Positions 1 to 64,000 of a stretch of DNA of 64,000 nt are shown one piece after another. Both the position numbers and the translations under genes were made by a program. The notes beneath the pieces were generated by a model. That model saw nothing but the letters and a program-made list of their open reading frames with translations. It did no database searches and was not told the origin of the DNA. The stretch lies in the NCBI RefSeq assembly GCF_009914755.1, contig NC_060929.1. One strand, written 5' to 3'. How positions within the stretch are numbered: position 1 is the first letter of the stretch; every line of letters starts with the position of its first letter. The stretch is from the human T2T-CHM13v2.0 reference genome, Homo sapiens.

Positions 1-233
1 TCTCCACTCACTGCAAGCTCCGCCTCCCAGGTTCACACCATTCTCCTGCCTCAGCCTCCCTACTAGCTGGGACTACAGGCGCCCACCACCACGCCCGGCT
101 AATTTTTTGTATTTTAGTAGAGACGGGGTTTCACCATGTTAGCCAGGATGGTCTCTATCTCCTGACCTTGTGATCCACCTGCTTTGGCCTCCCAGAGTGC
201 TGGGATTACAGGCGTGAGCCACCGCACCTGGCC
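1..233 (-). mobile_element. Alu (AluY/Sc-like), truncated by the window edge
   Basis: Reverse-complement Alu sequence (CTCCTGCCTCAGCCTCCC...GCTGGGATTACAGGCGTGAGCCACCGCACCTGGCC). Confidence 0.95.
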
Positions 234-1009
234 TTTGTTGATACTTTTTAAGGCTAAATAATATTCCACTACATGTACTATCAAAATGTTATACAAAATT
301 ATAACAAATTTAGCTGTAGATTGAATTGGCCTTTATTCTCGATTCACGAATGGGGCAGCCTCAGTCGAGGAATGAGAGCTCCCCCTGGGCAATGGCCAAC
401 AGTGGGTTTTGTAAAGTGGGTACAGGGACACGGAACAGAAGAAAGGCTGACGGTTGACATCGGGTTCCCTCAGGTTCCTTGTTGTAAGGGTTAAAGCAGA
501 GGGACTTCCTTTGTACACTGACCAGGTAGACTGCAGTCTCCTGTTTTCAGGAAAAACTGGTCAGCTTTGGGATCTATCTGCTTCCTTAAAGTTTCAGTTT
601 GATGATGCCATTTAGCCTTCAGGCCAAACCAAAATGGAGTGATGTATTGGGGCCTGGTGTAGGAGCTCCATTCAAAACAACAGCTGCCCATAATTTTTGT
701 TTAAAAGTACATGTCACATTTTATGAATCCGTTCATCCACCCACGGACAACTGGGTTGCTTCCACCTGTGTCTACCGTGAATGATGCTCCCAGGAACATG
801 GATGTGCAAATGTCTCTCTGAGCCCCTACACCCAGAAGGGGGACTGTGGATCCTACGATGCCGCACCCAGAGGGGGACTGTGGATCCTATGATGCTACCG
901 TGTGAGCTTCTGACATCTGTTTTCCAGCCATGCCACTTTACATTCCCACAAGCAGCGCACAAGGGTCCCCACTTGTAACATCCTCACCAACACGGTATTG
1001 TCCATTCTA

Positions 1010-1818
<809 letters not shown>

Positions 1819-4261
1819 TTAAAAGGGTGTATTTGTTTGCTGTTGCTGTTGAGTTGTAGGAGTTCTTGGCATCCTCTGGGTATGAACCCCTCATCAGCTC
1901 TATGATTTGCAAATGCTCTCTCCCATCCCGGGAGCTGTTCTTCTACTCTGTGTGTGTCCTCTGATGTGTGTTTGCATTTTTTTTAGTCTGTGCTTGTAGT
2001 TTCCTCTGCCCCTCCCCCGACCCCGATAGAGCCATGCAGGAGCCGACATCCATGCACACACACCTGCCCCCTAACCCCATCCCTCATTTTCAGGGCACAG
2101 GCCTCGACCAGAGGAACAGAGGAGGCACCTGGGTGGAGCCCTGCACCAAGGCCCAAAGGCCCAGCCCACAGTGAGGACCCCAACTCATGCCACAAGCAGC
2201 TGAGCTGCAGGATCTCTTCTGAATATTCAAGTCTTTATTTAAAGAAAATTCTGGTGTATACATGGAGCTGGTGTCTCAAAACCCAGGTCCCCTCCAGTGG
2301 AAAAAGAAGCCAAATTAAACACTAAATAGCAAAGAACAGAAAGGATGGACATGCGTTCAAGCATTTTCTTTTAAAGCCAAAATTAAAATCACTGAGTCGA
2401 GACTTCTTTAAGAGCAAAGTGACAAAACGCAAGCTTGTCCTGCTCCACAGATAACTAGAGGCAGCTCATGGATGAACACGACGGCCGAGCTCCATGAAAT
2501 ATTTAAGCAAAAAGAAAACAGAGCCTGCCCCGTGGGGCTGGCAGGTTTTCAGACACCAGAACCAGTGGCCTCCGCCTGGGATCTGCACACCACGTTTCTG
2601 AGTGGCCCAGGAGGGCACGCAGAAGCAGCCTGGTGGTCTGATTTTCCCAACAAGGAGAGCATGCAGCCAGCTGAGGACATGGGATTTTCCTGAGGCTTTC
2701 CCCCATCAGAAGGCAAAGGCTGAGGGGGCAGCCCACTCTCCTGTGGTCCACGGATGGGGAGGGCGGCCTTGGGGGCTGGACGGAGATGGCGGGGCCAGAG
2801 CCTCACTGCTGTGCCAGCAGGGTCTGGGCCCATGGGTGGTACCCAAGGATCCTCCTGTTCCAGATCCCCGGGATCCCAGCTCACAAAGCTCAGGCTTGCA
2901 AAGGCGCCTTCTACCATGAGCGTTGCTTCCCAGCCAGAGCAGTTTCCAAGGCTCAGGCAACGAACTCTTCACCTTCTCCTTAAGCGGCAAAAACCCAACA
3001 CGCTCCACAGAGATGCAGACATCCACTCACACACAGAGACACACAAAGAAACCTCAGCCTGGCCTCGGCACACATCTCATTGAAGATGTCAGTGGGCGCC
3101 GTTGCTAAGCTGGCGTCTGCAGGGGCCCGGCCTCTGCCAGCCCCAGCACTAGGGGAGGGTTCCTTTGGCCTCCCAGAGTGTTCTGGGCTGCACACAACCC
3201 TCCAGGTATAATTATGAGCGTCTGTAGGGCTCTGATGGCCCCACCAGCCATAACAACAGCTGCAGGGAACAAAAGGCCCAACCCTCTAATCAGGGACTCA
3301 GAACTGGTCTCTGTCCCAGTGCCAGGGGTGAAAACCACCAGAACCAACCGGTGCCAGAAGGGTCCGACAGGCTGAGGGACCCTGAGTTCCAGCCTGCCCA
3401 TCCTCTAGAGCAGGCTCAGTGCAGCCCGGGAGGCGGGGGGCAGGGGGTGGGTGGTGAGGGGCGCACAGCTTGTGCTCCCCCTCAGCTGTGGCCTTGAGCC
3501 ACTTGGACCTCCCTGAACGTCCTGTCCTCTGGGCAGCCTCCTGCACACGGCTCTCCTTGCAGGCTGGGAACCTACGTTTCCTCATCCCTTCCGGGTCTGG
3601 GGGCACGCCAGGTGACGAATCCTGCCATGTCCTGATAGCTGGATCTGGGACCCCGCTGAAACCGTCCCACAGAGGAAGCTACATGGGGGCTGTCATCGGC
3701 ATCCCTTCACTGGGAAAGAGGGTGCAGTCACATTCACCTTCTGGAGCCTCTGGAACCATCTGTGAAATGGTCCTATCAATGCCGAGCTGGACCTTCCCAC
3801 AGGGCCAGGGGGCTCTGCCATTGCCTGGTGCTCCCTGTCTCCCCTCCCCTCCCCTCTCCTCTGCTTTGTGAAATGGCCAGCCCCATCACCTCCCAGCTGG
3901 ACCCTCCCACAGGACTAGGAGGCTGTGCGATCGTCTGGTGTTCCCCAGCTCATCTCCCCTCTGCCCTGCACACCCGGCCACCCACCCTTGTGCCCACGGA
4001 AGATGCCACAGTGTGCAGGGGGCAGTCATGCCTGCAAGGCTGACTCTGCGGCCGGCCACCAACTGAGTGTAGAAGCCACAGGCTGCTCCCTGCTGAGCAG
4101 GAAGTGGCACCACCCTCCTTGATGCAAAAACATAGCCGGAAAGCCCCTGTCAGACCTGCCTGTGCCCGTGGGCTCACCCAGCAGGACCGAGGGGGATGCT
4201 GGCACAGGGCGAGAGTCCCAATGGCATGTTTACATCCTGTGGCAGAGAGAAGGGACCCATC

Positions 4262-4405
4262 CCCTAGAGAAGGGAGACCTCCCTGGTAAGGGAGATCCCC
4301 CAAGCTAGAGAAGGGAGACCCCCAAGCTAGAGAAGGGAGACCCCCAAGCTAGAGAACGGAGACCCCCAAGCTAGAGAAGGGCGACTCCCTTACAGAACGG
4401 AGACG
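4262..4405. repeat. 22-bp minisatellite (GAGACCCCCAAGCTAGAGAAGG), about 4 clean copies plus degenerate flanks
   Basis: Direct tandem copies visible at 4291-4380. Confidence 0.85.
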
Positions 4406-5739
4406 CCCCCCGGACCATGCACTGCCTCAGCACCGACACACCCCAGCCATTCTCAGCAAAGTCAACTGAGTACAAAGTCGGTGTGGATTCCTGCATTGAA
4501 AACTGAGGGATGACCGACACGGGGGAGGCCTGCGGGGATTACTGACTTATCCCTGGGGCCTGTGAGCAGAGAGGAGCTGTCTCTGGAGGATTAGAAAGTT
4601 CATCTGATCACCAGGCCACACATCTGCAAGGGAAGGTCAGCCCAGGACAAATGGCCCGCCTGGCATGCAATTCCTGTGGCGCCCAACGCATGCCAATAAA
4701 ATGTTTGTTTGCTTTTTAAAACTTGGTTTACATTGTCTTAATGGCACTGTTAAATAATAGGTCTTCTGTTCATATGTAGCGGGCACGACACAAAATCATT
4801 CAGCTGATGGTTGGCTGGAGCCATCCTCCTCCAACCCCCACAGGACTGGAGCCCAGCTGTCCACGGCAGCCAGGCAGCCGCATGGCCGTGGGCACAGGGT
4901 CTCTACCCCCGGGTGCTGACGTGGGAGGAGGGACGGGCTTGCCCAGCCCCTGGGCGGTCCAGCCCAGCCTCCAAGCACCCACCCCAAAGAGGAGATGAGG
5001 TGGGTGGGGGAATGCTAGGCCTGAACGGGGTCTCCCACCTGCTCCATCCAGGATTAAGGCAACACCTCCCTCCATGCCCACATGAATGTGCAAACATTCA
5101 CAGCCTGAAGCAGGAAGGACAGATGAGTTCAGACCTTCACCTGCCCCCACACGCTTTCCTCAGGGGCCTCTGGGGGGGTCCATGGGCCAGTGTGCTGGGC
5201 ACCCGGAGGAGAGGCCAAGGCTCCCTAGAAAGGAGAATGAGGCGTGGAGGAGACCAGTAGGGTCGGCCCGACTCAGGACCCTGTCCATGCCTGGGGTGCT
5301 GGCCCTGGCACTACAGAGCCAAGGAACAGCCCATGGGGAAGCCCCTGTTGCCACAAGCCGTGTTGTCAAACCATTTCCCCCGGAACAAACAAGGCCTGAG
5401 GACGCCCGAGAACCCTGCAGCCCCGACTTGGCGCTCTAGTTCACACTAACCGGCGACCTGCAGAATCACCAGCTCCTTTGTTGGCCTCCACAGAGAAAAT
5501 CAAGAGGAACGTGCACCCTGGTGAGCAGGCTGACTTCAGAACTAGAGAGAAAACTTTGTGTGCATCTGGGGAGTGCCACACAGCAGCTGTTTGAAGACAG
5601 GGTCTTCCTTTAGGGAGGAGACCACAGCATCCTGTATCAGACATTGCAGGGCATGACCCTGGAGTCCAAGAAATGACTCCAGGCTCAGGAGAAGGACAGG
5701 GCTGGACCCGAGAGCCACAGCTGCCACCTAGAAGGGCAG

Positions 5740-5985
5740 GTGTCTCGTCCATCTCATCTCCACACGCATGTGTTCCCAACCCTAACCCTAACCGAGAATA
5801 ACAAGTGTCCCATCCTTTTCATCTCCACACGCATGTGTTCCTGACGCTAACCCTAACCCACAGGAACAAGTGTCCCGTCCACCTCGTCTCCACAGGCTTG
5901 TGTCCCTAACCCTAACCCTAACCCCTAACCCCTAATCCCAACCCTAACCCTAACCTTGTCTCCAAAGCGTGTGTGTCCACAACCT
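5740..5985 (+). repeat. Interstitial telomeric sequence (CCCTAA)n embedded in a 65-bp tandem repeat
   Basis: About 8 CCCTAA/variant hexamers at 5904-5955, plus short blocks at 5775-5793 and 5840-5859. The (A/G)TCTCCACA-type spacer recurs at 5756, 5821, 5886 and 5958. Confidence 0.9.
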
Positions 5986-6081
5986 ATCTAGGGCACTGAG
6001 CCGAATCCAACTGAGACACAGACCACAGCTCCCACCACACCCCTGTACCAATCCATGCAGTCCTGGACAACTGGTGTCCGC

Positions 6082-6082
<1 letters not shown>

Positions 6083-6122
<40 letters not shown>

Positions 6123-6290
6123 AGACACATACAATGCACCACACACATCTAGACACAGACACACACTACACATAATATAGACACACACACCTCATATGCC
6201 ATACACACACATATACACACATCACACTATAGACATATACACATACCACACAGCACACACATAGACACACACACGGACACACACAGGCGT
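6083..6290. repeat. (CA)n microsatellite with degenerate CA/TA-rich tail
   Basis: Pure CA run at 6083-6119 followed by CA-rich sequence. Confidence 0.95.
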
Positions 6291-6949
6291 GGACACTCAC
6301 ATGGCTCCCGGCAGTGCTGCAGGAGGTCAGCACAGAGACGTGCTGAGGAGCCTGAGATGCTCGCTCCTCTGGGCCATCGCGTGTAAAGGCTGCCCTCGCT
6401 GTGGACTCTCACATGTGTGACATACATGAACAGGCGAAACGGACACGCACGGCCCCCACACACGTGAGCTGGGTCCCCCAGGGCCCGTCGGAGCCCTTCT
6501 GCCTTGGTACCTGCCTCATCCCCGGCCCCTGACAGGGCAAGACATCGCAGTAACCGCAGGTCTTCAGAGCAGCCTACCCTGGCCATGCCAGGCGGGAACA
6601 GCAGATGGACCCTCGGGGCACCCAGGTCCCACGAGAGAGTGACAGCTCAGGGACATCTGTCCTCGGGGCCCACGAGCTTTAAGCCCAAGCCAGGGTCCAG
6701 GCCTGGTGGCCTCTGTGTGGCCAAGGCTGGCGGGGGGCACTCCATGGTCCCAGGCAGGGCCCTCCTCAGCCCACTGGAAGCGGGCTTGGCTCTGGGTCCT
6801 CTGCCTCCCCCCGCCCCCGCCCCGCCCTCCCAGGCCCCTCGCCCACCTCAGGCTTCGGGACCCCCGTGTGAGCAGCGAGTGGTCAGGAGGACACGGTTCT
6901 GCTCCCCGCAGGGACGAACCCCCACTGCTTCCCAGATCTGCCGGGCCAG

Positions 6950-8300
6950 ACCCCTGCCACCCTCCCGCGCTATAAATCATCAGATCACAGCCCCGCCCAA
7001 GGCCTCAGGGACCCGCCGTGGTCCCGAGAGAGGCAGCCCTGGACGAGAACAGGGCCCCTTTTCTGCCTGGTCCCCGCCCTCCCCGCGAGGTGACCCCGTC
7101 TGGACTCTGCAGCCGCGGGAACAGCGAGGTCAGAGGGCGCCCCGGGAGCTGTCGGCCCATCCCCGCGGCCCCTGCCCCGGCTCGGTGTCACCTGCAGGCC
7201 CCGGACAGGGCGGGATCCCCGCAGGGAACTGCCCCAGGTCCCCGGAGCGCGCGGCGGGCGGCAGGGGCGGGGCTCCGCTGGGCTGGGGGGACCCCAGGCA
7301 GGGACCGACCCCCGGGCTGACCGGGAGCCCCACCCCCGCCGGCCCGCCAGGCCGCCGCCGCCCACCTGCGCCCTTCGAGGGGACCGGCACCTGCGCGCAC
7401 CTACCGTAGCGGCCGGGCTCGCGGCAGTAGAGCAGAATGGGAAGCGGGTCCTCGTCAGGCGGCTCGGGCGCGGCTGCGGGGTCCAGGCCGGGGTCGGGGG
7501 CCCGGCGGGGGCTCGGGGTGGGGCGCTGGCTGCCGCCTTCCTTGGCCCCGGGCCCCGCACCCCCCGCCGCGGGGGTCACCACGAAGCGCTGGGACATGGT
7601 GTCCGCGACGGCTGCGGGGAGCGGGGACCTGAGCGCGGGGAGGGCGGGGCCGGCGGGGCGGGCGCGGGAGGCCAGGAGGAAGGGAGGGAGGCCGGGGGGA
7701 GAGAGGGACCGAGCGCACCGCCGGGGATGGGGCCGCGCGGCGCGGGGAGGGGCCGGGAGGGCGAGGCGGACTCCGGCTGACACCTCGGCAGCGGTCCCTG
7801 CCCGCGGGGGGACCACGGCCTCGGCCCCCGAAGAACGAAGAGCGGCCTCGGCTCTCGCTGCGTGACCTTGGAGACGCCCCAGCCGGGCGACCGGGTCAGC
7901 GCGCGGTGCAGAAGCCTGAGGGGAGGAACAGACCTCGCTCTGCGCCGCCTGGAACCGACGACGACCAACCCTGGCAGCAACGCTGCAGCCCGCGGTCTCT
8001 GGCGACGCCCACCGAGGGCCGGGACCAGGGGGCCGGTGAGGGTGGAGGTCTCGCTGGCCTTTGGGTCCGTGGGGAGGGGCGCCCTGATCTGGGGCCTCCA
8101 CCTCCCCCATCCCCAGACTCCAGCCCTTGGCCAAGCAGGGTTCAGCCGTGCCTGCGTGCGAGGCAGAGGCCTCCTCCTGGGACTTCCACCTGGGGAGAAA
8201 GGCCTCCGGGGCAGCCAGGGTGGAAGGCGGAGGCCAGCCTGGCTGCGGAGGCGCTGGGAGCCGCGGACCCTAGAAGTCTTGGGAGACCCCGCCTGCTCTT
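6950..8300. promoter_or_regulatory. CpG island / GC-box promoter of the minus-strand SLC12A7 distal first exon
   Basis: Very high GC and CpG density with multiple GGGCGG boxes around the exon at 7405-7597. Confidence 0.8.
7405..7597 (-). CDS. SLC12A7: Putative alternative (distal) first coding exon of K-Cl cotransporter KCC4, 64 aa + 1 nt: MSQRFVVTPAAGGAGPGAKEGGSQRPTPSPRRAPDPGLDPAAAPEPPDEDPLPILLYCREPGRY
   Basis: Kozak GACACCATG at 7597 inside a CpG island, and a phase-1 donor TACG|GTAGGT at 7405/7404. The N-terminus resembles KCC2a (MSRRFTVT) and KCC3a (SVRFMVTP). SLC12A7 is the known minus-strand neighbour of SLC6A19. Downstream exons lie outside the window, so the join is inferred. Confidence 0.72.
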
Positions 8301-8419
8301 CAGGGGTTCCTGCAACCACCGCAGCTGCACAAATTCTGCAACTGGCTCTTTCCTCCCCTCTAATGATGCTGTTGCCACCACCTTGCGTGGAAGTATTGAG
8401 CACTTTACAATATGTATTC

Positions 8420-8860
8420 ACAGATTCAATAAATATTTATGAATGCTAACCTGTGCCGGGCCCTGCAGGTGACAGAAGGGAACCCCTGCCTCCGTGAAGT
8501 GTAGGTTCTAGAGGGAGGCAAGGGTAAGAGCTCTGAGGTGTGGGGAGGGCCTCAGGTGACATCTAGACAGTGACTTACAGGGAGCAAGTGGTCAGCTGTG
8601 CTGCCTCCAGTCATACTCTGCCCTCGTCGTCCACGGTGGCTGCTGCTGGTCCAGCCATCACATCTGAATCCCAGCAGTAGAGTGAGGAAACGGGAAAGGT
8701 AGCTAGCCACTCCTTCGCAGAGCACAGCCTAGGAAGCCTAGGAGTGCACATAGCACCTTCGCTTATCCTGTTAGCCAGAACTTAGTCCTGTGGCCACACC
8801 TTCGTGTGCAGAAGGCTGAGAAACACGCCTCACCCATGTCTGTGGTGCTATGGATAAGAA
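8420..8860. mobile_element. Degenerate L2-like and MLT1-like (MaLR LTR) fragments
   Basis: ATTCAATAAATATTTATGAATGC (L2 end-like); CCAGCCATCACATCTG...GCCAGAACTTAGTCCTGTGGCCACACC (MLT1-like). Confidence 0.45.
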
Positions 8861-8984
8861 ATCACCAGAGGCTGGGTCTCAAGGGCACAGCTAACACCAG
8901 TGGAAAGACCAGGGAGGATGAGAACTCTTTTCTTCAGCACATCCTCTCACCATCGCCCCACCTCCACTCATGTGGCACCGGCAG

Positions 8985-9680
8985 GCATGCCTGCTCACAC
9001 CTGCCCACACTGGCTCACACCTGCTGACATCTGTCCACAGCTGTTCCAGCCCACTCACACCTACTCACCCCTGTGCCACCTGCCCACACCTGTTCCCATC
9101 TGCTCACACCTGCCCACACTGGCTCATACCTGCACACATATGTCCACACCTGTTCCAGCCTGCTCACATCTACTCACACCTGTTCCCACCTGCCCACACT
9201 GGCTCACACCTGCTCACATCTGTCCACACCTGTTCCAGCCTGCTCACACCTACTCACCCCTGTGCCACCTGCCCACGCTGGCTCACACCTGCACACATCT
9301 GTCCACACCTGTTCCAGCCTGCTCACATCTACTCACACCTGTTCCCACCTGCCCACACCTGTTCCCATCTGCTCACACCTGCCCACACTGGCTCACACCT
9401 TCACACATCTGTCCACACCTGTTCCAGCCTGCCCACACCTACTCACTCCTGTGCCACCTGCCCACACCTGCTCACACCTGTTCTCATCTGCTCACACCTG
9501 CCCACACTGGCTCACACCTGCACACATCTGTCCACACCTGTTCCAGCCTGCTCACATCTACTCACACCTGTTCCCACCTGCCCACACCTGCCCACACTGG
9601 CTCACACCTGCTGACATCTGTCCACACCTCTTCCCACCTGCTCAACCTTCTCACACCTGTTCCCACCTCCCCACACCTTT
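8985..9680. repeat. C-rich tandem repeat of ~10-11-bp units (TGCTCACACC / CACACCTG) with higher-order blocks
   Basis: Dozens of CACACCTG/CACATCTG units; source of the spurious HTCPHL-rich ORFs. Confidence 0.9.
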
Positions 9681-9929
9681 TTCCAAGATGAACTTTTGAA
9701 TCATTTTTGGACGTTCCCCCCAAATACATTTCTGATTTGGTTGAAAAGTCACTAAATGTATAAATAAATTTGCTGAGAACTGACATCTTTATGGTGTCAA
9801 ATATTTTCACCCAGGTCCTGCACATTTTTTCCATTAATTTATGTGTGTGTATTCACATTCTTGTCACTACTGGACTGACATGTAAAAACAGGATGAAACA
9901 CCTTTGGCTGTTGTGTGTTTCTTTTGTAA

Positions 9930-10308
<379 letters not shown>

Positions 10309-11832
10309 TGCAAGGAATTTTTTTAACCTGTAAGTAATGATATCGTTGTCCTTTTTTGTCATTTTTACCTCTTCTGTTTTCTTTTCACCCCTTTGTTCTT
10401 GTTTTGGAATTTCCTAGAAATTCCAGGGCGATATCCAGGGCTGTGTTGCTGGTGGAACTGAGTGTGTGGCCTGGACCCAAGTGAGGGTGGTTCTGGTGTC
10501 TCCGGGAAGCACTGTGCCGCCTGGGGAGTTGAAGTGCTGCCTCTTGCTCTACCCCATGAGGCCGACCCTGGACGCCTCCCCTGAGACCCGGAGGCGGCTT
10601 GGGACGGACTTGAGGAGGAAGGAGGTCCCACAACTCAGATCCTCTCACCTCCCGGCCTTCCGCCTCCCCTGTTCAGGCTCCTCAAGTGAGAGCTCCTCCG
10701 GACTCCTGCCCCAAAGGCAGCCTGTCCCCAGCTTTCATTTCCAAATGCCCCAATATCTGCCATTCAGCCACACCCTCTGCCCACCCTGTCCCTGGGTTTG
10801 AGGCTGCCAGAAATTTGGGAGGCCCTGGAGCCCCTTAGAAGCCTCTAGCCATGCTGAGTCAGCCTGAACGATGGGGCTCACTGCGGCCACTGCCCACCTT
10901 GGCCTCCCGTGGACAGTGGCTGCATGTGTCCCGGGAGGACTGTGGTGAATGCCTCCCGAAGACAGGACTGGAGACACAGGAGGCCCAACGGGCTCTGATC
11001 GTCTGACGCCTCCGCAGGAGAGAAAGGTTGTAAGAATCCAGGTTCTTTTATGAAATGCTAAAGACAGAAAAATGCCGCCTGGCTCCCGTAAGTTCTCCAC
11101 GTTGAGCAGTGGATGGGAAGAAGGACAAGGGCTGTGGACGCCGAGTGGCTGAGGACAGGGGAGAGGTGCACCGGCCACGCGCGTCCCTCAGTGGGGAGAT
11201 GGCTGCAGACATCAGGAGGCTGAGCACAGGCTAACCGCTGTTCCTGCTTTATCCTCCTCTCCAGGTCTTAAATTCTGCTTCTATCACTTTCTTGTTTCAA
11301 GACGGTTTTTCCTCCCATCTTGATCTGAGTACTCCTTCATGCTTTTTGTTTATCTTGCTAAATGGAGAAAACAGTGAAGCTTATACAGTTTCCCCTGAAA
11401 ACAGCCTTGGCCTCTTGGTGTCATTGTTTTCCACTGTTTGTAATGACAACTTTAATCTCTTTGACTAACAACCTACTTATAGCCCCTAATTTTTTCAGTT
11501 GTCAGTTTGCAAAATTGAGGTCTGATCTGCAAACAGTAAGACTCGCCACTTTTCCTGCAAGTTCTGTGGGGGACTGACTGCAAGGGCCAGGAGGGTGGTC
11601 TGGCCCCATGCAGGCACCTCCGCCTTCATTCTGCAGCCAGGTCAGAGGGACTCAGGGGTCACCTCCAGGGGTCACCCGCACCTGGGCTCCCATGACTTCA
11701 CTCCCACCTGCTGTCAGATCCCTGGGGTCTCACCACAGACCTGGAGGCCCTCCTGGGGGAGCCTCAACAAGGTAGGTGACCAGGGAACGGGAGAGCCTTT
11801 GGGAGTGAGGAGTGATGGAAGTGCAGTGGGGA

Positions 11833-12075
11833 GCAGAGACAGAGACAGAGAAAGAGAGGGAGAGAGAGACACAGAGAGGGAGGGAGAGAGACAGGGAGAG
11901 TGATAGAGACAGAGAAAGATGGAGACAGAGAGAGGGAGGGACAGAGAGAGGGAGGGAGAAAAACAGACAGAGAGAAGACACAGGATGAGTGATAGAGACA
12001 GAAAGACAGAGACAGAGAGAGGGAGGGAGAGACAGAGAGAGACAGGAAGGGAGAGAGAGAGAGAGAGACAGAGAT
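11833..12075. repeat. GA-rich low-complexity tract (GAGACA/GAGG)
   Basis: Near-pure purine tract. Confidence 0.9.
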
Positions 12076-12470
12076 GGGTGGAGGCAAGGGGCAGGAGAGA
12101 GGATGTTAACCCTTTCTCCCCACCATTTACTGAACTGTACGTTGGACGATGGGACGCCTCCTCCCCCTACCCCGTGACGGGGTCCTGGAGGGGCAGACTT
12201 TGGAGAGGAGCTGCTGAAGGGTGGTGGGAGAGCAGGCAGGGTGCCACCACAGCGCCACAGCGACACTGCTGCTGGGGGCTGGGTTCCATTCCCTCTGCCT
12301 CGAGATCATGGGGGGTACTTGGATTATTGTTCAGCAAACACCTGCTCTCTTCCCCCTCCACCCCTCCGAGGACACAAGCATGCTCTGCTCTGGATCAACA
12401 GTGGATCAATAATGGATTTCAAGCAGGCTGGGCTTGGCCTCTGCTGTCACTGTAAGAAACACACCCCAGG

Positions 12471-13075
<605 letters not shown>

Positions 13076-16000
13076 TCAGCGCAGGGGAATTCTCTGCACA
13101 CCCTGTCCTCTGTGAATGCTGCTCTTGTTCCTGACTTCCAGGACCAGGCGAAGGTGGCCCAGCTCCCTCCCCGCAGCCTGTTCCATGGCCCACGGTGCTG
13201 GGCGTGAGACTGCTCCCTGGTTCTGTGGGCTGGGCCCTCCCTCTGGGCAGGTTCTGTGGTGGGAGAGACAACAGGCTCGCTTTGTAACTCCAGCTGCCAG
13301 GTGCACACCCACTGTGTCCTCCAGCCCAGGCGCTTCCTGAAACTCCCCCTTGGTGCTCTGCAGCTTGTTTGCAAAGGTGCTACTTCGCCTGCTGAAATAA
13401 AGTGTCCCATTCAGCTCTCTACTCCCGCGTGGTCTGTTGGTCCACGATTTGCCCTTTGTGAGCAGCTAGCTCAGTGGCGTTTCCTGGAGACAAAGGCCCA
13501 GGGTTGAGGGTGCCGTGGAGACAGCGCTACCTAAGGAAAGGCGCAGCTACAGGGCACAGCCCCTTGCTGGGGGCGGCCGCCGCAGGGCCGGGCATCTGCC
13601 GACCCTCAGCCAGGTCTGGGATCACCCTCACCAGGGCCAGGCCAGTGGGGGACCTGCGGCAGACCTATAGGAGTAGGAGCTGCTCCAGGGCCCCAGCCGT
13701 TGCCCGTCCACGGAGGTCACGTTCAGGCTAAGCTGGGCAGCCCGGCCTTGTGTTGCTGGCCCCCAGCCGAGGGAGGAGCTACGGGAGGGGTTGGGGTGAG
13801 GCTGTGGCTGGGATGTGCAGTGCCCAGCGACGGAGGGTGCTGGACATGTGCCCGGCTACTGGACAGCAGCCAGGGAGCAAGTCACAACAGAAGCCGAGGG
13901 GGAGGATCCTGCATCCCCACTGCTCCAGAAGGTGCATCCAGCTGGGGCGCCCTCACCGTGCGGACACAGGGGCTCCCAGCTTTCTGTGCACGCAAGGCCA
14001 CAGCAGGAGCTTCCCGGGGTCTGCAGATGACCCAAAGCAGAGTTCATTTTCTTCCAGTACCCTCTCTGCTTCTAGAACCTTCCTCCAGCCCCATTCCAGC
14101 GCTCACTCTGGCCGAGACCCCTGCCCACTCACTGGTTGGTGGCCGGCCAGCCGCCCACCCCACGTCAGCAAAGCCAGCTGCCCGTGGCCCGAGGATGTGT
14201 CCTCGCCATGTTCCTACGGCCAGTCCTCCTGAGGCCACCGTGACCCCGAGGGGTCCCGTGACGGGACAGGCAGCTGACCCAGCACTGGCCACGCGGCCAC
14301 CCACTGGAACAGGATGAGAGGAAGCTCCCGGGCAGCAGAAACCAAGCCACCCTCCCCTAGTCACCCCTGCATTTGTCATGTGCCTCCTGCATCTGAGGAT
14401 GCCCTTCGAGGCCCTGGGGGTGGGGGGTGGGTGTGTCCTCTCTCAGACTAAGGAATCCGTGTCTAAGGTGCGGCTGCCCTTGGGATTTTGCAGGGTGGGT
14501 GACGTGCAAAGGGTGGGTGATGTGCACAGGGTTGGGCCTAGGATAGAATTTGGGCTCTAGGGGACTCTGAACAGAGCGGAAACGTAACATCCAGACGTTC
14601 AGGGGCCTGGCTTTTGGGTGCAGCCTCCACCTGGCAGCAGGTTCTGTTCAGGGACAGGGGCTGAGAGCTGGCGCCTGCCCCAGCCTAGTGAGGATGCCAA
14701 CGAAGGCAACTTCTGCTTTTCTTGAGGAAGAAACTTGGCTTTTGACTGGCCGGATTCAATGATTTTTCTTCCCTCCGAAACATTCCCTCCTGTCACTAGA
14801 CTCTTTTCTTTTTGATATCTGTTTCTTTCTTTCTTTAACAATGAGCTCAGCACAAGGGGTGTGTTTGCCACCTGTCAGGAGGCAGCTAAGGGCTTATTGT
14901 AAGAACTTCTTTTCTTCCCATGGCAGCACTGGGGGAGAGGCCATGGCTGTCCCCATTTTATAGAGGAGCAAACCAAGGGCCACAGCCGTCGGTCACCTTG
15001 CTAGGAAGAAGAGGAGGGGAATTTAGGCCCAGCAAGCCGGTGAGCGGCTGGAGCTGTGAGCTTGGTGCTGGGCTGGGCGCCAGGAAGGCCTTGAGTGCTG
15101 GAGGGGCTCTCGGTGGCCTCAGAGTCTCTATAACCTCCCATTCCCACTCCTGTGCTCTGCAGTAAGCTCTGGGGCTCCCCACTGGGAGGGTGGCTGTGCT
15201 CCTGCCCCTTGGGGACTTCCTGGGGGCAGAGGTCTGAGCCATCTCCAGGGCCGGCCCCTGCAGCGCTCAGTTTAGGTGCGATACAAGGGTCTGGCTAGCC
15301 AGGTGTGGGGGCCGGTCACGGGCTGAGGGTTGAGGGAACCGTAACATTTCTGGACGCGTTTTTCTGTGGAGCAGGCAAGGTGGTCTGGTCAGGGTGGTGG
15401 TCTCCCCTGGGCCGTGGCAGGGGTATGGGGACACTGAACCACAGTCGTGGGGTCCACGGCCCAGTTCCAGTAGCCAATCAGGGGCACATGGTCCTGGTTC
15501 TTACCTTGGCTCATTGAGCAGCTGTGCCCAGTGCTGTGGGGTCAGGGGTGACATCCCAGATGGGTCTCCTGGATTTGGGCTGAAAGATCAGTCTTGGGGT
15601 ACCCCCAGGGTCAGGGTGCTCAGAAACCCCCATGGTGGGCCTGGCCTGCCTTCCTGGCCTGCAGCCCTGCCTGATGCCAAAAGGTCACTGGGCCAGTCCT
15701 TGCCCACGGGCCCCTCCCCACGGTGAGACCTGCCCCACTTGAAACTTGCAAACATGGAAACTTGGCGATCTGACCCATGGCCTGGCCCAGCGCTGCGACC
15801 TGATCCTGCGGCCCTGTGGGCCCCGGGCTCCCCATCGAGGTTGGGTTTCCAGGCTGCCTCAGCCTGTTCCAGCGAGAGGCGCTCGGGGTACGCTGGCCCA
15901 AGCCCCGCTGAGGTGCCTCCCAAGGAGGAGCCTGTGACCCTCAAGTGCAGGGGGTTGCAGATGCCCGTGAGCTCTGTCTCCCTCGTGAGTGGCCTGGGCA

Positions 16001-16229
16001 CTGCTGCACGCGGGTGGTGGGGGCTGTGGCCCACCAAGGATTCAGCCTGGTAAGCGGCAGTGGGTGGGAAGGATGGTGTGGGCTCACTTGAGGGTCATGG
16101 GAGTCCGAAAGACTGGGGGACAGACTCAGGCCCGGGGAAGTCACATCCACAGGGACATCAGGTGCCCCCCTTGGGCCACCAGGACCAGACACATAGCACC
16201 CTGGACTCTCATCTCACAGTGTGGATCTG

Positions 16230-16455
16230 TGCACACACAAACATAGACACAGATGCACACAGATAAACACACACAGAGATATACACAGAAATACACACAG
16301 ACATGCAGATACACAGAGACACAGATGGAGACACACAAATATGGAGACACACACAGATACACACAGAAATAGACACAGATACACACAGACATACACAGAC
16401 ACACAGATATGGAGACACACACACCGACACACACACAGAAATACCGACACACACA
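16230..16455. repeat. CA/CAGA-rich degenerate microsatellite
   Basis: Repeated ACACAGA(T/C) units. Confidence 0.9.
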
Positions 16456-17619
16456 GCCAGCTGCTCCACCTTTGTGACCCCACCACCTCCTCCAGGGGCC
16501 CACCCTGATTGACTGAGAAGCTTTTGCTCCTAATTTGCTGAAATGAAGCCACCAGCGCTGGGGGGAGTGTGGCCCCGTGTCCCTTGAGCTCCCCGTGTCC
16601 CTTGCGCTCCCCGTGCTGGCCTCAGAGACCACATGTTCTAGCTGCATGAACAGCCAGCACACGGATAAATCCGTCTCCAGAGGGTACTTTTCGTGCAGAG
16701 CCAGTCGGCTGGGCCCTTTTTCTCCCTGCAGGACACCCTGTGTCTCTGTGGGAGGAGGGCAGTGATGCGGAGTGGGGAGTCCTCCTCAATCAGATAACAT
16801 TGTGTCTCCCAGACGAGAGGCCCATGAAGGTCAGGGAGGGCACAGGGCTCTCGGAGGGAGTGTCTGGGGCCAATGTCACAACCTCTGCTTCACGCCCTTT
16901 CCAGACACAAGCGCAGACACTGAGCAAGGAGGAAGGAAGCTGAGACTCTGCGGGCCCGGGGACTGGCAGGAGCTCTTGTCCATGAGTTGAAGCTGTAGCA
17001 CCAGGGTGGGGACAAGCCGGGCCCATGGTTTCCAGGGCCTCTGTCCTCCGTCCACCTGAGAGTTGTGCCTTGAGACAGGAGGCACTGGGCAGCCAGCACA
17101 GCCGCACTTTGAACAGCCACGCAGAAGCCTCCACCCAGGCAGCCCCTCCTCCCAGGCTGGCCGCACCATCCTTCTGATGAAGAAAAACCAGGTTCAGCCC
17201 TCTCTTATCGGGACACAAAATAAGGGCCCTGGCGCACCAGAGCAGGGTCATCCCCCTAGGGTGCAAGGAGGTGTTTTGGCCTCTAAGGACACAAAGAGCT
17301 GAGTGGAAAGACCAGCCCCTTCTAAGGGGGCGCGTAGAGGCGGATGTAAAGGGCCCCGCCCAGGGCTGGAAAAATGCTGGCCCCAGGCCACGTCCTGGAG
17401 ACTGAGGCTGTGCCTACTGGGAGACCAGGAGCCTTTACCTTTGCAAGGAGCTCCTGGGTGGTCCCAGTGAGTAACGCCCTGAGAGGTTACACCCATATCT
17501 CTCAGGAGTCAGGCTCCTGCCTCTGTGTGGAGCATAGTTCACAGAGACTGGTGCATGGGACACAGGCCACTCAGGGACAGTAGGGTAGATCCAGCTCCAG
17601 GGCCTGAGGAACAAATCAC

Positions 17620-18493
17620 CTACTCATTCATTCACTCATTCTTTCATTCACTCATGAACCCATCCATCCAGTAATCCACCCACCCATCTCCCCATCCATC
17701 CATCCATCCATCCATCCACCCACCCATCTATCCATCCATCCATCCACCCACTCACCCACCCATCTGTCCATCCATCCATCCATCCACCCACTCACCCACC
17801 CACTCATCTGTCCATCCATCCATCCATCCATCCATCCAATCATACATCCATCCTTCCATCCACCCATCCTTTCACCCACCCTTTTATCTACCCACCAACC
17901 CACCCATCTATCCATCCATCCATCCATCCACCTAACCATCTATCCATCCTTGCACCCACTCATCTACCCATCCATCCATCTATCCACCTACTCACCCACC
18001 CACTCATCTATCCATTCATCCATCCACCCACCCATCCTTTCACCCACCCTTCTATCTATCCACTTACCCACCCATCTATCCATCCATCCATCCATCCACC
18101 CATCCATCCATCCATCTGCCCATCCACTCACCCACCTATCCATCCATTCATCCATCCATCCATCCACCCATCATTCATCCATCCATCCATCCACCTATCC
18201 ACCCACCCACCCATCTATCCATCCATCCATCTATCCATCATTCCATTCACCCATAAATCCATCCATCCACCCACCCACTCATCTGTCCATCCATCCATCC
18301 ATCCATCCACCCACTCTTCAGATAGAAATCTATCCACCTACCCACCCATCTATCCATCCATCCATCCATCCATCCACCCACCCAACCACCCACCTATCTA
18401 CTCATCCATCCACCCATCCATCTACCCACCTATCCATCTATTCATCCATCCACCCATTCATCCATCTACCCATCCACCAATCCATCCATTCAT
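17620..18493. repeat. (CCAT)n/(CCAC)n tetranucleotide tract
   Basis: ~870 bp of TCCA/CCCA units. Confidence 0.95.
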
Positions 18494-18732
18494 GGTACGG
18501 GGATGTGCAGAGAATGAGATACCTTATGTGGCTGGGGACACAAAGGGAAACCTCCCAAGGTAGCAGTCCTGAGACGTCTGCCATCAGGAGGGAAGTGAGA
18601 GGCACTGAAGGGGTGTGTAGGGAACCCAGGGAAGGTCAGTCGTGGGGTGGGCAGTGCAGGGAGAAGAAGCATGGGGGAAGCACCTGCCCATCAGGTTGAT
18701 GCCAGGGGTTCAGAGCAGTTAAGAAGAGCCAG

Positions 18733-19117
<385 letters not shown>

Positions 19118-21975
19118 TCAGTCCTGCCTCCAGCTTCCTGGCCAGCCCTGCCTGCCCAGACATCTGAGTCAAAGTAGCCTCTGTCTTCTGTTGTTATTTT
19201 CAACATGTGTGCCTGCCACTCACGGTCCAGAAGGTGATGATGACAAGCACTGAAATAACCTTCTTGATCCAGGTGCTTCCTTTCTCCACAAAGGCCTCCC
19301 TCAACCTAGAAGGCTCCGTGGCTCTTTATGGCCAAGCAAAACCCTGAGTGGTTTCAGGGCTCTTGGTAGCTCCTGCCCACTCCACACACACATAATCTTA
19401 GTCCCATCCTCCCTGCTACAAATTCCTGCAAGTTTCGTACTCAGGAAATGCAGCTGGGGATGGGCACATCTGGGTACCAGGTGCTTTCAGAAGAAGCAGG
19501 TGTGGTCAGGGTGCAACTTATGGCAAAAACAGAACTTTCGGTCAAAAATGTCCTGTGCATGGTGACTGAGCACCACCTTGCGGACAAACTGCCAGTGAGC
19601 CGAGCCCTCCGGGACAGATGCTGGCAGTGGGGGAGGTGGACTCCGTGTAGACAGCTGCGTCCACCTGCATCAACACCACCCCAGAAAGCTCGGTCCTGGC
19701 CTTGCTGTTGGCCCTCGCCCAGGGGTAATATTGGCCTGGCCATCTCTGTCCCAGGCATGCTTTGCCTGCTCCAGAACCCCACAGGACAGGGCCCCCGGCT
19801 TCCCGTCTCCTCGCCCACCGTGCTCCTGACATTGCGTCCACAGCTCCGTCCACAGCCCCTGCCCCTGGTGCTGAGCAGCACTCCATGGCACAGATGTGCC
19901 ACAGCTGCCAGTCACGCTCCTGAGCCTGGACTCTGTGTCATCTCCAGTTTGGCGCAATTACAATATTGAAACACAGCGGCCACGAACCTTCCTGTGCCTG
20001 CATGTGGGCAGATGTCTGCGTCCATTTCTCTCTGGTAAACACCAGGGGGAGCCGCTGGGTCACAGAGTAGAAGGATGTTGCATTTCCTGAAAAAGTGCCA
20101 CACTCTTCCAAATGCCTGTGCCCTTTCCCACGCGTGGGGCCCCTGCCCATTTCGTAAGGCAGATCCGCCTCCATGCCGCACTGCCTCCTCCGTATTTTTG
20201 GCATTCGGTTGCTGAAATAGAACAACAGCCATCTCTGCTCAGCACTGTCCATTCTAGGAACCTGCAAGCATTTCATATACATGATGCTATTTTGGCAGAA
20301 TCCTTAAAAACACAAGTGTTACTACGATGGACAGATGAGTAAACTGAGGCATAGAGCAAGAGATAACTTGCCTGTTTCTGCTTGTTGGTGTTGAGCTCAG
20401 TTGCCCCAACCCCCATCAGGCTGGCCCTGACACAGAGGCCTTGGTCTCCCTCAAAAACCATGATTCTCAAGGTCATAAAGATCCCAACACACGCCCCATC
20501 ACAGGACCCCACCGCACAACTTCCTGAAATGACCACCCCCCAGCCACCGCCCAGAGGCCCCGTGTGCAGCCCTGACCACCAGGCCGGCCCACTTACAACA
20601 CACAGGATCTATTTCTAGGGACCCAGGGCCTTAGGCTGTTGCGTCATCCCAGAGATGGTGCGTGGCGAAGCTCCCAGTGCAATGAGAAATTGTGGTCTTG
20701 ATTTGTATCCAACCGGACGTTTAATATCCGAGACCGTGCCCTGTGGTATGATGGTTGGCGGCAGGCGCTCTGGAGCCTAGTTGGCTTGGGGCCTAACTGC
20801 TGCTCTGGCAACGGTGCCCAATTTTCTCAAAAGTGCGATCGTCCGTAACGATAGCACCAGGGTGGTAGCTGTGAGGTTTGAGAGTCCCAGCACCTACTGG
20901 GACTAGAGAGCCCCAAACACCCAACGATGACTAAGACTCCTGAAGTCTGCGGGTGCCTGGAAACGGCGTGAGGGACGCCTGGGCCCTGGACAGAGCTGCC
21001 TCCTCCTGCCCGTCTTGCCTTGCCGCCTCCCCGCACACTACCAACATCCCCAGCTCCAGGGCCCAGGTGGATCCACGGGTTCCCCACACGGCCAGCTCTC
21101 CGGTGTCCTGGGGTTGGTTCAGTGATGCAAGCATCACCCCGTTGGGATCTGTCATGTCTGGGATTTCCAGGAGGGATCACGAGATTAGAAACGTGGCCAA
21201 GGCCTGGTGCTTCGTGGACGAGAGCTGTGGGAATCGCATTAGGGTCTGGGGAGGTCAGGGGGGCCCCTTGTGCCCCAACCCCCAGAGGACCCTCTGGTTC
21301 CTGGAGGCAAGCCCGCCATGCTCATGTATGACTCTGGAGACCAACCACGCTGGCGCAGGGGTGGTGCAACTCAGGAGGCGAGAGCCTCACTGATGAGGAA
21401 AATGTCACCCTAATGAGGAAAGTGCCATGTACCTGGGTAAGGTGGTGTCTGCTGGAGACTGGAGACTGCGCCTCCCAGCCCAAGCCTGCCGAGCACGGGG
21501 GTTCCTGGGGGGCATGGCAGGGCATCAGCCCCAATGAGGACAGGACAGCCAGGGTCTGAACCCTAAAGGCTACAGCAGGGAAGGAGGGGAGGAGGGAAGG
21601 AGGGCCGGGGGCTGGCCATGACCGGTGTGAGACATGGCCTTGGTGTCTGTCCCCCGCCAACAGACCAAGTCGGGTCACAAAAGGGCCTCCGTTTCAGGAC
21701 AGCTGGCTCAGAAGGAGAACAGAGCACAGAGCCTTTGGTGAGGGAGCAGGGCCTGAGACAAGGCCGGCCCTCCTGTCCTGGACGTCTCGTGTCCCTCAGC
21801 TCATAGCCCTGTCCACTAAAAAAGGAGTCAAGCTTTTAAATAAGGGAAGTTCATCTTATTTGGAAGTTTTTCTGAGCACTGCAGCCCGGGAGGGGTCTTT
21901 CAGAGGCACATGGTCAGGCTGCTGCGGAACAGTCCCAGCTCCTGGCACAGCTCTGGTGATGCAGCTCGAAATGTG

Positions 21976-23269
21976 CACAGAAGTCACGGAAGAGCAGAGT
22001 CACACGGAGCTGCAGTGGGTTACAGAGAACGTCTGGATTATAGACACAGAAGTCACGGAAGAGCAGAGTCACACGGAGCTGCAGTGGGTTACAGAGAACG
22101 TCTGGATTATAGACGCAGAAGTCACGGAAGAGCAGAGTCACACGGAGCTGCAGTGGGTTACAGAGAACGTCTGGATTATAGACACAGAAGTCACGGAAGA
22201 GCAGAGTCACACGGAGCTGCACGTGGGTTACAGAGAACGTCTGGATTATAGACGCAGAAGTCACGGAAGAGCAGAGTCACACGGAGCTGCAGTGGGTTAC
22301 AGAGAACGTCTGGATTATAGACGCAGAAGTCACGGAAGAGCAGAGTCACACGGAGCTGCAGTGGGTTACAGAGAACGTCTGGATTATAGACACAGAAGTC
22401 ACGGAAGAGCAGAGTCACACGGAGCTGCGTGTGGGTTACAGAGAACGTCTGGATTATAGACACAGAAGTCACGGAAGAGCAGAGTCACACGGAGCTGCGT
22501 GTGGGTTACAGAGAACGTCTGGATTATAGACACAGAAGTCACGGAAGAGCAGAGTCACACGGAGCTGCAGTGGGTTGCAGAGAACGTCTGGATTATAGAC
22601 ACAGAAGTCACGGAAGAGCAGAGTCACACGGAGCTGCAGTGGGTTGCAGAGAACGTCTGGATTATAGACACAGAAGTCACGGAAGAGCAGAGTCACACGG
22701 AGCTGCGTGTGGGTTACAGAGAACGTCTGGATTATAGACACAGAAGTCACGGAAGAGCAGAGTCACACGGAGCTGCAGTGGGTTACAGAGAACGTCTGGA
22801 TTATAGACGCAGAAGTCACGGAAGAGCAGAGTCACACGGAGCTGCAGTGGGTTACAGAGAATGTCTGGATTATAGACGCAGAAGTCACGGAAGAGCAGAG
22901 TCACACGGAGCTGCAGTGGGTTACAGAGAACGTCTGGATTATAGACGCAGAAGTCACGGAAGAGCAGAGTCACACGGAGCTGCACGTGGGTTACAGAGAA
23001 CGTCTGGATTATAGACGCAGAAGTCACGGAAGAGCAGAGTCACACGGAGCTGCAGTGGGTTACAGAGAACGTCTGGATTATAGACGCAGAAGTCACGGAA
23101 GAGCAGAGTCACACGGAGCTGCAGTGGGTTACAGAGAACGTCTGGATTATAGACGCAGAAGTCACGGAAGAGCAGAGTCACACGGAGCTGCACGTGGGTT
23201 ACAGAGAACGTCTGGATTATAGACGCAGAAGTCACGGAAGAGCAGAGTCACACGGAGCTGCGTGTGGGT

Positions 23270-23293
<24 letters not shown>
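21976..23293. repeat. 69/70-bp VNTR, 19 copies
   Basis: Unit CACAGAAGTCACGGAAGAGCAGAGTCACACGGAGCTGCAGTGGGTTACAGAGAACGTCTGGATTATAGA starting at 21976, 22045, 22114 ... 23224. 70-bp variants carry GCACGT or GCGTGT. Confidence 0.97.
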
Positions 23294-23932
<639 letters not shown>

Positions 23933-25040
23933 TCCCAGAGGCATAATTACCAACCCTGCCAGACCTTATCTCGTGCAGGACACAGCAAGGACGTGAGTCA
24001 CGTACCGTCTTTAAGGAATGGAGTGGCTCAGGCAGGAGTCGGGGTGACGCATTGTCAGTTCATTGTGTCTTCAGAGCATCTTTCCAGCAAGCGGCAGTCA
24101 TCACAGTCGGGTTGAGAAATGAGGCTGCAAGTGGCAGTGGGCACACACGGCTCCTCGTGCTGCTCCTTTGCCCCACAGCCCCCTTGTTCTTGGTCCTACA
24201 GCATCTTCCTGCATCGTCCACCCTCCACCCTGCTGCCTGTCCCCATCCTTGGTTGAAGTGGATGCCCAGATCCCACGTGTCTAAATATTCAGTTTTAAAT
24301 CTCAGGACAAACTGTCACATAAAGTCAGCTCTGGGCCGTCACAGTGACCCACAAGGCCAGGATCCAGGTAGAATCTTGGCTCTCCGCATTCAGAATGGGA
24401 TCTCTGGCCCAGGCCTCAGGGGGACAAGCTGCCCCCTCCACCCAAGCCCTGAAGGCTCCAGGACGCGCACCCTCAGTCCTCACACTGTCATGGGTGTGTA
24501 ACCTGCCCCAGCACTGTCCAGCAAAGAGGGAGACCCAGCAAAGTGGGAAATGGGAAGGTGGCCTCCTCTGCCCCACCCCATCCCCCAGCAGCCTGGGGAG
24601 ATCAGGAACACGGCGCTGCCCACAGAGGACCCTCCTGGCCCACCGTCCCCTCGTGGCGGGTATCTGCCCTGTGGGCTCGTGAGCTCTGACTTGACTATGG
24701 GCGGTGTGGGGGTGTCCACAAGGCTGTGCGTGGAGGCATGAGCCACCTGGGTGACCCCACCACAGGGACGGAAGCCAGCAGCATGGCTGGGGTGGGAACA
24801 CTGCCTGGCTGGTACCCTGATTCCCCACCTGGATCTGGGGAGTTGGGCCTCTCTGGGGAGGCTTCCCTGACCAAGTGCCATGGGATCCCGGGATGCAAGG
24901 AACTTCCCGTCACCCTATAATGGCCAGTAGGTCCGGGGCTCCTCGCAAGCCCTCCCCTGGCCGAGGCCCCCTTCCGGTCCAGGATTCTGCAGAGTGACCA
25001 AGACCCGGGAGAGTCAGTCCGGAGTAGAAACCACCATACG

Positions 25041-25988
25041 GGCCCGGCCTGGTGGCTCACGCCTGTAATCCTAGCACTTTGGGAGGCCGAGGTGAGTGGG
25101 TTGCCCAAGCTCAGGAATTCGAGACCAGCCTGGGCAACGCGGTGAAACCTCGACTCTACTAAAATACAAATTAGCTGGGCATGGCAGCGTGCACCTGTAA
25201 TCCCAGTTACTCCGGAGACTGAGGCAGGACAATTGCTTGAACTCGGCACGTCCGGAACTGGTTCCTTCCGGTGGGTTCTTAATCTCACTGACTTCAAGAA
25301 TGAAGCCACAGACCCTCGGGTGAGTGTTGCAGTTCTTTGTGTCCGGAGTTCCTTCCGGTGGGTTCCTGGTCTCGCTGACTTCAGGAGTGAAGCCACAGAC
25401 CTTCACAGGGAGTGTTACAGCTCTTACAGGTGGCGCGTTTGGAGTTGTTGGTTCCTCCCAGTGGGTTCGTGGTCTCGCTGGCTTCAAGAATGAAGCTGCA
25501 GACCTCTGCGGGGAGTGTTATAGCTCATAAAGGCAGTGAGGCCCCAAAGAGCAAGCGGCAACAAGACCTATTGCAAAGAGCAAAACAACAAAGCTACCAG
25601 GGTACCGAGAAGGACCCAAACGGTTTGCCACTGCCGGCTCGGCTACCAGCTTTTTATTCCTTTATTTGACCCCGCCCACATCCTGCTGACTGGTCCATTT
25701 TACAGAGTGCTGATTGGTCCATTTTACAGAGTGCTGATTGGCCCATTTTTACAGAGTGCTGATTGGTACGTTTACAAACTTTAGCTAGACACAGCACTGA
25801 TTGGTGCATTTACAAATCTTTAGCTAGACAGAAAAGTTCTCCAAGTCCCCACTCGACCCAGGAAGTCCAGCTGGCTTCACCTCTCACCCGGAGGCGGAGA
25901 TTGCAGTGAGCCGAGATCGCACCATTGCACTCCAGCCTGGTCGACAGAGCGAGACTCCATCTCAAAAAAATAAAAGAAAGAAAGAAAC
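25041..25988 (+). mobile_element. Alu split in its right arm by an LTR12 insertion
   Basis: Alu 25041-25246 stops at GCTTGAACTCGG and resumes at 25887 with CCCGGAGGCGGAGATTGCAGTGAGCCGAG, running to the poly-A tail. Confidence 0.9.
25247..25886 (-). mobile_element. Solo LTR12 (HERV9 LTR, short LTR12/LTR12F-like)
   Basis: Minus strand starts TGAGAGGTGAAGCCAGCTGGACTTCCTGGGTCGAGTGGGGACTTGGAGAACTTTT. Contains four CCAATCAG boxes, an AATAAAAAGC TATA-like element, and the typical GACTTCAAGAATGAAGCC repeats. Confidence 0.9.
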
Positions 25989-27877
25989 GGCCGTGTGGGG
26001 TGGATGGTCGTCAGGGTCCGCACTGCAGAGACCCTGGGAGCTCCTGTGCCTGGTGGGCAGAGAGTGCCCACCATGGTGAAGGGGCCTGCATCTGGCCTGA
26101 CCAAGGACCAGGCCAGCTGATCGCTGCTCAGTGGACTTGGTGTGGACAGAGGGTAGGGAGGCTCCACAGGCCCTGGCCGCAGGCACCTCTGGGAAAGCAT
26201 ATCCACATCATCTTCCACCGTGAGGCGGGTGGCGACCAGAATGCAGTCAGTGTCTTGTATAAAACCCAGCGCGATGCCTGTGTTGCTGCCCCATGTCCCC
26301 AGCGGGGAGAAATCGCTGGGTCTGAGTACTTGAGGATGCAATTCAGACTGTCAGGAGGGGAGCGCCCCACCCAGCCCGAGGGGCCTCGTCCCACCCGTGC
26401 CCAGGGACACACGTGGACGCAGGTGGGGCTGAGCCGCCCCTGGGGTACCGTGGGCACTGGGGCACTGCTGGTGCCATCTCCCACCTCAGGCCCCTCCAAG
26501 GGGTGTCCCTGGGCTGCTTCCCCTCCCTCTGCTGGGGGGCTGCCCTCTCCCTGAAGCACCCCCAGTCCCTCCCCAGCAGACTGATGCCGAGACTGAGGCA
26601 GAGGCTGAAAGTCATTTCCAAAAGGTCCTCGGTGACACTGGAACTCGTTCTGCTTGTTAAAAATTTCAAACCGGAACGAGACTTTGGAGCTTATTTTGTC
26701 CAAGCCTTTTATTTTTCAAAGGAGGCAACTGCACTGAGAGCGTTAGACTCAAGGTGCCTGGCACTGACTCAGGCTCCAGGGCACCCCCTCCCCGGGATGC
26801 CCCACACGAAGCACCCGTCCCTAGAAGGTGGCCCCAGGTTCGTGGTCCCATCTTCAACCCCAGGGTTTACTGTCTCTATATTCTCTGCCGTGAAGTCTAA
26901 GGGCAGCTCAAATTTCATAAACGGAGAAACAGTCCTATTTGTCGATTCTCAACTGCCTTTATCTCCAGAGATCCCGTGAGAGCAGGGATTTGTGGAATGA
27001 CTCACTGTGTAGCGGCGTCTTCTGGCGGTGGACGAGGCCGGGCGCACGATTTTCCCCGTGGGTGAGAGTGCCCTCTGCTGGTCCATCCAGACACCGCTGT
27101 CAACAAAGTTTCCTGAGGAATGGTCACCTGGCTCAGCTGGGGGAACCGGACTCCCCATTCTATCCCATTCCGTGCCCCACCCAGAGTCTTAAGCTAGACC
27201 AAAGCTGATTTTTCTCCCACACTAAGAATATGCCCGGGGCTGGTATAGGGCACCAGGTGTCGGGAATGCAGGCTCTGTGAGTCTCGCCAAGTCACTGAGT
27301 TACCATTGCAGCACAGGCTTCCTCCTGATGGCCCAAGGTGGCTGCTCAGGCTCCAGCCCTCACATGTGCCTTCCAGGCAGCCAGAAGGAGACATGAGGAG
27401 GGGAAGGGCCTGTCCCTTCCTTTAAGAAAACTCCTGGAGGTTGTATTCACACTTTTGCTCACCTGTCATTGACCTAAACATTTTCCTGTGGCCACGCCTG
27501 GCTCCAAGGAAGCTGGGGAGCCAGGGGGTCTAGGAACAGTGAGAGATGCTCATGTTGACAAAGAATGTGCCCGCCAGCCACAGAGCAGCTCCGCCCGGTC
27601 CTACACTCACCCTGCATGCAGCTCCATCGCTTCTCTCAGTGCTGGCGGCTCCAGAGCTTCTGGAGCTGCAGGATGCTTGGAAAGAACATAGACTCAAGGA
27701 AAGTGGCGCCTGGAGCCTGCAGCCACTGGTGAGATGGGTGGAAGCAGCCCTCAGAGGCCGATCCCTCCCTCACACCATCAGGATAGTCTGTTAGCCTCGC
27801 CAGGTCCCAGCTTTCTTGTCCATGGAGTGGGGTTACTAACAGTTCCCACCTCAGAGGCTGGGATTCATAGAGTCTGG

Positions 27878-28020
27878 GTTTTAGGGGAGGCTGGGATCAG
27901 AGAAGCTGGGATCGGGAGGCTGGGAGTGGGGGTCCTGGGATGGAGGAGGCTGGGATTAGGAGGCTGGGATTGGGGAGGCTGGGATTGGGAGGCTGGGATA
28001 GAGGAGGCTGGGATTGAGGG
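27878..28020. repeat. ~14-bp G-rich repeat (GGGAGGCTGGGATT)
   Basis: Tandem GAGGCTGGGA units; G-quadruplex-compatible. Confidence 0.8.
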
Positions 28021-29329
28021 CACCTGGGTTCCCTCTGGTCTCTGCCTTCTCCCTGGCTGCCTGGTTGGTCCCAAGGCCACACTCAGATTTGGAAGGTGAT
28101 CTGTGTCTCATCCAGGCGTCCACTGTGGCTTCACGTTTCTGTCAGTCATATGCACTAGGCTGCACCTCACCTTGTTAAGTAGAGATTTTAACATTCACCC
28201 CCTGAACATGAAATCAGCATGTGGACTAAACTCAGAAAGATTTCCCGAGGCAAAATCGTGTCTTTAGTGGGCCATTTAGTGTGGGATCTACTTAAACTAT
28301 CACTGGAATACATGGTGGATGTCAAGGAAGGCCCTGGCCCAACCCTGCTGCTGCTGAGGGAGGGGGCGGGGGTAAGGCCTGGTAGGGGGGCGGGAAGCAC
28401 CTCTGGGTTCTGTACCTGGAGTGCCCACCCTGAATCACCCACCTTCACGCACCGTCTCTGTGGCTGTGGAAACATCCGGCACAATGAGCACGGGGCGACT
28501 GTGAGACAGGGCCTTAGAAAGGGCGCGGTCTCTGGACTTGGAGTGAATGTCTGCACCCTTGGGTGTCAGACGCCCCAGTGGCTCTCAGTATCGACTGGAG
28601 GCTCTACAGAGAAGTGCAGTTGTGTCTGCTCTGTGGTACTCGCTGGTGACGATGAGTTACTGAGCTGTGACCATCGACACCGACTCCCACTCTCAACAGG
28701 GCTGAACACCTGCAGCGACTCCGTGGTCCTGCGAAGGTGCTTATGGCCACGCTGGGGCTTGGTCGACTCCTCCTGGGCTCTGGCATCACTGAAATAGTGT
28801 CAGGGACCTCGATCTCGGGCCTCCAGCCTCCAGAACGGTGGGGAAGCAATGTCAGTCACTCATCCAGGCTGTGGCATTTTGTTACAGCGGCCCAAGCAGA
28901 CCAATGCACCCCCTCGCCCTGTGGGTGGTAGTGACGGGAATCCATCACTCCAGCGGGTCGCCTCATGGCCAGAGGCATGGCAGGCTGGAGAGGCCGACTG
29001 CGGTCGGAGGGACCTGCTGTGTTCTCCTGGAGGAAGAATGAAGCCTTGAAGTCAGCAGAGCCCAAAGCTGCGGGGTCGGGGGCGCAGGGAGCGCTTTGCA
29101 CGTGGGTCGCTGAGAGCGAGAGCATTGCTCACCGCCACTCCCGGGACCTGTGCAGAACGAGCGGCCCCAGCCCCGGCTCTGGCCCCAGCGTTGACTGAGA
29201 ACCATCGCCCTGCACCTGAGGCAGGAGAACAGGGAATGGGGTCACCGAGGGCTAAGGCAGAAGCCGGAGGGCAGCAGGTGCCACCGGTTCCTGGCTGGAT
29301 TGGGCGGCACACAGGCCGCAGCCTCCTTC

Positions 29330-29641
29330 CTGGGAAAACAAGACAGGAGTCTCCACCTCAGCCTCTGATTGGCCGCAGGCCAGTCTTCATAGGATGCAGC
29401 CAATCAGAGACCTGGAAAGGGCACCTGGGGGTGTTACCAAATTCTTTTAGCCCAATACAAACCCTAATGGGGGCTCCGGAGCACTTGCTGGAGTCCCGTC
29501 CCCCCTTGTGGAGTGCATGTTCACTGCAAAGGATCTGCGCTTTCATTACTCTGTTATTTGTCGTTTTGTGAGTTTTGCTCAATTCTTTGTTCAACATGCC
29601 AGGAACATGGACTCACAGTCAGGACCTCCCTTCCGGTAGCA
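29330..29641 (+). mobile_element. Old ERV LTR fragment (LTR47-like)
   Basis: CCAAT boxes, then CAATTCTTTGTTCAACATGCCAGGAACATGGAC...CCGGTAGCA, which resembles an LTR U5 end. Family assignment is tentative. Confidence 0.5.
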
Positions 29642-30039
29642 CACCCAGTAGGGCCTCCAGCCCACCCACAGCGTGGCTCCCACCGCCCCCGGGGTTGCCC
29701 ACGGCGGGGATCCCACCACCCCTCGGGCCGCCCATGGCAGGGCTCCCACTGCCCACCAGCGCCAAGCCCTTCTGCTCAGGTCGCCTGCTCCTGAGTGGCG
29801 GGGACACGGCTCTGGGATCCTATGGCCACAGATCCGTTCCTCACCCCTTTGCTGTAAAATGCGTTTCTTGGTCAGGAACATCGTGTGGGAAATTATAACA
29901 TCTGAATAAGGCGTTCGGAAAGACTGTGGGCGACAGTGCTGAAGACAGCCCTGGAGTAAGGGATGGTGACAAGTCCCAGACAAGCACCCACCCCAGAGAG
30001 AATAGCTCTGCTCTCCCCACCGTAGAAAAGCCCAGTTTT

Positions 30040-30525
<486 letters not shown>

Positions 30526-32824
30526 TCACATGGAGAGCCCCAGTGCCCGGGATGGTCCTCAGTGAGCATTCACAGGGCGCGGCGTCCTCCAGCCGTGAGC
30601 ATTGGATAGGCTGATGTACACCTCTGCCCCGACCACCCTGCCACGCCTTTCCACGGGTGCTCCTCCCTCCTTGATGGTCTCGTCAAACAGCGGCCGTCCA
30701 CGAGTCAGCGTGCATCCATGCCTCTGGCCGTCTCTCCTCCAGTGGAGGCGAGCAACTCACTTAGTGTGGACATCCTGCCTCCCAGGGCATGTCCCTTCCC
30801 CAGCACCTTCAGGACCACCCGTGCCTGGGATGTGGGCCCACAAGCTGCCGCAGCCACACAAAAGCCACCCAGACACCGAGGGGCAAGTAGCACCAGTGCA
30901 TTGGCAGCCTGCAGCTCACCTGCTGAGCGGGTCAGGATGTGACACGGGCGGTCACTGGAAGGCAGAGGGGCCCCCCAGCCTTGAGCCTCCTTCGCGGTAA
31001 GTGGTGCAGGGGCAGCCATTTCTCTTTCACTTCTCACTGTCTCCAGAACAGGAGAAATATCCGGAGCTCAGGCCTGTGTGTGTTTGTGAGGCCAGAGGTC
31101 AGTGAAGCCTCACAAACTCAGGATGTGCTCCTCCTAACCCTCATGTCTCCTCCTCTTCCTCCTCCTCACCCGTCCCCTCCTCGTTCCTCCCACTGGGATA
31201 TCAGAGTCAGAGAGCTACAGGGGTAGAAGGGATGTGGGGGTCACACGGGCGTCCGCTCGAGCCCTGCCTGGGCGCTGGAGGAGGGCCTGGCCATGTTTTC
31301 TTTCCTAGAAACTCTCATTTGATCCTCCGAAGGGAGAGAAGGGACGGGAAGGAACAGAGGCCTTGGGTGTCGGCCTAATTCAGTCCCAAGGCCACCCCCA
31401 CCTGCCATCCTTGGGGCCACTGGTGACTCCACATTGCAGAGCAGCTGCTGGCTGAGGCTGGGCTTGGCGGTGCTCACGTGCCTGGGGTGTGAAAGCTGCA
31501 CGCAGCCCTCATCTGGCCAGGTCCCCGGCTCCGACTCACACCGTGCTTGGCCAGTGTTTAACTCACACAGCGTGATGCTCTCCACTTCATGCCTGGGGAC
31601 GGACGTCACTCCTATTCCATGTCTTGTCTTTCCACAGGACTCACGTACGGACTCACATGGCTTTGTGTGCAAAAGACGACTACACGGTCGTAAACGAGGC
31701 GGCCCACCCCAGCTCTCCCTCAGGTGAGGCTCAGCTGGGGGCAGACCAGGCCAGCCACGTCCTGCAGGGCGAGAGGCACCCGGCCCGCTGGAGTCCCACG
31801 CAGCCCTGACATGCCCAGGACCCTGCTCACCCCACACCCTCGCTCGGGCACCCACCCCCTGCCTGCAGTGGGGGCTTTCCCTGGGGCCTCAAGACTGCAG
31901 GAGAGGCAGGCGGGGCCTGTGGGGTTGTGTTTCTTCTCTCCAGAGTTCCTGAGTCCGGAGCACATAGGCAGAAGGAGCTGCTCCCCATGTTCCCAGGGCT
32001 GCTCCTGCAGGGGCTCAGGAGTGGGGACCGGGGGGTTTTGTCAGAGCAAGTCCCCAGGGGCCAGGCCCAGTCATCTCGCTCCAGGCAGCCTGGGCCTGGG
32101 GCCCTGACCACTTGCCCCGCACGACTCAGGGCCCCCTCCGCACCTGGACACGGGCCCCACAGGCCACGCTCAGGCCACCCCAGGGTCAGGAACACAAGGC
32201 TACGCTGGGAAGTGCCAGCGTCTCGCACATAGAATTGGTGTTGCTTCTCTCTTCTCAATATCCACCCCGAATACCCCATTTTCCACATTTCCTATATTAA
32301 ACTGTATTATTTTGTAGTTAGAAAAAAGTTTTATTTCTAAAGATGGCAGCTTCTGTCTCTGTACCCGTGGAGTTAGAATCAGGAAGAGAATGTGGCTCCC
32401 GTCGCGTGGCACCTGTGGTCAGGGTGGGGGCACCCAGCTATAAGCCACATCATTCGTGTTCAGTCCCTGTCAGTTTCATGAGAAGTGGCAGCCGAGAGGG
32501 CAGCCCGGGAGGTGCCACCCGAGCTGACGGTGACACCACGGTGATGCCTGGCTGAGCTCAGGGCGGCAGCACACCCCTCCTCGGGACCGCCTGTGTGGGT
32601 GTCCCCTGTAAGGTGGCATTGCCTGGGCCCCCGCCAGGCCACAGTTTTCCAAAGACTCCAGGGCTTGGCTGCTGCATCCAGCTGCAAAGAGGCCTGCTGG
32701 GAAAAGAGCTGATGCCACAGGGAAGAAACGCGACCCCCACGGGCCCTGCTGGCCTCTCCAAGGCCCCGACCACTGGACGCAGAGGAAGCCGGCCTTGCGT
32801 CAGGGTGAGATGGATGGAGACGGC

Positions 32825-32940
32825 CACGGGCAGTGCTGCCCCCAGCGGGGCGCGCCTCACCCTGGACTGTGGGGTCCTCTCCACAGGCAGCGCTGCCCCC
32901 AGCGGGGCGCGCCTCACCCTGGACTGTGGGGTCCTCTCCA
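32825..32940. repeat. 57-bp tandem duplication
   Basis: Two copies of CAC(G/A)GGCAG(T/C)GCTGCCCCCAGCGGGGCGCGCCTCACCCTGGACTGTGGGGTCCTCTC. Confidence 0.9.
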
Positions 32941-33111
32941 GAGCCGCCCATCTGGTCCTGAGACTTGGCCCAAGGCTTTGGGTCCACAGCCTGGCTCTAA
33001 GGAAAGCCTGTGCCAGGCCTTGGGGAACCCATTGCCGAGCAGTCACAGAAAGCTCCCGGGGTCCCCGGGGCCCATCTCAGTGAAGCCTGAGGCGGGGGAT
33101 GGGGGTGGGGA

Positions 33112-33273
33112 GCAGGGCCCTTCCCGCTGGAGCCTGGAGCCTGTGCCTCTGGGTCCCCTGTGGGGTGGGGGCCTCATAGCCATGCTCCCAGGGTGGGATG
33201 CAGCGCCCTCCCCGCTGGAGCCTGGAGCCTGTGCCTCTGAGGCCCCTGTGGGGTGGGGGCCTCACAGCCATGC
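33112..33273. repeat. 88-bp-period direct duplication
   Basis: CCCGCTGGAGCCTGGAGCCTGTGCCTCTG...GGGGTGGGGGCCTCA(T/C)AGCCATGC occurs twice, starting at 33112 and 33200. Confidence 0.85.
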
Positions 33274-34457
33274 ATCCAGGTGCCTGGTTCTTCCCCCATG
33301 GAGCTTGTCATAGGTACGGCTGGTGTGCCAGAGTCTGAGGCCCTCTGTCCCGAGAGCCGTCGTTCTCCAGGCTCTAGGTACCAGACCTCCATCTGTGACT
33401 CCCCCAGGCGCCCACACTTTCCTGGCTCTCCTCCGCCCCCGACCCCATCTGCTGGGGCCCTGGCAGCCCTTCCACGTCTGCTCCTCCTTCCTCCTCCCCA
33501 CAGAAGCCCTAGGGATGGTCCCAAAGCCAGGCCGAGTGTGTGACACCGTCTCCAGCTCCCACGTGCTCAGGGTCGGGGCGGGCTCAGCGGGGTGTCTGGC
33601 TGCCGCCTCTCACCCCTTCCCTCCTTCGGAAACACGGCACTGGGCCTGACATCCACCATACGGGACAGTGGCTGGGCTTCTCTGGCCAGACCGAGGGGCC
33701 GCCCCTGCTGGCACTACGGGAGGTCACCCTGCAACACCCCGGATGCAGGGAGGATGCCCCCAAAGGAGCCCCCTTCTCCTTCTGAGGCTTCTGAGGAGCC
33801 CGGGGCTCAGCGCAGCTATAACCCCTTAGAATCCCCCGCTCCTCGGAGCCCCTGCCACCTCCCCGGGCTTTTCCCAAACACTGCCTGCTCATGGTGGGCT
33901 CTGGGACCTTCTGGAAAAGAGGGAGCCCTTGTCTTTTCAGTGCTTCAGAGGCCGTGCTAGTTCTTTGCCAACACACGGGCAGGAAGAGTTGAGTGGCGTC
34001 CAAGGGCCGGAAAAGCCGAGCCCCTCCCCAGTCCTGGCCTTGAAGGCTGCTCTGTTCCTGAGCTGGGCACAGAAGCTGCAGTGACTCAGGGTCCACCGTG
34101 GGGTCGGGCCTCACCCTGGGCCCAGGTGAGCCAGAAGGGACAGCGCTTTGAGGGCTGACCTCACGCAGGTCCCCGGGCCAGGGAGAGGCCGCACCTGCGC
34201 CTGGGTGGTGGAGGGGAAGGGAGGAGGGGCTGCTCCCACTCTGAGCAGGCTCTGGAGGAGGATCAGGACAGGCCCTAAGGCGCTGTTTCTCCCCCACCCC
34301 ATGGCCTTGGGAGAGGGTCTGCCCCACTCCCTCTTCTCTCCCATGACCTCTGACCCTCAGCCCCTCCTTCCTTTGGGCCATGCTGGCTAGTAGGCTCCTC
34401 CCATGTCCACAGCGGTGGCTCCGCGCTGCCCCTTGGACTTCCCCGAAGTGACCCTGA

Positions 34458-34931
<474 letters not shown>

Positions 34932-37519
34932 TGAATGTTCTTTTCAGGACCACTCAGGCCTCCAGCCCCAGGCGCCCAAGAGGTTTACCTGTTTCCCACC
35001 CAGGAGCCCCCACCCTGCGTGTCCTCTGACAGCTGTGGGGACCTCACTTCAAACGGGCTTCAAGGGAGGCCCCAGCACTGTGTCTTACCTCAGGCTGAGG
35101 TCTTACCTCAGCCTCAGGTCTTACCTCAGCCTCCCTCCCGGCCCGTCCATCTCAGGTCCCCTCAGCGCCCCCGGCAGATGTGCCTGAGAACCTTGCTGAA
35201 GGGGTGCCAGGGTCGGGGACTCCGGGACTCACAGCCAGAAGAACTCTCCCTGCACCCCGCTGCCCCGAGGAAGGGCGTCCAAGCCCTGCCTCTCCCAAGG
35301 CCCACCTCTCAGGGGCAGCGGATCGGAATGGGGCACCCACCCGGGGAGGCCCTGTGCTCCCGATTAGATTATCAACACCACACAGTTCACCTTTGCTCGG
35401 CTGCGCTGCTGTTGGTTGAGGAAAAGCAAAGAGGAGTTACATTTTAACATTTGTGATAGCGCAGCTAGCAGCTCGCAGCTCCTGCAGACAGCTGCTGGGG
35501 GGAGGGTGCCCAGGGAGTCCACGCTGGCTCCAATAAACCCGGCTCCCAGAGACGTGTGTCCTGTCGCCAGGCCTGCTCGCCCCAGAGAGGCTGTGGGGCA
35601 CAGTGAGAAACGTCTCCGGCGTGATTGCTATTGGTGAACTGTGAGTTTCGTTCACCTGCTAAAAATGTTCCCCCAAACAATGTTTCCTTGGAAGCACTTC
35701 CATTTCAAAATACAGCTGCAAAGTGCCTTGCTTGGCCCGTGAAGGTCAATGAGCCCGCAGAAGGGGCAGAGACAAAAGGGTTTTTAATAACGCTCCTTGC
35801 TGTCAGCAGCAGCACAGGCTCTGTAGACAAGTCAGGCTTTGTTCCCGGCAGTCCGCTGTCATTACATGGGGCAGCTCCATAAAGATACCAAGGCCAGCTC
35901 TGAGGCCAGGGTGCAGACTCCAGATGCACAGATGCTGGGCCGGGGATGCCCCTCACCTGGACAGGAGGACAAAATCCCCAGGAGCCCTGGACGGGGGTGG
36001 GGCAGGAATGGGGTAAACCACATGCAGCATCCAGCACCCGGCACCCGGCACCCAGAACCCAGCACCCGGCACTGTGCTCAGTAAGGCCTGGAGGACACCA
36101 GGGCCGGCCCCAGGGAAGAGGGGGAGAGCAGGTGGCTCCGTGGTCAGGGCTGGGCAGAGGCAGGAAGGGGCAGGGCCAGCGGCCTTTGGGTAACAGCGAA
36201 GCTCCTCCTTGCTTGGTTTTCAAGCTCTGAGACCCCTCAGGGGCTGCTGCAGGGGGTGAGGGAGGGGCAAGAAGGGGCATGAGGGGGAAATAGGAGACGT
36301 AAGGGGAGCTCACTTCTCCCCCAACCCTTTCCAGGGCAGCAGACCCCCTCTGGCCAGCGGTGTGTGCTCCACCTCCACCTAAGGCTTCCAGTCTGGGCTG
36401 CTAAATGGGGAGCCCCTGTCCCCACCCCGGGCGCAGCCCCAGGCTCCCGATAGGCTGGCAAGGCTGGAGAGCCATGGGCAGGCCCAGCCAGGGCCACCAA
36501 GGGTTCTGCACATCAGGGCGTGGAGATGATGAAGGGCTGGGTGCACACGGCCCTGGGGTGGGGCAGGAGGAGCACCCAGGGTCTGGGGGAAGGGGCCTGG
36601 ATGGGTGGGACACGGGCATCCTAGCCGTGGGCAGAAACCTGGAGGCCCCAGAGAGCAGACTCACCTGGGGACGAGAGCTGCCTGAGTACCCCGCACGGGT
36701 GCAGGTGCTAGGCAGGCAGAGCTCCTGGAATGTTCCACAGAGGCGGACCCCGCTCTGCCCAGGTTCTCTTTGCAGGTGCTCAGCAGGGTCACAGGTGCTT
36801 CTTGGAAAACCACAGGCCACTGAGAAGACACCTCCCCAGTTGACGGTTAATCACAAACCATTGGTTAGAAACCATTTTACAGGATTCTAGAGGTGCTTGG
36901 AGAAGGAGCTCAGGGATAACCCAGGTGCTGCGGGGTCGGGTCAGGCTGTGGCCTTGGACGCCCCTTCTGTCCCATCCACAAACTCAACTTGGCGCCTCTT
37001 GGGGCTGAGACTGGCACCCGAGCCTCCCCTGCAGTGGAGGCCCCTGTACGCTCTGGGGTCAGGTGGACGGAGGTGAGGACCACTCCCCCTCACCGGGACC
37101 CACGGACACTGTGCCCACATCCCAGGACCTTTCTTCTGGGCCATGGAGGCCAGGGGTGGCTGAGCTGCTAGTCTGAGGACCTGGGTTCATTTACTGACCA
37201 GGCCCCCAGTGGATGCTTGGGCCCCCAGCTGGAAGACGGGGCTGGTCCTGCCTGGGGAGGCTCCTCTGGGAGAGGCCATTGGGAGGGCTTTATCCTGGAT
37301 GGGGCTGGGAGGTGAGCAGGGCCATTGGACTGGGCTGGGTTGTGGGAAGGAGACCTGGGGTCTGGTGCCCCTTGGCCTCCACCCTGAGTGGTCTCTTTGT
37401 CCCCAGGACTCAGTTTCCTCATCTGTAGAATGAGGGCTGACCCAGCCCACCCTTTGTCACCCGGTACCTGGAGTGCCTGGAGGGTCTGTGGAAGGAGCTC
37501 CTCCCCCAACTCCCAGAGG

Positions 37520-37950
37520 GAGTATTGGCACATACATGTGATACGTGTGTGCATATGCACACATGTCAGGATGGAGTTGGCACATATGTGTGATATGTGT
37601 GTGCATCTGCACACATGTGATGGAGCTGGCACATGTGTAACACGCTTGTGCATCTTTACACATCTGCACACATGTCAGGATGGAACTGGCACATATGTGT
37701 AACATGTGTGTGCACCTGCACACGTGTCATGATGAACTTTACACATATGTGTGGTGTGTGTGCATCTGCACACGTGTCGTGATGGAGCTGGCACATGTGT
37801 AACATGCTTGTGCATCTTTACACATCTGCACACATCAGGATGGAGCTGGCACATATGTGTAATATGCGTGTGCATCTGCACAAGTGTCAGAATGGAACTG
37901 GCACATACGTGTGATATGCGTGTACATATGCACACATGCGTCAGGATGGA
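37520..37950. repeat. ~52-60-bp degenerate minisatellite (GATGGAGCTGGCACATATGTG...GCATCTGCACACATGTCA)
   Basis: About 7-8 imperfect copies, rich in alternating purine-pyrimidine. Confidence 0.85.
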
Positions 37951-38744
37951 AAATGCTGAATTGGCTGTTTCTCGCCCCCATGGATGGTGAAATGAGGACA
38001 CTTCTCCTCTCCGTGTTTGTTCTGCATTTTCCAAATATGTTACAAAACTGTATTTTATAATCACAAAAGTTACAAAAACACACATTTACACTATGGTTAT
38101 TTCTCTGACAATAACTACAATAACTAGGGGTGTCCCTTCACTTTTCCCAGCTGTGCACCATAGAGCAGAAGGGTTCCATGGATGGGACCAGGGCTTCCGT
38201 GCAGGACTCTGGCCCCCAGGCCTCCAGGCCACAAGCTTCAAGCTGGCTGCTTCCAGGCCCAGGGCTTCTGGCCGGGCAGCCTCCCTGGATGTCGTCCACT
38301 CAGGGCAGCCAGGGCCCCATCTGACACACTCTGTGGAGAGGAGGTCACAGCCCCTCTCTGTGCTTCCGCTGCCACCCGCTGATCTCAGCTGTTATCTTGA
38401 CACAGAGGAAAGTCAAACTGCAGCCTGTCCCAGCTTATCTCTGGGTTATTTCCGCAAAGATCCACGTTTGGGTAAGCACTGGCTCTCCTAATAACCTAGC
38501 AGTAAACACAGCCAGGAATGTGATGCCCATAGGAGAGGCACAGTGCCAGTGCAAGGCCAGCGTCCCCTGGCTGGCAGGTGCCCAGAGCGCCACACGCACA
38601 GGTGTCCTGGGAATTCCCACCCAGGGACCAGAGCATCTGGGGCACGGCCCCTCCTGGGAATGCAGTGGCCCCAGCATGGAGCACCCATGAGTGCCGTGGG
38701 TGCCAGGGACAGGACCATGGGGACTGGCCCCCTCTCTCCCCTTC

Positions 38745-38912
38745 TGTCCTTTCTCTTCTCCTCTTCCCTCCTTCTCTGTCTCTATCTCTCTCTGCCTCTC
38801 TGTCTCTGTTTCTCTCTGCCTCTCTGTGTCCCTGTCTCTCTGTCTCTGTTTCTCTCTGCCTCTCTGTCTGTCTCCCTGTCTCTCTGCCTCTGTGTCTTGC
38901 TGTCTGTCTCCC
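38745..38912. repeat. TC/TCTG-rich low-complexity tract
   Basis: Pyrimidine tract. Confidence 0.85.
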
Positions 38913-41209
38913 CTGCCCCCCGGCCTCCTGCCCTGGTGGGTGGACACTCTGCTTCCCCTTCCCTGGAAAGCAAAGGTAGAGACAAGGGCAGGGGTGAAGG
39001 TGACCAGGAGGAATGTCGGAGGTGGAGCTGACCCTGCAGATTTAGCTCCAGGCCTGGGGGAGGTGGGAGGCCTCAGGGTCTCGTGACTTAGGAAGCTGCT
39101 GCTCAATAACTTGGGCCTTACAAACTCGGCTCCTCCATGAAAACAAACCACCCCGTTCAGAACAAAGGTTACTGATCCGTGATCACGAGGCCCCCCATGG
39201 CTGCCCTCTTGGCTGCTGCCCGATGCCGGGTGCTGAGGGATGTGAGAGGCACCACCAATGAGCCATCAGCATCCCTGGCACCTTTCTCTGGCTGGGCATG
39301 GGGGGCGTCCATGCTTTCAGGATGTCTCTGCCCTGTCCTGGTGGCTGCCCCAGGATGTGGGCACCCCCACCCCCTCCTGCTTTTCTCTCCTGGGCCCAGC
39401 CCGGCCTCACACTCATCTTGCTGCACCTGGAAGTTTCCAGAAAGGATGGAATCAGGGCCTTGGGCCTCCTCAGGAGAGACCTGTACTTCGCTGTGATAGC
39501 TCCAGCCACACCTCAGGTTTGACCGCCATGCTCCAGCTGGCAGCTCCTTCAGGGCAGATGCAGGAGCCCTGTGGCCCCGCTGGGGTGACGTGGGCCTTGG
39601 GGATGAGCCTCCACTGATAATTCTCAGGCAGGGATGGGTGGGAGGGCTGAGGAGTCCAGGACGCAGCAGGTCCAGTCCTTGTTGGGGCGCTTGACCCTGT
39701 GCTGGGGACGGCAGCCCCGCCTTGGCTGGCTGTGGGCAGATGGTGGGGGTGGCACAGGAGGACCAAGCCTGGCTTCCTGCTGCTTCCATCTCCTGAAAAG
39801 GCTCAGAGGCTATGAAAGGGCGGTGCCTCCGAGGTGGGCCCCCTCCCCACCACCCTACCCAATGGGAGGTCATTCTTCCTCCCTGCAGGGGAGCGAGGAC
39901 CTGAGCGATGATTCCCACGTGTGTGTCTCCTGAGGGCTTGGTCCCTGTGAGATGCCCCAGGGCCCCGAAAAGCCAAGGCCAGGGCACGCTGGGACCCCTG
40001 CTGGCCTGGCAGCTTCCAAATGCTGCCCTTCAGTGAGGGCCCGGCTGAGCAGCCAGGTCATTACCAGTCTGCTGTGCCTGAGAAGTCCTCTGCAGACCTG
40101 AGGGTCCACCCACCACACTGGGCTGAAGGCACAGCCGGAGGCCTCTGTTGCTCAGCACTGAGAGGTCCTGGCTGGGAGCTGAGGCCTCTGCCAGCAGGCT
40201 GGGTGGGGGCTGGGGGTGGCACAGTGGCTGGGAGGAGGCGGCCGTCCCCCAGGAGAGAAAGAAGCCAGAGAGCATGTCCAAATGCAGTGCTGGGCCTGTG
40301 TGGGGCTGGGGCGGCTGCGGCCGGTCCTCGGTGTGCCTGGCCCCTGGCCGTCCATCCTGGCCACGTGGGTACCTCTGACCATGCTTTCAGGCTCTCCTCC
40401 TCCAGCCTTGAGGGTGCTGTGCCTCCTTGTCCCCTTGAAGGAGCAGGTGCTTGGATGTTGGAATGGCTTTGGCCGGCAGACTGTGGGCAGGGGTGGCCCA
40501 TACTGGGTCCCCAGCTCTCCCCCGCCAGCTTCAGCAGCTGTGGACTCTGCAGGTGCTCTGGAGGTGCAGCTGCCTGGAGGATCCCTGGCCCATAGAACAT
40601 TGTCATGGACAGTTGGGGGATGTTTGTTCCTGCAGCGTAGCCTCTCTTGTGCCGGCTAAAATGTCGTCTCTTCCAGATGATTTGAAAGATGGGGCATCTT
40701 ATGTGGGAAACATCTAAAGCTGAAAGCCTGCCCCATTTCAATAAAATCCGAGAGGCAAAAACACGAAATTGATTAAGGGTCAAATCCCCTTTACAAAGGA
40801 TTCCGGAAGCTCTTTGGTATATTTCAGCTGTATGTTGTTAAGCTTATGAAATTAGTGAAGGTTTTAAATAAATAATATTACCTACTGTGAGTGAAAGTTC
40901 AGTGAGTAGAAGATCCGTAATTCCTGCTGGCGGAAGCATAACTCAGCTTTTTATGGAGAATTTTGTGATGTACGTGTCTACCTGGAAGATAAGGGCAGCC
41001 TGTGGCCTTATAATTCCCATCACAGCAATCCACCCCAAGGACACCGTTGGAAATGTGGATTAAGTCATATGGGCAAGGAACATAGATTATAAAACTCTAA
41101 GTCTATTTGTGGTGAACTGAAGCCAGTGTTGTAAAAATTATGCATGATGGACAGATTGGGATTATTCCAGGATGGTAAAATTGGTTTAATATTTAACAAT
41201 CAAACTGTG

Positions 41210-41518
41210 GGCCAGGTGCGGTGGCTTGTGCCTGTAATCCCAGCCCTTTGGGAGACCAAGGCAGGTGGATCACCTGAAGTTAGGATTTCGAGACCAGCCT
41301 GGCCAACATGGTGAAACCCTGTCTCTACTAACAATACAAAAATTAGCCGGGTGTGGTGGCACGCGCCCATAATCCCAGCTACTCAGGAGGCTGAGGCAGG
41401 AGAATCACTTGAACCCAGGAGGCGGAGATTGCACTGAGCCAAGATTACGCCACTGCACTCCAGCCTGGGCAACAGAGGGAGACTCCATCTCAAAAAACAA
41501 ACAAACAAACAAACAAAA
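41210..41518 (+). mobile_element. Alu (AluS-type) with (CAAA)n tail
   Basis: Full dimeric Alu. Confidence 0.95.
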
Positions 41519-42086
41519 TACTGTGTAATCACCTCATGAAGATAATGAAGAATGAAGAGGAACAATGTCTCCTCAAAAATGTAGGAGATAATTTTATGAA
41601 GTTTATCACCATTCATGATAAAAAGCAGAACATCAAGGAGGGTTGAGGGCAATGGGAATTTCTTTTTCGGGATGAGCACGTTCCAGCGTCGATTGCAGTG
41701 ACAGTTGCAGGATGACGTGAGTTCCCTGAAAGCCACTGGATCATGGGCTTGAAGCGAGTGGATTCTACGGTGTGAGAATCAATAAAGCTCATGAAAAAAT
41801 TAAAAGAAACTCTTAGTAAACTGAGAACAGAAGGAGGAGCCTTGAATCTGAAATGAGCTTGTACAAAAGTCTCCACCATACTAGGTGACTCCAGGGGTGA
41901 CCTGCTGATGGCTTCCCACAGGCAGGTCAAGGCCAGGAGGCCGCCATGGGGACCCCACCCAGCACTGTGCTGGACACAACGCGGCAAGACAAGAAACACA
42001 GAAGAAGCAAAGGTGACAGAGTGGGGGAGGAGAAATAAAGCCGGCACCTGCAGTTGGCATAATTTTGTATTAAGATATCTTAAAAG

Positions 42087-42394
<308 letters not shown>

Positions 42395-42457
42395 TCAATG
42401 GGTAAAATATTAGAAAAAGATTTTGATGTAAGGTCAATATACAAAAAGTAATTGCGC

Positions 42458-43107
42458 TGTTATTGTCAAACCTAGAGAGTGGTTACAGAGAGACTAAAAG
42501 AAACTATTTGTGGCTGGGCTGAGGCTGGCATATCACGAAGTCAGGAGTTCGAGACCAGCCTGGCTATCATAGTGAAACCCCATCTTTACTAAAAATACAA
42601 AACATTAGCCGAGTGTGGTGGCGGGTGCCTGTAATCACAGCTCTTCAGGAGGCTGAGGCAGGAGAATCGCCTGAACCCAGGAGGCGGAGGTTGAAGTGAG
42701 CCGAGATCACGCCACTGCACTCCAGCCCAGGTGACAGTGCGAGACTCCATCTCAAAAAAAAAAAAGAAACTATTTCCTTGGGAACAGGCATTGTGAGGGG
42801 AGCAGGCAAACGCGGTCAGGAGGGCTTTAAAGGGAAAATGAAGAGGGTCGCACATGTTGTTGTGGAACAATTCCCCTTGGTGACAGCATCAACAATGAGG
42901 GTGGCGTCAGTCCAAGGTTGGACGGGCAGTGAGTGGGCCGATGTCCGCGAAGAAGCATTTTGTGCAAGGTTGTGGGTTTGCAGTCTTTTTTGTGGTTCTT
43001 CTTGTCAGGCATTCAGGCGGGAGACCCCTCCCTTCAGAGCCTTCCCAGGCTCCGGTTTCAGTGGGTTCAATCCATGGGACCCTGTTTCAAATCTGACAGC
43101 TCTCACA
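42458..43107 (-). mobile_element. MER34-like ERV1 LTR, interrupted by an Alu
   Basis: AAGGTTGGACGGGCAGT...GGGCCGATGTCC and the terminus AATCTGACAGCTCTCACA resemble the MER34 reverse complement as recalled. Confidence 0.55.
42511..42765 (+). mobile_element. Alu with deleted or truncated left-arm start
   Basis: Alu body from GGCTGAGG; TSD AAAAGAAACTATTT on both sides. Confidence 0.9.
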
Positions 43108-43713
43108 TGACGTCCACCAGGCAGGCAGGTTAGGAGACGGACATTTAAAAACAACACCATTTACAACAGAGTCAAAAGATAAATAACTGGGAATAAATCT
43201 AATGAAAGATCTTCAGGACTTCTACACAAAACTATGAAACGTTAACAAAGAAAGCCTAAATTAATGGAGAGATACACGGTGTTCATGGTTTGAAAACCTT
43301 AACACTGTAAAGATTTCCACTTCAACTGATTTACAGATCTACAGAGTCAATTAAATGCATTTCCATTAAAATCCCAGCTGCCTTTTTTCTGCAGAAAGTG
43401 ACAAGGTTGCTATAAAATGTATGTTGCTAAGAAAAACAAAGTGGAAGGACTTTACCACCAGACACCAAGGATTATTGGAAGGCAACAGGGAATACGATGG
43501 TGTATTATTGGTGCAAAGTAGACAAGAAGACCAATGAACAAAAGAGGAAGTGCAGAAGTCGATCGAACAGGCCTGGACATGGGTGGGAGGCAGGGGCAGC
43601 CTGCAGAGGCAGGAGGTGGAAGAGGAAGCTCCAGGGCCTGAAGGCGGGCAGAGGTGCACATAAACAGCAGACGATTGGTCGACTTACACTTGACAGCTTC
43701 TGTACATCAAAAC

Positions 43714-46200
43714 ATGTCATGAGGGGAGGAAAGGCTGAGGAGCAGGGGAGATGTCATGGGGGGAGGAAAGGCTGAGGAGTAGGGGAGATGTCATGGGGGG
43801 AGGAAAGGCTGAGGAGTAGGGGAGATGTCATGGGGGGAGGAAAGGCTGAGGAGTAGGGGAGATGTCATGAGGGGAGGAAAGGCTGAGGAGCAGGGGAGAT
43901 GTCATGGGGGGAGGAAAGGCCGAGGAGTAGGGGAGACGTCATGGGGGGAGGAAAGGCCGAGGAGTGGGGGAGACGTCATGAGGGGAGGAAAGGCTGAGGA
44001 GTGGGGGAGACGTCATGAGGGGGAAAGGCTGAGGAGTGGGGGAGACGTCATGAGGGGAGGAAAGGCTGAGGTGGGGGGAGACGTCATGAGGGGAGGAAAG
44101 GCCGAGGAGTTGGGGAGACGTCATGAAGGGAGGAAAGGCCGAGGAGTTGGGGAGACGTCATGAGGGGAGGAAAGGCCGAGGAGTGGGGGAGACGTCATGG
44201 GGGGAGGAAAGGCTGAGGAGTGGGGGAGATGTCATGAAGGGAGGAAAGGCCGAGGAGTGGGGAAGATGTCATGAGGGGAGGAAAGGCCGAGGAGTGGGGG
44301 AGACGTCATGGGGGGAGGAAAGGCTGAGGAGTGGGGGAGACGTCATGGGGGGAGGAAAGGCCGAGGAGTTGGGGAGACGTCATGAGGGGAGGAAAGGCCG
44401 AGGAGTGGGGAAGATGTCATGAGGGGAGGAAAGGCCGAGGAGTGGGGGAGACGTCATGGGGGGAGGAAAGGCTGAGGAGTGGGGGAGACGTCATGAGGGG
44501 AGGAAAGGCCGAGGAGTGGGGGAGACGTCATGAGGGGAGGAAAGGCTGAGGAGTGGGGGAGACGTCATGAGGGGAGGAAAGGCTGAGGGGGGGGAGACGT
44601 CATGAGGGGAGGAAAGGCTGAGGGGGGGGAGACGTCATGAGGGGAGGAAAGGCTGAGGGGGGGAGACGTCATGAGGGGAGGAAAGGCTGAGGAATAGGGG
44701 AAGATGTCATGGGGGAGGAAAGGCTGAGGAGTAGGGGAAGATGTCATGAGGGGAGGAAAGGCTGAGGAGTGGGGGAGACGTCATGAGGGGAGGAAAGGCT
44801 GAGGAGTAGGGGAGACGTCATGGGGGAGGAAAGGCTGAGGAATAGGGGAAGATGTCATGAGGGGAGGAAAGGCTGAGGAGTAGGGGTAGACGTCATGAGG
44901 GGAGGAAAGGCTGAGGAGTAGGGGCGGATGTCATGAGGGGAGGAAAGGCTGAGGAGTGGGGGAGATGTCATGAGGGGAGGAAAGGCTGAGGAGTAGGGGG
45001 AGATGTCATGAGGGGAGGAAAGGCTGAGGAGTAGGGGAAGATGTCATGAAGGGAGGAAAGGCTGAGGAGTGGGGGAGATGTCATGAGGGGAGGAAAGGCT
45101 GAGGAGTAGAGGAGATGTTATGAGGGGAGGAAAGGCTGAGGAATGGGGGAGATGTCATGGGGGGAGATGTCATGGGGGGAGGAAAGGCTGAGGAGTGGGG
45201 GAGATGTCATGAGGGGAGGAAAGGCTGAGGAGTGGGGGAGATGTCATGGGGGGAGATGTCATGGGGGGAGGAAAGGCTGAGGAGTAGAGGAGATGTTATG
45301 AGGGGAGGAAAGGCTGAGGAATGGGGGAGATGTCATGGGGGGAGATGTCATGGGGGGAGGAAAGGCTGAGGAGTGGGGGAGATGTCATGGAAAAGGAGGA
45401 AAGGCTGAGGAGTCGGGGAGATGTCATCGGGGGAGGAAAGGCTGAGGAGTGGGGGAGATGTCATGGAAAGGGAGGAAAGGCTGAGGAGTCGGGGAGATGC
45501 CATGAGGGGAAGAAAGGCTGAGGAGTGGGTGAGATGTCATGGGGGGAGGAAAGGCTGAGGAGTGGGGGAGATGTCATGAGGGCTGGATCGGCTCTGAGTG
45601 GGGGAGATGTCATGGGGGGAAAGGCTGAGGAGTGGGGGAGATGTCGTGAGGGGAGAAAAGGCTGAGGAGTGGGGGAGATATCATGAGAGGTGGAACGGCT
45701 CTGAGTGGGGGAGATGTCGTGGGGGAAAGGCTGAGGAGTGGGGGAGATGTCGTGGGGGGAGGAAAGGCTGTGAGTAGGGGGAGACGTCATGGGGGGGGAA
45801 GGCTGAGGAGTCGGGGAGATGTCATAGGGGGAGGAAAGTCTGAGGAGTGGGGGAGATGTCATGAGGGGAGGAAAGGCTGAGGAGTGGGTGAGATGTCGTG
45901 GGGGGAGAAAAGGCTGTGAGCAGGGGGAGATGTCGTGGAGGGAAGGAGAGGCAGTGAGTAGGGGGAGATGTCGTGGAGGGGAGGGACAGGCCGTGAGCAG
46001 GGGGCGATATCATGGAGGGGAAGGACAGGCCATGAGTTGTGGGAGATGTCGTGGAGGGGAAGGACAGGCCGTGAGTCAGAGATGTCGTGGAGGGGAAGGA
46101 CAGGCTTTGAGTCGGGGGAGATGTCACGGAGAGGAGGGACAGGCCGTGAGTTGAGGGAGATGTCACGGTGGGGGAGGAAAGGCTGTGAGTAGGGGCAGAT
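43714..46200. repeat. 37-bp G-rich VNTR, about 65 copies
   Basis: Unit A(T/C)GTCATGAGGGGAGGAAAGGCTGAGGAGTGGGGGAG (starts 43714, 43751, 43788...); degenerates toward 46200. Confidence 0.97.
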
Positions 46201-47104
46201 GTTTCAGGAACAGGACATTTTGGAATATGTTGAGAGTCCCGAAATCCCCATGAAGAAGTCAGCATCAGTAGCGTACGGCATGTGGACAGGCATTCCTTGG
46301 GGCAGCCGATGGCCCGTGAAAGCCATAGATGATGTCCAGCATCGCTGGCCACCAGGAAAACCAGAATTCAAAGCATGGAGATCCTGTGGCTGAATGGTGG
46401 AAAGGCTGGACGCCAGGGCTGGGTGTGGGTGGAGGGGCAGGGCCAGGGTGACCAGCTGGACTGTTCATGGAAATCACCTGCCTGCACCTTTCCGGCCGGA
46501 CACACTCGCCCCAGGAGGCAGCATCTCCCCTCGTGGGCGCTTACCTCGGAGAACTCCGGGCATGAATGTGCGAAAGGCAGGAACAGACGTCCACGGCGGC
46601 TTTCATCCTCATGGCGCAAACGGGACCCCTACCGTCAGCAATGGAGCCGTGAAGGAGCTGCAGCCGTGGACCTGGAGCAGGCACAGCGAGCCAGGGTGCG
46701 AGGCCCGGACAGCTCTGAGCGGAACAGCGAGCCACCTGCAGCGTCCAGCTCGAGACAGTGGCTCCTTTCTGGAAGTGGGATGGGGCTGAGGGAGCCGGGC
46801 TGCTGGGGTTCTGGAACATTGCGTTTCCTGCTCTGGGCAGGGGTTTGTTCCGCGGATGTGCCGCTTCCTGAAAGTTCATCCACCTGGAGAAAGACGCAGG
46901 TGCAGCTCGTCCACCCCAGCAAGGCTTCTTGGGGAAAATGAAAGCCAAGGCTGCCGTGAATTTCCATAATCAACGAGGGTGCCGCTGGTGCAGAGGGCTT
47001 TCGATGTCACACTCCGGATGGTATTTGAAAGAAAAATTAAATAAAAATTCAAACCTAACAATCTAAACATTTAATAAACAGAAACTCCTCATGAGATTAT
47101 GTTT

Positions 47105-47590
47105 ATTTTTTAATTTTTTAAACTTATTTTAAGTTCAGGGCCGCATGTGCAGGATGTACAGGTTTGTTACAGAGGTTAATGTGTGTCATGGGGGTTTGCG
47201 TACAGATTATTTCATCACCCGGGTATTAAGCCTAGTACCCATTAATTATTTTTCCTGACCCTCTCCCTCCTCCCACCGCCCACCCTCTGACAGGCCCAGT
47301 GTCTTATATTCCCTTCTATCTGCCCAGGTGTTCTCAGCATTTAACTCCTGTTTATAAGTGAGACGTGCAGTATTTGGTTTTCTGTTCCTGTATGAGTTTG
47401 CTAAAGGTAATGGCCTCCAGCTCCATCCGTGTTCCTGCAAAGGACATGATCTGGTTCCTTTTTATGGCTGTATAGTATTCCATGGTGCACATGTGCCACA
47501 TTTTCTTTATCCAGTCTACCGACGATGGGCATGTAGGTTGATTCCATGTCTTTGCTGTTGTGACTAGTGCTGTGAGGGACATAGTATGCA
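47105..47590 (-). mobile_element. L1PA-type 3' end fragment
   Basis: Antisense L1 3'UTR (CATGTGCAGGATGTACAGGTTTGTTAC; TTTTTATGGCTGTATAGTATTCCATGGTG; CCACATTTTCTTTATCCAGTCT). Confidence 0.9.
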
Positions 47591-48745
47591 GACGAGACAT
47601 GATGTTTAGTAAATATCATGCACAGAGTTGAATCTCACATCATGAGTGAGTGTATCACACACAGATATTTATAAACTACAGGACAGGGAGAAAACCATTG
47701 ACAGCGTTTTCCTCCAGGAGGTATTGAAAATGCTCCAATTTCCTTTGCTGAGCTTGTAATAACTTGCTTTTGCAATAAGATATTTCCGTAGACACAAAGG
47801 CACACTGTTTCCGACTGCGGACCCCAAGGACCCTCCTCAGGTCTGTGTGGGCAAGGTGTATGGAAACCTGTTCTGCAAAGACCCACAACAATGACCCCCT
47901 CCATGTGCTCATCACGGACAAAGGTAACTTTTCACTACGTGCCCCAGGTGGCCTCTCTGGCCTCAAGGGAGGACATCATTCTGGCCACCCTGGCCTTTCT
48001 GATGAGTCTCAAATGCAACCCGGAACAGGCAGAAGCCCGGGGTAGTTCACCTGCCCCCAAGCTGCCCCAGATTTCAGAAGGGAGCTTCACTCCCTGACCC
48101 CCATCAGCAAGATGGTAGGGGTCTCCTGCAGTACCTGGAGCTGGGAAGGGAGGGGCAGAGGTGGTGGGGACGAACCTGCCCTGGGGATATCTCTGGGGCC
48201 CCAAGGCTGCAGGGCGTCAGATATTGAGGAGGGCTCATAAGGCATCAGGCAGGTTCTGGGGGCTCAGGGCTCACCAGTAAACAGAGGCAACAAAGATTCC
48301 TACCTGGTCCCTCTTATGTCCAAGTGGGGAAGAGAGAGCATGAGCCCTTAGCCCAACAGCTAAACAAACTGGACAGCCTGTTGGAGGAGATCCTGCTATG
48401 CAAAGGAAAGGCAAGGAGAAGTGCAGTCCCACTGCGTGGCCCATGCTTCGCCTGTGCGGACCAAGCTGAATTCCTGGGAAGCAGCCCTCAGCCAGCAGCA
48501 GGTGCAGGCCAGGCCTGTGGGAGGACCCTGCAGGGTCAGAGGCCGTGCACAGGGCAGGTAGGACCCTGCTGGCCCTCAGGGATCATTGCCTTTGCTCTAA
48601 TGAACACTGAAGGTTTCTGAGCGAGAGGGACTTGGTGACCACCTGGGGAGTGCAGAGGCCCTGAGAACTGCTTCCCTGGCCCCTGCCCCACCTTGGAGCC
48701 CAGAAGAGGACACCTCATCTTTCCCTGCCTCTGAGGAATGACGAT

Positions 48746-49062
48746 CACAGACAGTCACCTCCCACCCCCTGGGGACACAGTTGATGGCCGTTACAGACAG
48801 TCACCTCCCATGTCCCGGGCACGCAGTCGACAGCCATCACAGACAGTCACCTCCCACCTCCCAGGCACGCAGTCGACGGCCATCACAGATGGCCACTTCC
48901 CACCTCCTGGGCATGCAGTCGACGGCCATCACAGCCGGTCACCTCCCACCTCCCGGGCACGCAGTCGACGGCCATCGCCGACGGTCACCTCCCACCTCCC
49001 GGGCACGCAGTCGACGGCCATCACAGTCACCTCCCACCTCCCAGGCACGCAGTCGATGGCCT
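48746..49062. repeat. 46-bp CpG-rich minisatellite, about 7 copies
   Basis: Unit CACAGACAGTCACCTCCCACCTCCCGGGCACGCAGTCGACGGCCAT starting at 48746, 48792, 48838... Confidence 0.9.
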
Positions 49063-49429
49063 CTGAGACCACAGCAGCATCACAGAGGCCTCATGCTGGT
49101 GACCCGGCCTCAGGCTCTGCAGCAGGAAATGAGGTCCATGGTCCTTGGCTTGCCTGGTCCCTCTTCCCAGCCGGCAATGGGCAGGGCTGGCCAGGGCTGT
49201 GAGGGTTTTGGGAAGCTCAGGCGGTGGTGGCGCTGAGACCCTCCCAAGGGCTCCCCATTCCTCAGAGGCAGGGACAGATGAGACGCTCTCTTCTGCAGGA
49301 AGAAAGCTCCAGTGCAGGATCAGAACCAAAGTGGCCCCTCGAGGCCCTGTTGTGGGAGCTGCTGCAGGCGTCAGGCACTGGTCTTCCATCAGTCATAGCT
49401 ATTTCTAGATATTTTCTCAGGGAACAAGC

Positions 49430-50730
49430 ATGGAGTACTTACCTAGGTACGAGGCAGTTGAGTACTCTGGGGGTTGAGTACTGTGGCAGTTAGATACATT
49501 GGGAGTTAGGTATTTTGGGAGTTGGGTACTATGAGAATTGAGTACTATGGGAGTTAGGTACATGGGAGTTAGGCATTATGAGGGTTAGGTACTGTGGGAG
49601 TTGTTGGGTACTGTGGGTGTTTGGTACTATTGTAGTTGAGTACTGTAGGAGTTGGGTGCTGTGGGGGTTGGGTACTGTGGGAGTTGGCTACTATTGTATT
49701 TGGCTACTGTGGGATTTGGGTACTGCAGGAGTTGGGTACTGTGGGAGTTGGGTACTATTGTATTTGGGTGCTGCAGGATTTGGGTACTGTGGGAGTTGAG
49801 TACTATAGTAGTTTGGTACTGTGGGAATTGGGTACTGTGGGAGTTGGGGACTGTAGGAGTTGGGTACTGTGGCAGTTGGGTACTGCGGGAGTTGGGTACT
49901 GCAGGAGTTGGGTACTGTAGGGGTTGGGTACTATCGTAGTTGGGTCCTGTGGGAGTTGGGTTCTGTGGGAGTTGGGTACTGTGGGAGTTGGGGACTGTGG
50001 GAGTTGGGTACTGTGGGAGTTGGGTACTGCAGGGGTTGGGTACTGTGGAGGTTGGGTATTGTGGGAGTTGGGTCCTGCGGGAGTTGGGTACTGCGGGAGT
50101 TGGGTACGGCAAGGGTTGGGTACTGTGGGGGTTGGATACTGTGGGAGTTGGGTACTGTGGGAGTTGGGTACTGCAGGGGTTAGGTACTGTGGGGATTGGA
50201 TACTATGGGAGTTGGGTACTGTGGCAGTTGGGTACTGCAGGGGTTGGGTACTGTGGGGGTTGGATACTGTGGGAGTTGTGCTCTGTGGCAGTTGAGTAGT
50301 TGGGAGTTGGGTATTGTGGCATTTGTGTACTGTGGGAGTTGTGCACTGTGAGAGTTGGGTACTGTGGGAGTGGGGTACTATGGCAGTTGGGTACTGCAGG
50401 GGTTGGGTACTGTGGGGGTTGGATACTGTGGGAGTTGTGTTCTGTGGCAGTTGAGTAGTTGGGAGTTGGGTATTGTGGCATTTGTGTACTGTGGGAGTTG
50501 TGCACTGTGAGAGTTGGGTACTGTGGGAGTGGGGTACTATGGGAGTTGGGTACTGCAGGGGTTGGGTACTGCGGGGGTTGGGTACTGAGGGGGTTGGGTA
50601 CTGCGGGGATTGGGTACTGAGGGGGTTGGGTACTGTGGGAGTTGGGTACCGTGGGGGTTGGATACTGTGGGAGTTGGGTTCTGTGGGAGTTGTGTACTGC
50701 AGGAGTTCGGTACTGTGAGAGTTGGGTACT
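49430..50730. repeat. 16-bp G/T-rich minisatellite (GTTGGGTACTGTGGGA), about 80 copies
   Basis: Tandem units, with a 159-bp higher-order duplication (50282 vs 50441). Confidence 0.95.
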
Positions 50731-51187
50731 ACGCTTTGTTTTACATATACGAATGCTGGGCCTGAGGGCACTAAGAACTATGGGGCCAGTGGCCCAGCAA
50801 ATGTGGTCCAAGTTGGTTTTGGTTGCTACCCCGCAACCTGGTTGCCTCTGCAGAAGTTTCTAGAGGCACTGGGGAGAGGAGGAAGCCTCAAGGCCACTGG
50901 CCCCAGGCACCCTTTAAGTTGGGCCCCAAGGCCCCTGGGAAACTCAGGTGTGTCCAGTGGGGCTTGCAAGGGGCAGGGACCCTCCACACACATCTGGGCT
51001 CATGCCTCCAATCGTCTTTGGTGTGGACTCTCCCACAAAGCTCATTCAGAAGACCTGCCCTTAACCATCCCACGTTCATTCTCCCTTGCTGGTCCTTGGG
51101 GTCCAGGAGACACGTCCTCCCCATCTGAAGACTGTCCTGTCCCCTCCGCCATTCCTGAGTCCCCACTCCAGGCCTGGGCCAGCCACT

Positions 51188-52790
51188 GACTCTCTCTCTC
51201 TGTCTGTCTCTGTCTCTTTGTGTCACTCTGTCTCTGTTTCTTCCCCCTCTCTGTCTCTGTCTCTTTTTCTCTCTCTGTGTCTCACTGTCTATCTTGCTCT
51301 GTCTGTGTCTTTCTCTCTCTCTCCCTGTCTTTCTCTGACTTTCTTTCTCTGACTTTCTTTCTCTGTCTCTCCCTCTCTCTCTCTATCTCTGTCTCTCTCT
51401 GTCTGTCTCTGTCTTTCTCTCTCTGTCTCTCCCTATCTCTTTCTTTGTCTCTATCTCTCCCTGTCTCTCTTTCTCTATATCTGTCTTTCTCTCTCTCTTT
51501 TTGTCTGTCTCTGTCTCTTTCTCTGTCCGTTTCTGTCTCTCTGACTCTATCTCTGTCTCTCTCTGTCTCTGTCTATCCCTGTCTCTCTTTCTCTGTCTTT
51601 CTCTCTCTGTCTCTCCCTATCTCTGTCTCTCCTTGTCTCTCTCTGTTTCTGTCTTTCTCTCTCTCTGTCTCTGTATCTCTCTGTCTCCCCCATCTCTCTC
51701 TCTCTGTCTCTGTCTTTCTCTGTCTCTATCTCTCTGTCTTTGTCTATCCCTATCTCTCTCTGTCTCTGTCTCTCTCTGTCTTTCTCTCTCTTCCTGTCTC
51801 TCTGTCTTTCTCTCTCTTCCTGTCTCTCTGTCTTTCTCTCTCTTCCTGTCTCTCTGTCTCTGTCTCCCCATCTCTCTCTTTTTCTGTCTCTGTCTCTCCA
51901 TCTCTGTCTCTCCCTGTCTCTCTTTCTCTGTCTGTCTCTGTCTTTCTCTATCTCTCTGTCTCTCTCTGTCTTTCTCTCTGTGTCTCTCCTTGGCTCTCTT
52001 TCTCTGTCTTTCTCTCTCTCTCTGTCTCTCCCTCTCTCTGTCTCTGTCTCTCCCTCTCTCCTTCTCTGCCTCTATCTCTCTGTTTCTCTTTCTCTGTACT
52101 TTCTCTCTCTCTGTCTCTCCCTTTCTCTCTATCTCTGTCTCTCCTTGTCTCTCTTCCTCTGTCTGTCTCTGTCTTTCTCTCTCTCTGGCTCTCCCTGTCT
52201 CTTTCTTTGTCTCTTTCTCTGTCTCTATCTCTCTGTTTCTCTCTGTCTCTGTCTATGTCTGTCTCTCTCTTTCTCTCTGTCTCTCCCTGTCTCTGTGTCT
52301 CTGTCTCTCCCTCTCTCTTTCTCTGTCTTTCTCTTTCTCTCTGTCTCTGTCTCCCCATCTCTCTTTTTCCCTGTTTCTGTCTCTATGTCTTTCTCTCTCT
52401 GTCTCCATCTCTCTCTGTCTCTCTGTCTCTGTCTTTGTCTCTCTCTCTGTGTCTGTCTCTCCCTCTCTCTGTCCCTGTCCCTGTCTTTCTCTGTCTGTCT
52501 TTCTCTCTGTCTCTCTCTTTTTTCTCTGTCTCTCTCTCTCTCCCTGTCTCTCTTTGTCTGTCTCTCCCTGTCTCTGTCTCTGCCTTTCTCTCTCTGTCTT
52601 TCCCTCTCTCTGTCTCTGTTCCTGTTTCTCTTTCTCTGTCTCTGTCTCTCCTCGTCTCTGTCTCTACCTCTCTCTGTCTTTGTCCCTGTCTCTGTTTCTG
52701 TCTTTGTGCCTGTCTCTCTTTCTCTGTCTCTCCTTGTTTCTGTCTCTCCCTGTCTCTCTTTCTCTGTCTCTGTCTTTCTCTCTCTGTCTT
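51188..52790. repeat. 1.6-kb (TC)n/(TCTG)n polypyrimidine tract
   Basis: Almost exclusively C/T with interspersed G; produces the spurious 542/480/399-aa ORFs. Confidence 0.97.
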
Positions 52791-52901
52791 CCCAAGTCCC
52801 CACCCTTCCCTCCAATCTGCGCTGTGCTCGGAAGCCAGGAGTCCTTAAATGCAAACGTGATCTCTTCCTTCTGGCCTCCCTTTCTGAGTTCCTGTGTCCT
52901 A

Positions 52902-52914
52902 GGGGCAAAGGTCA
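52902..52914 (+). promoter_or_regulatory. Consensus DR1 (HNF4/PPAR-RXR type) element
   Basis: GGGGCA-A-AGGTCA, ~1.6 kb upstream of the SLC6A19 start, near a GC box and two GATA motifs. Confidence 0.5.
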
Positions 52915-53723
52915 GGCGCCTAAACTCGCTCATCTCTGAGTGACGCCCCCAGCGCCTTCATCTCCATTACTCAGCGAATGTCGATGAGCCCTGTGCAGGG
53001 TGGAGGTGGGGGCGGGGGCGGCTCTGGGTCCTTATCGCCCAGCGGTGCAGACTGAGATAAAGGAACCAGGAGGCTAGGGAGAAAGTCCCATGCCTGCCGG
53101 GAAGGCCCCGGCTATGGAAGGAGCCATGTGGGCAGTGGGGGCAGGGGGCCAGCGAGGGCCCCCAGGGAGGTGAGCCCAGAGGCTGAAGGAGGCAACGGGA
53201 GGAAGGCCTGGGGAGGCGCAGGGTGTGGCACCGTCCCTGGCCTCAGGAAGGCTGGTCCGGGATTCCAGAGCTTGAGGTCTCCTAGATGGGAGAGACGTGA
53301 GGGGAGGCCCAAGTGGGGGCCCAAACGGGCAGCGCCCGACAGAGGAGGGCCTCCAACTCCCTGTGCGGAAAACCAGGAGAGAATCCCACTCTGGCTTTGG
53401 AGACACAACCCCCAGGATCCTCTCCTGAACTCCCCGCAACGTTCCTCCTGCCCCTCCTGGACCCCGTGGTCAGCCCTGTGGCTTCCCTGCACGGCCTCTT
53501 TGCTGGGGAGCAGGAACACCATCTCCTTCGCTGTCCCATGCCCGGCACAGGACTGCCCCCCACAAAGTGCTCCACAGAAGGACAGAAACCGTGCAGTCAC
53601 CGGGAAGGTGGGGATCTGGGGTGGCTGCAGGTTCCATGACACAGGACCCTCCATCCCCCGTGACCCCAGAGGGCCCTTGGGGACGAGGCTGCCCTAGAGG
53701 GTGGCTCTGGGTCCTGAACCTAT

Positions 53724-53813
53724 GGCCGGGAGCTGAACTCCTCCTGCTCGATGTTCTCCAGCTCAGCCAGGGATGGGATCCGGGCATCCAGGCTGGGGTT
53801 GGGCAGCGTGAGC
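53724..53813 (-). pseudogene. Inverted, degenerate partial copy of SLC6A19 exon 1 (codons ~4-32)
   Basis: Reverse complement matches 54548-54637 at 81/90 nt without gaps. Translates [30 protein letters not shown] versus [30 protein letters not shown]. Confidence 0.9.
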
Positions 53814-54349
53814 TGTTCATTATGAAGTTCATTACGAACCCCAGAATGAAACTGTGGCCCAGGGGGCACAGCCACGGGAACCCCACTCTCAGGTTGATTC
53901 AGGCCACATCCCAAGCAGCCGTGGTTCCGTGGGGACTGGTGGGAAGCCGGGCCCCCGAGCAGCCGTCTAGAGCCCAGAGCCAGGCTGGAGGGGTCCAGGG
54001 CCTCGCTGTGCTTGGTGTGAGCAGACCAAGAGCTGCCCCAGGGCCCCTGCTCCCGCTGAGTTCCCTCTCCCTGGACTGGGGTGGGGGCCGGGGATGCCTG
54101 TGCTCCAGGGAGCTGTGGAGAGGCCCACCCGGCGTCCTGCAGGTGGGGGTGTGCGGCAGCCAGGGGCTCCCAGACCGGGGCAGAGCCAGCATCCTGTTTG
54201 CCTTGGTTCTTTCTCCCCGGGGTGCACCGGCGTTTGTGCGCATTTGTGTGTGCGTTTGTGCAGGGGGAGGGGTGGCCAGCGCCCACGGAGCAGCCTCCGG
54301 TTGCCCGAAGGCAGTGGGTGGCTCTGCTGGCCCCGGGGCCGGGCGTCTC

Positions 54350-54917
<568 letters not shown>

Positions 54918-57900
54918 TAGGCTGCTGGTGAGGAGATGGGCCTGGCCGGCACGACCCCAAGACTTCGTGTGGGGCTCCAGGGAGGGCCCTGTGTTCCAGA
55001 CTGGCAGTCCTGGAACGTTCTGGCCTGAGGGTGGGGCCGGGGGAAGGGTGTTTCTCCCGGTACAGCCCCTCCTCGGAGGACGCGGGGCTGGGCCCTCCTG
55101 GGCATCACCTCTCGTCCCAGCCCCACAGGCGGACACCTGCCAGTGCAGGGAGCAGAGGAGGTAGCTGGGTTGGGGGCAGGTGACCCTAGAGGAGCAGAGT
55201 GGGTAGCCGGAGCCTGTGGACTCGGGCCTGGCTCTTGAGCCAGGTGCCCTCAGGCCTGGAGGCCGGGAGCCGCTGTGCCCACCCAACACACAAGCCTGAC
55301 TGCTCCTCGTTCCTCTGGCTCCTGCGGCCCAGGTAGGCATGGCCGCTGCTGGCACAGAGGTGACATTTGTGTTCCTGCCCAGTGGTCCTGAGCATCTGAG
55401 AAGTGGCTCCCAGGCCTGGCAGGGGGCTGTACCTAGGACCCCCACACTTGAACTCAGCCTTGGGCTTGGCGAACCCCAAAGCTGCTGCCCTCATAAACCT
55501 GCTGCTTTCTCAGCGGAAGGTCCAGGAGGGCCGGGCACCCTTGGGAAACAGGCTTCCTGCTGCCCTGGGGCAGTTCACGGGGGGGCCGTGAAGGTCTCAG
55601 CCTCCGTTTAGAGGAGTCTGCCCTCAGGGGGCCCTGTTCCTTCTCACCATGGAGAGCTGCTGTCTCTCACGCGGGCTTTGTGATGTGAAGGTTTTTAAAG
55701 AAAAACAGAAATGGGCTTTTCCTGAATCAGTTTCGCCTCCAGCATTGTCAAGGAGTTGATCACTGCCTTGCGGGGGTGGGCGCTTCATGAGCCTCTGGTC
55801 CAGCCTGCACTTTCCACTGGAGGCAGGTCGGGGGACCTTGGCCACTCCGATACTATAGTCCCTGACAGTCCCCAAGTCTCAGCTCACCAAAGCCTCAGGG
55901 GACTTCCTGGCCACTGTCCTCGCCCCCTCCCCCAGGGCCCTATCCTGTGGGGAGGATCCCTGCGCTCACCCACACCCTGAGTTTGTTTAGCTTGGAGGAG
56001 AAACTGAGTCACAGGCTCACATCCCCACTGGGGATGGAGGGGCAGACACATGCCTCCTGGGAAGAGGAGGGGTTGGGACTGCCTGAGCCTGCCTGGGAAG
56101 TTATTTGTCTTTGCACAGAAGGGCAAGTTCTAAGATGCGGGCTTGGGCAGGAATCTGATGGGGCTCCCAGCACCTCAGATAGTCCCCGCTCTGACACCCA
56201 GAGACCAGCCGCTGTGCACGGTGGAGCCTGGGAGCGAGCAGCTTTCAAGCAGCGGGTGCTGGCGCTGCACCCTGGGCCATGCTGGGGTGGACAGGTGCGG
56301 GCAGCGGGCAGCGGGCAGCGGGTTCCGGGCAGGCAGGCCCAGGTGAGGAGGGCCGAGCAGGGCTCTGGGATGTGCTGGGTCTCAGATGGTCCCACTCCTG
56401 GGGTGGACACCAGCAGGCCCTTCTCCCCAGACCCCAGACAAGCTTCCCCTGACCTGGCCCTTCGGCTGGGCCACCAGGTCACCTGCTAGACTCTGAGGGC
56501 CACTGTCACCTGGGCCCCCATCAGCTGCGGCATCGCAGATGGCTCCACAGGGTTCTGGCAGTCGCCCCGGCCTGGAGGAACCCTGTGCCTTTTGGTCATG
56601 CTGTGGGGGCTGACCAGGACCCCACATACCAGACCACCAGCCTGAAAGAGCTGAAGCCCACACTGCAGCCAGAGGGACTCGGGCCAGAAGGGCAGGGCCC
56701 CGAGAATGGGAGACGGCTCTGCAGGCCACCGGGTTTCCCAGCAGGGCACCCGTCTCCTGGTGAATCCAATCTGGGCCGCAGCTCTGCCACAAGGGAGCTT
56801 TCAGGGAGGCAGCTGAAAGGACCCGGCGACACAGGGTCCCCTCCTATGGCTCCTGGGGGCCTCATGGGCACCAAAACAGTGGGGCAGGCTGCGTCCCTGG
56901 GAGGCCACACCCACAGACAGCGCACTCTCTCTCTGTGCATCTTAGTGAGGGCCCCAGCATGCATGCCTTGTCAGTGACACCAGATTTCCTAATTGATGCG
57001 GGTCATCGAGACCAAATCGAGGGGAAGCAGGCAGCCAGGTCCTCCTGGTTCCCTCTTGGAAGCCTCCTGAGTGTCTGGGATTGTCCTTCGAGGTTAAAAA
57101 CCATTTACGCGTGCCTCCGAGTCTCCTGTGTCTTAACAGATTTTGCCCTCCTTGGAGAGCCTGTGCCAGGTGGGCAGGCTCAAGGGACACTTTCCTGAGG
57201 AAGGGCATTTCCAAACTCAGCCGCCCCACTCACCTGAGCCGTCTCAAGGGCGTGCTGCACCTGGGCATTCTCACCTGGGAAATGGGTGTGATGGCGGAGC
57301 CCCCCGAGGGTGGTGCTGGGGGCAGTGGGCAGGTGTGCAGGAACAGCAACCGAAAGCCGTGAGGCGTGGTCAGCCAGGGCTCACCCCACTCACCCCCACC
57401 TGGGAGCACCACATCCCCACGGCAGGGCCCCGCAGTGCCGGTGGCGCAGGCGGAGACGCATTCATGCCCACCTGTGTCCGTCCAGAAACCTCAGTTGCCC
57501 CGTGTGTCCCCGTCAGTGGCTGCTGATAGAGCCCACCCCACAGCTGGCCCCTCAGGGGCTGCCCCCCCAGCTCCTCTGCACAGGGCAGTGATGGTGTCCG
57601 TGAGCGAGGTGGCGTGCGGGAGCCGGAGGAGCCACCCCTTCCAGGACCATGTGGCGCCAGCACAGCTGTTTCCAGCTGTCTCTTCTTTGCTGCTCAACGC
57701 CTGGCCCCGGGGTCAGCTTTCCCCTTAGTCCATCTGCAGCTAATTCTTAGCAAAAATCCATGCAGCATTTACTTGGTGCCACAAACACCACCTGCTGGAG
57801 AGAGAAAAAAGGGGAAGCTTAGTCCCTGCGTGAGAACTGCAGCTCCCTCCTCCCCCTCTCTCCTGGTTTCCTACTTTTTCAAGGACAGACAGGAGGAACT

Positions 57901-59109
57901 GTTTCTGTGCCCAGTGTCTCTTTCCCTCTGGGTGCTTTCCATTTGGCCACGTCCCCACCCCATTCTCTCGGTTACCTGCTTCCACCTGAGTGAGCCAACA
58001 TCTGCAGCGCCGCAGAGAGGCCTGGTTTCCAGGGACCTTTGCAACCACGTCCAGGCGCCCTGCAGGGCCCCACCAGGCAGAGCCACGCAGTGTTCCCTGG
58101 GCGCTGGCCGCCCCTTTCCTTCTCTCCTTCCTCTGCACCTCACCCCACACTAGGAAGAAGTCGCTGCGTTTAAAAGACAAATATTCATATTCTGGTGGCT
58201 TTAATTGTCAAGAATGCTTGGCTTTCCTTGAGTTTCTTGGGGCAGGACAGCCTCCTTCATTGGGAGCAACGGAGGGCCTGGCTGCCTCCGGGCTGCATTT
58301 GGGGTGGAGTGGGTGTGTGCCCCCCACCCCCAGTCCTCTCTGTTCACTGCTCCATGCTGAGCCTGAGCCCCAGGGGTTGGGGATTTGAGGGTCTCCTGCC
58401 CGGAGGAACCTTCAGAAAGGAGAGCCACCAGGAGCAAGGGCAACAACTGAGACTCTCAAAAGAGGGGACACCCTGGTGGGGTTTTCAAGGATGAGTAGGA
58501 GTTTTCTCAATGGAGATGAAGCGATAGGAAGACCCGAGCATTTAGGGTTAGGGCATAGTGGAGGGAAGGGAGAGGGTGGAGGACACTGGGGATCATGCAC
58601 TTGCTTTTTCTTGGTAGTTTTGTCTGGAAGAGTTTCAAATCAAGCTCTTGGGAAAAAAAAATTGGAGGAGTGAATCTTTTCTTATTTTAACCTAATGAGC
58701 AGGCCCTGCTGGGGTCTTGGGTGTCCCTGCAGGTGAGCCTGCAGCCCCCACACCCTCCCATAGGGACCCGCTGGTGAGCATCTCCTGCACCTGGCTACCA
58801 TTCCCTTCTGCCTTTCATCTCTCGATGAATCCAGCATCCCGCCAGCCCACCCTACACACCTGGCTCTGCTGCTGCCACCTGCAGCTCCTGCTTCTGAAGG
58901 AACCTGTCCCTGGAACCCCAGCTCAGAGAGAGGGGCCTGTGTGGGGATAGAGGTGCTGGGCTCCAGAGGGCCCTGCTCCACTCAACAGGCAGGCACCAAG
59001 TGGACACAGAGGGAGGGGAGAGAAAAGGCTCCGTGTTAAACTGGGAGAGGGAGCAGTGAGAGAGGCTGGCAGGGGCCAAGTGAGGAAGTCACAGCCTCCA
59101 GTACCTGGC

Positions 59110-59345
59110 TTCTCCCTCCCTCCCTCCTTCTCTCTCTCTCTCTCCATCGCCCTGTCTGTTTCTCTCCTCTGTCTCTCTCTGTTTCTGTCTGTGTGTGTGT
59201 CTCTCTGTCTCTTTTTCTGTGTGTCTCCATCTCCCCCTCTGTGACTCTGTCTCTGTGTGTGTGTGTCTCTCTCTCTCCCTGCCTCCCTCTCTGTCTCTGT
59301 CTCTCTGTGTCACTGTCTCTGTGTGTGTCTCTGTCTCTCACACAT
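59110..59345. repeat. TC/TG-rich low-complexity tract in SLC6A19 intron 1
   Basis: Mixed (TC)n/(TG)n. Confidence 0.9.
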
Positions 59346-60914
59346 GTGCTGTGCCATCCCCTGAGGATGGTAGTTTGGGATCTGACATGGCCCTGCTGGC
59401 TAAGGAGACAGTGGCTGGGTCGGGAAGGGAGGCGATGGGGATGGAATGGAGGGAGCTCAGGGTGTAAGAGATTTGGTGGGAGAAGGACAAATGGAACACG
59501 TGTGTGGGGAAGGAGGGTGAGGGTGCCCAGCCTGGGGGGCGGGAGGATGATGGGGGCTTGGCTCTGCTGGTGGGGAGGGTGCAGGCAGGCGGGTCACGCG
59601 TCCCTCCTGAGAGGCCCCAGGGACACGCAGCGTGAGGAGGGGCTGTCGCTGGGACCCCAGTGTCATGTGAGCATCCCCACAGCCCTCCCTCTCAGGGTCA
59701 GTCACCACGGGACACAAAGGTGGCCCCCAGGAGACAGGACCCATGTCGGGATCAGGCTCACTGGGGTTTGGGACCTGCACACCCCCAGGCCCTTCAGCCA
59801 CAGCTGTGTTTGGAATTCTTGCGCCGTTGCAGCTGCTGACCTCGGTCCCAAAGGCTGTCGGCTTCGCTGTGCTCACCCCGGCTGCAGCGTGGCCCTTCCG
59901 TCCAGCCTGGGGCAGGCGCGACGGGAGCTGCTTCCGCGTCCCCATAGCAGGGTGCTCGGGTTCAGGTAGGAGACGCACTGCGCGGTGCCAGGCCAGCCTC
60001 GGAAGCCGGGCGCCACGGCCTGCACTCACCTCTGCTGTTCCCTGACCCTCGTCCTTCTCCACCTTCGAGTGAAGGACCCACCGGTGTCCACGCTGCCCTG
60101 GCCGGATGGGAGCCCTGCCAAGGCTGTGTCCCTCCTCGCCCTCTGCCGAGCACCTTGGGCACCGTCATGATGCCCAGGAGTGGCTGCACCTCATCCTGTG
60201 TGTAGCCTGGGGGCCTTGTGGCTGAGCTGGGAGGCCGTACGTCCACCCGCAGAGGGAGCGGTCAGGGCAGCCCGCTTGGCCGGGCGAGTGGAGTTCATGG
60301 GCGCGGCCAGGCCCCTTCTCTGGGTGCTGGCTGCCGCTGAGCTCTGAGAGGAAGCTGACCTATGCTTTTCAGCTTTGGTTTTTTAAAAGAGACAGAATTT
60401 AAAGATGTGAGGAAATGTGAGTGTGAAATCCTTCTAAGCATCTGCGATTTTTCCTGAATCTCTTCTCCCGGTCCCAGGCTGATTCTGAGCCTCTGCGCCT
60501 GATGATGGCAGGAGCCACTCGGCTTCCTCTCAGGATCAGCACATCCCTATCTTTTATCTATTTCAAACCAACTTTCAAACAAACAACTCTCCAGTCAGTT
60601 GAAACACTAAACGTGGCCCTCGGTTTAGACCATGAGTGAGTCACCTGTCTCCTGGCTGTCAGCGCCTGGACAGTCCCACTTTCCTGCTACAGTTCTAGCC
60701 CAGACTGAATGACCACAATTTCACAAAGATTAAATAGCATCATATTTCAAAGGTGATCTTACACTGTTCCACATTAGAGAATTAGCCCCAGAATGATAGC
60801 TGAAGGAGTCCTTTTAGAGCAAAGAGGTAGCAGTGCAGAGGTGGGTAGATCCCCCATAAGACAAGACCGTTGTCACAGCAGAAGCAGAAATGTCTCAACG
60901 TGGTTCTCCTTTTT

Positions 60915-61095
60915 GCAATTTTTTATTATTATTGAATACATATATGTAAAATTTGCCATTTTAATCATTTTTACATGTACAATTCAGTGGTATTAAAGAC
61001 ATCCACAATGCCATGTAACCAGCACCTGGGCTCAGGTCCATCTTTAGAACTCTGTCTTAAGAACCAAAACGGTCCCCATTAAACCCTAATTCCCC
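60915..61095 (-). mobile_element. Old L1 3'-end fragment (L1MB-like)
   Basis: TAAAATTTGCCATTTTAATCATTTTTACATGTACAATTCAGTGGTATT matches a typical antisense L1M 3' terminus. Confidence 0.7.
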
Positions 61096-61458
61096 ACTGA
61101 GGCCACACACGATTGCCAGGAAACAGCCTCTCCCCACAGGCATGCCAAATCCACAGAACGTTCATTAAGCCAAGGAGGGACGCGGCAGGTGCAGCTGGCA
61201 CAGGCGGGGCAGGGGTGGCACGCTGCTGTTGGAAGCCCCTGGCTGGACAGGCAAAAGCAGCTCCTCCGTGGGACTCCTGGACTGCCAGGGGGTGGGTGGG
61301 GAGGTCGATTCCCAGGCAGCGGCTGTGGTTGCATGTTGGTCAGAGCGCGTGAGGCATGGACCACACCTCCCTTAACGACAGCAACGTCCAGAGGTCCCAT
61401 AGGCGACCTCAGCCTGTGTGATGGTCAGGAATGTCCAGCTGCCCAGCAGTGCTTCTAG

Positions 61459-62193
<735 letters not shown>

Positions 62194-62464
62194 TAAGCTC
62201 TGGGGCCCAGGAGCAGACCCAGTGCAGCCTCACCAAGAGGACACGGCTCATTAAGCCCTCAGAATATGGGCAGACGGTGAAAGACGGAGGAGGAAAGGGC
62301 AGGGTCCACTCCAGAGAGGAGTCTGAGTCCAGGAAGCACCTGCCCTTCGGAAGCCTGCAGGCCTGGAGCAGAGCCTACACCCTCATCCCAGCCTCTCCCT
62401 GAGTCTCCAAGGCCTCCCTCCAGGCCCAGGGCAGAGCCCACACCCTCTCGCTGAGTATCCAAGA

Positions 62465-62705
62465 CCTCCCTCCTCCCTCTCTCTTCCTCTCTCTGTCTCT
62501 CCCTCTCTCTTCCTCTCTCTCTGTCTCTGTCATTCTCTCTTTCCCCTCCTATTCTCTCCCTTCCCCCCTCTCTCTCATCCTCCTCCTCTCTCTCTCTCCC
62601 TCTCAGTCTCTGTCTTTTTTTCTTTCCCCCTCCTATTCTCTCTGTCTCTTCCCTCTTCTCTCTCTTCCCCTATCTCCGTCTCTCCCCCTGTCTCTCTTCC
62701 CCATC
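62465..62705. repeat. TC-rich low-complexity tract
   Basis: Pyrimidine tract in intron 2. Confidence 0.85.
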
Positions 62706-63068
62706 TCACACTCACATATTCACAACACACATTTGGTTTTGAGTTTGAAACTTCAGTAAAGCATGTACTACATAGCACACTTTCCATCCTGCCTAGCTGT
62801 CCCCAAATAATTGAGAACATTCCCCTCTGCAGTTTCTGTTGTCTCCCCTCTCATGAGTCCTCCACAGGGAAGGCTTTCCTGAAGCCCACCCACCTGTCCT
62901 GGGCCACGGGGGCTTCCCGGTTTGGGTCAGGGCCAAGTGGGCAGTCCCCCAGCCCGTAGGCAGCAACCAGGCTACTGGTACATCAAAAGTTCTCTGCGAA
63001 GGCGGTGGCCTGGATGCACCTGCTGGAGGCTGCACTGGGCAGGTGAGACCCATGCCTGGGGCAAGCCA

Positions 63069-63160
63069 GGCAGGCATGTGCCAGGAAGGTGTGAGCCGGG
63101 AAGGCGTGTGCAGGGCAGGCGTGTGCCAGGAAGGTGTGAGCCTGGAAGGCGTGTACAGGC
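63069..63160. repeat. 45-bp tandem duplication
   Basis: GGCAGGC(A/G)TGTGCCAGGAAGGTGTGAGCC(G/T)GGAAGGCGTGT(G/A)CAG occurs twice. Confidence 0.85.
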
Positions 63161-63337
63161 TGCACCACGGCATCAGCTGCATGATCCCGGCCTGCACTGG
63201 GTCGGCCCCTCAGATTCTGGAGTAGCCCATCCCAGCCACACCCTGTGCCAGCCCTGGGACCTCCTGCTCAGAGTGGGGATGGGTGGCCAGTGGAGGGTGT
63301 GCCTCGGCCCCAAGCCTCAGCAGCAGCCTCCCTGCAG

Positions 63338-63475
63338 GCCTGGCCTCCATGCTCACGTCCTTCATGGTGGGACTGTATTACAACACCATCATCTCCTGGA
63401 TCATGTGGTACTTATTCAACTCCTTCCAGGAGCCTCTGCCCTGGAGCGACTGCCCGCTCAACGAGAACCAGACAG
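63338..63475 (+). CDS. SLC6A19: SLC6A19 coding exon 3 (gene continues beyond the window)
   Basis: Acceptor CTGCAG|GC; encodes (G)[45 protein letters not shown]; donor G|GTGAGT; 138 nt. Confidence 0.98.
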
Positions 63476-64000
63476 GTGAGTCCTTGCAAGCAGCCCCATC
63501 CGTCTCACCTGTGAGGCTGTTGTGTCTCTCATAGCAGGCACATGGCCTCAGGAAACTCAGGTCAGGCGTGGCAGAAACCAGAGCCCCAAGGCAACAGGGT
63601 GTCAAAAAATGACAGCACGAAAGAAAAGACCTTAAAAGTGGTGGCTCTTGTGTGGGGGGCGTGGTGGAGGATGAGACCCTTGGGAGGAAAGCGTGGGAGC
63701 CCGGGGGGGCTGTGCCTGCTCTGAGGGCCCCCGGTCACCAGCCTGGAGCCCCAGGCTGCTGGGAGGCTGCTCCCTATTCTCTAGGAAGGGACATGGTGTC
63801 AGGACTGCCGCCTCCCGCCCCATGCATCCCTGCGTTGCTCCGCACAGGTGGGTCTGTCCTGCCCATGTGGGGCCCGCATTGCCCTCCCACCCCGGCCCTT
63901 CCAGAACCCTCTTGCCCAGGGAGGGAGCGTAGGGGGCAGACCCTCTACGTGTGACATGCAATCAGCTCACGGCGATTCACACGTGGTCCTGGGGCCTGAA

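What the first reader, a model, noticed from the sequence alone, without database searches (positions are those of the whole stretch)
7405..7597. Distal first exon giving KCC4 an RFxV SPAK/OSR1 docking motif (a KCC2a/KCC3a-like isoform of SLC12A7)
Seen: CpG-island ATG with Kozak context, 64 codons beginning MSQRFVVTP (RFVV at 7588-7577), and a phase-1 donor G|GTAGGT. Established: KCC2a (RFTV) and KCC3a (RFMV) come from distal alternative first exons, and RFxV/I motifs bind the CCT domain of SPAK/OSR1 in the WNK pathway. The canonical KCC4 N-terminus (MPTNFTVVPV) lacks the arginine, and as I recall its exon 1 also ends in phase 1. Inference: SLC12A7 has the same two-promoter design, producing a little-studied isoform directly scaffolded to WNK-SPAK. 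The C-terminal PILLYCREPGRY block stands out from the low-complexity linker and may be a second conserved motif. The exon may exist as a predicted RefSeq model, but I know of no functional characterisation in human.
Basis: partly seen in the sequence, partly recalled or inferred. Interest (0 to 1): 0.8.

Follow-up and report, generated by a model that had tools for sequence, protein, structure and literature searches.

The report
Conserved alternative first exon of KCC4
This is a real, deeply conserved alternative first coding exon of the potassium-chloride transporter gene SLC12A7 (KCC4); it gives the protein a kinase-docking motif that the textbook form lacks, plus a second conserved motif of unknown function, and nobody seems to have studied it.

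Summary
Window 7597-7405 (minus strand) is an ATG followed by 64 codons and one base, then a G|GTAGGT donor, inside a CpG island.

The open frame alone proves nothing, because all six frames are open here. Other evidence shows it is a coding exon:
- In this genome the exon joins SLC12A7 exon 2 in frame. Both first exons end in a phase-1 G, and exon 2 starts with GA.
- It lies 43.9 kb upstream of the canonical ATG.
- The same N-terminus heads SLC12A7 proteins of many placental orders and of teleost fish.
- In 50 aligned full-length proteins, M1, R4, F5, V7, P9 and P53, I54, L55, Y57, E60, P61, Y64 never vary, while the linker between them varies freely.
- Conservation starts at the ATG and stops at the donor.

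The RFVV-T-P motif matches validated SPAK/OSR1 docking motifs such as those of KCC3a and WNK1. Binding itself was not tested.

RefSeq already predicts the exon. Eight full-text searches found no paper on it, and a 2025 proteome-wide motif scan lists human KCC4 only for a C-terminal variant motif.

Verdict: a new member of a known kind (KCC2a/KCC3a-like), with a new second motif, PILxYxREPxxY.

The parts
7000..8250 (.). CpG island around the exon; presumed distal promoter of SLC12A7
   Evidence: GC is 0.73-0.82 and CpG observed/expected is 0.69-0.89 in 500-nt windows, against 0.04-0.5 outside. There are two CCGCCC boxes at 7661 and 7647, and no TATA or CCAAT box. Promoter activity itself was not tested.
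7405..7601 (-). Alternative first exon (exon 1a) of SLC12A7 as annotated in predicted RefSeq transcripts; the coding part is 7405-7597
   Evidence: Hub annotation, plus the translation. It is 193 coding nt, which is 64 codons plus 1 base.
7553..7597 (-). Conserved block 1, residues 1-15 (MSQRFVVTPAAGGAG), including the start codon at 7595-7597
   Evidence: M1, R4, F5, V7 and P9 are invariant in 50 of 50 aligned full-length proteins. Mean pairwise identity is 0.82 for the first 10 residues, against 0.14 for the 15 in-frame residues upstream.
7577..7588 (-). RFVV, a core R-F-x-V/I motif; the Thr-Pro that follows is at 7576-7571
   Evidence: RFx[VI] is present in 179 of 180 session proteins. Thr at +3 and Pro at +4 match the signature of validated motifs (PMC12413468 passages).
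7448..7552 (-). Variable Pro/Ala/Gly-rich linker, residues 16-50
   Evidence: The whole exon peptide is 43-70 aa in 45 unique placental sequences and 65-86 aa in 65 unique teleost sequences. Almost no linker column is conserved.
7406..7447 (-). Conserved block 2, residues 51-64 (PLPILLYCREPGRY); consensus P-I-L-x-Y-x-R-E-P-x-[RK]-Y
   Evidence: P53, I54, L55, Y57, E60, P61 and Y64 are invariant and R59 is at least 90% conserved in 50 of 50 proteins. The motif is present in 180 of 180 session proteins. Mean pairwise identity is 0.81.
7399..7405 (-). Phase-1 splice donor: the last exon base G (7405) followed by GTAGGT
   Evidence: In 22 unique ORFs that read through into the intron, the two residues over the donor stay 0.76 identical (G then mostly R, i.e. 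GGT AGG). The next 9 residues fall to 0.16.
8108..8110 (-). The only upstream ATG within about 700 nt. It is in frame, 513 nt upstream, and is probably not used.
   Evidence: The in-frame upstream translation is not conserved between species.

Best explanation
Window 7405-7597 (minus strand) is exon 1a of SLC12A7. It is an alternative first coding exon with its own CpG-island promoter, 43.9 kb upstream of the canonical start.

How the isoform is built:
- Exon 1a splices across a 62.8-kb intron to the shared exon 2. It replaces the 41 whole codons of the canonical first exon (MPTNFTVVPV...) with 64.
- The product would be about 1106 aa, as in the macaque and cattle models.
- Its cytosolic N-terminus has two short conserved motifs joined by a free-evolving linker.

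Motif 1 (R4-F5-V6-V7-T8-P9) is an R-F-x-V/I motif. The most likely mechanism is that it inserts into the C-terminal CCT domain of SPAK/OSR1. That would place the WNK-activated kinase on the transporter and favour inhibitory phosphorylation of the C-terminal threonines. Because KCCs form dimers, the kinase could act on the partner subunit as well. This is what has been shown for the minor KCC2a isoform.

Motif 2 (P-I-L-x-Y-x-R-E-P-x-[RK]-Y, ending at the splice junction) is a second docking or regulatory site whose partner is unknown.

What is shown: the sequence anatomy, the in-frame join, conservation bounded by the exon ends, and the fit to the motif.

What is inferred: use of the exon in human tissues, SPAK/OSR1 binding, and the effect on transport.
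For: Anatomy:
- ATG, 64 codons plus 1 base, G|GTAGGT donor, CpG island.

Frame, read from this genome:
- Exon 2 begins cactag|GA GAT GGA AAT at C5:998566.
- Canonical exon 1 has its ATG at C5:1017681 and ends G|GTGAGC.
- Both first exons therefore give Gly (G+GA) followed by DGNPRENSPF.

Orthologues:
- 14 proteins at E <= 10 among 595 candidates. Seven carry SLC12 Pfam domains, and six of those seven are named SLC12A7.
- (profile search): 51 proteins among 8000 scored. Every named one is a placental mammal. They include primates, cattle, horse, carnivores, bats, shrew, hedgehog, pangolin, guinea pig, mouse 'isoform CRA_a', anteater and manatee.
- 16 hits at E <= 0.001 among 1.84 billion representatives, including a fish ORF.
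- 141 hits at E <= 10 among 425 candidates, 120 listed. The named ones are teleost SLC12A7 or SLC12A7b, apart from mis-named or 'hypothetical protein' models.
- 146 of 180 session proteins run straight from block 2 into exon 2.

Selection:
- Invariant residues M1 R4 F5 V7 P9 P53 I54 L55 Y57 E60 P61 Y64 in 50 of 50 proteins.
- Identity is 0.14 upstream of M1 and 0.82 from M1 onward. It is 0.81 in block 2 and 0.16 beyond the donor.

Fit to the motif:
- Core RFxV with Thr at +3 and Pro at +4, as in KCC3a (VRFMVTP, ranked 42 in its motif class in the 2025 scan) and in the WNK1 blocking peptide SAGRRFIVSPVPE.
- Flank preferences are described.

Precedent:
- KCC2a, but not KCC2b, binds SPAK and is suppressed by it.
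- KCC2a also couples KCC2b to WNK-SPAK (PMC13694278, abstract and passages).
Against: - No human expression evidence could be examined. The RefSeq model starts only 4 nt before the ATG, so no transcription start site is defined.
- Binding was not tested.
- Position -2 is Gln. It is not among the residues the peptide arrays favour there (Gly, Ser, Thr, His, Asn).
- In teleosts position +3 is Val, not Ser or Thr.
- The protein hits were found by similarity to the query, so the counts of motif presence are partly circular. The contrast between blocks, linker and flanks is not circular.
- No birds, reptiles, amphibians, marsupials or sharks were recovered. This may reflect the word-index searches and their cap rather than true absence.
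- The full-length AlphaFold2 model failed (mean pLDDT 33.6), so nothing can be said about accessibility.
- Canonical KCC4 is reported to be phosphorylated by SPAK without this motif. That report is PMC3940040, which is marked retracted.
Confidence: 0.72

Rival explanations
1. The exon is real and coding, but the R-F-V-V motif is mainly read by another CCT-like domain (WNK CCTL1/2 or NRBP1) or serves a different role. It would then link KCC4 to the WNK complex in some way other than direct SPAK/OSR1 docking.
For: [quoted passage not shown] Gln at -2 is not optimal for OSR1.
Against: The core and the +3/+4 flank are nearly the same as in KCC3a and WNK1 motifs used as SPAK/OSR1 binders. KCC2a, with R at the same position 4, binds SPAK.
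Confidence: 0.12
2. The exon is an ancestral first exon kept by selection in many species but little or not used in human. In that case the human isoform is essentially a prediction, and canonical exon 1 carries all function.
For: - In teleosts this N-terminus heads nearly all SLC12A7 isoforms returned by the search, while in human only predicted transcripts use it (hub annotation).
- No paper mentions it.
- Human has Leu instead of Arg at position 56 and Gly instead of Ser at position 62.
Against: - Human keeps the ATG, every invariant residue, the frame, the donor and an unmethylated-type CpG island.
- Positions 56 and 62 vary in other species too.
- An ENA-derived 1108-aa protein sits on a 4.7-kb contig, which is the size of an mRNA (inference).
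Confidence: 0.13
3. This is a chance open frame in GC-rich DNA, or a non-coding first exon, wrongly extended into a coding model by prediction pipelines.
For: All six frames are open across the island, and this one is open for 379 codons. Several pipelines have produced obviously wrong models over this exon, named collagen-like, IF-2-like and zinc finger.
Against: - Conservation is confined to the stretch from the ATG to the donor.
- Twelve residues are invariant from fish to primates while the linker changes in length by whole codons.
- The join to exon 2 is in frame.
Confidence: 0.03

Closest known systems
KCC2a (SLC12A5 exon 1a isoform)
   Same: - It is an alternative first coding exon that starts M-S-R-R-F-T-V, with the RFxV Arg at residue 4.
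- It ends in a phase-1 G before GT.
- It is a minor isoform beside a major one that lacks the motif.
- It binds SPAK and couples the major isoform to WNK-SPAK.
   Different: - The exon is 40 codons, not 64.
- It has no PILxYxREPxxY block.
- It has Thr at motif position +1 (Thr6, reported as a SPAK site in the retracted PMC3940040), where KCC4 exon 1a has Val.
- The KCC4 exon has not been functionally characterised.
KCC3a (SLC12A6 exon 1a isoform)
   Same: - It is a distal alternative first exon carrying V-R-F-M-V-T-P, the same V-T-P flank as KCC4 exon 1a.
- It has a phase-1 G|GT donor.
- It is listed as an RFxV/I motif (rank 42 in its motif class) in the proteome-wide scan.
   Different: - The motif sits at residues 13-16 of the longest ORF, not at the very N-terminus.
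- The exon is longer, 81-90 codons depending on the ATG used.
- It has a second RF (RVRF) and the Ser96 region, but no block 2.
Canonical KCC4 exon 1 and KCC1 exon 1
   Same: All share an N-terminal M-x-x-x-F-x-V-x-P frame and a phase-1 G donor. Teleost KCC4 exon 1a (MGERFVVVPVDGG) looks very like KCC1 (MPHFTVVPVDGP).
   Different: - The residue before Phe is Asn in canonical KCC4 and His in KCC1, not Arg.
- KCC1's is called an 'H/RFXV OSR1-binding motif' in PMC8280820.
- BLASTP finds no significant similarity between KCC1 exon 1 and KCC4 exon 1a (E = 1.4 to 54). Common ancestry of block 2 is therefore not shown.
NKCC1 N-terminal regulatory scaffold
   Same: It is a disordered transporter N-terminus that carries an RFxV SPAK/OSR1 site next to a second docking site. 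For NKCC1 the second site binds PP1. I saw this only as the title of a cited reference.
   Different: It belongs to a different branch of the family, and its phosphorylation activates rather than inhibits. Block 2 of KCC4 does not match the RVxF rule for PP1 as I recall it.

Membership tests
Alternative first coding exon of a KCC gene (exon 1a type) | ATG-initiated open frame ending at a GT donor in phase 1 | tested here: met
   There are 193 nt from the ATG to G|GTAGGT. The other four human KCC first exons read here also end in G|GT, phase 1.
Alternative first coding exon of a KCC gene (exon 1a type) | In-frame join to the shared exon 2 | tested here: met
   Exon 2 begins with GA after the acceptor cactag, so G+GA codes for Gly and DGNPRENSPF follows. 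In one search, 146 of 180 session proteins run directly from block 2 into exon 2.
Alternative first coding exon of a KCC gene (exon 1a type) | Coding conservation limited to the exon | tested here: met
   Identity is 0.14 upstream of M1 and 0.82 within the exon start. It is 0.81 in block 2 and 0.16 in the intron. Twelve residues are invariant in 50 of 50 proteins.
Alternative first coding exon of a KCC gene (exon 1a type) | Own promoter and actual transcription and splicing in human | not testable with these tools
   The CpG island is present. No CAGE, RNA-seq or proteomics data are accessible here.
SPAK/OSR1 CCT-domain docking motif (R-F-x-V/I) | Core R-F-x-V/I | tested here: met
   RFVV is at residues 4-7. 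R4, F5 and V7 are invariant in 50 of 50 proteins.
SPAK/OSR1 CCT-domain docking motif (R-F-x-V/I) | Favourable flanks and no Pro inside the core | tested here: inconclusive
   Thr at +3 and Pro at +4 match validated motifs, and there is no Pro in the core. However, -2 is Gln rather than Gly/Ser/Thr/His/Asn. Teleosts have Val at +3.
SPAK/OSR1 CCT-domain docking motif (R-F-x-V/I) | Accessible, cytosolic and disordered location | tested here: inconclusive
   It lies at the extreme N-terminus of the cytosolic N-terminal domain, upstream of a low-complexity linker. The AlphaFold2 model was unusable (mean pLDDT 33.6).
SPAK/OSR1 CCT-domain docking motif (R-F-x-V/I) | Physical binding to the CCT domain that depends on R, F and V | not testable with these tools
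   No SPAK/OSR1 sequence could be obtained under the rules, so no complex prediction was run. A binding assay is needed.

The most novel reading that the evidence does not exclude
Exon 1a is a two-site regulatory module. RFVV recruits SPAK/OSR1. The second motif, PILxYxREPxxY, is conserved from teleosts to human (12 of its 14 codons lie within 36 nt of the splice site). It would be a previously undescribed short linear motif that docks a different partner, such as a phosphatase, a trafficking adaptor or a tyrosine kinase acting on Y57/Y64.

On this reading a low-abundance exon-1a subunit acts inside KCC dimers as the switch that makes the abundant canonical KCC4, which has neither motif, sensitive to WNK signalling. 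That would explain how a transporter without an N-terminal RFxV motif is controlled by SPAK/OSR1.
Probability: 0.3. Interest if true: 0.72.

Novelty: new member of a known kind. Interest (0 to 1): 0.6.

Why it matters
KCC4 is needed for hearing and for renal acid secretion in mice (PMC7606576 passages). It is treated as a WNK-SPAK/OSR1 substrate.

The canonical protein has no N-terminal RFxV motif. A 2025 proteome-wide scan could list human KCC4 only for an R-x-F-x-V variant in the C-terminal domain (F879). [quoted passage not shown]

An isoform with a textbook RFxV at its N-terminus, conserved from teleost fish to human, offers a simple and testable route for kinase recruitment. It would bring KCC4 into line with KCC2 and KCC3.

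It also matters in practice:
- Antibodies raised against residues 1-117 of canonical KCC4 may recognise this isoform differently, because its first 64 residues differ.
- Expression constructs and structures use the other N-terminus.
- Variant interpretation pipelines ignore these 64 codons.

The second motif is a clean target for partner discovery.

Tried and rejected
- **PDB search with the 64-aa peptide:** 0 matches at E <= 10. With the full macaque isoform, the human KCC4 chain 7d99_A aligns only from residue 63 onward. The 'KCC4a' of the structure papers therefore does not carry this N-terminus.
- **'KCC4a/KCC4b' in the literature:** these terms mean the zebrafish paralogues or the canonical human form, not this isoform.
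- **Full-length AlphaFold2 model** of the macaque isoform with a 50-row alignment: mean pLDDT 33.6 and pTM 0.22, so it is unusable. No fold search was made.
- **BLASTP of KCC1 exon 1 against fish and bat KCC4 isoforms:** nothing significant (E = 1.4 to 54). The idea that KCC1's LSWVDYGER stretch is the counterpart of block 2 stays a guess.
- **Complex prediction with the SPAK/OSR1 CCT domain:** not run, because no such sequence could be obtained.
- **Rabbit KCC4 cloning paper (Velazquez and Silva 2003):** not held. My recollection that it reports 1106 residues could not be checked, and a text search for that length found nothing.
- **Motif rules recalled from memory** for PP1 (RVxF), calcineurin (PxIxIT), dileucine, YxxPhi and WW-domain motifs: block 2 fits none of them as I recall them. 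No tool test was made.
Full report
**What is in the sequence**

On the minus strand, an ATG at 7597-7595 (context GACACCATGT) opens 64 codons. They read MSQRFVVTPAAGGAGPGAKEGGSQRPTPSPRRAPDPGLDPAAAPEPPDEDPLPILLYCREPGRY. One further base (G, 7405) precedes GTAGGT, so the exon is 193 nt and ends in phase 1.

The exon sits in a CpG island. Between about 7000 and 8250, GC is 0.73-0.82 and CpG observed/expected is 0.69-0.89, against 0.04-0.5 outside.

The open frame is not evidence by itself. This frame is open for 379 codons (7130-8269) and all six frames have long open stretches here. Within 700 nt upstream there is only one other ATG. It is at 8110, in frame and 513 nt away.

**Place in the gene**

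The window's genome could be searched. The macaque SLC12A7 isoform X1 (P0005) matched exon by exon on contig C5. Its residues 1-65 matched C5:1061403-1061597, which is window 7403-7597.

A degenerate pattern for the canonical N-terminus quoted in the finding hit once in the genome, at C5:1017653-1017681 on the minus strand. Read from the DNA, canonical exon 1 is MPTNFTVVPVEAHADGGGDETAERTEAPGTPEGPEPERPSP. It ends CCG G|GTGAGC, in phase 1.

Exon 2 begins after ...ttgtttttccctcactag with GA GAT GGA AAT CCA AGA GAA AAC AGC CCA TTC, at C5:998566. Either first exon therefore gives G+GA = Gly, followed by DGNPRENSPF. The join from 7405 is in frame.

The exon-1a ATG lies 43,916 bp upstream of the canonical ATG, and the intron from exon 1a to exon 2 is 62,838 bp. 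These figures are my arithmetic. The hub annotation lists an exon at 7405-7601 in predicted SLC12A7 transcripts.

**Relatives**

- **First search.** The 64-residue peptide, searched against longer proteins, gave 14 hits at E <= 10 among 595 candidates. Seven carry SLC12 Pfam domains. Six of these are named SLC12A7 models (macaque X1, pangolin X3, cattle X1, anteater X3 and two horseshoe-bat isoforms). The seventh is an unnamed 1108-aa ENA protein on a 4.7-kb contig. The other seven are short ORFs or wrong models that read through the exon from genomic DNA.
- **Profile search.** A profile of nine N-termini gave 51 hits among 8000 scored candidates. Every named one is a placental mammal. They include horse, cats, lynx, slow loris, squirrel, guinea pig, mouse ('isoform CRA_a', 528 aa), shrew, hedgehog, desman, many bats and manatee.
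- **Representative library.** The same profile, run against 1.84 billion representative proteins, gave 16 hits at E <= 0.001. All are short. One of them (P0060, E = 1.1e-6) begins MGERFVVVPVDGG and carries VLPILEYNREPNKY.
- **Search with P0060.** Residues 1-66 of that protein returned 141 hits at E <= 10 among 425 candidates, of which 120 were listed. Apart from a few mis-named or 'hypothetical protein' models, the named ones are teleost SLC12A7 or SLC12A7b. Across many listed isoforms of each species they read M-[GAS]-[ED]-RFVVVPVDGG...VPILEYNREPNKY-GDGVPKENSPF.

No bird, reptile, amphibian, marsupial or shark sequence was returned.

**Evidence for selection as a coding exon**

The exception is an ORF that starts at an internal Met. 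All 180 have P[IV]LxYx[RHK]EPx[RK]Y, and 146 continue straight into exon 2. These proteins were found by similarity to the query, so the raw counts are partly circular. The pattern of conservation is not.

I aligned 50 full-length proteins, 20 placental and 30 teleost, chosen by me from the 146 spliced ones.
- The invariant residues in the exon are M1, R4, F5, V7, P9, P53, I54, L55, Y57, E60, P61 and Y64, followed by G65, D66 and G67.
- V6 and R59 are at least 90% conserved.
- The linker between the two blocks has almost no conserved column.
- The whole exon peptide ranges from 43 to 70 residues in 45 unique placental sequences and from 65 to 86 in 65 unique teleost sequences.

Ten unique ORFs extend upstream of the ATG. 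In these, mean pairwise identity is 0.14 for the 15 residues before M1 and 0.82 for the first 10 residues.

Twenty-two unique ORFs read through the donor. In these, identity is 0.81 in block 2 and 0.76 for the two residues over the donor. Those two residues are Gly and then mostly Arg, which is GGT AGG. Identity drops to 0.16 for the next nine residues.

Conservation therefore begins at the ATG and ends at the splice site.

**The paralogues**

I read three other human first exons from the same genome, locating them with patterns taken from peptides printed in PMC3940040.
- KCC1 exon 1 is MPHFTVVPVDGPRRGDYDNLEGLSWVDYGERAELDDSD, then G|GTGAGG.
- KCC3a exon 1a contains MASVRFMVTPTKIDD and ends VIE, then G|GTAAGT.
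- KCC2a exon 1a is [40 protein letters not shown], then G|GTAGAG.

All five first exons examined share an N-terminal F-x-V-x-[PS] frame and a phase-1 G. Only KCC2a, KCC3a and KCC4 exon 1a have Arg before the Phe. Block 2 was not seen in KCC2a or KCC3a. A weak resemblance to KCC1 is not significant by BLASTP.

**How it most likely works**

In the numbering of the 2025 binding study (Phe = 0), the human motif reads S(-3) Q(-2) R(-1) F(0) V(+1) V(+2) T(+3) P(+4). I saw passages and a supplement search of that paper, PMC12413468. It reports the following:
- Validated motifs often have Ser or Thr at +3, and Pro at +4 in 6 of 27.
- Pro within the core is disfavoured.
- Gly at -2 is favoured, with an increased preference also for Ser, Thr, His and Asn.

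The flank V-T-P is the same as in KCC3a, whose motif TKMASVRfMVTPTKI ranks 42 in its motif class in the paper's table. It is also close to the WNK1 blocking peptide SAGRRFIVSPVPE.

For KCC2 the literature reports that KCC2a, but not KCC2b, binds SPAK. It also reports that SPAK suppresses transport by KCC2a only. A 2026 paper reports that the minor KCC2a couples KCC2b to WNK-SPAK in heteromers (PMC13694278, abstract and passages).

By analogy, I propose that the exon-1a N-terminus docks SPAK/OSR1 on KCC4 dimers and promotes inhibitory C-terminal phosphorylation. This step is inferred, not shown. R-Phi-X-V motifs can also be read by CCT-like domains of WNKs and NRBP1 (PMC12266122 passages), so the reader domain is not settled.

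Exon 1a has Val where canonical KCC4 has Thr6. Thr6 was reported as a SPAK site in PMC3940040, which is marked retracted. The two first exons would therefore exchange a phospho-acceptor for a docking site.

The function of block 2 is unknown. I take it to be a second docking or regulatory site.

**Is it known?**

The exon is in RefSeq and Ensembl-derived predictions for many species and in the human T2T annotation (hub annotation). I found no paper that describes it.
- Full-text searches for KCC4 with RFxV or alternative first exon found nothing on it.
- The same holds for KCC4a, KCC4b and isoform terms, and for KCC2a + SPAK + KCC4 + KCC3a.
- Searches for splice variants and for alternative promoter also found nothing.
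- Six peptide strings from the exon gave 0 papers.
- Searches for rabbit KCC4 and for its protein length added nothing.

These searches cover open-licence PubMed Central papers and bioRxiv only.

Reviews that I saw in passages speak of N-terminal splice variants of KCC1, KCC2 and KCC3 only (PMC4301019). The 2025 scan of the human UniProt set lists S12A7_HUMAN only for R-x-F-x-V at F879 in the C-terminal domain. Its authors remark that no such motif variant had been implicated for KCC4.

One lead is from recollection only. The cloned rabbit kidney KCC4 may have the length of the exon-1a isoform. The paper is not held.

**What failed**

- A full-length AlphaFold2 model was unusable.
- No complex prediction could be run.
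- Human expression data are outside these tools.

**Verdict**

This is a real and deeply conserved alternative first coding exon. It makes KCC4 the third KCC gene with an RFxV-bearing N-terminal isoform, and it carries an additional motif that has not been described. Confidence that it is a genuine coding exon is about 0.9. Confidence that the motif docks SPAK/OSR1 is about 0.65.

Noticed in passing
G000 C5:1017681 (canonical SLC12A7 exon 1), L012, L013, L014: All five human KCC first coding exons read here end with a single G before GT (phase 1). They are KCC1, KCC2a, KCC3a, canonical KCC4 and KCC4 exon 1a. All start with an M-x-x-x-F-x-V-x-[PS] frame. This suggests one ancestral first exon that was duplicated and diverged.
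   Followed up: partly
P0011, P0017, P0157, P0008 (database proteins covering the orthologous exon): Several public gene models read this exon in frame inside unrelated predictions. Their names are 'collagen alpha-1(I) chain-like' (muntjac), 'translation initiation factor IF-2-like' (otter), 'Zinc finger protein 709' (a croaker) and a 706-aa goat 'hypothetical protein'. They look like annotation errors caused by the long open frames of the CpG island.
   Followed up: no
window 7430-7432 (codon 56) and 7412-7414 (codon 62), minus strand: Human block 2 reads PILLYCREPGRY, where macaque-type sequences have PILRYCREPGRY and most placentals have PILRYCREPSRY. Guinea pig also has Leu at position 56. 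The position varies (R, L, H, N, S, E, K), so this is probably neutral.
   Followed up: partly
P0014/P0015, P0036/P0037, P0047/P0048, P0022, P0010: In several bats and a slow loris, isoform pairs differ by one extra residue (Ala or Val) exactly at the junction between exon 1a and exon 2. This is as expected from tandem acceptors at exon 2. Bovids have an extra Tyr (RYY) at the end of the exon. The human acceptor shows a single AG.
   Followed up: no
window 7130-8269, minus strand, and the other five frames: Every reading frame across the CpG island is open for 60 to 379 codons. ORF length is therefore useless as evidence in this region. A 326-aa public ORF (P0002) simply reads through the exon and both flanks.
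   Followed up: yes
teleost proteins P0061-P0180: In the teleost SLC12A7/SLC12A7b models returned by the search, the RFVV-type N-terminus heads many listed isoforms per species (X1, X2, X4, X5 and so on). It may therefore be the main or only first exon there. I did not see a fish counterpart of the mammalian canonical exon 1, but I did not search for one.
   Followed up: no
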